Both the position numbers and the translations under genes were made by a program. The notes under the pieces were generated by a model. The model worked only from the letters and a program-made list of their open reading frames with translations, searched no databases and was not told where the DNA came from. From positions 1-64,000 of the forward strand of contig JAHLWZ010000423.1 of the NCBI GenBank assembly GCA_020536535.1: DNA of 64,000 nt, written 5' to 3'. The stretch is from Pelomyxa schiedti. Taxonomy: Eukaryota > Protista > Evosea. Below are positions 1-64,000 of this stretch, piece by piece (position 1 is the first letter of the stretch; each line of letters starts with the position of its first letter).

Positions 1-889
1 CTGTACTCCAAGACAGCTCCAAAATCGTTGATGAGCATTTGCCATCTTGCCATCTTGTCTGAGGGATTCTCATGATTCTGTATCCAAGTGAGACTCTTGT
101 GGTCAGTCTTGACAGTGCAACCGATTCCATGTATGTACTGTCTGAACTTCTTCAGTGCCCAAATAACGGCTGCTCCCTCTAGTTCAAGAACTGGGTATCG
201 TTTTTCCGCATTTGTAGTCGATCTACTAGCGAGCTCTATGATGTGCTCAGTGCCTGAATCGTCAAGCTGAACTAGACTAGCTCCCATTCCAGTCTTACAT
301 GCGTCAACGTGAATCGTGAGTTGGAACTTCGAATTGAAGTCTGGATACTCCAAGACTAGCCTACTAGCGATTGTCTGCTTGATCTTGTTGAATGCTTCCT
401 GATGCCTTGGTTCCCATGTCCATGGCACATGAGGTCTGCCTAATTCTCTGAGCGGTGCGGCCATGATTGCCAGGTCTGCAATGAATTTTCCATAGTAATT
501 TGCAATGTTTATGAAAGTCTCCAGGTCTCCTTGCCACTTGGTTGGCGTTGGCCATTCAGTGAGGGACTTGATTCTATCAGGATCCATTGTGATGCCTCTT
601 TCCGATATGATATGACCTAGATAGCTGACTGAATGCTTCAGGAACTTGCATTTCGCTGCTCTTGCCTTCAGGTTTGCGTCTTGCAGTCGTTTGTACACTG
701 ACTCCAAGTTCTCCAGGTGTTCTTCAAAGGTTTTGCCTGTGATGATGATGTCGTCGATGTATACAGAACATTTGGACCCAATGAGACCCTTCAGACATAG
801 GTCCATCAGCCTTTGGAAGGTTTGTGATGCGTTAGCCATGCCAAATTGCATAACTTCCAGTAGGAATTGGCCTTCTTTGCATACGAACC
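1..889 (-). mobile_element. Ty3/gypsy LTR retrotransposon copy A: partial pol (RT C-terminus and RNase H), cut by the window edge and a gap
   Basis: Minus strand encodes QFGMANASQTFQRLM, YIDD and an RNase H (HVDA...ELE). Near-identical to 3078-3799 but with about 14 substitutions and 166 extra nt. Confidence 0.9.
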
Positions 890-989
890 NNNNNNNNNNN
901 NNNNNNNNNNNNNNNNNNNNNNNNNNNNNNNNNNNNNNNNNNNNNNNNNNNNNNNNNNNNNNNNNNNNNNNNNNNNNNNNNNNNNNNNN
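890..989. other. Assembly gap (also 4152-4251 and 35301-35400)
   Basis: 100-N runs, all within or bordering retroelement copies. Confidence 1.
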
Positions 990-1182
990 GAGCGTCAAGC
1001 TTATAAAGGCCTTGAAATCGAGTCGAATGATCATGGAGATTTCCGTGAAGTTGATTTCCAAATTCGTTAAGTCCGCGCTGCTGACTCAGCACCTGAGTCT
1101 CTCAGTCCTGTGTTGCTTCAGCGGTTTGCATTGAAGAGTTTGCCTGTGGATTCACTGAATCACACACACTCCCCCTCCTTCT
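990..1182 (-). repeat. Polypurine tract (1169-1182) and start of the 3' LTR of copy B
   Basis: Minus strand AGAAGGAGGGGGAG is followed directly by TGTGTGTGATTC. The sequence downstream matches 31995-32148, which ends in the inverted terminus GAATCACA at 31978, implying an LTR of about 190 bp. Confidence 0.8.
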
Positions 1183-1411
1183 GAGATCAATCGCAGTTTG
1201 CTAAAGAAAAAAAACCAAAAATCATGCTGCAACTGTTGCCTTGCGTCATGTGCCGGTGTGGCGTTTCGGCTTTCCGTGCGTGGGGAAGTCCGTGCTCGTG
1301 AGGCAAACGATGTAGTTGATGACTGATCGTGGTGTGGTGCTGTGTTGCGTGAGTAATCATCACTTTTCGGCTCGTTTTCTTGTGTCTTCCTTGTGCTTGA
1401 CTGCTCATGTT

Positions 1412-1413
<2 letters not shown>

Positions 1414-1467
<54 letters not shown>

Positions 1468-1468
1468 C
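1414..1468 (-). repeat. Poly(A) run in the element's 3' untranslated region
   Basis: More than 50 consecutive T on the + strand. A shorter equivalent lies at about 32189-32202 in copy C. Confidence 0.85.
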
Positions 1469-4400
1469 GTTTGTATGTATTGATGTAATGTATGTAGCGC
1501 GTTGCTCATGGTGCTAGCTATGAGCATCACAGGCCACTTGAGGGGATTTGGCCGTTTCCCAGCGCCTGAGCAATTGCTACTGAGTTGTTGACTTGAGTAG
1601 CTTTCCTGAATTTCTTCTTGAATTCGTTGATGAGCTCTCTGCATCCTACACAATTCTCCTTGAATTCCCAAGTATCATCTTCAGGCTTGTATCCTTTCCA
1701 GCGAATCAGATACTGTCTCTTGCCTTTGTGGATTCTGCTATCAAGTATTCTCTCTACTTCGAAAATTCCATCATCGGGCTTAGTTTTCTCAGCTTCAGCA
1801 CCTTTGCTCAGTTGCTCTGGTGCTTGGCTTGTCCCAGTTGCCTTGCCTGAGTCTGTTTCCTTCGTTGGTCTTTCATTCCAGTGATGCAGGTAGCCAATGT
1901 TGACTAGTTTCTGCACTAATGCTCCTTCCAGTGTCTCCAGTCTAGCTGTGCCAGGAAAGGGAAGTGACACGATCCTGAATGGTCCTTTCCACTTGTTGGC
2001 TAGCTTCCCCTTTGTTGGATGAGTGTGCATCTTGCTGTACTTCAGCGTGAATACAAGGTCTCCAACTTTGAAAGATTCTCTGGCGTTGTTTGATTTGGAG
2101 TCCCAAGCTTGCCTTGTTAGTTCCGCTGTATGTTGTGCAATGCTCCAAACTTTGTGTCACCTTGTTATCAGCTCTTCATGATGAACTTGTAATGCTAGGC
2201 GGGACTATGAGGTTGCCTATTGTCCTTGGATCTCTCCCATGCTCCAAGAAGAAAGGTGAGAATCCAGTAACTCTTGAGATGGAAGTTCTGTACGCGAAAG
2301 CAAGTACAGGTAAGAGTGTGTCCCAGTCATTTTTCGACTTTGTTCACATATATCCTTAGCATCTCCACAATGAGCCTATTGAACTTTTTGGTTTTCCCAT
2401 CAGTTTGAGGGTGATATGGAGTGGATTTTCTGTGTTCAATTCTGAGGATGTTGCACACTTGCTTCAGTGTCTCATTGACAAAGTGCGATCCTCTGTCACT
2501 GATGATTGTGGTAGGTATCCCATGTCTACATATCCACATCTTAACGAGTGCTTGTGCTACAGTTTGAGAGTCTGCATGGCGTGTTGCCTTGAGCTCAACA
2601 TCTCCACTGAACTGGTCTATGATGACTAGAATATAGCGCTTCTTGTGTGCTGAGGTAACTGTAAACGGACCAATGAAATCCATACTAATAACATCTCCAG
2701 GTCTGTCTGGTACTGGTAGAGGATACCCTATTGCCCTGCTTGTGGTAGCTCTCCCTTTCGCCTTGATGCATTCTGCACAGGAGTTGCAGTAGTTGTAGAT
2801 TTCCTCTCTCATGTTGACCCACCAAAAGTAAGTGCTAATTCTCATGAATGTATGCTCTGCTGACATGTGGCCAGAAAAGATTGAATCGTGGTTGTCTGCT
2901 AGTATCTGCGCCACAAAGCTCTTAGGTGTCACAACAGCTTTTGATTGTACTACAGGTTTGATCCTTATCCTGCTCTTCCTTCCATGGTGTGAGAGTTCCA
3001 CCAATGTTCATGGCTATGAGTGCTGAACTTGGGTGTCTTGATAGGCTGTCAGCATCTCCAGCTTGTTTTCTTGGTCTGTACGCCAAGACAGCTCCAAAAT
3101 CGTTGATGAGCATTTTCCATCTTGCCATCTTGTCTGAGGGATTCTCATGATTCTGCATCCAAGTGAGACTCTTGTGGTCAGTCTTGCAGTGCAACCGATT
3201 CCATGTATGTACTGTCTGAACTTCTTCAGTGCCCAAATAATGGCTGCTCCCTCTAGTTCAAGAACTGGGTATCGTTTTTCCGCATTTGTAGTCAATCTAC
3301 TAGCGAGCTCTATGATGTGCTCAGTGCCTGAATCGTCAAGCTGAACTAGACTAGCTCCCATTCCAGTCTTACATGTGTCAACATGAATTGTGAGTTGGAA
3401 CTTCAAATTGAAGTCTGGATACTCCAAGACTAGCCTACTAGCGATTGTCTGCTTGATCTTGTTGAATGCTTCCTGATGCCTTGGTTCCCATGTCCATGGC
3501 ACATGAGGTCTGATATGATATGACCTAGATAGCTGACTGAATGCTTCAGGAACTTACATTTCACTGCTCTTGCCTTCAGGTTTGCGTCTTGCAGTCGTTT
3601 GTACACTAACTCCAAGTTCTCCAGGTGTTCTTCAAAGGTTTTGCCTGTGATGATGATGTCGTCGATGTAGACAGAGCATTTGGACCCAATGAGACCCTTC
3701 AGACATAGGTCCATCAGCCTTTGGAAGGTTTGTGATGCGTTAGCCATGCCAAATTGCATAACTTCCAGTAGGAATTGGCCTTCTTTGCATACGAACCCTG
3801 TTTTGTGAATATCTTCTGGTGCAAGTGGTACTTGCCAGAATCCAGCCATTAGATCAAGTGTACTGAACCATGAGTTTCCGGATAGTGATTGCAGTACTTC
3901 AAAAACATTCGGCAATGGATAGTGATCCTTGATTGTCTCCTTGTTCAAGCCTCGAAAATTGGTACATAGCCTCTTTGTTCCATCCTTCTTGTCTGACAAT
4001 GACAAGGGTGCTGCCCATTCACTGGTTCCGGGTTTGATTACATGAATTCTGAGCATGTCTTCTAGCTCCTTGGCAATGATCTTCTCCTCCTTTGGTGAAA
4101 ATTTCTTTGGCGGTCTGCATACTGGCCTACATACCTTGGTTGGTATGTGATNNNNNNNNNNNNNNNNNNNNNNNNNNNNNNNNNNNNNNNNNNNNNNNNN
4201 NNNNNNNNNNNNNNNNNNNNNNNNNNNNNNNNNNNNNNNNNNNNNNNNNNNTTTGGGGTCTTCTCTCACAATACTTTGCGTTTGTTGCCTTGTGGCTGGC
4301 GTCTTATTCGTAAGTAGGATTATGGGCTGCGTTGGGGTGGTGCTGCTGCGATTTCAGTGCTGGCGAAAGGCGCTGTGGCTCCCCTTCTTTTCGTGGCGGT

Positions 4401-7000
4401 TTTTGGTGTACTATGAGGTGATGAAATAAATCCGAAGGGTTTCGTGTTAAATTGATTGCCCGGGTGTGGTGGTAAATATTTTTGTGTTTCAGAAACGTGG
4501 TGGCTGTTGGTCATTGTTGTTGTTGAGCTGGGGAAGCCAAGGTGGTTGCGTGGTAGTGGTTGATGTGTTGATTGTTTGTTGTTGCCTGTGGGTGTGATTG
4601 GAGCTCATGAAGGTAGATGTCTTCGTGGCAGCGTGATCACCACGACGGCGTTGTTCCGTCCTCGCGACGTGCACGGTCCCATCATCGGGAGTGACTGGGT
4701 CCTGCGGCGAAAGATTAGAGTTAGCGACGCCAACACACGTGGGTGAACAAAAACACGTAGAAAACAACGAACGGGGGAGCGGAGAAAAAAACACACGAGA
4801 GATCGGTACGTGTACCTGTTCACGTGTGCATCGAGGAGCGATATCGGGTTTGCGTTTCGGCACAGTCGCCCTCGCGATCGCGTGCGTGTCACTTTGGTTG
4901 GTTTTGGTTTTGGTTTTGTTTAAATTTTTGGTTAGAAAAATCTGGGGGGAGGGATAAATACTGCGAAAAGGAAACGGTGACGCCGCCAAAACGGCAACTG
5001 TTACAGTTGCTCCGCCCAGTTGTGCGTACAATTGAATAGACTCTGAGGCTTACCCTCGCAAATCGCCGCGTACTGGCTGGGCTTCCACTTCCGTCAGACT
5101 CGGGGATCAGGCTCCAAAGGAAGACCCGCCGAGTAGATCTTGATGATCATCATCAAAATGAGATTCGTCGCCCATCAATGCTCCGTCAGGTGTCCAACCG
5201 CTCTGCTCGCCACGCAGTCAAAGTCGATTGCGTGGTCACTTGGGTAGAGTGCACGTGCTGGGGAGTTGTTGCATGTGGTATGTGGTTGGCTGGCTGGTCG
5301 TTGAGTCGCCTCACACCCCCCAGCCACTGTCTCGCGAGATGCACCTCGGAATTGTGGGGCACACCGCGCCGCGCTCCCGCATCGGCCGAGATAGGTGCAC
5401 CCTCGGTATCACGCCAAACTCTCAACAACGTCGAGGTTGTATCCCATCATAAAATTGTGGTGGCCATAAGGGTTTTCCGTCGAACGTGCGGTGGCGTACG
5501 TTGTGGCTGACGGGACAAGGGACAAGACAAACCCACGTGGCACAATCGCCCATGTTGTTGTCATCATCACCGTCGATGTACCGTTCGGCGTGGTTTTCCG
5601 TTTGTACAAGAAAATCGAGCACAGTTTTTCGTGAACATCAATGTTCTTGTTTTGGTCGGCTACTAAAAGCGGAAAGTCTGCCCGCAGGCAGCGACATGGA
5701 CCGCGAGATGAGGGTGAAGGTGACGGGGATATGATAACGCAACTACAACAACTCTTCCAGTTGTACTTCTTAATGCGCAAACACCATTGCTCACAAACCA
5801 AATCAATTGAACCCAACAAGCGTGTGAAGTGTGGACAGGAGAGAGGAGACCCCATGTTCGGAATTGAACATTGTTGGAGCCTGGTGCCACCAGGCGCTTT
5901 GACCACTGTGCACCAGTTTCGACGCAATGAAGTGCAATTCAACAGCTTGCACCAGTTCTCCCCCACAACAGAGGGAGCCCTCCATCACCCAAGAGGCACA
6001 GAGTTCTGTTGCAGCTGACAAACGCGGACAGAACGTGTGTACTTGAAGGAAATGCCGCAGAAAGGACGTGGACGTGGACGTGGTGGCAGGCAAGCACAAA
6101 GTGCCTCCCCCCGATCGGAACCGCCAGCAACAGCAGTATCAACCACTGCAATCTCTCCCAAACAGCAAGGGGGAACCTCATCACCACCTCATCACCCTAT
6201 TGTGCACACACAAGTGCAACAACAAAGACCACGACAGGAACCACCACCACCATCACCTCAACAAGTATCTCTTGGGTTCCGCGATACACACAGCTGTTCC
6301 CCTGATGCAACAGGGTCAATCCCACCACCGGGTCTTACCGTCGCCATTGCATGCCAGGACCACAACAATACCGGCAATCACAGCAATCACAGCAATCACA
6401 GTATGTGCATGCTGTCCGCCATCATCATCAGCATCCCACCACTGTTCCTGCACAACAACAACAGCAGCAACGTGTGCCACACATCACTCCCTCATCATCA
6501 CATGTTCCACCACTGCGCCACCAGCAAGCTACAACCTACTGCTGCCCCACAATGGCGCTGTGCCAGGGCAGCACATTATTAGAGACGACAAATTACCATT
6601 CGCTGGCTACTAGTAGTGCTTTTACTCTCAATATAATATCACCAACGTATATTACTACCACCACTACTATTCACCCGTAAAAAGAAAGGTGTTCACCTTT
6701 CCTTTCTAAAACACCAATTTTGCTATTTTCTATCTGTCTGCAACCGTGTAGCTTGTGCTGAGAATTTTGCTTTCTCCTCTATTGCTGTCAATCAGGGGAC
6801 TCTGATGATTACCATACAGAGAAGGGCCGGAAACTACTAATCCGAGTACACTAATCCGACAATTCCCATGAACGCTTTTTGGTGGGAAAGGAGACGAAGA
6901 AACAAACAAAGCGTAACAAAGAAACAAAAAAAAAACAAAAGCAACAACAAAACAGTGCACAACACCCACAAACCCTACCAACAACGAAACCAAGCCCATA

Positions 7001-10000
7001 ATGTCGTCTAGCAGTAGCACAGTGTCCACATCCGGCGAAAGAGGAGCGCTGGGCCGCAGCGGGTCGCAGTCGCCCTCCCCCGGAATGAGCAAGCTCATGA
7101 AGCGTACTCTCAGTTTCATGAAAATGCCCCCTCACGCACAGAAAAACGCGGTTGCGCCCCCGACGTTGCCCGAGAGCGCCGTTGCAGATATGCCAGATTC
7201 CGACTCTAACGACGAGGACGAAACTTTCCTCAACGCCATGCAAATGGTTGTAAACAATAATATAAAACCTAAGTTTGTATTTGCTTTGTTTTTTTAGTAC
7301 ATTGTTAATTAATATCTGAAAAAAATGGTGGTTTGTACTTATGACTGTATAGGAAGCTCCCTGTGTGGAACAAGTTGCTTGCTTAATGCTTCTCCTTAAA
7401 TCCCGCATGATGCTGCGTCGAATGATTGCCGCCAAGCAGTTCACAGAGCGACTTTCTAAGGGAGACCTCAATGCATTTGAAGTAACAAAATTGGTGCAAG
7501 GCCAGGACGCCTCAGACGATAGTGACTTCATTGTGAGAATATCCGAGCTTAAGAAACAACTTATGGCCGAAATCCGTAAAGCAAGAGATAAAGAGAGAGA
7601 GGTTGCAGTATTGGATAAAACGATATCTCTGGTGGTTTTGGTATGCCATTCGTTCCTCTCTCCTTTTATAATGTGTGCAGAACGTAGTTTCAGTTGCAGC
7701 AGAAAAGGCCCGGCACACCAAAGCTCCTCCCGCTTCAGCTGGTGCGGTTAACGTAAACGTGCTATCAGCTACGAAATTGGAGGTTTTACAAAAATTAAAG
7801 AAAGCAAACAAATAACAATTGTTTTCAGAAATACAGCCATCTCTTCCACTTGTTGCAGTCTGAACCTGTTTATCTCGCCAGACTTATGGACGCAGTGGAA
7901 GCCAAGGTGATTGGACTTTACAATGAAAAGATAACTAAAATATATTTAGGTTGATGAACAATCAATGAAAGAATTACTTGATACCATTATTATAACAATG
8001 TATGGTGACGCTTTTGCTCCACGTGAAGAGTTTTTGCTTCTGAGTTTCTTTGAACATGCCATTGAACGCATCATGTCTCAAGCAACCAAAGTGATGTCCT
8101 TTGTGCAGAACCCCTTCCTCCCTCCCATGGTTATTACATACAATAAGTACTTGCACATTCTTTTCCCCCACATCCTCAATTTGCAATAGGCGCAAGCAAG
8201 GTGTTGAGTATCTCCAAGCAACACTGGGGCCAGTGATGAAACAATTCTTAGCTGAAAAACTTACACTTGACCCAAATGCCAGAACAGTAGGCCCTCTGTT
8301 GTGTAACCAAGACTTAATTTCTCTAGATTCACGATCGCTATGTGAAGGAAACGGAAGTTAACGAAGGCAGAAAAGTAGAGAAGAGAAACTTAACCGACGA
8401 TGAGTGCGCTGCGTTACCAGAAATTAAGGAAGAAGTATCGAGACGTGTGTAAATATTTTAAATATTCAACCCACATTTTCTCTAGGTCTTGAGCACCTAA
8501 AGCGTCACTCTCTTCTGTTCTTTGAGGCAATATGTTCAACTGTCAATAAATTACCGTACGGGCTTCGATGGATTTGCAAGAGAATTCACGACGCGGCAAT
8601 GGTTTGCTTGTCTTTTTTAATTCACCCTTTAATGTAAGTTAAGGATGCCTTCCCTGATGCCTCGGAGGATGACATTAACCGTCTCACAGTCCACTTTGTG
8701 TACTTCCGATTCATCAACTTGGGTATTGTAACACCAGATCCCTTCAAAATTGTCGACATTCAAGTTCCTCCCGAGTCCCTATTCAGTTTACTGCAGGTCG
8801 GTTATGTCCCCTGTTTTCCCGTTTTCATTTTTTTCGCAGGTTTCGAAGGTCATTTATAATATGTTCAACCTTTCCTTGTTCCATGAGTCTGCTGAAAGGT
8901 GGTTGGCACCACTGAACCCATGGATTATGTCTCATGCAGACTCTGTCCGGAAGTATCTACATGCAGTTTTGCAAGTGGATCCGCCTGAGGAATATCTGCA
9001 AGTTGGATCGTACATGGAGTTGATGCACCTCGTTAAGCCTGTAATCCTTGTAGAAGCCAAGGAACTTGTCAACGTTCACACTTTACTGCAAGTAAGGTGG
9101 CGGAATTTTATCCCACTTCTAATACGACTTCAAATAGGACAACCTTACAGAGGTGGCACTTAAAGCTAACGATCCTCTTCTCGAGTTGATGAAAGACCTC
9201 GGACCAGCAGAAACTTACCCGGACGACGGGAAAGCAATTCAACTTACACTAGTGAATAAATTCCCGCCCATGGATGGTGTGTTGCCAAAAGTATTCGAAT
9301 TTCTGACCTTTGTTTAGATCCACAATCCGAAATCAACCAGCTTTATTCCAAGACGAAAACAATGGTTGTACAAGCACTTCGACAGAACCCCTCACAACCA
9401 GTGGCTGGGATGTCTCTTGAAGCTATTCTGGAGGTACACAGTAGAATATTTTCTATTTCCTCCTAACACGCAGAAGGCAGGCCAAGCTGCAGCTGCCAAG
9501 GGTTCCTCCTATGATAAACTTGTTGATGAAATCTTAGAGAACCTCGAAAAACTCGAAAGAGAACACAAAGTCTCCTCGGTATTTTGATTATCACGAAGGT
9601 TTTATCTCAAACGTGCAAAAAGGAGGATGGGTATGCAGAGTTTCTGAAGGCTGTGACTTTGGAAATCACAAACCGTGAACGTGTACGGGAACAACAAAAG
9701 AAAGAAGTCAATCGTTTGGAAGCTGCCATCAATCAAGTTGGACGACAACTTAAGGTCATGACCGAACAAATTGCACAGTATAAAATGTTCCTGGACTCCT
9801 GTCTCAAAAGTCACATGCATGTAATGATGGGAGGCGCCACGAAGACTGGTAAATTGGGACCATTCAAGGTTATCTTCTTCCTATATTATAGAGCCTAATT
9901 GCTAACAAATTACAGTTTTCGTACCTTGAAATGGTAAAGAGAGGTGTTATCATCGAATCAGAAGTGCCCAAATACCTGTAAACTCTCCAAACCACAGATT

Positions 10001-10246
10001 TTTCTTTTTTTTTTTTAACACTTTCACAGGCAGAAGAAAACGAGGTTACAAATTTCCTCGGAGGAAGCTGGTGTATTTGATGTTGAAGTAATGCTTCCTC
10101 GGCCGTTGCCATCGGAAAAAATGCAACTGCAACTAGCCGATCTTTTGGACAAGCGAGACCGCAACGTAGAACGAGATGTCCAGAACAATGTAACACTTGA
10201 TGTCAACCTCACACTACACTGGCTCAACAGCCTGTTCAAGAGATAG
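7001..10246 (+). CDS. IQGAP-related RasGAP-domain protein (Dictyostelium DGAP1/GAPA type), multi-exon
   Basis: Spliced exons give LLQSEPVYLARL, MYGDAFAPREEFLLL, LPYGLRWICK, YFRFINLGIVTPD, a RasGAP_C coiled coil and LGPFKFSY. All junctions are GT-AG. Confidence 0.9.
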
Positions 10247-10360
10247 ATGGATGGCCAGACAACAACCAGTTGCCATCACGGGAAAAAAAATAACCATTCC
10301 AGCTGTTAATAAGGGGAAAAAAAACAAGCTTTGAGTTGTTTTGAAAGTACAAAAGTACAT

Positions 10361-12904
10361 TCATGGATTTTTGTGCCTTGTTGTCCACTCTGTAATGGCA
10401 CTCTTGATGGTGTTACAAGGAATGAGTTGAAGGGATTTAAGAGGTAAATTTGTCTGAGGGGATGTATGGCGGCCTGTGGACATCCAAGAAACAATGGCCT
10501 CACGTTCATATAAATAGCCATCAGAGGCAAGTACGGGGTCCTTCATTACTTCCTGCGTTATCGGGCAGATGAATTCATATGGAAGACAGTCACCATCACC
10601 ATCATCACTGGGGCAGCTGGAATTGCTGTTTTTGTTCGCCATTCTGGATAGCTTGTTGTCAAGGAAGTCAATGTAATGCGGGGCATAAGACTTGTTTTCG
10701 GGAAGTGAAATGTCCTTGCTGAGGTTTACATAGCCTACTGGATTGGGTGCGATAGACAGAGAGGGATCAAATTGGCGCCGAGGGGCGGAAGGTTGTTTGG
10801 GGGTGGAAGTTGTTGGTGTTGATGTAGGTGTTGATACTGGTGCTGATCCTGATGGAGTACCGCCACAATCACTATCAGTATCTTCATATTCTTCTTGCTG
10901 TTCTTTGTACTGTGTATTCAGAACAGATATTAGTTTTCGGATGGCGGTTCTGTTCGCGGGTGGTATTCCTAACTTGAGGAGGTCTGATACAGAGAGATGG
11001 AGAAATGCCCAGCCGGGAAGTACCCCTCCACAAGTGGCTTTGTTTGCGATGTCATTGCTTAGGCCTTGACTAATAAGCCATTTCTCTACTTGCTTTGGGT
11101 GCCAGCAATCAATGGACATCATGTTGGGAACTAACACTACTGGTATGTCTCCAGTACGAGAGATATGTTCCCTCACGTGAATGAGTTTTTTTAGGTTCAG
11201 TAGAGCTCTTACTTCTTTGGCTGCTGGAGTTGCTCCTTGTGGAGATGGCTCTGTCTGTGTAGGGGGGGTTGTAGAATTTGATACAGCTGTAAGTTTGGGG
11301 GGCCTCTTTGCTACAACGGAGGGTAGACCTATTCCCCATCCATTTGTTACACTGTCATCCAGTTCGGCACCATCAACTTTCAGTTCGGACACTGCTGTTA
11401 GAAAGTTTGAAGAGGTATTTGCATCAATCCCCAATCGGAGAAGGAATTCAACCACTTCTTCATGTGATAAATTCTTTAGGGAGTGTGTTTCTTTGAGATG
11501 GGTATCTAGTTGCACAGCAAGTTGGTCAGACTTGGTAAACATCTTTATTGCATTGTCTTCCCCTGCTGTGACAGCATCCAGACAGGCTTTGGTCTCTTTG
11601 ATATCACTTTCGGCTCTCAGTAAATCTTTTGAAATGGATACTGTGTCATTTTGAAGACCAGCCAGTTGGCTTTCTAGAGCCTTTAAGTGGCTTCTTACAG
11701 CGAAAACTTCTTTCTCAACCTTTTCTTGAGAAGAAACGGAGGAATTTTGCCTCTTATGAAGAGATTCTTCAAGTTCTTTGGCGTTTGACAAACTTTCCGT
11801 GCAATGCTTCTTTGCTTCCCCAAAGGCATTCGCCATTACTTTCCATGCTGCCGCCCTTTGATGTGATGAGCGTCCTTGCAGATAATTTTCGATGTTAGTT
11901 TGCAGTAGTTGGATAACTTGACTGTTCCTCTGAGGTGGGTTGGTATCTGGTAACAGGTTACCAGATTTTAGTTGTGACTCAATTTGATTATGTAGACAGG
12001 TTCCCCATTCCTCGATGGTCATAATCCCAGTTGTTTGTGTTGGTGATGATGATGTCGTTGTTGGTGTTGAAGCTGACAATAGTGCCGATGCCGATGATAC
12101 TGATGCCAATTTTTCTGCCGAGAAGGCGGAGGAGGACACTGAAGGGCTCGAGGGAGACTTGGGCTGTCGTTTCTGGGTTTCCTCCATTATTGCAGCTCTT
12201 ATTCTTGGATCCCATGCAACATCTTGAGGTAGTTTCCCATCAATTGCACGCTACGCACAATGAAGAGTGAGGTGTAAAAAGCACTAACTGATTTTAGAAT
12301 GGACAGCACACTTGGACGTCAAGAGGGGAACCCCTATTAAGAAGTTCAACAACACAATCGTAACCAGCCCACACTCGTGCTGCACAATGAAGAGGAATCT
12401 ACATTTCTAAGGCGTGGCGAGTTCAACAGAAGACTTACCTCCTATACATGTTAGAGATGAAAAGAGAAGAGGCAAACCTGCTTGAAAATCACTAGTCCAG
12501 GTACAAAAAACAGGAATAAATAGATAGAAAGAGAAGGAAAAAATCTGTACCAACTGCAGAATTTCAGCTACAATTTCAAATAGTGGGAGAAAGGTACCAT
12601 CCTACAGTCCAGTGAGCACGTCAAGAAAGGAAGGAGAACGGGGAAAAAAAAGATCACAACAAGTTTTCAATCACTTTAAGGAATTATTCAGCTACAAACA
12701 TATGTGTTCGCAGGTGCAGGAGTCGACAGTAGTTCAGGGTGCATATTAATTGCACGAGTTAGGCATGGCAAATGAGCCCTCAGTGCCGCTACATGTGCAT
12801 ACATACTCCCAAACTGTTTGCGTTCAATAAACACATTTCGAGATTGTTCTGAACATTATTATCACCTTCTCACAGGGATCAGCAAATGAAGTACAAACAG
12901 ACAT
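10361..12904 (-). CDS. Ankyrin repeat - coiled coil - 2xSAM - U-box E3 ubiquitin ligase
   Basis: C-terminal U-box (PYEFICPITQEVMKDPVLASDGYLYEREAI) and SAM-like segments (WHPKQVEKWL..LSVSDLLKLGI). Upstream exons 12904-12866, 12813-12700, 12398-12312 and 12250 onward splice in frame and encode ankyrin repeats (CAHVAALRAHLPCL; IPLHCAAR..CVVELLNRG..DGKLPQDVA). Confidence 0.88.
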
Positions 12905-12962
12905 CGTTTCGGGTTTTTTTTTTTATTTACTGATTTCTGTGAATGCGTAGAGAGACGTTTTA

Positions 12963-15154
12963 TCAGTGGCTCTCTGCGGAGGTTGTTGTGCATGTCGAGG
13001 CTGTTGTGGATGTGGGTGTAGTTGTTGTGGAGGAGCCTACGTCTTGTGCACCTACTACTTGTTCAAGGAGGTGAGAGAACTCGGGCTCGATGTTGGTGGC
13101 TGTTGGTGGTGCTGTGGGTGTGGTTGAAGGTGGTGCCTGGGTCAGGTTCACTTTAAGGGTCAGGTTCTTCTTGTTCAACCAGGAGTATCTGTTCCCAACC
13201 GGTGAGTTGTTAGTGTGGGAGAGAATTGTGGTGGGGAGTGTACGAGTTGTCCCAGAACAGTATGATGGAACCTGGAGCGGTTGCTGTATAATGGCCCTTT
13301 ATACCATTTGTTAGAAAGTGATGATGAGCGTGTTGAATGTACCGAAATTGTTTCTGTGTTGGATCTAACAAGTCCCAAGGGGAACACAGAAAGAGTTTTC
13401 TGATGGAAATCAGTTGAGTTGCTATGGTTTTTTACAGTTGTTACACACAGGTGAGTCTGCAGCTGATGCAGCGGGTATTTCAAAAGTGGCACTGAACTTG
13501 ATATCTCTGTCTGTTGTAAACTCCCAAGCTAAGGAGTCTCCAGCCTGCATTGTTACTCTGAAATCATGGTTGGTGCTGACGAGAATGTTCATAGGTTTTC
13601 CACTGTAGACTGTAAGTTTGAAGCTTGTGCTACGAACGGACAAACTTGTTGCAATTGAGAGCATCCAGGGCTTGTTTTGTCAAGAAGAATGGAGAATTTT
13701 GCAAAACTGTCAGAAGAAGGTCTAAGAACGGCTTGTAGGCAGCAAGAAGGTGTTGTAGTGCCTCCACTGCCTTTGGTAGACTTGCAACAGAAATTTGTAT
13801 CCTGAAAACGATACATTAGATGAATGTCTAAAACAAAGTTGAGCGCACATGGCTTCAACAGCTTGTGGAGGAAGAGTTTTGGCGCGTGTTACTACAGTGA
13901 CACAACAGTAAATCAAAGTGAGAAGAACTTTTATCCTTGGTGAAATTAGAAGGAATGGGCATGATGAATGGGGCACAACCTTCTGATGTAGCGAGTTAGC
14001 CAGTATTGGTAAACGCCATAGGTTACGCGGTACTCTTCCATTGGACTGAAGATCCATTACCTTATTGACATGGACATTGAATACACCATACCCCTGCTCG
14101 TCATTCACTGTCTTGATGAAGTCGAACAGACATTGGGGGACACCGCCAATATAGCAAACAAGTGCCTTAAAAACTCCGGACATATTACCCAGATTGACCA
14201 GGGATTGTCGCCTTCATATAGCCTTTTTAGGGAAAAAAAAACTTGTCTAGGAAGTCAACCTAGCCATTTGGTGCTGCCACATCAAGTCATATTTTGCTTG
14301 AATGGAGGGATTTGTTTTTGTCTACTTAAATTTTAGATAAGATACTAGGAAAAAGAACTTACTAATTCCTCCAATTCGTGAGTACAACGATCTTCGGATC
14401 TTTGTCGTGTATAGGCAACGATTGAGGCTCTCCAGTCTTGAGGCATGAAGGTCTTGACTAAACAGAGTGTTAAGTGGAGGCCAGCATTCAAACACTTACT
14501 AAGGGATTCTACGGCTACAACGCAGTCCTTTTGGTATTTCTCGATAGCTGCAAGGGTAGTTTGTGCTGTGGAGGCCACTTGAGAACTTTGGCCCCATTGA
14601 ACAGCTGGATCAAAAGGAACACCAGCTTGTGCAGATCCCGTTTTGAGAATGCCTTCCATTGCTCCCACATTGCGTGAGTTGTACATCTCCATTATTTCTG
14701 TCAGGAAACAATGAACAGGGGAAAGACATGTGTAGGAAATGGATAGATGTACAAACCCTCGAGCATGCATCGGCACTCAAACAGCTGCAAGGAGAAAAAA
14801 AATTAAAAAAAAAAAGTTAGGCGTCTTGAATACATTTGTATCCATTTTATGAGGTGGGTCCATGGCACAAAGCTTTTCGACTCCAGCCAAAACAGCAGTA
14901 GTTCCCGTATTGGCACCATCATGAGTAACCAATGCAGCCTTTTTTTTTTTTAATTTTTTTGTAAAAATAAACCCAAAGAAGAAACCTTAAGTGTCGCAAT
15001 GGTTTCGTCGAGAATTAGGGAGTGCTCCTCGTCGGCAGCATTCGGGAGTCCCTTGACGGGGTATTCTGCCCAACATGAGTTTATTAACAGTAACACAGTA
15101 CGTACTCGTGTAGTAGGCTCGAAGGTATTCTCGGGTTATGGGAGCAAGCTGCAT
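12963..15154 (-). CDS. GOLD-domain protein resembling plant At5g01010, multi-exon
   Basis: Spliced product contains LAPITREYLRAYY, PPHKMD, TFMPQDWR, GVFKALVCYIGGVPQCLFDFIKTVND, GPMEEYR, NSPFF and GOLD motifs LAWEF..DIKF..WDNSYSW. Family assigned from recalled motifs. Confidence 0.8.
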
Positions 15155-15509
15155 TCTCGAGTGGCGTGTGACGAGGTTTTTTTTTTTGATTAAAGGTGCA
15201 AGATTTGACTTCATCACTCAAGAGATACCTTCCACTGGGGCGTAAGTTACCAGTTGCTACTATTTGTCAGCCTAGCAGGAATCAAGGTGGGACAGTTCAA
15301 CTGATGCAGGAGAACCCTTCTGGGTTTTACTCATCAGCTTCAAAGCTTGGCCAGGAGTACACTTACGTAACTGGAAAGGCGATGGAAAAAGTGACACCCG
15401 CAGATCCCCAAAACCCCATCTGGATAAAAACAAACGGCCGTTAAAACGAGATAAATCTGTGAGACAAAACAAAACAAACAAAACAAAAAACTTTTCAACA
15501 CCAAAAGAC

Positions 15510-16798
15510 ATGAAGGCCCTCTTCCTTGCTTGCCTCGTTGCCTGTGCCTGCGCACTTCTCACCCAAGAAGATGTAATCCTTCTCATTCCGCTGCTTACTT
15601 CCCCCACTAACAACACGCGCTAGGTTGACGAAATCAACTCGAAGCAGAAGCTATGGACAGCTTCGCTCGACAGCAAGACCGCACGCATGAGCGAGGAGGA
15701 CTTCAAGCACCTCCTGGGAGTCGTCCCCGGGCCATCTGGCCTCCCCCGCAAGACAATCCGCGACGTTAGTGCTACCCCTGACGCGTGGGACTGGAGCAAC
15801 TCAACTTATCACGGCCTTACTTGCCCTTCATTGTTCGAAATTAGGGACCAGAGCGACTGCGGAAGCTGGTGTGTTCTTAGTTTTTTTTTTTTTGTTGTTT
15901 TTTTAAAGAGAATATACATCTCCTGACACTTACATTATACAGTTGGGCTTTCGGTGCTGTTGAATCAATGTCTGATCGATATTGCATTTCCAGCAAGGGA
16001 GAATCAGTGAGTTTTTTCCTCTTAAGCCCACTAAGTGATTGACTCCGTTTTTTTCAGCCCCTCAGGATCTCTGCTGAGGTAATGAACTCCTGTGCCTCAA
16101 CCTGCGGCAGCTGCAATGGTGGACAACCAGCATGTGCGTTCAAGTACTGGGTCGACAAGGGTCTCCCAACCGAGGAATGCGCTCCCTATTCCCTCCCAAG
16201 TATGCCAACCTATGCTCTTTGTTTCTTTCTTACTCTTTTTCAGGCTGCGATCACCACATTCCAAACTCTCTCAACCCATGCCCCGATGATATGTACAAAA
16301 CCCCCACCTGCCCAACAACATGCACCGTTACTGGACAAACATGGACTATTAACAAGGGGTCCAACTCTTACGAAGTCGCCAACGTTAAGAACAACTATGA
16401 GGGTACAGTTTACAACGCCTTTTTTTGTTTAAATTACTTTTACTTACCGCCACCTATAGCCATGGCAACTGAAATATACACCAACGGACCCTGCGAGACC
16501 GCATTCACAGTCTACGAGGACTTCGAGGTCTACACAGGTGGAATTTATGTACACACCAAGCCATCGCTCCCACTGGGTGGCCATGCCGTGAAGATTGTTG
16601 GCTGGGGTGAGGAGTCTGGCACAAAGTACTGGAAGGTTGCCAACAGCTGGAACACTAACTGGGGTGAGAAGGGATTCTTCAGGGTATGCCATTTTTCCCT
16701 TCTTTCCACTGTACCTGACTTGATGTCTCTAGATCATCCGTGGCCAAAACGAGTGCGGCATTGAGGATGCCATCTACTGCGGAACTCCCCTCCTTTAA
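15510..16798 (+). CDS. CTSB: Cathepsin B-like cysteine protease with signal peptide
   Basis: IRDQSDCGSCWAFG (catalytic Cys, split by an intron), CNGG, occluding loop CDHH, GGHAVKIVGWG, ANSWNTNWGEKGFFR and NECGIE. Confidence 0.95.
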
Positions 16799-16907
16799 AC
16801 CAAGAAGGTTAAAGAGAATCACTTATATTTTTATTCTTGCATTGTGTTGTCCTTCGCGTCGGCCTTGGTTGCTTCTCCATTTTTATGCTCTGTCGGAACA
16901 AGAAAAA

Positions 16908-19900
16908 ATGGAGTGGCGAGAAATTCTTGTCAACCGGTTTTCGGGAAATCAAAAAACCGGTTTGTCGGTTAATCGTGGGATGTGGACACCCCTACCCAAC
17001 GCGTTACCACCCCTTATCAACATCCAGGACGACTATGACGATTACTCGGCCAGTACAGCGAGCAAGTCTCTCGGCTCGCTGCAGCAGTGGCCCCGCCCCA
17101 GGAACCTCAGGAATCCCGAGCCCAACCCGCCCTGGTCGCCAACCCCCTCCCCCCCGTTGGTGGGTGCCTCAGAACGCAGCTCGGGCGTCTCCGCAGAGGC
17201 AGACGCCGAGAAGGAACTCACTCCTGCCCCGCGCGTGGTAGACACCCGCGGCGACCAGGAGATGCGGGACTGGGGGGTGGCCACCACTACTACCACCACT
17301 TCTATTGCCATTGGCGCTGCCCCCAGCGACAACTCGTCGTTGTTTCTGCCGGGGGTGTTAGACCCACCACGGGGCCCGCAGCCTGGGAATGAGGAGCGAG
17401 AGACGGAGGCGCGCAACGGGGGCCCGGGAGGCGGCGTCGACGCTTACGAGAGGCACTACATGGCCACCATGCTGCAGTTCCAGCAGAAGCAGCAGCTGTT
17501 CAAGCAGCAACTTATGGGGTGGCGTAGCAGGCTCTATGAGCATGACAAGCAATGGCAAGACCGCACGCACCGGTACCGCCGAATTCCGCACCACAAGAGC
17601 GATTACGAGAAAAAGCGGGCCTATCTGAACGCACAGGTACAACAGGCTCAGGCGCAGCTTGACAGGCTTCTGTCACAACAGGACCGGCTTTCTAAGTTGA
17701 TGCATCAGAACGATCCTGCCCCTGAACCCTCGCTGTTCCAGGAACGAATGCCTACATCCGGCAATAATCTGCAGTACACCAGCACAGTGCCTACAGTACT
17801 ATTTCCCCAACAAGTGGATGCGGCTACAAATAGGGGTACTGCTGGATCAATGTATAATTATCAACAGCCACAACCGAATCAGCTCTACAACCAATACAAA
17901 CCATCAACACAAAGACAACTTCCTCCAACAGGAATGCCGTTTCGAGGGCAAACTAAAGGTGCATCATTTAACCAACCAAATCAACAGGAAACCCACCAAA
18001 ATTGGCTATCTGTTAATTTGCCATCTCAGCAGCCCCCCTCATCGTATTTGGGTCCTTCTGGCGGCCCTTCAGAAATTAAATACCTCGCCCTAAGTGACGT
18101 TGTTATTCAATCAACCCTAAAGTTAGCTCCCGATGTAATCATGGTGTCTATTACAAATAACCAATTCAAGTGCAGAGATAACGACTCACGTATTCAGGCC
18201 AATAAAATCGTTGAAGCTTTCAATTCCCATCTTGGATTTAATGGTTCTTCTCCTTACGGACGAGCCCACCCTAACTATCCACAGATAGTATAATGGTCCC
18301 TTCGAACTTTTTTGGGTCCGTTGTTCCTGTTGATGAATTTAGGCTAGTTCACAGAAACAGAATACCTGAACTTGTCTCACACTCTGGAATTCCTGTCAGG
18401 AAAATTGTAGTCCCTCATTAGAAAAGTGATCCGTACTTATGTGACTAAAGATTTCATTTGGAGATAGCATTGCAGATATAGGGTATTTCAAGGTTCCTCT
18501 CCCTTTTTCTTTAATGTCTTTTCTCACCATTGGTCAAAAGCAAACAACACCTTTTTTTGGAGCCCATGGAGTTTATGTAATCAATGTTCCTCAAGTAGAG
18601 AGCCAAAAATCCGCTTCTATCTCAACATATTCAGGGGCAGTATGGTTTAGCATGGAGTGGAACGCAGCCCCTTCTTTACGTAAGAAGATGTATAGCCAAT
18701 CCAATTAAACTCTTTTCAAGGGCGAAGGACCCCACGTAGTGCATGACAATAATTTTCGATTTGAAAAGTTGCACCCCGCTTTTTGTCCCTATTTACGGCA
18801 CGGAACAATCCATATTCTCAGAATTCCCAAAGGGTTTATTGTTAAGGTGCAAAAATGTTATACATACTATCATTCATCAAAACTAGGCCTGGCATAGTTC
18901 TGAAGCTGTCTTCCTGGAAGCTCAAGATGAACCTTATGTACTGAATACTACTCTATTTGCTGTTGAATACAAGGACCAAATACGAGAACTTTTTTACAGT
19001 GCTGCTGATAGCATTATCGTTCATGGTTCACTGAAGAGAATTATTCCACGTACTGGTGATGTGGCCATTACATACGATAACGGACATCTTTGTGTGCTTT
19101 CCTCCAAGGATTGTGAGAAAGTGCAGAGTTTCTTTATTTTTTTCCTCTGACCCACTTTTAGCCAATACTTATTACCAGTCCCACGCACACCTTTGATAGC
19201 TTCCTCTCCACTGCCATACAGGTTCGGCTGGGTGTTAATAGTAGTTCTATAACACCTTCATGTTAGACTCTCATTTTCCCAAGTGAGACTACCAAATTCA
19301 CAAGAAGGAGAGACAATCCCCAGGATAAGAACTTTATGTTCGAGGTTTTTCCCTCCCCTTTGGCGCTCTCCAACTGGGCAACAGGTCTTTAGAACAAGTG
19401 ATGGGCTACCAATTGGGGTGAAAGTACTCGTGGTTTTCCAGATATCACAGCCCCAATTGACTCTAACCAAGTTATCGAAAGACCAAATTATACCTCACAT
19501 AGGTGCTAATATTGAGAGGAGGATTAACTCCTGCATTAACATGTTTCTCAGAAAATATAGTCGTGGCGGATCTTGGGACGGCAATTCAATCCCACAGCGT
19601 TTACGACTTCCAGAATTCTGGTCCGAGTATTCCTTCCACTAAAGACTTCTTTAGGAACTTCCAGCTCCAAGTGGCAGAAAAACTTGCCCTCGACCTCTTG
19701 GTAATTCAATTTTTCTGATTTTTTCATTTCATTTTTCTCCTTCTGTTAAAGTTATCTGCTTCAGGAATTTGGGATTAGACTCATACGCATAAATGTAGAG
19801 ACACCTCAGGTTTTAGACTACGACCTTGCTCGCAAAGTTTCGCAGTTTGCGTTGGTGACAAAACAAGCAGAAGCACAGGCATCAGTTTTAGGAAAGCAAC

Positions 19901-20616
19901 TTCTAATCACACAATCTCGTGCTGCAAGTCAAGCAGAGCAGGAGCGAATTGAAGTAATGTCAACATTTCCCTACCAAATCTCACATCTTTACAGCAAGAG
20001 CGTACCAATCAGGTATTTCCTTTTCCCAAATCACAACTCTCCTTCTACCTTCCACGTACTCAAGAACGTCGTCAATGCCGCGAAAGCAGACGCACTGGCG
20101 AAACAACTTGAAGTAGCGGCCGCACTACAGACTACCAAGTTTGAAGCCGAGGCCACCCGGATCAAGTAAATCTTCACTACAAATAACACATACTACATAT
20201 CACGCCGAACAAACCCCCACCAAAACAGAGCTTCTGCCGAGGCAGAAGCGGCGATGGTGCACACAATAGCGAAGGAGAAAGAAGCTCTCCTACTATCTCA
20301 ATTCCCTGTATACTCACACCTGTGTCAAGCTGAGGTTTTCGCGAAGGCACTTCACAAAATCCCTACCATAATTGTGCCCGATAATTCCATCTTTGTTGGC
20401 ACAGCACTCCCCCGTGGGCCCTACCAAGAGGCCGCAATAACAACCACCAACAGTGAAGAGTGGAGGACTGAGGAAGACGCAGCCCAATTTACACAGATTG
20501 AGCGGGTGGTGGAAAGCCTTCTCTGCATGAACTTGGACAGAATTTGCATCCCAGAGGATACGCCTGACCAGTTTCCAACCTTCGACCCACTCACTCTTGT
20601 ACCCAATAGCTTTTAG
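16908..20616 (+). CDS. Vacuolin-like (SPFH/flotillin-related) protein with a long low-complexity N-terminal extension
   Basis: Spliced exons give HGTIHILRIPKG, HGSLKRIIPRTGDVAITYDNG, TLIFPSETTK, FRTSDGLPIGVKVLVVF, HIENIVVADLG, FGIRLIRINVE and an AEA-rich coil. These match recalled Dictyostelium vacuolin motifs. Confidence 0.85.
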
Positions 20617-20654
20617 CTTTTCTATTTCAAAAGCACTTTGAAAAAAAAAAACCG

Positions 20655-21275
20655 ATGAAGGCAAGGCGTGATCGCGACGCTTCGTGCTGTGCTGAATTTC
20701 AGGTTCTTGCGCCGACGTCCCGAGACCAATTTATGGGATTGCTCATGGCGACACATGCCCGCTGTGGAGCCCGGAGCGGTGGTTCCTGCTTGTCAGGCAA
20801 CCCGTACCTGCTCCGGCTATTATGGGACTTGTGTTTTGGCATTGAGAGACGCTTCAGTGTGTATGTGCGCAATTCTCGCAACAGCCCCTACTCCCAGTGT
20901 TTGGAATTTGGCCTGACTCCAACAGTTGCCCTCTCTTGTGTACAAATGAGTCCAACATCCAACTGGCACCCAATGCAATTGGGTTCAGTTGTGCAATGTA
21001 TTACTGTAGAAGCTGTGCCGGTAATGCTGTACCCGAGAGTGCGTTTGGGCTGTTTGAATTGGCACGTGTCTGATGGTTACTTTGATGTGAAGACAAGGAA
21101 AAGTGTTGGTGGTCCTGGTGCGGAGCAGGGGCTTCACTGTTTCTGGAGATTGTCTGTGGGTGGTGTAGTTAACCTGGTAGAGTTCTGCTCTGGCTTGGTT
21201 GTTCTCTCTGTGAAATATAAACCTCCAAGAAGACACATTCTAGAACTTGTTGATGAATATGTGCTATCTATGTGA
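20655..21275 (+). CDS. Hypothetical intronless protein with an N-terminal 'QF..L..HARCG' module
   Basis: 206-aa ORF from ATG; the motif is shared with other genes in the window. Confidence 0.6.
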   Translation: MKARRDRDASCCAEFQVLAPTSRDQFMGLLMATHARCGARSGGSCLSGNPYLLRLLWDLCFGIERRFSVYVRNSRNSPYSQCLEFGLTPTVALSCVQMSPTSNWHPMQLGSVVQCITVEAVPVMLYPRVRLGCLNWHVSDGYFDVKTRKSVGGPGAEQGLHCFWRLSVGGVVNLVEFCSGLVVLSVKYKPPRRHILELVDEYVLSM

Positions 21276-21610
21276 AACAATTGGCTAGAAACCACGGCTA
21301 ACAAGATTGGGACTCACACTTTATATTTTTTTGTATCTTAGGATCTTGCCACTGCGACTTAGACCCAATCAGAGTTCCATGAATCACTCCGCAACAAAGG
21401 ATATCTCGGGGAGCAGGAAGCTCTCGTCATGTTTTGGCTGGTTGCTCTTCGGGGAGGAGCTGGTAAAAAAAAAACCAAATAACTTAAAAAAGCATTTGAT
21501 GCGGCATTGAAGGCGACACCGAAATGGTTCTGTTGAGGAGCGGGACTTTTTTTTGCTTCTTCTTTTGTAGAAGACCAACTAAAGCTCCAACAGTGTGTGA
21601 ATCACCACTA

Positions 21611-24265
21611 ATGTCCCTGCAGCCACACCCACAGCCCCCCCACCACGGGCACCACAGCACCCCCGCAGCAGACCAAATCGCAGCCGGCATCCCAGGCCCC
21701 AGGCCCCGCCCACACGGCGTGTACCCCACCGACGTAGGCACGCCAGCGGCGACCGCCGGGGCCGCGGAAGGGCCCCTCGTCCCCGCCCGCTTCCTTGTCG
21801 ACCAGCACCACCACCACTACGCCGTGCAGTTGGCGGAGGCCGATACCCCCAACGGGCCCCTGTACCCCGCCTACATGATCTCTGGCCGCCGCGCCCGCAA
21901 CCTCGCCGCTGCCGCCGCTGCCGCCGCTGCCGCCGCCGCCGCCGCGGACGACGAAGAAGGGGAAGAAGCACCGCCATCAGCATCAGCAGCCGCAGCCGCT
22001 GCCGAAGCGCCGCCCCCGCCGCCGCTACAAAGAGTGCGCCCGGCAGAGAGCCGCGGGCACGACGCGGAGCTGCGGCAGGGAAGTGATGACAATGACCACG
22101 ACGATGAGGGCGAGTGGCAGGTTACCGACTGGCGTCACATTACTGTGAATGCCTCCGAATCGGAAGGGGCACTACCACCAATAGCCAAAGAGCGTACTTT
22201 TGATGCTCAATCGCAATCGCAATCGCAACCGCAACCACAGTCACAGTTGGCCAGACAGGCACCAACACAAACGCACAATGCACAACCACGGCCAAAGATA
22301 CAACCACAACCTGAATTGCATACAGCGCCAGACGTCACACAACTAGCACTGCAAAATCCAAGTGACACACAGGCACACAATGGACGGTCGCGGCTGGAGT
22401 GTCCTCCTCCATCACGGCTGGAAAATCACCAGCAGAAATTACAACAAACAGGAGATTCACCGCAGTTACCTGGTGTGCCCCCATTAGTTGCTTCTTTGTT
22501 TGATGTAGTGCCACAGGCAGCTTACCACGTGGCACAGACTACATCTCCAGCCAAAACGCCATCTCTAAATTCATCCCTTGCCGTTCAAAGCACCTCTCTC
22601 ATTAGGCCCTTACCAAACCAAATCACCCATTCTATAGATTGTGAACCACAATCCACTTCTGTTACTGACTCCCTGTCCCACGCTATATCCGGGGGCACAG
22701 GCACATTAAGTGCACAAAGCAGCCATATGCTGCTATCTGCCTCGAACTCTACTCACAATGTGTCCGTGAGCTCTGCTCCTCTAAACTGCCCTCCTCCAAC
22801 TAGCTCCACTCTTCCACTTTCCTTTTCATCACAATTGAATATTCCTGCAACTCTTCCACCTTCCAGACACTACACGAATCTCCCTTCGATTCCTTCCACA
22901 AAAAACCAGATCACCTATTCCCAACAACCAACTGACACTTTAACTCTACTTCCCAAGTGCCCTATTCTTCCCTTGACCACAAGCAATCCAACTTCAACTG
23001 TTACATGTAATAATTCACCATCCCTCAGACAGGAATTACCCGGGGGTGATTCAGCAACTCCTCAACCATCGTGTCTACCTATCTCTGAAATTTCACCACC
23101 TAGCAATCTGCTGACTAACCATTCTACAATCAATGAAACTCCTCTTAATAGTCTATCTGCGTATCCCCAGCACCACCCTCCGACTCCCCCAGCACAGGAC
23201 AACCTTAAATTTAACAGTGATTCAATCACTATTACAGAGCAACTACACATAGAACTGCAACCTGAAACGCACACACAACAAATCTGGCAATTACAGCACG
23301 CAAAGCCGTTACAACCACAAAAACCACATTCTCAACAGCCACAGCCACAAACCGTACCCTTAGATCAGTCGAATACTGCAGTTCAAGAAAGAGAAGCTGC
23401 AAACATCAAATCAGCTTCCTACCCTGTTTTCCCAGTCCCTCAAACAGTAGGGGCCAGAGTAGCACCAGACTCACTGACCTACAAATCTCCATCAATGGAA
23501 TCATCATTAATATCCCTCGATGACCATTCCTGTCCCACTCAACAACCTCTGTCCATCGAGCAAAGCGAGTCCTTCATTCTACCCACCTCACAACAAAGCA
23601 CAAACAAAAGCAATTCTGCACTCTGTCCTCAGACCTGTCCAATCAGTTTACCATTGAAGCCAACTGAGGAAAAGCCCTCCCCACCACCGAGACCACAAAA
23701 ACTTGAGGATGATTCTATGTCTCAACCTGTTGGAACCATAGCTTCCAACCATTGCACAGACTCCTCAGCCACCACCAAAACTGACACCGGCGCAACATTG
23801 CATCCACCTTCCCTCGCACATTCAAGCAAGCCCAAGCAAACCTACACTTCCATTCCCATGAAAAATTCAAGTACAAATCAAACCCACACTTCCCATTCAG
23901 CACTACACACTGTGAAGACCTTAGATGCAGGTCCTGTTTCCAAGGCAACCGCAACTTCAGTGTCTGAACAGAAAAGGCCGGAAACAGGGCCGGATCACAA
24001 ACCTGAGGTTGTGTTCCATCCCCCACCCATGTTCCACATCACCCCATGGCCAGTAACAGAGCCCAGAACGAGATATGACCACACAAGCACAACTTATTCT
24101 TACTACCCAACATCAACAATGAGACTGGAGCAACAAGTGGCACAACTGGCCAACCAATTGTCTACATTGGAAATGTGGCTCAGAACTGCCTTTGATCAGC
24201 ACACACTACCACAAATCATGCAGAGGTTGACAAGTATTGAGCAGAAGATGGCTGAACTTGGGTGA
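21611..24265 (+). CDS. Hypothetical Pro/Ser/Thr/Gln-rich disordered protein with a C-terminal coiled coil
   Basis: Uninterrupted ORF of about 880 codons; ends with LEQQVAQLANQLSTLE. Confidence 0.7.
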   Translation: MSLQPHPQPPHHGHHSTPAADQIAAGIPGPRPRPHGVYPTDVGTPAATAGAAEGPLVPARFLVDQHHHHYAVQLAEADTPNGPLYPAYMISGRRARNLAAAAAAAAAAAAAADDEEGEEAPPSASAAAAAAEAPPPPPLQRVRPAESRGHDAELRQGSDDNDHDDEGEWQVTDWRHITVNASESEGALPPIAKERTFDAQSQSQSQPQPQSQLARQAPTQTHNAQPRPKIQPQPELHTAPDVTQLALQNPSDTQAHNGRSRLECPPPSRLENHQQKLQQTGDSPQLPGVPPLVASLFDVVPQAAYHVAQTTSPAKTPSLNSSLAVQSTSLIRPLPNQITHSIDCEPQSTSVTDSLSHAISGGTGTLSAQSSHMLLSASNSTHNVSVSSAPLNCPPPTSSTLPLSFSSQLNIPATLPPSRHYTNLPSIPSTKNQITYSQQPTDTLTLLPKCPILPLTTSNPTSTVTCNNSPSLRQELPGGDSATPQPSCLPISEISPPSNLLTNHSTINETPLNSLSAYPQHHPPTPPAQDNLKFNSDSITITEQLHIELQPETHTQQIWQLQHAKPLQPQKPHSQQPQPQTVPLDQSNTAVQEREAANIKSASYPVFPVPQTVGARVAPDSLTYKSPSMESSLISLDDHSCPTQQPLSIEQSESFILPTSQQSTNKSNSALCPQTCPISLPLKPTEEKPSPPPRPQKLEDDSMSQPVGTIASNHCTDSSATTKTDTGATLHPPSLAHSSKPKQTYTSIPMKNSSTNQTHTSHSALHTVKTLDAGPVSKATATSVSEQKRPETGPDHKPEVVFHPPPMFHITPWPVTEPRTRYDHTSTTYSYYPTSTMRLEQQVAQLANQLSTLEMWLRTAFDQHTLPQIMQRLTSIEQKMAELG

Positions 24266-24407
24266 ATGACATAATCAACGGACTGGACCCTTCATTTTCG
24301 TTCTCTCACCAGGACAGACGGTCTGTGGGTTTTTATGCTGTGGAATGGGATACAAAACGAAGTAAAAACGGAAAAGAGAAGAAAATTTTTCCTTTCCCGG
24401 AACCGTG

Positions 24408-27400
24408 ATGCAGGCAGCTACCAGCAACAAGGCGAGTGTTTCTCAACTCACGCAAGTTGCACAGAGCTTCTTGCCATCTGACGTAGCTAGCCGGCTATTG
24501 CATCACCACAAGTGTGCCTGCGCAACTGCGACTGATTCCACAGCCCCAGCAACAACAACCGCCACTGCAACGAGCAGCAATTGTGGGAACACTCCCGCTC
24601 CGTGCATTGCGAATTGTGGGGCGTCGTCGGCAAATGTGCCTGGTACTTGTGGCACGACGGCGGCGTCAACACCTGCCGCCGTGGATTCTGTTGTTATTGG
24701 CAAGCACGGCACTGTGTGGGATTGCGCTTGTGGGTGCGGTGGATGCTGCGGGGGCGATATTCACAGAGTGAACTCGGCTGCAATTAGGGTGCACCGGTAC
24801 TTGTGGGATCCTGATTGTTCCTTCTTAGCTGCTGCAAAGACGGCAATCACAGAGTTTCCATATGATGGCAAGGTTTTTCTTTTTCTTTTTTTTTCCTTTT
24901 CTCCCCCAGCTTGTTTGGTTTTTGGTTCTGAGGGTTAGTTTGTTGATTGGACAGTGTGGTTTATGATAGTGCATTTTAGGTTGGTGACTTCATCAACACG
25001 GCGGTAAGGATGATTACGTCTTCAAGGTATACACTTGGTTTGTTTGTGTGCTGCCTTGTCACTAATGTTGGTGTCCAAGTACGGTGGATTATCACTATGT
25101 GGGTCTTTTTGCCATTGGTGTTGGCATATTGGAGCAATGGCTATCTGATGTTTATGCCTCTTTTCCCGGTACAGATGCCCCTCCACGTGTCTTGACGGAC
25201 TTGATTGATTCCACGCAAATCCTGGAGGCACTTGGAGCACAGCAAGTATTTTGTCACTCCTTTCAAAGTGCCCTTTACCCTATTTTAGGTATCCCTTTTG
25301 AAGTGTTTTATTGCAGCACCTGCTGGTACCACTTTTTTTTTTGTACAAACAAAAAATATGCTCTATCCAGTTAATTATTGCACTAACTGCTATCCAAGGG
25401 CTCAATCTCAGAAACTTAGTGTGGCACGGTTTCATCCACCCTTATGAATTCAGCCCCGAGTACTTGTCCCTTCTCTCGGTAGCACTGGTTTCTCTCATGC
25501 TGGAATACAAGACTTCTGCACACAATATAAGATTCCCACTGAAAACGATGAGTGGGCGCCATATGATAGACCATACTGCCTTCAATAATTCCATTACATG
25601 GAATTCCACTTCTTTACCATTCTTTATTGGTATCAGGTTTTCCTTATCCTGTATCACTGCCAGATATTGCTAACCCTCAAAGGTGATATTTCAAATGAAG
25701 AATATGCTGCTCTGAAGTCAGCTGTCGCAACCTCATCGTTTGTTATTCCAAGCCGTAAAGATCTCTGGTTGACTGCCATAGACATTTTGCTATCACCAAA
25801 TCAGAGAGGTCGAACTTCTTTTCGTCTTGTGAGCAATCCCTTATCTTTTTAAAGAGGGTCCTCTTGAAAGTGGCCACTTGTTTGGGCTTGTATTGTTACT
25901 ACCTCAGATTGAGCATGCTCTAAGAATCTACTTTGTTAGAGAGAACCAATTAGATGATAGGTATCTTTGTGCAGGTATCTGTGGCAGTTATGATTGGCAA
26001 GGAAGGAAAAAATAACACTGCCTTGCAGACTACAGAATATACTACACAACACTTGATGTGCTTCTCCAAACAGAAGTAATAAATCAAGGTGGACAACTTC
26101 TTGCTGCTACTGGCAAATACACCAACCCGAAGTTTCAGCAACCAAGTCTTGCCTCGTTCTTCCTTCTCATTACCCGTTTCACTGATAACGTGAAGGTGAT
26201 GCCACTGCACTGGCGTCCAATTCTTCACACAAGCCAAACTCATTGTACCCAACTCTTGGCTGCTCCTTGATGGAAACAATGCAAGATCTTTTTATACGTG
26301 TTAAAGGTAAGAAATTGCTATTGCCCTACAGATGTATCACACATGCAGGACCCCGTATTCGAGATACAGTTGCACATGGACAAATTCCCAATTCTGAGTT
26401 GTCTGCTGTAGTAACGAGAATTACACTCTCACTCACATTAGCTCTTTGCCTGAAGTTCTCTGGTATGAATATCTTGAGACAGTAACTTAATTTCTCAAGT
26501 TATGCAGAATTACAATCCTCCCTTCCTCCGCAGCTTGCAAAATGTTTGCGGTACTACCAGTTGGAGTACAGGTCACACTTTCACCCTCAAGTATATCTTG
26601 TATCGGAGTTGACTAAGTTTCCGGGTCTCCTTGAAGCCCTGAGATCCGAGGTGTCTCTTCAATTACTGTTCACAGATTTCACTCATGTGGCCAAGATTTC
26701 ATCAGCATACCTGAGGCAAGAACTTTCTGAGGATTATTTGTCCGGCAGAGGAGAGTCTTCCTCTCTTTCATCTGATTTTGAAAGTGTGACTTTGGAACTG
26801 AAAAACACTTTGGACAAAATGGGAGGGGCCCTCTTGGAACCAACAAATACCCTTTTTAGCAGTCAACTTGAACTGACAGCCACCACTCTGGTGCACCAGC
26901 TCACTGAGCAAACAAATGGCTTTGTCACTGCTTTGTCCACCAAGCTCACACAACTTATAAACGATGTAATTCATGCATACTTACTTACAATTGACTTATG
27001 CACTCAAGGTTGCCAATAACAGTGCTACAAGGAGACAAGAAATGTCACTTTACAAGCTTCTTCGTTGCATTGACGGACTAGCTTCCGCGGTTTGTTCTTC
27101 CATTCATCTATTACCACAGCTCTAACCATCCAAGGCCAACATGCTCCACCACACCGCTGTTTTCTGCACCGTCTGCCTATTCCGGTCAGGGAACCTTCCA
27201 ACAATGCAGCCCGCTGCCGATTCTTCACCAGGATGCGCGACCACCACGCCGCCAACGCGTGCCAGCAAACTTGTGCCTCTCACCAAGTTACTCCGGAAAT
27301 TCCTCACCACTGCCGAAAGAACACACTCTCACTGTGCACAGCAAAGCTGGGCAGTGCTGTGCACACACCTACAATCACTAAAACCCACACTCCTTGATCC

Positions 27401-27422
27401 TTCATTCCTCACTCTGCTGTAG
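24408..27422 (+). CDS. ERMARD: ER membrane-associated RNA degradation protein (DUF4209), multi-exon
   Basis: GLNLRNLVWHGF, LLPQIEHALR and GPRIRDTVAHG motifs. Some 5' junctions are unresolved. Confidence 0.8.
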
Positions 27423-28997
27423 AACCCACGGCAATACCGAAAACAAGTGTGTTTTGCAAAAGTTCGCAGAAACAAAAATTTTCGCACCTATGACACTGTT
27501 TAAACGGTTAGGCTAGTTCATTCTCTTCGCATCGGCACATTGCTATCGCATAACCCTGCTTCTCCTGGCATGCTACGTTCGAGTACTTCGACATCCACGT
27601 GGTGACATCGCATTCTGTTTCTTCGTTGCGTTACTCTGTTGCTCTTTTCATTCGCATCGTTTTGCAAGCATTTTGCATTGCACCTTCGTTATGGTTCATC
27701 GTCGTCATTATATGCTCTATCTACTGTGGCGTTACTCCTGCACTACACACTCGTGCACATCTACTTCGACGTTCTCGTGATTGCACACTTGCGTTATTAC
27801 CGCTCTTTCAGGACCATCGTTTTCCTGTTGTTTTCTTGCTCATTCTGTTCATTGGTCGTTCGTACCAACGGGAGATGCTCAAGCGTTTTGGCAACGACTC
27901 TGTCTACACTACATTGCATCTGTACCTGCACTACAACAAGCTGTCGTTCTCTGTGACGCTCTGTTATGCCGATTTTTCCCTTCTAAGGTATAATAAAACC
28001 CCAAACCACATTGTTTATTACGGCTTCTTGTATGGTTTTGGAGGTATCCTGGTGAAAGGAGAGTGTACCTGGTAAGGCAGCATGGTGGAATCGCGACTAT
28101 GTTGCGATCGCGATGTTGTGGAATGGTGCATCAGCCTGCACTGAAGCGGATATTTACGGCACTGAAGCGATCATTTCCGGCACTACCAGCATGCACTCTG
28201 CAATGAGATTAGCGCGGAAATCATGAGGATCATACGTACAACACCCAGCAAGTGTTTTATTCAACGCGGGAATGCTACAAACCACCAAATCACTGGATCA
28301 ATTCCAAAGCTAGTGATGGTGCATCCCTGTGATGGACCTCAGCATTGTATATTGCAGTCCCATCACACCTGGAAAATCGTTTTTTGACCTTCTGGATGTT
28401 ATTTTGCCTTGCAAGACGTTATTTTGGGAATAAAAGAAGTGGACACACAGTTATCCTTGCAGTAGCTCCCAGGGGCACTTGATTGTTATCTACTTTTTTT
28501 TTGGAGCAGCATGTTAGTCTGGTGGGAAGGTTTGCCAGCTCCTTCCTTCTGCATTACACCACAAAGTAAGTCCCACTCCATGCAAAGAACGGTGGGAAAG
28601 CCTGGCATTTTGTAAGCATTCAATAAGATCAGGAAGCCCCAGACAACGAAAGGCACCATGTTTCCCTGATAAATAAATACCAAAAATTGAAAGAAAGTGG
28701 CAAACCTGATAAGAGCTCCCAATGTTGACCACGATTGCCGCGGACCTCACATTGTTGACTGCCATCATCGTTGGACCTCCACTGTTGACCACTGCAGAAG
28801 GGCTTGGGTCATTTATCGTCGTTGCGTTACCACTGCCCAACTCAGCGGAGTTTACCCCCACTGGTCAACTTGCTTCTGTGCAGCCGAAGTTTTGTATGTT
28901 TTTAAAAAAAAAACCTGGTAAAGCAAAGCGTTTAAAAGGGATTCAAAACGGATTCAAAAAGCGATTCAAAACAGATTCTAAAGCGTTTACAAGCTTA

Positions 28998-31415
28998 TCA
29001 CGGGTGCGTGGGTCGGTTGAAGTGCCGATTGTACACACCAAAGAACACCCTCGCCTCTGGTGAGACCACACGCTGTTGAGTACAGTACGCCCGCAGCTCA
29101 TCGAGTGTGATTCCGTTGTAGTGGTGAATTGTGAACAGAGCAATGTGCGGCGAGAGTGAAACAATCGGAATCAGGTGCTGTCGAATCACACTCGTGTCAA
29201 TGGCTGGGTAATGGTTCACCAACATCTGCCAGCCTGAAACGTCAAGTCCACTGAGTGGATTGCACCACTTGGCCGTCATCTTAATGACCTGAATAAAGTC
29301 AGGAAGGTAAACTGGTGGGAGGTGATGGCTCACGTCGCTCAGAGGGATTTGAAACGATTCAATGAGCCACTGTGCACACATGTTCTTCCTCAGCTCAAGG
29401 AGGCCGAATAAGAGGCAATTCTTGTTTGAACTGATGTGGGAGTACTGCAGGTCAAACTGCCGAATGATCCACTTCAACATCTTGGAGGACGACACATAGA
29501 ACTCGCTTTCAGTCAGGCAGTGTGCCACAAATTCCTTCGTGAGCAACGAGGAACCAACGGAAAACAGATGACGAAGAGTCTTCATGCCACAGTGAACCGT
29601 ATCGGGAGTTCCGGAAATAGTGGTGGGTGCATGTGGTTTCAACTCTGGGAAACTCTCCAACAAGAGATTTGCATGCTTAGAATAAGATTTTCTGAGTGCC
29701 GTTGACAGTGCATCGCGAACATACTTCATTCCAAGAGGGCGTTGAAGGTGCTGAATGAACCACTGCAATCCCTCAACTTTCATCCCAAAGGTGTTGTCAT
29801 TGCAAATCTCAACGAGTGTGGTTCCAGCAATCACTGGGTCAGAATTGACTGCATCCATGATGAAAAAGGTTTCATCCAACCACTCTGCAACTTGTATGTT
29901 GCCATTTCGGAGTGCACACTGCAGAGACTTCACCATGTCAGACTGTGTGAGAGACACCCTCGTTGACAGCCATTTCGCCAGTGTGGGACCACCTCTATTC
30001 ATGGAACACGCTCCCACGAATGTGGCTTGTGTTGGAACGAAGTGCTTCTCTGTGCAAAGCCACTCAGTAAATTCAACATCTCCGAACTGTTGGCACAGGA
30101 AATTCAAAATTGTGTTGCTTGGACAGACAGGTTGTATCGCCAGCACCCACTTGGCAACATCAATTTTCTGGAAAGATTCGAAGGTGTATTCACGGGAAAC
30201 TCCCCTTTCACGAATGTGACTTTCAAGGCATTGGCAATCCTCCACAGAGCTGTTCCTGTTGGCCAAGAGGGCAATTTGAAAGTCATCTGTGTGTACACAA
30301 CTCTTGCACACGGGAAATTTCTCAAAACACCACTTGATGTTGCTTGGACATCGACCACTTGCACAGTCTTTCACAATATCAACGAGCACTGATGGATGCA
30401 GCTTCACCAAGTCGAACTTATCAAACAACCAGCTTGCAACACCCAGATGTCCTCCCAACATTGCATTACGCAGTGGTTTTTTGTAAAGAATCCAAGGAGC
30501 ATCATCCTTCCCAATTCTGAGGAAAGAGACGAGCCACTTTACGAGCTCCAGGTTGCCACTCCCACAACCACTTTCCAACGCATTGTTCCAACTTCCCAGG
30601 CGCCCACACGAGGTCCTCACGTATTCTCTCACCTTGTCCCTCAACGTGGTCCTGATCACCACATCATTCCCCCTTGTTTTGCATTCAGTCTCCACACAAA
30701 ACACATCCCTCCACCCCTCCACGCACCGGCCATCCCACAATGCCGGCAATGTGCCAACGTTTGTTGTCCCACCATCACCAAGAAACATTCGTGCCTCCTC
30801 CAAGTGACTTCCACACACGAGCCCATTCCCCACAGCACTCACCTCCTTGATGGCAACCTGCTCACGGTGCTTGACGGTGTGTTCATCACTTGCTCTACTA
30901 CCGTTGGCTTTGCAGCTGCATACCATCGACCGAGTCTCTTCTGCGTTCGTTGGGATAGGCGGCATCTGCGGCGGAGGGACCATACTTATGGGGTAGCAGT
31001 CGCTGCAGCGCCTGTGCTTTACAATCCACGCCACGCACGCGGGGCACAGCGACCCCGCCGCGTCGGCGATGAGGCAGTATGAGCCCACACCGGACGACAC
31101 CATGAGCCTGCGGCACACGAGGGCCAGCAGTGGGAACATCACCTCGGCCAGCCTGAGCAGCGACTGGCGATCCAGGCCCGCCCAGCCCGGCGCAACGACG
31201 AGGTCCCAGACCACCCGCGAGACGCGGAGCGTCGGCAACGCCCTCTCGCTGGTTGTTGTTGGGGCTAGGGAGCTGCGGATGACTGGCGTGGGGCCGTTGC
31301 CTTGCTGTATCTGTTGCTGTGGTTGTGTGTGTTGTGTCGGCGACGCCGATGTAGTGGCTGCAGTGAAGAAGCGAGTATCATCTGATGTGGGAGATGATGA
31401 GGCGTTACCCCCCAT
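28998..31415 (-). CDS. Intronless protein with degenerate ankyrin-like repeats
   Basis: 805-aa ORF with repeats ALESGCGSGNLELVKWL, AMLGGHLGVASWL and ALRNGNIQVAEWL. Confidence 0.8.
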   Translation of the reverse strand: MGGNASSSPTSDDTRFFTAATTSASPTQHTQPQQQIQQGNGPTPVIRSSLAPTTTSERALPTLRVSRVVWDLVVAPGWAGLDRQSLLRLAEVMFPLLALVCRRLMVSSGVGSYCLIADAAGSLCPACVAWIVKHRRCSDCYPISMVPPPQMPPIPTNAEETRSMVCSCKANGSRASDEHTVKHREQVAIKEVSAVGNGLVCGSHLEEARMFLGDGGTTNVGTLPALWDGRCVEGWRDVFCVETECKTRGNDVVIRTTLRDKVREYVRTSCGRLGSWNNALESGCGSGNLELVKWLVSFLRIGKDDAPWILYKKPLRNAMLGGHLGVASWLFDKFDLVKLHPSVLVDIVKDCASGRCPSNIKWCFEKFPVCKSCVHTDDFQIALLANRNSSVEDCQCLESHIRERGVSREYTFESFQKIDVAKWVLAIQPVCPSNTILNFLCQQFGDVEFTEWLCTEKHFVPTQATFVGACSMNRGGPTLAKWLSTRVSLTQSDMVKSLQCALRNGNIQVAEWLDETFFIMDAVNSDPVIAGTTLVEICNDNTFGMKVEGLQWFIQHLQRPLGMKYVRDALSTALRKSYSKHANLLLESFPELKPHAPTTISGTPDTVHCGMKTLRHLFSVGSSLLTKEFVAHCLTESEFYVSSSKMLKWIIRQFDLQYSHISSNKNCLLFGLLELRKNMCAQWLIESFQIPLSDVSHHLPPVYLPDFIQVIKMTAKWCNPLSGLDVSGWQMLVNHYPAIDTSVIRQHLIPIVSLSPHIALFTIHHYNGITLDELRAYCTQQRVVSPEARVFFGVYNRHFNRPTHP

Positions 31416-31977
31416 TACTCAGTTTGATGAGGCGTTTCCAGATACCACCATCATAAAATTGGAGTTTGAAGGGCTCTTTGTGTCAATGTGTATGGGTGTT
31501 GCTCCAAGTACTCAAGGTGTTTGTAGATTGTGCTTGTTATCTCAGGCATGATTTTTTTTTTCCCACTCCAAGAAAAGAGCTCTTTTTCCAGGTGTTTTTG
31601 TGGATGTTGCAGACAGAACAAGGAGTAGAGTTTTGATGAAAAGTGCAGAATCCCCCCTCAAGAGGTCCTCCTGACCTTCTTCATTAATGGGTGAACTCAT
31701 AATATCCAACTGAATGATTCAAAGTTATTTCTTATTATCCTCCTTCTTCAGTATTCACAAACTTATAGAACCCAATGGTGGCATTCAATGAAACAGGAAG
31801 AATGATAAGGCAAACCACTGAAGCAACACAGGACTGTGTATGTTGTGTTTGAGCTAATGAGGGGATACTCACTCAATTATGGAAGACAGAAAGAGATGAA
31901 TTCAATTGGAATAAAGGGTTCTATCGTTTGCCTTGTGTTTGTTGTTTATTTGTTTGAGTTTGTGTGTTTTTTTTCGA

Positions 31978-34900
31978 TGTGATTCTGGGCTTGGAGGGTC
32001 TAGCTTATAAAGGCCTTGAAATCGAGTCGAATGATCATGGAGATTTCCGTGAAGTTGATTTCCAAATTCAACTTAAGTCCGCGCTGCTGACTCAGCACCT
32101 GAGTCTCTCAGTCCTGCGTTGCTTCAGCGGTTTGCATTGAAGAGTTTGTTTCGGCTCGTTTTCTTGTGTCTTCCTTGTGCTTGACTGCTTTTTTTTTTTT
32201 TTGTTTGTTTGTTTGTATGTATTGATGTAATGTATGTAGCGCATTGCTCATGGTGCCAGCTATGAGCATCACAGGCCACTTGAGGGGATTTGGCTGTTTC
32301 CCAGCGCCTGAGCAATTGCTACTGGGTTGACGTGAGTAGCTTTCTTGAATTCGTTGATGAGCTCTCTGCATCCTACACAATTCTCATCTTCAGGCTTGTA
32401 TCCTTTCCAGCGAATCAGATACTGTCTCTTGCCTTTGTGGATTCTGCTATCAAGTATTCTCTCTACTTCGAAAATTCCATCATCGGACTTAGTTTTCTCA
32501 GCTTCAGCGCCTTTGCTCAGTTGCTCTGGTGCTTGGCTTGTCTCAGTTGCCTTGCCTGAGTCTGTTTCCTTTGTTGGTCTCTCATTCCAGTGATGCAGGT
32601 AGCCAATGTTGACTAGTTTCTGCACTAATGCTCCTTCCAGTGTCTCCAGTCTGGCTGTGCCAGGAAAGAGAAGTGACACAATCCTGAATGGTCCTTTCCA
32701 CTTGTTGGCTAGCTTCCCCTTTGTTGGATGAGTGTGCATCTTGTTGTACTTCAACGTGAACACAAGGTCTCCAACTTTGAAAGATTCTCTGGCATTGTTG
32801 ATTGATTTGGAGTCCCAAGCTTGCCTTGTTAGTTCCGCTGTGTGTTGTGCAATGCTCCAAACTTTGTGTAACCTTGTTATCAGCTCTTCCAGGTATGATG
32901 AACTTGTAATGCTAGGCGGGACTATGAGGTTGCCTATTGTCCTTGGATCTCTCTCCCATGCTCCAAGAAGAAAGGTGAAAATCCAGTAACTCTTGAGATG
33001 GACTTCCTGTACGCGAAAGCAAGTACAGGTAAGAGTGTGTCCCAGTCGCTTTTTGACTTGTTCACAATTATCCTTAGCATCTCCACAATGAGCCTATTGA
33101 ACTTTTCGGTTTTCCCATCTGTTTGAGGGTGATATGGAGTGGATTTTCTGTGTTCAATTCTGAGGATGTTGCACACTTGCTTCAGTGTCTCATTGACAAA
33201 GTGCGATCCTCTGTCACTGATGATTGTGGTAGGTATCCCATGTCTACATATCCACATCCTAATAAGTGCTTGTGCTACAGTTTGAGAGTCTGCATGGTGT
33301 GTTGACTTGAGCTCAACATCTCCACTGAACTGGTCTATGATGACTAGAATGTAGTGCTTCTTGTGTGCTGAGGTAACTGTAAACGGACCAATGAAATCCA
33401 AGTCTGTCTGGTACTGGTACAGGATACCCTATTGCCCTGCTTGTGGTAGCTCTCCCTTTCACCTTGATGCATTCTGCACAGGAGTTACAGTAGTTGTAGA
33501 TTTCCTCTCTCATGTTAACCCACCAAAAGTAAGTGCTAATTCTCATGAATGTGTGCTCTGCTGACATGTGGCCAGAAAAGATTGAATCGTGGTTGTTTGC
33601 TAGTATTTGCACCACAAAGCTCTTAGGTGTCACAACAGCTTTGGTGACATGGTGTCTCCTCCTGTCAAGTTCTATGTAGTAGAGAATGCCATCTTCAATT
33701 GTGAAACTCCTCTGGTAAAGACTTTTGTGTCTGAGTTCCACTGAAGGGAAAGCTGGAAACTCAGACACAAAGGTCTTTACCAGAGGAATTTCACAATCAA
33801 AGATGGCATTCTCTACTACATAGAACTTGACAGGAGGAGACACCATCCAGCTTTTGATTGTACTACAGGTTTGATCCTTATCCTGCTCTTCCTTCCATGG
33901 TGTGAGAGTTCCACTAATGTTCATGGCTATGAGTGCTGAACTTGGGCATCTTGATAGGCTGTCAGCATCTCCAGCTTGTTTTCCTGGTCTGTACTCCAAG
34001 ACAGCTCCAAAATCGTTGATGAGCATTTGCCATCTTGCCATCTTGTCTGAGGGATTCTCATGATTCTGTATCCAAGTGAGACTCTTGTGGTCAGTCTTGA
34101 CAGTGCAACTGATTCCATGTATGTACATGCTTCCTGATGCCTTGGTTCCCATAGCACATGAGGTCTGCCTAATTCTCTGAGCGGTGCAGCCATGATTGCC
34201 AGGTCTGCAATGAATTTTCGATAATAATTTGCGATGTTTATGAAAGTCTCCAGGTCTCCTTGCCACCTGGTTGGCATTGGCCATTCAGTGAGGGACTTGA
34301 TTCTATCAGGATCCATTGTGATGCCTCTTTCCAATATGATATGACCTAGATAGCTGACTGAATGCTTCAGGAACTTACATTTCACTGCTCTTGCCTTCAG
34401 GTTTGCATCTTGCAGTCGTTTGTACACTAACTCCAAGTTCCCCAGGTGTTCTCCAAAGGTTTTGCCTGTGATGATGATGTTGTCGATGTAGACAGAGCAT
34501 CTGGACCCAATGAGACCCTTCAGACATAGGTCCATCAGCCTTTGGAAGGTTTGTGATGCGTTAGCCATGCCAAATTGCATAACTTCCAGTAGGAATTGGC
34601 CTTCTTTGCATACAAACCCTGTTTTGTGAATATCTTCTGGTGCAAGTGGTACTTGCCAAAATCAGCCATTAGATCGAGTGTACTGAACCATGAGTTTCTG
34701 GATAGTGCTTGCAGTACTTCGAAAACATTCGGCAATGGATAGTGATCCTCCTTTGGCGAAAATTTCTTTGGCGGTCTGCATCCTGGCCTACATACCTTGG
34801 TTGGTATGTGATGTTCCACCCAAGTAGTCCTCCCTAACTTCGCTCTGTCATTAGTGAATATGTTGGAATGCTTCTGTTGCAAGGCTGTGAACTGCTCAGT

Positions 34901-36150
34901 CTGCTTGGCGTTGAGATTTTCCCATTGGATGCTGGCTGTTCTCCAGTCTTCACCTTGTTCTGGTTGAATTTGGGCTTGAGATTCCTCTTCTGCGATACAG
35001 CATGCAGCTGCCTCTGCATCGTCTTCTGCCATTGCATTGTCTTTGGTATCTGTCTCTTCTTCCTCCTTATGCACTCTGATTCTGATTGTAGCTGTGCCAG
35101 AATTCCCATTGGAATTGATTCGAGTTTCCGCTGCTACTGCTTGTCCTTTCCGCAGCTGAATAATTTCTCTGCTCCCGTTAATGAATAGAACTCTACCTGT
35201 GCGGTTTCCGTCGATTTGCACGTTTTTCTGCAAGGTATGCACAATGCTTCTCGGGTATACTAACGATCTTATATGCAGTGTCTTCTGAGTGTCCTGTGGA
35301 NNNNNNNNNNNNNNNNNNNNNNNNNNNNNNNNNNNNNNNNNNNNNNNNNNNNNNNNNNNNNNNNNNNNNNNNNNNNNNNNNNNNNNNNNNNNNNNNNNNN
35401 AATGAATAGAACTCTACCTGTGCGGTTTCCGTCGATTTGCACGTTTTTCTGCAAGGTATGCACAATGCTTCTCGGGTATACTAACGATCTTATATGCAGT
35501 GTCTTCTGAGTGTCCTGTGGATTGTTGGACATCACGTCTACTTCCGCTGCTTTGCCGGGAAAAAGGATAGTACTGCTCATGGCAGTGAGCACAGATTTCT
35601 GCTTCTCGTTCTTGCTAGTGAACTTGCGAATCTGGTTGTTGCAACGTAGTTCTCCTTCCTCAAAGTGTAAGCTTGCTCCTAACCTGGTCAGCAGATCCAG
35701 ACCAGCTAGAACTTGAACTGGGCAGTTGTCCATGATGACAAATCTATGGGTGATGCGTTTTCCACAGATTTTCACCTTCACTCTTGTGCTTCCAGTGCAG
35801 TGAGCTTTGCCTCCAACTCCAGAAATACTGCCACACCAAGGTTCTCTTCGAATGCGTCTATCACTTTGTTCTAACACTCTAAAAGTCTGCTCATCCATCA
35901 GCGATAGATTCGAACAGGAATCCAGAGTGATCAATATCTTTGTTCTGCCCATGGTGCCTCTAACGCTGGGCAGGGTGACCTCATTCCAAGAATCCAGGCA
36001 TGCCACACTCCAACTCCTAGCATGGGATTTACAATTTCCCTTTGTAGTATCATGGCATCTCCGTGCCGGACTTTCCTGTCCAATCTCCATGCTTCCAAAA
36101 TGTGAACTCACCGGTTCAATGGAGTGCCCTGGCTTCTCTACAGGGTAAAC
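31978..36150 (-). mobile_element. Ty3/gypsy chromovirus copy C: protease-RT-RH-IN-chromodomain plus a partial 3' LTR; defective, no gag seen
   Basis: Protease (ITLDSCSNLSLM..VLAGLDLL), RT with YIDD changed to YIDN, integrase D,D,E. High identity to copy B with many deletions. LTR terminus at 31978; 5' boundary is approximate. Confidence 0.93.
33649..33846. repeat. Inverted repeat with 92/93-bp arms and a 13-nt loop inside pol
   Basis: 33649-33740 is the reverse complement of 33754-33846, with 4 substitutions and one 1-nt indel. Confidence 0.95.
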
Positions 36151-36379
36151 TATGTGCGATCGCAAATTTTCCTTAAAACTCTCTTCTTTGCTGAAGAGTT
36201 TGCTCAGAGGGTTGATTTCTATTATCATCAGCAATCACAATGAAAAACCCCTTAACAAATTCACAGAAAAATATTTTTTTTCCCTGGTCCACGTACAGAT
36301 CCCTGGACGAAAACCTGCCAGTGCTTTGGGGTTTTTAGCCACATCGAGTGGCACGCTCCGCCACGTGTTGAGTCATGGG

Positions 36380-38065
36380 TCATTGTCTACACCTTTCGCA
36401 GCCAGAACACTCTGGACAACGGTGGCCTGGGGAGCAGTCTGGGCACACTGGACACCCACAGTCTCGGGTGCAAAACAATGGGCAGCGAGAGCAGGGCCAG
36501 TCGCCGAGGCAGCGGTAGCAAAAGTGCTTGCCACACGATGTGCAGCCAGTCCCTGGTTTGATGTGGTGGCACCCGTGGTCCTTGAAATGTGTGATCCCAG
36601 CCCCGCAGCCAGGGCACCTCTTCGTTGTCCTTCTCAGAAGCTCCTGCGTGGCCTCGTCGCGGCCTGCTGCCTGAGCCGCTCTTTCCTGGAGCTGCTGGCA
36701 AGTGGAGCCAAAGTGCCATCCAACTTTGCAGACTCGGCAGAACAGCGTGGCACATGTTGGGTTGACACAGCGCACCCGGGGCTCCACGTCGGGCCCCTCG
36801 CTGCCGATTATGGCGGATAGGCACTTGGGGCAGGAGCAACGCATGTTTTGAGTGCCGGGGGCTTGTTGGATCATTGCGGGAAGCTGCTGGGCATTGAAGC
36901 GGACAGCAAAATTCTTTGGGTTGTCTCGACCCCAGTTCAACATATCTAGGGAGGTGAGTGGTGGGTGGGGTAGGGAGGCGGGAGGGAGACAGTACTATTC
37001 GCTGAATCCTCGCAAAACGAGATTACTACTGTCGGCTCAATATATGACTGGTATAGGTCCATACCAGTAGCTGCTGGAGCGCCAGTTTTGCATTCTGGAC
37101 AGCGGCAGGGAAAGGCTCCTGTTTCGAGAGCAACCTGAAGGTACTGAAGAAAGCAGGGCTGGCAAAGCCTGTGACCGCATGTCAAGTTGAGAGGCTGACA
37201 AGCAGGATTCTCTTCGCAAACCTAGGTGCCAGTTTATTATGGTACATGTGCAGAAGTATGTTATATTATCATCTCACCAAACAATTGGGCGGAGGTGCTG
37301 GCTTTGCCTGATCGGCTACAAAGCAAGTACGACACAAGCTAAGGCCATCACATTTGGTACAGAAGTACCTTCCAGAAGGATTTTCAGCACAGCAAAGACT
37401 GCAGTTCCAAGTTCCATCTGTACTTGTTGGTGAGCAGACAAAATTTTTAATACTTTACTAGTAAATTTACTAATACAGGGGAAAAAAGACCCACTTCTGA
37501 AAGAGACAAGTGTGAGTGGGTGCGGATGCCCGATATTGGCATCCCTGCATCTTCCACAAAGATCGTAATCTCCACACTGCTCACACCTCCACCTATCAGA
37601 ACTCGCATTGCCATGTGTATGGCAGCTGTTGCAGAACCAAAAAGACGGCGAAGTGACCATCTTGAGTTGGTGTTGGTGCTTCCATGGTACATCTGCCATC
37701 GTGGGTACCACCCTGTGCTCCCGCTCCCTCCTAGAAGCATAGCAGCTGCCGCACAGGTCGGCGCCACAGCCGTAGCACCTGTATCTTGGCCTGTGTGCCC
37801 CTGAACCCGACAAAACGCTGAACGCAGCAAGGCACGCCACGCAGAACCAGCGGCCTTCATTCCCTGTGCACGGAACCAGCAGAGTTTCATGTGGGTGCCT
37901 GGCTGCCTTTGCTGCGTCGCTATGGCAGCCCTGGCACTGGTCGTAGTCGGAACATGTGGGACAGCGGAACCTGGGTGCCGTGGGACCTGGCCGTGCTCGA
38001 CAGATATCACAGAACCAGCCCTCAAAGGGTGTGACGAGGATGGGCTCGTGGTGGTGTGCTGACAT
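36380..38065 (-). CDS. RBR (RING-IBR-RING) E3 ligase with about four N-terminal ZZ-like zinc fingers
   Basis: Repeats of WFCxxC...RxRCxxCxDYDLC; LTCGHRLCQPC...CPEC; IBR CPKC..CVNPTC..FCRVCKVGWH..C; RING2 TKRCPGC..GCHHI..C..FCYRC. Confidence 0.88.
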
Positions 38066-38204
38066 TTTGTAAAACGAATATGAATGAAAATAAGGACCAA
38101 GTTCCGCTCTTTAAAGGGAAAGGCAAACCAACTAGGTTGTTCCTGACTTGAAAAGGTTCCATTTCTCATTGGTTTACCAAGGAATTTTCGTTTTGCCCGA
38201 AAAG

Positions 38205-39702
38205 TCAAGGTATCTTGCCGCGGGCAACGCGAGTGAGCTGTTGGAATGTGTATAATATTCCTTCTTGTGTGCGGGCACTGCAAGCTGTGCGGATTGAGGT
38301 TGGTTTTCAAAAATGGAAGAAGGTGGCAGTACTTGTAGCAAAACGACACCCAAGTTTCCTTGTCATTTCTTCTACTGGTGCACCATGTACATATTTGTGA
38401 CTGGCATCTGTGGTGCACAGCATGTCTTTCCTGTGTTGCCGTGTTAAGGGATATTCTGAAATCTAAAAAAAAAAAAAAAAACGCAACTTCATTCCAACAA
38501 GTAGTCTTGGCACATCTGGTTAGCAATTAGATAAATTGAAGATATTCCGTTGAATTACAAACTTGGGCAATGCTCTTTTATTTCTTTGAACCAGAAGTCG
38601 TAACAGTTTTCAAGCGTTTCGATATCAAGACAATTGTAGCAAATTGCAACACAATCAGCACACTTATAACCTTTTTTATACCAGGTGAACGGAGAACTGT
38701 AAGAAAAATGGTCTACGGTTCACTCGGAATTCATCAACTTCTTTTAACCCACTTGTATCTGAGATCTACTAGGAGGATTGAAGTTAGGGATAGGCACTTC
38801 ATACTTTTACTACCGACAAATGAAATCTAATTCCATCTATCATGACATTGACAGAAAAGGAATCAAAAGTGGTCTGCACATAATCCACTTGGGGGAAAAA
38901 AAACGGAATTGAATAGAGGAGACAAAGAGAAGTGAGCAAACTTGGGAAGGCATTATATGCATAGGAGTATAGTATAGCTGTCTTATTTTTTTTTAGTTGC
39001 TGTCAGTGAAAATTGGTTTTATTTCCCGAAAGATACCTTCCCAACAAAGGGATCCCCAACAAAAACGATGTGTATCGGATTTAGGGACGTGCAGCTGAAG
39101 TCAGTCATGAAGACGTCAGTGGCAATGATTGGTGCGGTATCACAAACTGGAGGATGAGATAAGTACTCACTTGTATTGCACAATACCAAAGAGTTGAAAT
39201 TACCAAAAAATGGGGATGAGTATTGAGTCAACTGAGTGTGGAGATTCTTATAGTGGACCTTTTGAAAAAAGAAGTTGTGTGAGCAGAAATGAAAGTGAAA
39301 AAAAGAACCACACAAGGCACTTTTCATTGTTCTCATCAAGATATACAACCCACGCCAGTGCTGGCTCAATATTAGCGTTTTTCCAAATGAACATGGATCC
39401 AGTTACAAGTGGGTATGAGGCCTAACATTCCCACAGCTCTTTCAGCACAAATCCTGGGCAACTTGCACAAAGAGCTGTTCCCCAAGCCCAAGCAACAAAT
39501 AATTTAAAAAAAAAAAAGGGGGGGGGGGGAGTTTTGTTCTCAAACAAGCAGGCAGACAAACCACACATCCACCAACTCAGTCTCACCTTAACGCGCCACA
39601 TCTGGGATGGTACCCACACAGAAAAGCGATGGCCGACTTGAAATCACGCCCCTGCTCCTCGAATGACACCTTCCCCCTGAGTCTCTCCAACACCATCGTC
39701 AT
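38205..39702 (-). CDS. Atypical Rho/Rac-like GTPase with an N-terminal HPRCG module; possible frameshift near 39455
   Basis: Spliced C-terminal domain: IVFVGDPFVGKT, DYVQTTFD, ISDTSGL, YKCADCVAICY, WFKEIKEHCP, LVGMKKD and CSARTQEG. No CAAX. N-terminal splicing is ambiguous. Confidence 0.75.
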
Positions 39703-39832
39703 TTTTTCAGTTGTCAACGCTTCCTTCCGAATGAGTGGAGTGCTCCTTGAAGTTCGAACTTCAAGCCCAGGGAAAAAAGTTTTCCTCAAGTTCAACAACC
39801 ATCAGAGTTCCACACCCCCACGGTTCGGTGAG

Positions 39833-41835
39833 ATGGCCACAGATAATCACAGCGCGGTGTCGGGAGATCCACAAGTCGGCGTGGATGCCAATCACAATTA
39901 CCACATGACACCTGACGAGTAAGTTTAAGTTCTCTCTCCTTTCGTGTTTTCATTTTTTTTTTGTTTCTGTCTTACCTTCTGCAATAGGTTCAGAAAATGG
40001 GGGCATGCACTTGTTGATTGGGTTGCAGACTATCAAAGTGGGTGTGAGAAATACCCTGTAAAGCCACATGTATGTATTTATGCCACTAGGTAAATGGAAT
40101 TGTGAAGCTTACTTTCTTCCCTGTGCATCAGGTGATGCCTGGGGATGTACGGAGGCAACTTCCTAGTCAACCACCACTGTCACCAGAGGGCAATTTTCAG
40201 AATATCATGAATGACTTGGATTCTATAGTTATACCAGGAATTATGCACTGGCAGTCACCAAACTTTTTCGGATACTTTCCAGCCAACTCTTCTGGTTAGA
40301 GCACATGTGATTCGAATAGTTCCTAAGTTCACTTCAACCAGGTCCCTCGGTTCTTGCTGACCTAGTGTGCAGTGGCCTGGGAGTTCAGGGAATGCTCTGG
40401 TCGACTAGTCCAGCTTGCACTGAAATAGAGGTATAGAGGGGAGTTGTACAGAGCAGCACAGTAATGTCAACTTCACAGTCTCATGTAATGGACTGGCTGG
40501 TTGACTTGATGAACCTTCCTCCCACTTTTAAAACGACATCTACAGGTTGGCTTTATGCAATGAGTTTCTAGGCTAATTGGGGAAGGCGGTGGGGTAATAC
40601 AGGACGGTGCAAGCGGTTCTGTGCTAACGGCTATTTGTTGTGCACGTGACAAGAAAACCAACTTTCAGTCTCGGGAACAAGGTTTCCCTTCGTATTCTTC
40701 TTCTCCTCATTCCATGTTTTCAAGGCATTTGCGGCTCAGCGAAACTTATTGCCTATTGTTCACCCCATACGCATTCTTCAGTGGAAAAGGCATTGATGGT
40801 TTCTAGTATAGGGAGAGCCAATATTCGTCAAATTGCCGTTGACCCTATCACCCAAGCAATGGACCCAATTAGCCTCGAGGCAGCCATTGTAGCCGATCTA
40901 GCAGCAGGAGCTGTGCCGTTCTTCGTATGTGCAACTGTAGGCACAACCTCCACAAATGCTATGGATCCCCTAGACACAATTGGACAAGTAATCACATCAA
41001 ATTTCGTTATACAATTATTTATTGTTCATAAGGTATGTGTTAAGTACAACCTTTGGTTGCATGTAGATGCTGCTATGTGCGGCACTGCCGCTATTTGCCC
41101 AGAATTTAGGTACTGTCAACTTCCCGAGTCCTCTAATATGAATTCAAGGTGGATCATCAAGGGCTTGGAATATGCTAACAGCTACTGCTTCAACCCCCAC
41201 AAGTGGATGTTCACCAATAGCGATTGCTCCTGCTTCTTTGTTTCTGACAAAGCAATTCTCATTAAGACCCTGAGTGTTCTTCCCGAGTATCTTCGAAATC
41301 AGGCTAGTTGTGTTATCTTTCCATCTCTTTAATTCTACATGCAGGCTACTGAGTCGGGTTCAGTCATTGACTACCGCGACTGGCACATTCCATTAGGCCG
41401 GAGGTTTCGCTCACTGAAGTTGTGGTTCGTTTTGCGGCACTATGGCCAGGAAGGACTTCAGTACCACATAAGGCAGCACGTTGGTAAGTCCTTCAAAATT
41501 CGGAATTCCAAAGAATTGATCCCTATTGAATAGCACTGGCACAAAAAGTAGCACAGTGGATACGGGAAAGCTCACAACTCCAGCTGTTCGGGGACCCACC
41601 AATGAACTTAGTGTGCTTCAGACTGCGGAATCCCCCAGCAACAATACCCAACCCCGACGAGACCCTCCTAAACAGAGTGAATGCCACTGGGAAAGTACTT
41701 CTGACCCACACCAAGGTAGACAACAAGTTCATTCTGAGAATGTGCATCGGAACAACACACACGACCCCGGAGCACGTCCAAGCAGCGTGGACCATTATCC
41801 AAGAAGAGGCCACTAAGATTCTCTCTGGCAACTAA
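39833..41835 (+). CDS. DDC: Aromatic-L-amino-acid (DOPA/tyrosine) decarboxylase, PLP-dependent group II
   Basis: [54 protein letters not shown] (PLP lysine) and [19 protein letters not shown]. Confidence 0.93.
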
Positions 41836-42032
41836 AAGAATCCTCTCAGATTCGATCTTTTTTGTGGTACCTTTTCCTTAGTTAGGGAAAGAACCGAGGT
41901 GCAAGCTTTCGCCCATTTCTTTTTGCGTTCAAATGTGAGTGGGGGTTTCACAATGTCAACTTGTCTATTTCGGTTGCGATACACTCCCGGATCGGAAGAT
42001 CTCGAGTCACAAATTTCACTTTTTACAAAGTG

Positions 42033-43402
42033 ATGAGTGGTGACGGCAGTTCCCCGGAGTTGGTGGTGGAGTCTAATTTGACGCATAATGTCTATCACTT
42101 AACCAAGGTAATAGGAAGGTACTGCCGTTGGTCTTTTTCCCTTCTCCGTATCATGCGTTTTTTTTTTTGTTTCCTGATTTTTTTTTTCTTTTCTCCCGTT
42201 TCAGGGGTACCTATGCATACGTGTATTACGCGGAGGTGGAGAATACTAGGGAAGTGGTGGCTGTCAAAGTAATAGATAAGGTCAATCTCGTAAACCAAAA
42301 GCAACGAATAAATCTGTTGCGTGAGGTGGAAATAATGCGGACAGTAAACCATCCCAATGTATTTCTCATTTTCCTACCCTCCATTCTCATCTAGACACTT
42401 AGGTTTTGTCTCTCTTAGACCTCATTGAAGATGAAACATGTATATATATCGTCACCCCGCAGTATCAATTCATAACTATCCCTACATACCCCCTAACTTC
42501 CTCTAGTATGGGCGGGGGAGAATTATTCAATAAAATTACTTATCACGGACACTTAACAGAAGGTGATGCTGTGACCATCGTCAAGCAGGTTTCCTAAACC
42601 ACTCTTATTTCCCAGTAATAAACCTCATAAGATTTGTGAAGGAATTAACTTTTTACACTCTCTCGGGATTTGTCACCGAGACTTGGTTGTCTCACACATA
42701 TCTTTTGTTTAGACACCTAACAAACACAAAGAAACCAGAAAATATCTTGTGTTCTGAAGAGCCTGTCAATTTTCGAGTTGTCATTAGTGACTTTGGTACA
42801 CTAAGTCTGCTTGTTCTCCTAACCTCATATTGTTTGTAAGGCCTTTCTAAACTCTTTGGGCGTGGTGAGCTAATGAAAACAGCGTGTGGATTCTACAGGT
42901 CACGTAGATTTCTGCTCACACATTTCACAGGTGTGGCACTTTGCAATATGCTGCCCCTGAAATTTTCACTTCGCGAATATACTCCGAAGCATGTGACATG
43001 TGGGCTCTTGGTGTAATTGCCTATGTAATGTGCGGAGTGACATAATACTAACAACGAAACCTCACCCCACCGACAGGTTAACGGGATGCTTTCCATTTGA
43101 TGGAACCTACCACGACTTAATGAACAAGATATCCAGAGCCAATTATTGCAAGGGCAACTTAAATGCGGTCGGAGTATCACCTGCAGGTATGGAATAATTT
43201 CGCAACATCAGACACATTAACGCTTCCCATTCCATCAACACAAAAAACAGCCATCGCCTTCATCGAGTGTCTTCTTCAAGTGGAACCCAGCAACAGGATG
43301 CAAGCCCGTGACGCCCTTGCACACCCGTGGCTTGCCTCCCCAACAGAATCGCCTGGAGTTTCTTTGCGTCAAAGCCTTGCTCTACTTCGCCAAAACCGGT
43401 GA
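42033..43402 (+). CDS. CAMK-group Ser/Thr kinase (CaMK1/MLCK-A-like)
   Basis: [47 protein letters not shown] and HPW across GT-AG introns. Confidence 0.92.
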
Positions 43403-43586
43403 CTGTATCACCACCAAGCTGTTTGTACTTCTGTCAACCAAACTACGCATCAAATCAAAACCCTTCTGGGCTCCTTATATAGTCGCCCAGAAGTCTAAAG
43501 CCAAACCCGTACCACAACGACAATGAAAACAAAAAAAATACCGCCAAGTTGGGGCCAATTTCATCAAAAGTAAAGAAACAGGGAGA

Positions 43587-44614
43587 ATGGACGACCGGGA
43601 GAGGATGCGGTTGCTGAAGTTGCTGATGGGCACGAAGCTGTCGGGCAGTGGCTCGTCAAAATCTTCATCCCCTGCTGTCACGGTTATTATTATTATTATT
43701 ATTTTTGTTTTAGATGACAGTGGTTGGGGATTTTCATGTTGTTGGGTTGGTTTTGTAGTTTTTTTTTTTCGCCAACTGTAGTGGATATGACAGCCACAAG
43801 AAATGCAACAAAAGTACGAGCTGTATGTGGCTACCCACGATTTTCACGTTGGGGATTTGGTGCAGTGGAAGCCAGCAATGAAAAATAGAAAAAAACCTGC
43901 CGACGGCGAAATTGGCGTTGTGGTAAACCTGTTGGATGAACCTGTGTATCCCTCACTGAAGCGAGAATGGTTTCTCTTTCATTTTTTTCAGTTTAAAATA
44001 AAGCCTATCTTTTTGAAAAACTCATTTTTTACCAAGTGATGCAGGCTCACCTCTGTTCAGAGAACCTCTTGACATTGCTATAGGAATGCTTGACAGTGAC
44101 GGTGAATTCATTGTATGCCATTTCGACAAGCATAGGTTCATGCCGGCTGTCAACAGTTCTATGACAACACGTAACGTTATTATTTCATAGAAATGATTTG
44201 TTTTTAAATGAGCCTAATCAACACAAATAGCTGAAGGAAGTCGCTTACAACAACTGTGCCGATCTCTAACGGAGCCCCCAGACCCAACCCTACGGCCTGG
44301 GGATTTTGTCAAATGGAAACCAGGGCTCAAAAACAAGAAAAAGCCTGGTTAGTATACTGATGTAACTTTAGTTGCTTACTTTATTAGGTGACGGTGAGTC
44401 CGCCATTGTAATAGAAATACTTGAGGAGCCAATTTTTGATATGAAGAAGAGTGCCGGTACACCTTACTTCCTAGAGCCACTATCTGTGAAATTGGGCTTG
44501 CTCGACTCTGATGGTTTTTCTCTTCTTTATCCACAAAGTCTTCTCTAAACCCAATAAGGTGACTTTCTGATATTCCACTATGATTTGCGTCGATTCGAGA
44601 AGTCCAATAGATGA
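43587..44614 (+). CDS. Hypothetical protein with two tandem copies of a ~75-aa SH3/KOW-like domain
   Basis: Repeat 1: GDLVQWKPAMKNRKKPADGE..LDEPVY..AGSPLFREPLDIAIGMLDSDGEF..HFDKHRF. Repeat 2: GDFVKWKPGLKNKKKPGDGE..LEEPIF..AGTPYFLEPLSVKLGLLDSDGDF..HYDLRRF. Confidence 0.8.
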
Positions 44615-44747
44615 TGGCACCTGCTCTCGTCTTATTTATTTAAAAAAGAAAAAAAAAACGTCAATCTCGTATCTGAAAGGTTCGTAATTTCGGGTTTTTT
44701 CGTCCTTTCAAGAAACAAGAAAAACATAGAACAAACAAACAAAAAAA

Positions 44748-47700
44748 ATGCTCGGCGACGACGACGGCCTGACCCTGACGGCTGAGGAAGTAAACGAGTT
44801 GGTGCAGGACATATCGCAATCAAGAGGAGATCCTCTCAGAGCGGCAAAGAGGCTCGTGAGTGCGTTGCGACCGGTGGGGGACAAGAAGGACCGGTCGGTG
44901 TTCAAACTAACGAAGAAGAAATCGCGCCATGGCGCGAAGGCCGCCACCGCGAAAGAAGCGCGAGATTGCGCCGGGGAGGCACTGAAAAATCTGGCGCAAG
45001 TGGCTCCCGATCGCTTGGTGGTGACGCTTCTGGCATTGTTGGTTGATCCTACTTTGAATCGCATGGTACGAGCTTTCTTTCTATTTAAAGTTACTGCCAT
45101 TTTTTTTAGCATAAGCAAGTTGTGGTGGAAGAATTGGGCCGTTGCTTGGCACTTGAACGCCAGAGTGTTTGGGGAAGGTTATCACCAGCCACTCAAGAGC
45201 AAATAAAGGTTGCTTGAAGCTTTAGAGGTTTTCCCAACTGTATTCAGATTCAAATACTTGAAGCACTAAAACTCGAGAAAGACATAAAAGTACTCAGGCC
45301 CTTATGTTCACTTGTGGCAGACTTTTCACTCAAACTTACCCCTCCAGGTCCATCATGTGCATTTTTCTTTCCATCCTTCTTATATCATAAAGGACAAGCA
45401 TTATTCCCATTCATCTTTCAGTGCATCAAATCTCCGGTAATAAACTTCCTTCCTTGACCCTGGTTTTAACCTGGAGAATCTAGGATGAATATCACAGAAT
45501 TTCTGGGTTTGCCATTCTGTCGGACTTGGCTGTACTTCTTGGTTATGAGGTCTTTGCTCCCCATATGTCCCAAGTTATCACTATTCTTCACATGGGTCTA
45601 AAAGATCCTAGTATTCAAGTATGCCAGTATTCTACATTTCTTCTTCCCTGAAATTCCCATTTCAAGGTTAAAGCGGAAGCTATTTATACCATTAGTTCAT
45701 TTGCCACAATCTCACCACCTACCTCGCCACTTCAAAGCTTTCTTCCTCTCATGCTTGAGGTTTTCCTCCAACTCCACCACTCATGTAATATACTCTAGAC
45801 TCTCAACGTAGCTGTATGGCAAAAAAACGAGGAGGAATCCAAAAGAATTATCTCTGATTTTGTAGAGCTCTGTTCATTACAGACCCACTTTTTCAACCCT
45901 CATTTATCTGATGTATTGTCTTCCATGTTCCTCATTGCATCATCTCCAACGAATTCAGATGGTTTCTTCCCTCCATTTCATCTTGTTGGACAAAACTTTC
46001 ACAGAAATACGACAGTCTGCCGTAGAATTTTTGGTTTTATATGCTGAAACCTTCCCCACTATTAAACGGTCTCCTCCTTCACTGCTTTTATTATTTCCCA
46101 ACCTGCTTCCTCAGAAAACAGCCGACTTTTGTGAGCACAATTGTACCTTTCCTTCTTGAGCTTCTTGCCACTGTTCCAGAAAATGATCAGTGGGAGACTG
46201 ACTTTGAGACAGAGAACCACGTAACAAATTCTGCTGTTGGTGAAGGAGCTCTTGACCGGATTTCTTTAGCTCTTGGTATGGTTGAACATATGATGAACTG
46301 TACCCAATGAAGTCAGGTGGCACAGCTGTTTGCCCAGTCTTACTTTCATCTATTTCCAGTATGCTTATTAACAAAGCAGACTGGAGAAAAAGATGGGCAG
46401 GGCTTGTGGGTCTTGGTGTTTGTGCCGAGGGCTGCCACTCTGTTATGCGTAAGCACATGCCTGAAATATTGAGGTTTGAAGTGTTTAAGACACTCTTTAC
46501 TTATCAATTATGTAGTGTTGTTGTGTCACTCTTTGAAGATGAACACCCACGAGTAAGATGGGCAGCTTGCCATTGTATTGCTCAGTTCTCAACAGATATT
46601 GTACCACCCCTAACCAAAATGGAATGTACTAATTAATGTCCCAAGCCGCTTTTACAGAAACAGTTCTTTGATGTAATAATGCCTCCGTTGCTAAGGCATT
46701 TTAGTGATTCCTCATTGAGGTACTTAGTAGTGCCATCATTCTGGTAACTTTAGCCTCCAGAGTACAAGTCCACAGTATAGATGCAATGGCAGAGTTTGTC
46801 AGGGAATGTCCTGTTTCCAAGCTGGAACCTGTTCTGGAGCAACTATTATCACAACTGTTACCACTACTTTCTCACCCGTATATTTCCTACTCTGGATCTT
46901 TCTCTCTGCAGACAACACTCCTTTCAGGCACCCGCAAGTGGGTGAAGTGGCTCTCCAGACTATTTCTGAGCTTGCTAGGGCTTCTGATAAAAGCTTTTCC
47001 AAGGTTGTAAATTCCTGATGGCATATTTTTCTCACCTTCTGTAGTATTATACGACTTTGGTGCCTCTGCTTAAAAAGTTATTTGTGCTTTTCTTTTTGTG
47101 TTACTGATATTTTGTAGTATAATTAAGACAAGTGATTCTGCTAGAAAGAAACTTCAGTACACAGCAATGGAGTGCTTAAGTTTCATTGGTAATACTCCCC
47201 CACTAGGTCTCTTAATTAAAAGCTTCCTTCCAGCTGTGTCTGCTGGAAAGGAACTCTTTCAAAGAGATGCACAAGAAATCCTACCTGGTTTCCTCGCACT
47301 TCTACCAGTATGTCCGGAATTTATCTGTTACTGTTATTTACATGGGTTCAAAGGAACTTGACTCCTCGGATCCAGAAAAAGCTTCTTATGTTCACTCTGC
47401 AATATGTAGGTTTTCTGAGTGTCTGGGCCAAGACTTCTCACCATTTTTGTGTATGGTTGTGCCCCCTTTGCTGACTAGAGCTTCGGGATCCATCGACGTT
47501 CAATTATTTGAGAGTGAGAATTTCACTTCTCTTTCCTCAATAACCTACTTGTAGAGCAAGGTTGTCCACAGGAGGGATGGGACGTATTCCGATGTGGTGA
47601 GAGGGTAATAAAATAGAATAAAATTGCTGCCACTTAATGACTGTAGGAAATTGGTGTTAACACAAGTTCCATTGAGGCAAAAACGGAATCACTACTCCTG

Positions 47701-49470
47701 CTTTCTGTATATGGAAGCATTGTGAAAGAACACTTCGTGCCCTTTATCCCCGAAATTGTTCGGATCATTGTGGAGAATATGAAGTGTGCTTATAGTGACG
47801 GTAAGGCAGCATACCCTATACATAGCTAACAGTTCTTCAGAGGTACGATCAGCTGCTGCTTCCCTTATCCCAATTCTTTTCGAATGTATAAAAGCCCAGG
47901 AGAAGAAAAATCCATTTGTCCAAGTCCCACTGCAGTTTTGGCAGGATCTGTACAAGGGAATGCTATCAACCATGGCCTCAGAACCGTCCAAAGAGATTTT
48001 ACTTGTCCAGATAGATGCAATTATGGATGTATCTCCCCGATAACAACCCCACCTCCAACAACAACAACAACAAAAAAAAAACAGACTCTAGATCATGTGG
48101 ATGCCAGATACATTTCTGTGCCAGATTTATTGAAATTCATAGACTTTACAATTCCACTCTATTCTATGTTCCAGAGATCCAACGATGATCGCCAAAGTTT
48201 GTACAGTTGACTCCAACATTTTGCCTTACAGTGTACCAGTGGTGCGGGCGCGGACCACTGATCTGGCCGAAGAAGACACGGAGCTAATAGCAGCCGAAGA
48301 AAAAACGGAATATGATGTTGTCGCAAGGGTAAATAGAAATTGTCATCTTTTGCATAGTTTACAACATCCACAGGCCAATACATGTATTATGAAGATGGCA
48401 AATTTTAGTCTTCAGCTACAACAATGCTACATCTCGCGTTTCACCACAGACGTACTCCCGATTCTTTTGAATATGATGGTTTGTTACAAGGTGGTTGTCA
48501 ACCAGTTCAATAACAGGATAAAGAGAGAAGGACGTTGTGTTTATGAGAGATGCTTAGCCCTGTGTGCATTTGATGACATCATCGATCTCTCCTGGTTTTC
48601 ATCAAACAGAACCATAAACCGTTAACAACGTTTAGGGAAGAAGCGAAAGTACATTTGCCACATTTCTCCAGGGTTTTACTGGAAAGTACTGCAACAAACA
48701 AGCACCCACCACTGCGCCAATCCGCTGCCTATGGCCTAGGTTCCCATTACTATTTCCATTCTCCCTGATACGTATCTTTCTCCTTTCGATTTTCTTAAGG
48801 GATTTGCGGAATGAAAGGCGGAGATGATTTTACACCATTAGCTTTAAATGCAGTTGCCATTTTGTGTCAAGCTCTACAAGATCCCAGCACATCAGGGGAA
48901 GATTGGGCCAGCGCCAATGATAATGTTGTCTCAGCAATATTGAAGATATGTATATCACCCAGTGGTATGTATCAACCAGCCATAAACGATTAAAAAATCA
49001 AAAAATACTGAAGGGAAGGCTGTTGATAAGGCGTCTGTCTTTCCTATTGTATTGAAGGGGCTCCCCATTACTGAAGATGAAGTGGAGGCGAATCTAGTAT
49101 ACTTTACACTTTCCCAAGTGCTACACGAGTGTGACAACTTCTACCGCTTTCCTTCGTTTTACACAATCCCAGTACCCCTGCCCTCATTCTTGGCCGAAAT
49201 TTTGAATACCTCGAAAAGGTCATCCAAGTAATTGCAGCGGTAGTCAGCAATTTCGACCTTGTAACACCTGAAATCAACCTGAAGTTCGCGGGATTCTTGC
49301 ACCTACTCACACAACCTGGAGGACTTAGTGGTCTCCCACCCTGTCCACAAGAAAAGCTAGTGCAAATATGGAGTGCACTGAGTGAACAAGCCAAAATGAA
49401 CCTCAATGGTCTCCAGAGCTTATTTCAAGTACATTCTGCACAAAACAAACCAACTGTTGGAAATTTATAA
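44748..49470 (+). CDS. IPO5: Importin-5/Kap121-like karyopherin beta, about 28 introns
   Basis: ALDRISLALGG, HPRVRWAACHCIAQFSTD, ECLSFIAVSAGKELF, LRQSAAYGLG, DNVVSAILKI and LPITEDEVEA. Confidence 0.85.
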
Positions 49471-49503
49471 AGAACCAGCACCCTCACACAAATTGTTGTT
49501 GAC

Positions 49504-51878
49504 TTAAAGCATTGGCCAAATGAACCCCGGAGGGGCAGTGTACTTTGTGATGAGGAATTGCACCCCAACAGAAAGGTGCAAAGAAGAAGAAAAAGCTGGA
49601 GAATGGTTCTAAAACATGGATATTGTTTTGCTTGACAAATGAACACGCAAATGTGGGTTCGTGTTTACTCGGATAGTGGTTCCCGTAACAAAGTCACAGT
49701 CAGCAACAAAGAATTCCCTCAAGCCGGTACATGCCGAAATTATACCAGAAACGTGACTATTTCTAACCCACATCATACCCTGTATATTTGGGTCAGAGTG
49801 AATTTATGATATGAATGCATACTTCCATGCTCAACTTGGCTAAGTTTTGTGGAGCGGCTCTCGCAATTACTGCAGCGGATTCCGCTGTCAGCCTCGGGCA
49901 CTGGCTGACATCTAATTCGGTTAAATCTTTGAGTTGCATTGCCGCAGTGACGGCCGCGTCAGTTATTCTGCTGCCTGGAACCATAATATTCTGGAGTTTG
50001 GTGCAGGAATTACACAGGGCCACTATGCCTTCGTCGTCTACGCCTGTCACAATCGAAAACCGCACCTCGCGAAGCTCTTTGCAGGTAGATAAGGCTCTGA
50101 CTCCTGCGGATGTCAAGTGTGAGTGATACAGCATCTGTACAATCCGAAGCTGAGATGCATTCTCAGAGATGTGAACCAGTGCCGCGTCGGTTATTCTTGG
50201 GCAATCCAGTAGGCACAGACTTTGAAGTGCCTTCAGTGAACGTGTAATATCATTTACTCCCTCGTCTGTAATCCAAATACTGCAAAGGCTCAGCTTTTGT
50301 AGGGACTGCAAATTATGTGCCATAGCGGAAATCCCAAAATCAGTCACACCAGAAGAGTAAGTCCCATTGCCATCAAAACTGCCGAAGTAAAATCTATGGA
50401 GAGAATCTCATTATAATAAAGTGGCCTTGAAATATTATTAGAGAACCTCGTTATATCAGGACAACTCTCAGTCACCTGCGCCAATAAAGTATCATCCTGT
50501 GATCCGGACACACTTAATGCATGCAAGTATGTAAGATTGGGTGCTTCCCGCGCAATATCGGCCAGCTTGCCATAGGGGGGTTGGATGTACTGCATGGAGA
50601 GTTTGGTCAATGAGTTTGAGCAGGCCTGCGCAATTCTGATGAGGGAGGTAGCAGACACTCCTTCACAGAAGGACACATTCAGTGTTTGAAGCTGTGTAGT
50701 TGTCATGGCACCTAAGGAGGTGTCTCCTACTCGGTGACATAACTTTACATTCAGAGCTCTTAGTTGGGAGCAGCTTTGACAAATTTTCTTTACGCCAGTG
50801 TCGGTCACAGATTTGCACAATTTGAGTGACAGTATTTCCAATTTTGGCAGAAATTCTGCAATAGCTGACAAGGAGGCGTCTGTAACCAAGCTGCATCCAT
50901 GTAGATTAAGTGCATATAATCCTGGGCACCCGCGAGTAACAGCAATAACACCAGCATCAGTAATTTTGTCGCACTCGCGCACGCTGAGGGATTCCAAATG
51001 AGGGCATGACTCGGCCACTTTCTGCAGGACCTGCAGATCAAAAAGTTCACATTTTTTGGATGAACAGGAGAAGAGCGAGGAAATACTGCAGACTCTGTAG
51101 CGGTCCCGTCCAGGACAAGAGAGACCAGGCCAGATAGCGGAGCCACCACGTCAACAAGGTTTCCCGGGGACATAGCCCTAAACGAAGCCACACTGAGTGA
51201 CCGCAATGATGCCCCACATGCATGAGCCACACGCCGCGCAGCAGCCACCCCAATTGGCTCCCTGGACAAATCCAAGCAATCAATGCCTCCCCCGGAATAA
51301 GAGAACAGAGGCTGCACCCTCTCGTCACCTCCCACTGTGCTCGCAGTTGCATTTGGACTTCCTCCAGTGGTATTGGCCCCACTAACCGGAGGAGCAGGAG
51401 GAGGAGGAGGAGCAGAAGTGAAGACGACGAGGGCCTCGAGTTTTCTGGACATCATTGGGGGCCTGGTGGCCAACAAATGGCGTGCGATCATGTCGACGAC
51501 CTCCCTGGGCGTGTCCCACCCAACCAGCGGGACAAACCCCCGCGCGCCGCCCCCGCCCGCCTTGGCGCCGCCGTCGAGGGCCGACGAGGGCGAGGCGCAG
51601 GCGGAGGGGGTGTGGGCCCGCAGGGGCCCCGTCGAGGAGGGGGAGGAGGAGGAGTCGGCGCACTCGTGGTGCGTGGGGGCGGGGGAGGAGGCCACGCGGG
51701 CGCGGGAGTCGGAGGAGGCGGCCGCGGCGGCTGCTGCTGCGAGGGCGGCGTGGGCTGCGGCGAACGACGACGAAGAGGACGACGGGGGGGACGGCGAGGA
51801 AGGGGGTACCAAGGAGTCGCATAGCTTGGCGACACAGAGCTCCACGAGACTGACGATTCGTTTTTCGCTCGATGACAT
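49504..51878 (-). CDS. Leucine-rich repeat (FBXL/AMN1-type LRR) protein with a putative N-terminal BC-box
   Basis: Repeats of CxxLxxLxLxxCxxITD; N-terminus VSLVELCVAKL. The 3' exon is tentative. Confidence 0.85.
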
Positions 51879-52125
51879 TCTAGTGCGTTTTTTCTGGCTG
51901 GGGTGTTCTGCAGGAATCTCCTGGCTTCAAGCCCCAAGAGCTTATCTGGTACTCCAGGATACACAGAGCGCAGGACCATTCCTACTGCCCGGGGGGGAGC
52001 TATTACCAACATGAATCTCCTAAAACCCCAACTTGGTTCCCCCCGACTTGGCACGAACCAAGCGACGAACAAACAACGTTCCTGAAACAAAAACAGAAAA
52101 TAAAATAAAAAAAGAGATCTGCCTC

Positions 52126-55100
52126 ATGGCACACATGAACCTACAGCCAGGGTCGACAATAGGACCATATACCGTGGTGCGGTATTTGGGCGGTGGAGCA
52201 TTTGGCACCGTGTACGAAGTACTCAACCCCCAAGACCCAGACAACGGCCCGCACAGGGCCCTCAAGATCGTTGATACGACCCGGAAATCCGCGCAAGAAA
52301 ATAAGGTTTTCTTTTTCTCGCCTCAAGTCACAGGTGCGCTAACTGCTCAACTTGACTTTTAGTACCTCCTACAAGAGGCCTACTTGCAAGAATCCTTCAA
52401 CCACGAGTATATCATTCGATTGTACAGACAGACAGTGTGTCTCTTCTTTTATTTCTCCAAAATTAAGATTGAAAACCTAAAACATTGAAAGTGGATTGGA
52501 AGAACAGTGCTACTTGAACTAGAGCTCGGAGGTGAATCACTCAAGGATATTCTTAAACGACAACCACTGTCTGAGTCACAAATAAAACTATGGGCAAATC
52601 ACATTGGTGTGGCTCCTCTCCACTCCTTTTTTTTCCCCTCTAAGGGTTTCATTTTCCAGCGGTTGCTATGGGTGAACTTGCAAGAAGACATATTGCCCAC
52701 AGAGACCTTAAGCCAGACAATGTAGTTTTATATTTTTGTTTCCAGTTGCTAAAATTTGTGGTATACCACAGATTTTAATTGTTGGTCGTAGTGATGACCC
52801 AACCGCTGTAGCCAAATGTATGTGTTACTCCCCATTCCAACGCTTTTTCTAACTTGTGTCCAGTATGTGATTTCGTAAGTTTCCTACTTTGTCTTTACAT
52901 AGGAAGGTTTTGACTTTAGCTTCCAAAAGGGTTTTGCACGTGAATATGAGGGACTGATGGAGTCTCAGCTAGGTATGTTAAAGAAAAAAATTTTTTTTTT
53001 TTTTTTTTCACATTCACTCTATAAGGCACTCCACTGTATATGGCACCTGAGATTGTGAAACATCAACCATATGGACCAATTTCCGACCTCTGGAGTTTGG
53101 GCCTCATCTTTGCTGAGGTACCATTGTTACTTTGCTCTTCCTCTAACTTCAATTAAGATGGCTGGCATTCAAGTTATAACTGCCAAGACTCCTGTTCAGC
53201 TCCTGCTTTTTGCCCAGGACCCACAGGATATCACTTTTAACGCTCCGTCGTTCTCCTATGCTTTCAACACACTAATACAAGGCCTTCTAAAAAAGTATCT
53301 CCCCCAGTTTTTACCTTCATAACAGTCTGCTCCAGAGACCAAAATTCACGCATGACTCATGAGCAGCTCTTAGCACATCCTTTTATCCAGCTGCCAAAAG
53401 TTATCATACTTTCTCCGCCAGCCAACCACGAGGCTCTCCTTGGGGGCAGATTGCCTCACGTAATCCAGCATAATGTGAACCCAATTGTTCTTGGCACAAT
53501 GCCTACTCTGGGAAGAATAGCCACTGTTGACTTCCCTCTATGGTTTTTTTTTCTAACTTGTGTCAGATTCTTCTTTCAGATACACCTGCATTACACCATT
53601 CAATAATAGTGGGGAGAAGCAAACTTTCCCCAGACACTCCCACCACGCAAGTTTTAACGGAGGTGTGATATAAGTTTTCATAAGTGCTGCTTACAGTTCT
53701 TATTCCAGATCCTCCATGATGGTCTCCTTATTGTGGATGACAATTTTTGCGATTTACTCCTGAGTTCTGCAGAGGATGTTATTCCTCCTCCAAGAGCGGT
53801 ATTACATCCACTCTTCAATTAACAATCCCTTTATTTTATTGAGCCACAAAAGCACACTGCAGAAGAGTATATCAGCTACCTCCAGCAATTCGATGCGTTA
53901 CACAATCAACAATTGCTGGTTAATTACGTTCTCGATGTACTTACAAATCTTGTTGGAGCATCAAGGTTTACTGACAAAGAGACGGTTTAGAAGGGCTTAC
54001 TCTTTTAGAAATACAAATGTGACTGATCTTGTCACTCAGTGGCAAAGTACAAGAAGAGGCGCGGAAGATCAAATTCTGCATCTGAAGGAAGTACTGGAAA
54101 TGGTGAGTTTTCAATTTGTTTAAAATCTTCCTCCCTGACCACCTAAAAGTGCCAGAAGACTATACTTCCCTCAGACATATCTGCAATTCCAAACCAAACA
54201 CTCGCTCCATATGCAGCTTCTATTAAAATCCCAGATGCAGCATCGTTCTACCAAGCTGGTACGTAAGTTGGCTTATCTCTTTCTTTTTGGTAACGTTCTA
54301 CGAAAGACAATTGGTTCAATAAACGTGCTCATCTTTCTAACTGGTATGAGAACACCTTTGGACTAGTCTTACAACATTTAGTCTTGTGAGACAAACAGCA
54401 GATTATGCAGCCATGTATCAAAAATACTCACATCTCTCGGAAGCACAAGCGCGACAAACAGCAGACTACACAGATATCACAGAAGCACAAGCTGCATGTC
54501 CAAGTCCTACATTTAAATTCATTCAATCACCGTTAACAGGGGATGCCCAACTCAGCGCAATCGGTGATGAAATCATAAAAGCGTACAATAATACACTGTC
54601 GTGCTATAGGGACTGTGTAGGCCTCAAAAATTTCAACTTCCACTAATTTTTTTCCAGCTAACCTTCTGGGAGACTTTTTCTTCCGTTTGGCAAGTCGTAA
54701 ACTCCCCAGACATTTTCTTGGCTGCCATCAGTCAAGGTTTTTCCCCTTTCAGATTTTACATTAGAATCCTCACTTCTTTCAAGCCACTGCTGAGCATGAA
54801 GAGTTTGCCAATAGCATTAAGGAGCAAGTTCGAAGTGTTGAATCTGTGATGAATGCTGTGAAAGGGTTCCCCTTTTCCCCTTCTCCCTTTTGCCTCACCT
54901 CGCTCCAGGTTTTATCCCAAAAAACTTGCACAAGATATACTTGACAACAGAGTAGCTTCAGAGAATGTTTTGCAGGAGTAATTATCCACTTCTTAATCTA
55001 TGTGAATTATCCAAACTCTGTCCAGGGAGCTTTCAGCATCCGGAATCAGCCTGTCATTCAAGCCCCTCCCTAGTGTTGAAGTTCTTACACAGACACTAGG

Positions 55101-55533
55101 AGCATGCTTTAGTGGAGAGCAACCTGTTGGTAATATCAACTCCAGCAACTGAAAAAAAGTAACGTTGGGTTATCCAGACTCTATTCGTGCAGTTCCTGTT
55201 GGATCGTGCCTTGGCCTTTCCAATCAACCCTGTGCCAGGTGCCTGGACCTTGAAAAGCGAATTGAAGTGATTCAAAGAGTCTTCAAAATCCAGACTGGTC
55301 ATGACGTGCCCACAGCAGTACACACCTACATAAAGGCTAAGTAAGTTCACCCCTTCTCCCATTCTTCAATACCCAACATTGAAACCAGGCCTCTTACTGT
55401 ATCCTCTATGCCCTCCTCCTGTTCTTCTACTACCTGTACTTCGTCTCTAACCTCTACGTTGTCACAGCCCTCTTCTTCCTCCCCATGTTCCTCTTTTACA
55501 TCAACTTGTACAACCCCTTCTAGTAACATGTAA
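52126..55533 (+). CDS. Ser/Thr kinase (ULK/Atg1- or IKK-like) with a long C-terminal region
   Basis: LGGGAFGTVY, ALK, HRDLKPDN, DFGFAR (assembled through an 11-nt exon), GTPLYMAPE, DLWSLG and HPF. C-terminal exons are partly tentative. Confidence 0.85.
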
Positions 55534-55603
55534 TGCTATTCCAAAAATTGTTTGTCTTTTTTCGTTTGGAAACAGGTATGAGGCAAGTCGGAGATTGTTT
55601 TTC

Positions 55604-57082
55604 TTAAGCCCCTTTTTTGGAGGCTGATAATGTGGCAAGCCTCACACCAGAGTTCACGTCATAAAGTTCAATGAGCAAACTGCTTACAGTGGGTTTGATA
55701 CGATATTGTTGTGTGTGTATCCGTGGTGCAAAAAGGCTGTTGTTGTGGGTGCTGCAGACTTCCTCGATTTCGATGTTCGGGTCCAGTGAGAAGCAGGGCG
55801 AGGCCAAGTCATCATGGGAAGAAGCGCGGAACACTGTGACCTTGTTGTACACATATAAATCGTGAGCACTTTGGGCTACCATGAAGTGCTGGTCTGTGAT
55901 TTTACGTACACCACCGGGGAGTCCTCGGAATTGGCCGGTCGTGGAGTTTTGAAGGCCGCAAGTGCTTCCTCTGTGTTCCTGAATAGTGACGATAGCCGGT
56001 TCTGTGAATAGTACCGCGGTTGGCCGTTGGGCGATGTGCACATCTTTCTCGATGAATAGTGACTTGGTTTCGCAGGTCTTCTCGATGTCGATGAACAGGA
56101 CGTGATCATTAAGCGGGTATTCGTGGAGGTACAGCATCAAAATGTTTCCGTTCTGCCGAGAGAATGCAGCGGTGTTGAAACTCTGGGTGTAAACGGACGG
56201 CGGCTCTTTCGTGATCTTAGCCATAACAGTCACGTGACTCTCCAGAACAGGTTCCCCATGGTCTACTTTCCATGCCTCAATTTTCCGATAACCAACTAGC
56301 ACAATCCACATGGAATTGCAGTGCCCGGAAAAGTGCTCTTTCAAGTCACATGACATCAGAGTCTTCTTCCCAGTACCCACATCATCCTCGTCGTCGTTAC
56401 CAATCCAAGGTGTAAACACATAGAACTTGTTCTGGACCACATTCCCAGCAGGCCACAGCACATCCAACAGGAACCTGCCCTCGCCCAAAGACCCCAGGAG
56501 AGTCCCGGGCGACCAGCGAGGCTGGCAGATGATTCTCACTACGCCCAGCGTGCACGACATCGACACAAACACGCGGTTACTGACTGTCACCTGGTATTCC
56601 TCCTCCTCCTCCTCGTCGTAATCGTCTTCGTCCTCGCTCCATTCCTTATCCTTGACCTTGTCCGCGCCCTTGTCTTTGCCCTCGTGTCCTTCCTCGTCCT
56701 CGTCCTCGTCGTTGTGCTCGCGGTCGTAGTACCTGTCGATGAATAACCCCTCTGCGTCGAAGGACAGGCCCTCCCATCGGCACTCCAGCGTGACCCACAG
56801 CCGCCCAAACTCGGTCATCAGGGAGGGGCCCAGGAGACCAACCGGCGAAGGCGAGGCGCGGGGCCCCTCGGTCGCCGCCGTAGCCGGCGCGGTCGAGGGG
56901 GGCGCGTACACGGCCGAGGCGAGGGCGAGGAACTGGGACTTGGCTGAGAGGACGACGGAGGGGCGCAGGGTGACCGAGCTGCAGTTCGCGGTCATTGCGT
57001 GGAGACGCTGTGCCGTGAACGGTTGGGCAAAAAGGTGCCAACGAGGTCGTTTCGGGGCTGGCGGCTGCGGCACAGCGGCCAT
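55604..57082 (-). CDS. Hypothetical intronless protein with an N-terminal 'KSQFLAL' module and an acidic tract
   Basis: 492-aa ORF with a beta-rich C-terminus. Confidence 0.75.
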   Translation of the reverse strand: MAAVPQPPAPKRPRWHLFAQPFTAQRLHAMTANCSSVTLRPSVVLSAKSQFLALASAVYAPPSTAPATAATEGPRASPSPVGLLGPSLMTEFGRLWVTLECRWEGLSFDAEGLFIDRYYDREHNDEDEDEEGHEGKDKGADKVKDKEWSEDEDDYDEEEEEEYQVTVSNRVFVSMSCTLGVVRIICQPRWSPGTLLGSLGEGRFLLDVLWPAGNVVQNKFYVFTPWIGNDDEDDVGTGKKTLMSCDLKEHFSGHCNSMWIVLVGYRKIEAWKVDHGEPVLESHVTVMAKITKEPPSVYTQSFNTAAFSRQNGNILMLYLHEYPLNDHVLFIDIEKTCETKSLFIEKDVHIAQRPTAVLFTEPAIVTIQEHRGSTCGLQNSTTGQFRGLPGGVRKITDQHFMVAQSAHDLYVYNKVTVFRASSHDDLASPCFSLDPNIEIEEVCSTHNNSLFAPRIHTQQYRIKPTVSSLLIELYDVNSGVRLATLSASKKGA

Positions 57083-57194
57083 GCTTTGGCTTTATTTGTT
57101 GTTGTGTGAAACGACACACTGGAAGATCCAAGTTGGAATAAAAAGAGTTTTCGCCAACGAATTAATTGGTGCAGCTACCCGGTCTTGTGGTTGA

Positions 57195-58665
57195 CTAAAA
57201 GGCATCACCACGGTCACACAAGAACAAGGACACATTGTCTAGTTCACCTTTCTGTGCCAACAGTTGGAAAAAATCCCGTATCTAGTGACGGGGTAAGCTC
57301 GAGTCATACTACTAGGAGTACAAACCTCGGCAGTGGTGTAACGTAGGCTGAAATGATGTAGTATGAACCTCGTCTGTTTGTGATTGCTAACATAGTGTCG
57401 CAACTGACTCCAATAGCAGTGTCCATACTTATCTGCGTTTTCCTCAAGGGAGTCGTCGTCAGTAATGAAAGTGCATTCACACATCTTGTGAAAAGGGTAA
57501 GTTTTGGTCGAGTCTTTCTGTCATACAATTGTTGGATAATCGAAGATGCGAGGATTCTTGTCGAAGATAGATGGGTGTGTATCACCAAGAAAGGCAAAAA
57601 TCGGTGTGGTCACAGTGCCAGATACCTCTACTCCATTTTTGCGTAGTTTCGCGATCTCCACACCCGATAAAATTTGGTACTCTGCTTTCAGCTTTTGTGC
57701 CTTTCTCATAATACCATATCCGATGCAGGGAACAGTATGTATGCACTCGAACACTTCAAACGAGTATGCATTGCCTCCACACGTATCCATATCTCTGACA
57801 TCTCCTGGGGATAGCCCGATTATCTCGTATGGCGAAGCAATTCGCTCGTCAAATTCGCAGCAATTGGACATTTCGATTTCCTAAATTTCTGTGGTTACTT
57901 CCTCCAACAGTTGCAATACAGGAAACAAACCGCTTTCAAGAAGGCATGAATAAGCGGAACAGCTGGTTTCGGAACATAAACGAGAACACCCGAACGACCC
58001 TTTGCTCTGTGTTGTGCTCCCCTCTTGCACTCATAAGCCACATTCCGAGCATGATCCGCATGCGTGTGAGTGATAAACAGCTCGTGGGGCTGCCTTCCCG
58101 AACTGGTTCCACACTCGAAAGCCGCATCCAGCGAGGGCATGAACAAGAAAACAGAGTCGGCAGCCCGCGAGTACCCCTCTCCCTTCACACCCGGCCACAG
58201 TTCTATCTCCCTCCACTCTCGGAACGGCGAACCCTGTGCTCTCACGCCCGCAATCCCGAACGCCATTGGCTGTTGCTGTTGCTGCTGTTGATGATGCCTC
58301 GGCCTGCTGCTCCCTGTGGAATTCCCGTTCCCGTTCCCGTTCCCATTCCCATCCGCTGTTGGTGCCGCTGAGGTGGCAGCGACCTTGACTTTAGGTTTTT
58401 TTGTTGGACTTGTGGTGTTGGCAGCTGCCTTTGGCGTGGTGGTGTTTGTGGTCGGAGGTTCTGTTGGCGATGTGGGTTTCGTGTTTGTTGTTGTTGTTTC
58501 TGCGGATGTGGTGGGGCTGTTGTCGTTGGGTGTCGGGGTTTCGGTAGTATCTGGGCTGGCTGGCTTGTGGTCTGGAGGTGGCTCCTGACTATTATGGGAT
58601 GTCGCCTCTGGGTTGCTGGGTGGTGTTTGTGAACTGGGATTGTTGTTGGTGTGGGCTTCAGTCAT
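57195..58665 (-). CDS. Short-form tRNase Z-like metallo-beta-lactamase
   Basis: EGYS, FITHTHADH, HTVPCIGY, KLKAEY exosite, AFLGDT, ECTF and LHHFSLRY motifs, with a disordered N-terminal extension. Confidence 0.85.
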
Positions 58666-58881
58666 CGTCGCGCGATACGAGATCTATTGGTGAGTTTTAT
58701 TAAACGCAATTAAGAAAACTGCACACGGCAGAAAAATTGTGCAATTCCTCTGTGGGACAGGATTTTCGGCTTCAAGAAACAACAGAAAGCAAAGAAACCC
58801 AAAGAAGAAAATTGAACTAGAACTTAGTTTTGATTTTGATCCTTGGTTGTTACTACTGGGCTTAGGGCGGCGGTCTACTGC

Positions 58882-61197
<2,316 letters not shown>

Positions 61198-61479
61198 TTC
61201 TCTTTCCTTTGTCTTGTTTTGCGGCTGAGCTTTTTTGGTTTTTAAAAGAGATTGAAAAAATGGCCAGCGAAAAGACACCTTATATAAAAAACAAGGCACC
61301 TTTTTTTAGTTCCGAAAGAAGCATGGAAGTGATGATAATGTGTGAAGAATGTCAGCCCATTTTCAATTGCGGTTCTTTGAAATCAATATTACATGTACAT
61401 GAAGAGAACAAGAGGTTCGGTGGTGGTGATGAGTGTTCGGTGGTGATGATCTAGCCGCACCGAGAGTCCCTCGGCCCAC

Positions 61480-62688
61480 CTACTCAAAGTAGCTCTCGTC
61501 GAAGTTCTCTGATTCGTGCTGCTGCCCCGTCAGCGAGGGGTCCACGTCGTCCAGCTGGCCCACAAACAGATCCAAGGCGGCGGCGTCGAGCGGCTGCTGG
61601 TCGTCGGCCGCGACGGCGTAGTGGCTGCTGCCGGTGGCCGCGGTGTGGGGCGTGTGCGCCGAGTTGGTGGTCTCGGTGGACGTGGACGTGGAGGTCAGGC
61701 TGGGGCTGGCCCCCATGGCAGGGTAGTACCCGCAGTTGCCGTTGCCGTTGCCGTTGCCGTTGCGGCTGCTGCCGCCCCCGCTGACGCAGCGGGGCGAGCA
61801 CGCGGCGGAGGACGAGGCGGAGGAGAGGGTGGTGTTGGTGTTTGTTGTGGTGGAGGCTGTGCCGAAGTCGTAGTAGCTCTCCCTTTCTCGCTGGATGGCG
61901 CTTCGCTTCAGGGCCTTGCGCACCACGTCCAGGGTGATGTCGCGCTTGCTGACCTGCCGCTCCAGCTCGACGCGGGCCTCGTGCTCTCGTGCTAGTTGCT
62001 CTGACAGTTGCTTGCATTGGTGGCGTAGTGCCTCGACTTCGGCGTATATAGAAGGCGGTGCGGTCTGATTTGAGAGGGGCAAGGTGGGGGTGGAGTGCTG
62101 GTGGTGGTGCATGTGCGATGATGGGTGCTGTTGGCTCTGCTGTGGTGTGCTTGTGGAAATTGGCCGCCCTGGCGCTGTGTGTGGGCGGCTTGCTGTGTAT
62201 GTGTTGTTGGTGGTGGTGGGTTTTTGCCGTGGGGAGTCGTTAGAGTTTACATTTTGGCTTGTTCTGAAATCCACAACTGATTTAGGTGCTGTGCGGTGTA
62301 CTTTGCCGTTGATTGTGGGTGCACTACCGTAAGATGAGGAAGTGTGGGAGTATGTAGAGTGCTCGGAGGTGGGGGAGGCGTCTCTAAACGCCCTGCTACT
62401 AACCGCGCTTCCATTTCTGTGCGCGTCGCGCTGTGTGGTTGTGGTAATTGTGGGAGCCATTCCGCCCTCTAATGCGCCACCCTGACACCTCAAAGAGCTG
62501 TTTTTCGTAGAGAGCGGAGATACAACGGCACGTCGATTCGGGGCCTTTGGGGGTGCCGCGGCAGAGTCAATGCTACTGCGGAGAAGCGACACCCCTCTAG
62601 ATCTGGTAAGCTCGCTGAAGAGGGACGAGATCTCCTCCTGTCGTTCGTACAGAGACCGCAGATCGTTTTTTAGTGATTCCAGTTCCAT
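61480..62688 (-). CDS. Hypothetical low-complexity coiled-coil protein
   Basis: Open frame from MELESLKNDL, with a coil EVEALRHQCKQLSEQLAREHEARVELERQV. Confidence 0.7.
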   Translation of the reverse strand: MELESLKNDLRSLYERQEEISSLFSELTRSRGVSLLRSSIDSAAAPPKAPNRRAVVSPLSTKNSSLRCQGGALEGGMAPTITTTTQRDAHRNGSAVSSRAFRDASPTSEHSTYSHTSSSYGSAPTINGKVHRTAPKSVVDFRTSQNVNSNDSPRQKPTTTNNTYTASRPHTAPGRPISTSTPQQSQQHPSSHMHHHQHSTPTLPLSNQTAPPSIYAEVEALRHQCKQLSEQLAREHEARVELERQVSKRDITLDVVRKALKRSAIQRERESYYDFGTASTTTNTNTTLSSASSSAACSPRCVSGGGSSRNGNGNGNGNCGYYPAMGASPSLTSTSTSTETTNSAHTPHTAATGSSHYAVAADDQQPLDAAALDLFVGQLDDVDPSLTGQQHESENFDESYFE

Positions 62689-63121
62689 GCAAGTACCGCC
62701 CACCGACCAACCAAGATTGTTTTTTTTTAAATTTTGTTTGTTTTTCGCTTCCAGCTTGTTGCTGTTGAAGTTCCCCGAAAAGATGGCGCGGTTCGAATTC
62801 CCTTTCAGCAAGAATGAACGATGGGCCTGGCGACTGGGGATTTCCTCAGTTGGGGACAGGATGGTATAGACAGCGTGCATAATCATGACCTCTGTGAGAG
62901 TTGATCACACCTGACCCACTCAACAGTAACGAAAATTGGGGATTTCGCGAAAGGACAATTCGGCGTTCCCTTTCTAAAGCATGCCACCTGCTATCTTTGA
63001 ACAGTCGGGGAAATGCGTCTGTATCGAGATTGGCACCACTCCCCGGAAGGGCAGTACAGTTTTTAGACAAAAAGCGAGAACCTATAAATCATAACAATAA
63101 CCTTTTTTTTTCTCGCAGCTC

Positions 63122-64000
63122 ATGTTGTCGGATGAGGTGGGCGGGTCTATGAGCTGCAATCCCGGTGTGAGTGCACAAAAGCAATGTTCGTCGTCGCCTT
63201 CTTCGCCCTCGGTTTTATCCAAGAAGTCACCCTCTCTGGCGCCTATACACTCCACGACTTCCGTTACGAACCTGCTTCCTCCACTGCCTGGTTTGAGTGG
63301 CTCGTGTGCTGCTACCACCGCTTCGCAATCAATTCTTAATGCATCGCCGACACCTACGCCGGTTGGGCCAAACAAACTCCCTCCATTGAATTTCTCTCTC
63401 TTGACCGTGTGCAATGGGAGAGGGTCACGTGAGCGACCACCTCACGCAAGAGCACAGAGGTCGCAGTCACCACCGCGGCATCACTATTACCACAGTCCTA
63501 AGGCACCCCAAACGGCACCTTCTGATTCGCGGGTACCTCTTTTCACTTTCACTTCCTACCTCATTCATTTTTTCTAGAGCATTAACCATTACTCCGCCGA
63601 TGACGTTGCAACACCAAGCGCCGACCCGTACATATGCGCCACATTATGTCCATCTGTGGTGCATCACCAGCACCATCACTCTCCCTCTCCAACACCCCAA
63701 CACTCCTTGCAAGTTCCACCTCTGATGCCGGTTCACCGCAATCCCACTTTTAATTCGGATTTGGCTCCAATTTCTCCTCCTGTCAAACCAGTCCCGCCGC
63801 CATCTCCTCCATCTCCCCGATCTCTCAAGCCTACCCTTTTATCCCTTCCGGGTACTGCCCTTTCATTCGTTTAACACTCTAACTCTCACCAAGATGAAAC
63901 GTGTGATTCAGTCCATCAACACAATTTAATACCCAGAACCCGAAGGGTATCAGAAGATAGTCCGTTAGGAGTAAGTATATTTTTATTTCTTTTGGTAATA
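63122..64000 (+). CDS. 5' part of a Pro/Ser-rich hypothetical gene running off the window
   Basis: ATG at 63122, apparent short GT-AG introns, and a GTAAGT donor near 63971. Confidence 0.45.

Follow-up and report, generated by a model that had tools for sequence, protein, structure and literature searches.

Between two coding exons of a gene in the anaerobic archamoeba Pelomyxa schiedti lies a gap of 301 nt (positions 12699–12399, minus strand, GT...AG), which raises the question of whether it is spliced as a single intron or as a succession of short introns separated by coding exons of only a few nucleotides. The upstream exon, ending in ...PAPANTY, stops at 12700, and the downstream exon, starting with IPLHCAAR, begins at 12398. 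The locus was analysed within a window of 64,000 nt, the whole stretch of contig C423 under study, where the gene is deposited as Pelo_5183. The N-terminus of its product is ankyrin-like and is followed by a coiled coil and, at the C-terminus, a U-box (PF04564, E 2.8e-19; 69.5 bits, cut-off 21.4); an earlier sequence-only reading had likewise called the gene an E3 ligase. We consider it probable that the gap is neither one intron nor the deposited arrangement of a 98-nt intron, a 51-nt exon and a 152-nt intron, and that it is instead a chain of three or four real coding microexons of 3–14 nt.

The gene lies on the minus strand throughout. A first exon was placed at 12866–12904 (39 nt, ATG at 12904, MSVCTSFADPCEK); it is absent from the deposited Pelo_5183, whose protein begins later, at MYAHV, and is equivalent to the first exon of the paralog, MSSVCPWGNACDK, which is followed by an intron and then by FGS.... 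Intron 1 (12814–12865; 52 nt, GTGATA...ACAG) leads to exon 2 (12700–12813; 114 nt, FGSMYAHVAALRAH...STPAPANTY). Downstream of the gap, exon 3 (12312–12398; 87 nt, IPLHCAARVWAGYDCVVELLNRGSPLDVQ) and a 61-nt intron (12251–12311) are followed by the last exon (10361–12250), which encodes the coiled coil and the C-terminal U-box, ends with the stop codon (10361–10363) and is 100% identical to Pelo_5183. The gap had been described as lying between two ankyrin repeats. This held for exon 3, an ankyrin repeat starting at profile position 5 (Pfam Ank E 0.0015; 19 bits, under the 21.1 cut-off), whose counterpart in the paralog, the xPLHCAAR exon, reaches 31.9 bits (E 1.4e-7 over profile positions 4–30); the upstream exon, however, gave no Pfam match in either paralog and is ankyrin-like by eye alone. 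The gene is probably transcribed, since 58–61% of the sampled words of 10300–13000 were present in two RNA runs. A search of a 5.8-billion-protein collection, using a 608-aa ORF and Pelo_5183 residues 1–190 as queries, retrieved no transcript-derived protein, the matches being either models deposited with the genome or generic ankyrin proteins, and an exhaustive search of cluster representatives with residues 1–110 likewise returned only these two kinds. A further query of the collection matched nothing but the model deposited for the paralog. A search for an allelic second copy of the locus found none.

The layout of the gap, its minus-strand coordinates, four units, five spacers and the joined peptide were all reproduced as the sequence-only reading had described them. 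Every unit has AG before it and GT after it, and the spacers measure 98, 44, 59, 36 and 40 nt. Chain intron a (12602–12699; 98 nt, GTTTGT...TGTAG), whose donor ranks second among the 21 GTs scored, is followed by candidate microexon 1, the 4-nt GATG (12598–12601; tag-GATG-gtacct), which runs from phase 0 to phase 1 and would contribute Asp and the first base of a Val codon. Chain intron b (12554–12597; 44 nt) precedes the uncertain microexon 2, TTG (12551–12553; 3 nt, phase 1 to 1, cag-TTG-gtacag), and if TTG is left out this intron extends to 12492–12597, or 106 nt. Beyond chain intron c (12492–12550; 59 nt) lies candidate microexon 3, TGATTTTCAAGCAG (12478–12491; 14 nt, phase 1 to 0, flanked by tag and gtttgc), which would complete the Val codon and add I F K Q. 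Chain intron d (12442–12477; 36 nt), the shortest of the chain, carries CTAAC 9 nt before its AG, and candidate microexon 4, GAG (12439–12441; 3 nt, Glu, phase 0 to 0, tag-GAG-gtaagt), is separated from exon 3 by chain intron e (12399–12438; 40 nt). Joined, the four units give 24 nt with the stop-free local translation DVVIFKQE.

The frame constrains which units can be combined. It survives with or without TTG, and it is also kept when GAG is omitted, as in the tilings of 4 and 14 nt and of 4, 3 and 14 nt. With introns of 30–110 nt, the gap has only four in-frame tilings, each of which contains GATG and the 14-nt unit; use of the conserved 14-nt unit makes GATG necessary for the frame. The earlier proposal that units could be skipped without loss of frame covered all units together or either 3-nt unit, TTG or GAG; neither the 4-nt nor the 14-nt unit can be left out on its own. 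The introns anchored by homology within the window are 46–61 nt long, and those of the microexon arrays found elsewhere in the genome have a median of 70 nt (10–90% range 44–100 nt). The 36-nt chain intron d is at or just under the lower size edge, the smallest credible array intron elsewhere being about 38 nt. The gap is pyrimidine-rich and intron-like, and no direct or tandem repeats were found within its 301 nt.

In-frame tiling as such proved uninformative. The sequence-only reading had itself named shuffled introns as a test, and the bare tiling fails it: when the gap was shuffled 400 times with dinucleotides preserved, 65% of the shuffles contained at least one in-frame, stop-free tiling (introns 30–110 nt, units 1–15 nt), and we rejected the bare tiling as evidence. 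This result favours one ordinary 301-nt intron, in which all units are skipped and the AG-x-GT pairs reflect chance or serve as decoy or U1-binding signals. The pyrimidine-rich composition of the gap points the same way, as does the near-canonical ankyrin spacing, judged by eye, of the skipped form in both paralogs. We nevertheless regard a single intron as unlikely, on the basis of the splice-site ranking, the paralog and the genomic evidence below, together with the lengths of the homology-anchored introns in this window, which reach just 61 nt.

Splice sites were scored with a donor matrix whose training set was 76 units at five loci elsewhere in the genome. The donors after GATG (at 12597), the 14-nt unit (at 12477) and GAG were the top 3 of the 20 internal GTs in the gap, a result expected by chance about once in 1140, and the GAG donor, GTAAGT, was the best of the gap. 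In the gap of the paralog, six of the seven unit donors were the top 6 of 31. That unit donors score best in each of the two gaps argues against a single intron. The TTG donor at 12550 is weak (rank 14 of 21), and TTG has no counterpart among the seven units of the paralog, so that this unit may be skipped or unreal. The corresponding acceptor matrix cannot separate real from decoy AGs, and the certain final acceptor has the lowest score.

The sole paralog in the 52-Mb genome, Pelo_942 on contig C75, shares 29% identity with Pelo_5183 over the entire protein. Its gap, of 504 nt, shows no similarity to the 301-nt gap in DNA alignment (best local score 22, null mean 21), yet it holds seven AG-x-GT units of 3, 3, 6, 3, 4, 11 and 3 nt, separated by introns of 41–80 nt, which together give 33 nt that read in frame as NLGNGWVFMKE. 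The last three of these match ours in order, phase and content. The 4-nt unit is of the form NNNG in both (TGGG in the paralog, with the phase of GATG). The 11-nt unit TTTTCATGAAG (V F M K) occupies the position and phase of the 14-nt TGATTTTCAAGCAG, with V-(I)-F-x-K/Q in common. The sequence tag-GAG-gt is identical in the two genes, lying 41 nt before the TPLHCAAR exon in the paralog and 40 nt before the IPLHCAAR exon here, and the Glu before xPLH is thus conserved. When the paralog gap was shuffled 3000 times, GAG came out as the last unit only once and the similarity of the tail peptide was matched only 13 times; for this comparison, which covers one paralog, the shuffle p for the shared units is about 3e-4 to 4e-3. 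Retention of AG/GT flanks and phase by the GAG and F-x-K/Q units, in a gap that is otherwise unalignable, speaks against a single intron.

We also examined the unit pattern across the genome. In a search for a two-unit, strong-donor pattern, YAG-NNN-GTAWGT followed after 25–55 nt by YAG-N(x)-GT, there was no bulk excess for x = 3 (74, compared with 78 for x = 4 and 80 for x = 2). Clusters on the same contig were present only in the x = 3 list, and these led to the arrays. Five other loci (C310, C368, C601, C851 and C163) carry 9–22 AG-NNN-GT units between ankyrin exons, at hairpins. Within the arrays, x = 3 occurs 76 times and any other length at most 12 times, except x = 7, a peak that is an artefact because GTATGT has an inner GT. 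In controls, the antisense strand gave about one unit per length and the window background was flat. The final unit of two of them, GGAGAC, provides the conserved Gly of the ankyrin repeat; with nothing but the flanking exons, that repeat would have 28 residues, not 33. Full repeat length at the other ankyrin loci requires at least some of the units, which weighs against the single-intron reading here. A positive control is found elsewhere in the window, where a kinase gene regains its reading frame and its KLCDFG motif (DFG) only through an 11-nt exon (52864–52874, plus strand). This exon is situated between the HRDLKPDN exon (Pkinase profile 114–128) and the APE exon (profile 160–189), and the introns near it measure 50, 46, 55 and 53 nt.

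What stands above chance is the conservation of units in one paralog, the ranking of the donors and the like architecture at other loci of the genome. With a homologous chain in an old paralog, the donor ranking and arrays at the same ankyrin position, none of which the sequence-only reading could draw on, the extreme microexon array that it had put forward is the best-supported reading of the gap; GATG, the 14-nt unit and GAG are supported, but not TTG, with its weak donor and missing counterpart.

A variant of the chain, which we think improbable, would be partly recursive. Here TAGGAG-GT and AAGCAG-GT would be tandem acceptors of the NAGNAG type, and splicing to their distal AG would regenerate a 5' splice site; GAG would leave no trace, and the mRNA would contain GATG, optionally TTG, and the 14-nt unit. 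Consistent with recursion, zero-length sites at which AG directly adjoins GT occur at 12440/12438 and 12479/12477 and in the corresponding places in the paralog. The tilings of 4 and 14 nt and of 4, 3 and 14 nt remain in frame without GAG, and no donor in the gap is stronger than the GTAAGT that follows GAG. Against it, the AG met first after the branch-like CTAAC is the proximal AG of TAG, and the Glu before xPLH is kept in both paralogs. The 3-nt units of the genome's arrays, moreover, do not end in AG, which makes 3-nt exons the usual state and cannot be explained by recursion. The deposited model, with one 51-nt exon (DGTFLPLFEIVAEILQL, 12551–12601, comprising unit 1, the 44-nt spacer and unit 2) between introns of 98 and 152 nt, is in the public record from Augustus, PASA and EVM with transcript data (PMC8887013), is in frame and takes its acceptor from unit 1 and its donor from unit 2, but it is very unlikely to be right, since its 51 nt plus the 17 nt of the conserved 14-nt and GAG units break the frame and so cannot be combined with them, its donor at 12550 is weak, the paralog when read through from the 4-nt to the 11-nt unit meets an in-frame stop, and the same pipeline garbled the N-terminus of the paralog (placing its start inside a chain intron) and missed exon 1 here.

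Returning to the microexon chain, splicing would remove four or five short introns (36–106 nt) and retain GATG, possibly TTG, TGATTTTCAAGCAG and GAG. The spliced-in units would add D-V-(V)-I-F-K-Q-E, seven or eight residues, just before the xPLH of the ankyrin repeat, supplying repeat positions 1–3 and a longer hairpin or loop in the U-box E3 ligase. The sequence anatomy, the conservation in a paralog, the donor ranking and the occurrence of this architecture across the genome are observed; inclusion in the mRNA, splicing order and any effect on protein binding are inferred. Splicing would proceed by intron definition, and because every short intron would bring its own GT, branch region and AG, exon length would not be limiting. 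An exon of 3–4 nt would be too small to bind U1 and the complex of the upstream 3' splice site together, so that neighbouring introns would have to be removed one after another, and removal of the gap would presumably be stepwise in that sense too. The stepwise removal of a long intron, which the sequence-only reading had offered as an alternative to the array, predicts the same mRNA and is not a separate molecular outcome; as an evolutionary rationale it is neither supported nor excluded.

In the form with all units skipped, the repeat spacing is about 35 residues compared with 33, which is near-canonical by eye, and the insert is therefore dispensable for the protein. Combinatorial variation of the insert is permitted, by frame arithmetic only. 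We tentatively raise the possibility that in P. schiedti the chains and arrays of 3–14-nt exons at ankyrin hairpins act as a splicing-based generator of diversity, in which frame-neutral units are combined variously. If so, TTG and GAG here, and up to about 20 single codons elsewhere, could give many ankyrin binding-loop variants per gene and, for this ligase, variants of its substrate-recognition surface.

Ab initio predictors are unable to emit exons of 3–4 nt, read aligners drop them, and the layout of the proposed microexon chain is beyond what standard gene annotation can model. Both paralogs have deposited models that are wrong or doubtful at the chain, and the ankyrin proteins of this genome are therefore probably mis-annotated systematically. 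If the chain reading is true, the locus would be among the tightest known runs of consecutive 3–4-nt exons, and one instance of a genome-wide architecture in an archamoeba, in which as many as about 20 single-codon exons are arrayed at ankyrin hairpins. It bears on the minimum exon size under intron-definition splicing, on the removal of adjacent introns that flank an exon too short for two spliceosomal complexes, and on the origin of such arrays.

Our literature search found nothing on microexons in Pelomyxa or Amoebozoa and no publication on the ankyrin arrays. Recursive splicing, through ratchet points or RS-exons, occurs in Drosophila Ubx and in long vertebrate introns, where the introns span tens of kilobases and no trace is left. 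It resembles the present case in that a region between two exons is removed stepwise via internal AG...GT sites. The gap here is 301 nt (504 nt in the paralog) and not many kilobases, and its units start with GA, TT, TG and GA, not GT, so that they would stay in the mRNA, unlike recursive sites; the recursive-like feature is confined to the distal AG of TAGGAG and AAGCAG, which adjoins GT.

Ultra-short internal microexons also include the neural microexons of animals. The class as a whole, with exons of 1–15 nt, has been described in plants, fungi and animals (PMC8831610; PMC12940212). These microexons share with the present units a coding length of a few nucleotides, ordinary AG/GT flanks, conservation between homologues and a tendency to be missed or mis-modelled; in plants, RNA-seq data have been re-mapped by a method aware of microexons (PMC8831610). 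They are mostly single or in small clusters between normal exons, whereas here three or four would follow in direct succession (seven in the paralog, 9–22 at the other loci), with 3- and 4-nt exons and 36–106-nt introns, in an archamoeba and at one ankyrin-repeat position. The MEGs of schistosomes have exons of 3–81 bp and long introns of up to 5 kb, and their microexons form most of a secreted protein (PMC10526429). Both systems have tandem very small exons, and skipping of frame-neutral ones could vary the protein. The insert here would form a loop in an intracellular U-box ligase, with introns of 36–98 nt and with 4- and 14-nt units that are not multiples of three. A schistosome-type micro-exon gene was considered and rejected: ordinary exons make up about 97% of the coding sequence, the introns are short and not all units are of 3n length. 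There is also a likeness to the single-codon arrays of P. schiedti itself, which also run from the end of an ankyrin exon to an xPLH exon and share the AG-x-GT pattern, the intron sizes and a hydrophobic, strand-like insert. Those arrays consist almost purely of 3-nt units (9–22) with strong GTATGT donors, whereas the chain in this U-box ligase has few and unequal units (4, 3, 14 and 3 nt), some of them joined in phase 1, and its donors are weaker.

The last exon of the ligase gene Pelo_5183 (minus strand; 1.9 kb, 100% identical to the deposited P. schiedti hypothetical protein) codes for a coiled coil and, at the C-terminus, a U-box (PF04564, E 2.8e-19). Further upstream, a 301-nt gap (12699-12399) that begins with GT and ends with AG lies between the exon that closes with ...PAPANTY (at 12700) and the one that opens with IPLHCAAR (at 12398). 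The layout proposed in a sequence-only reading of this gap matches the sequence exactly: it holds four AG/x/GT units on the minus strand, GATG (unit 1, 4 nt, 12601-12598), TTG (unit 2, 3 nt, 12553-12551), a 14-nt unit (unit 3, 12491-12478) and GAG (unit 4, 3 nt, 12441-12439), with spacers of 98, 44, 59, 36 and 40 nt. When joined, the four units translate as DVVIFKQE. The same reading placed the chain between two ankyrin repeats; the downstream exon is a weak repeat (Ank E 0.0015), and the upstream exon has no Pfam match and is ankyrin-like by eye only. An ACTGGAC or CTGGACT motif lies directly upstream of the acceptors of units 1 and 3 (12602-12620 and 12492-12504, minus strand), and a similar ACTGGCA precedes the GAG unit at the paralog locus (L004 1481-1498); it may represent a variant of the branch region or a remnant of cassette duplication. 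An A-rich stretch is found at 9989-10026, ~340 nt downstream of the stop codon.

In-frame tiling by itself is not more than chance. When the gap was shuffled 400 times with its dinucleotides preserved, 65% of the shuffles gave at least one in-frame, stop-free tiling (allowed lengths 30-110 nt for introns, 1-15 nt for units). By the refutation criterion set in the sequence-only reading itself, the bare tiling does not stand as evidence. The gap itself has four in-frame tilings within the intron-size limits, with units of 4-3-14-3, 4-3-14, 4-14-3 and 4-14 nt. GATG occurs in all four, so that use of the conserved 14-nt unit would make it obligatory; TTG and GAG are frame-neutral. By this frame arithmetic, the combinatorial skipping suggested earlier would be possible only for TTG, GAG or the whole chain.

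There is a single paralog in the genome, Pelo_942 on contig C75. The two proteins share 29% identity overall and the same architecture as far as the ...KNP end, and the paralog has the same first exon, an intron, an FGS... exon, a 504-nt gap and a TPLHCAAR exon that is clearly an ankyrin repeat (31.9 bits, profile positions 4-30). As DNA, the gaps of the two genes cannot be aligned (best local score 22, null mean 21). The paralog gap contains seven AG/x/GT units, AAT, CTT, GGCAAC, GGT, TGGG, TTTTCATGAAG and GAG, separated by introns of 54, 80, 49, 48, 75, 44, 80 and 41 nt; they sum to 33 nt, in frame, and translate as NLGNGWVFMKE. The last three have counterparts in our gap: a 4-nt NNNG unit (our GATG, paralog TGGG) ending in phase 1 inside a Val codon, a unit of 14 nt (11 nt in the paralog) that codes for V-(I)-F-x-K/Q and ends in phase 0, and an identical tag/GAG/gt located 40 nt (41 nt in the paralog) before the xPLHCAAR exon. 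TTG has no counterpart among the paralog gap units. In 3000 shuffles of the paralog gap, GAG was the last unit once, and the tail-peptide similarity was equalled 13 times.

Splice donors were scored with a matrix trained on 76 AG/NNN/GT units of five other loci. Of the 20 internal GTs in our gap, the three that score highest are those following GAG (12438), the 14-nt unit (12477) and GATG (12597), a ranking expected by chance in about 1 in 1140 cases; the TTG donor (12550) comes 14th when all 21 GTs are counted. The paralog gap has 31 internal GTs, and the six best of these all belong to units (six of its seven). Acceptor scores had no discriminating power, the lowest belonging to the certain final acceptor.

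A positive control for splicing of such exons lies in a protein-kinase gene of the window (52660-53117, plus strand). An 11-nt microexon, TATGTGATTTC (52864-52874), encodes the (L)CDF of the KLCDFG motif and sits between the HRDLKPDN exon (Pkinase profile 114-128) and the ...TPLYMAPE... exon (profile 160-189); the neighbouring introns measure 50, 46, 55 and 53 nt. The reading frame and the KLCDFG/DFG motif are restored only with 52864-52874 spliced in; the P. schiedti spliceosome therefore certainly copes with an exon of 11 nt flanked by introns of about 50 nt.

A genome-wide search for spaced AG/x/GT units found no bulk excess of 3-nt units (74 matches for x=3, 78 for x=4, 80 for x=2); same-contig clusters occurred only in the x=3 list. 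Five of these were taken for study (L008, C310:39340-39960; L009, C368:450-1200; L010, C601:48750-50500; L011, C851, about 56540-57800, minus strand; L012, C163:66620-67660). All are arrays of 9-22 AG/NNN/GT units, mostly with GTATGT donors and spaced 45-130 nt apart, between an ankyrin exon with a ...GADVNFQ-like end (...DVNFQ or ...NPNLQ) and an exon that opens with TPLH or DTALH. Within the arrays x=3 occurs 76 times and any other length at most 12 times, except x=7, a product of the second GT within GTATGT; on the antisense strand there is ~1 per length, and the background of the 64-kb window is flat at ~55 per length. The median length of array introns is 70 nt (10-90% range 44-100 nt, smallest credible about 38 nt). 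The unit codons are diverse, with no stops among about 66. Two arrays end with the unit GGAGAC (Gly-Asp), the source of the conserved Gly of the ankyrin repeat; repeat length there requires translation of at least some units, because the flanking exons alone give a repeat of 28 residues, not 33 (period from Pfam PF00023).

We infer that three of the units, GATG, the 14-nt one and GAG, are probably real coding microexons included in the mRNA, while the chances for TTG are about even. The earlier proposal of an extreme microexon array is supported for the three units with paralog counterparts and top donors, and less so for TTG. Together the units would add 7-8 residues immediately ahead of xPLH, where the ankyrin repeat starts. 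Each short intron would be recognised by intron definition, making exon length irrelevant, and steric exclusion on a 3-4-nt exon would cause neighbouring introns to be removed sequentially; the stepwise removal offered earlier as an alternative would be this same event.

It is unlikely that the gap is one 301-nt intron whose conserved sites go unused, and partial recursion via the distal AG of TAGGAG/GT, with GAG leaving no trace, is somewhat less likely again. The deposited Pelo_5183 model has one 51-nt exon in the gap, DGTFLPLFEIVAEILQL, which runs from unit 1 across the 44-nt spacer to the end of unit 2 and skips units 3 and 4; it is very improbable, being incompatible with the conserved 14-nt and GAG units (51+17 nt breaks frame), and the same pipeline garbled the paralog N-terminus. 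The Pelo_942 model starts at an ATG within a microexon-chain intron (MMSNFPPSSLDWQIG...; L004/L013, G000:C75:6400-6920) and truncates the TPLHCAAR exon at an internal GT, and is clearly wrong at this locus. The Pelo_5183 protein begins at an internal Met (MYAHV...), without the first three codons of exon 2 and the 39-nt first exon MSVCTSFADPCEK (12904-12866, minus strand), which is conserved in the paralog as MSSVCPWGNACDK. The ligase gene is probably transcribed, since two single-cell RNA runs contain 58-61% of sampled words from 10300-13000; searches for transcript-derived proteins returned only genome-derived models. The annotation of the single-cell genome of P. schiedti, an anaerobic archamoeba, was made with Augustus, PASA and EVM and gives 7.4 introns per gene (PMC8887013).

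Our literature search turned up nothing on microexon chains in Pelomyxa or Amoebozoa. In recursive splicing no exon remains, and the introns concerned are very long. Microexons as short as 1 nt, and their mis-annotation, are already known (PMC8831610, PMC12940212). Schistosomes have micro-exon genes that also carry microexons in tandem, with long introns and secreted products (PMC10526429).
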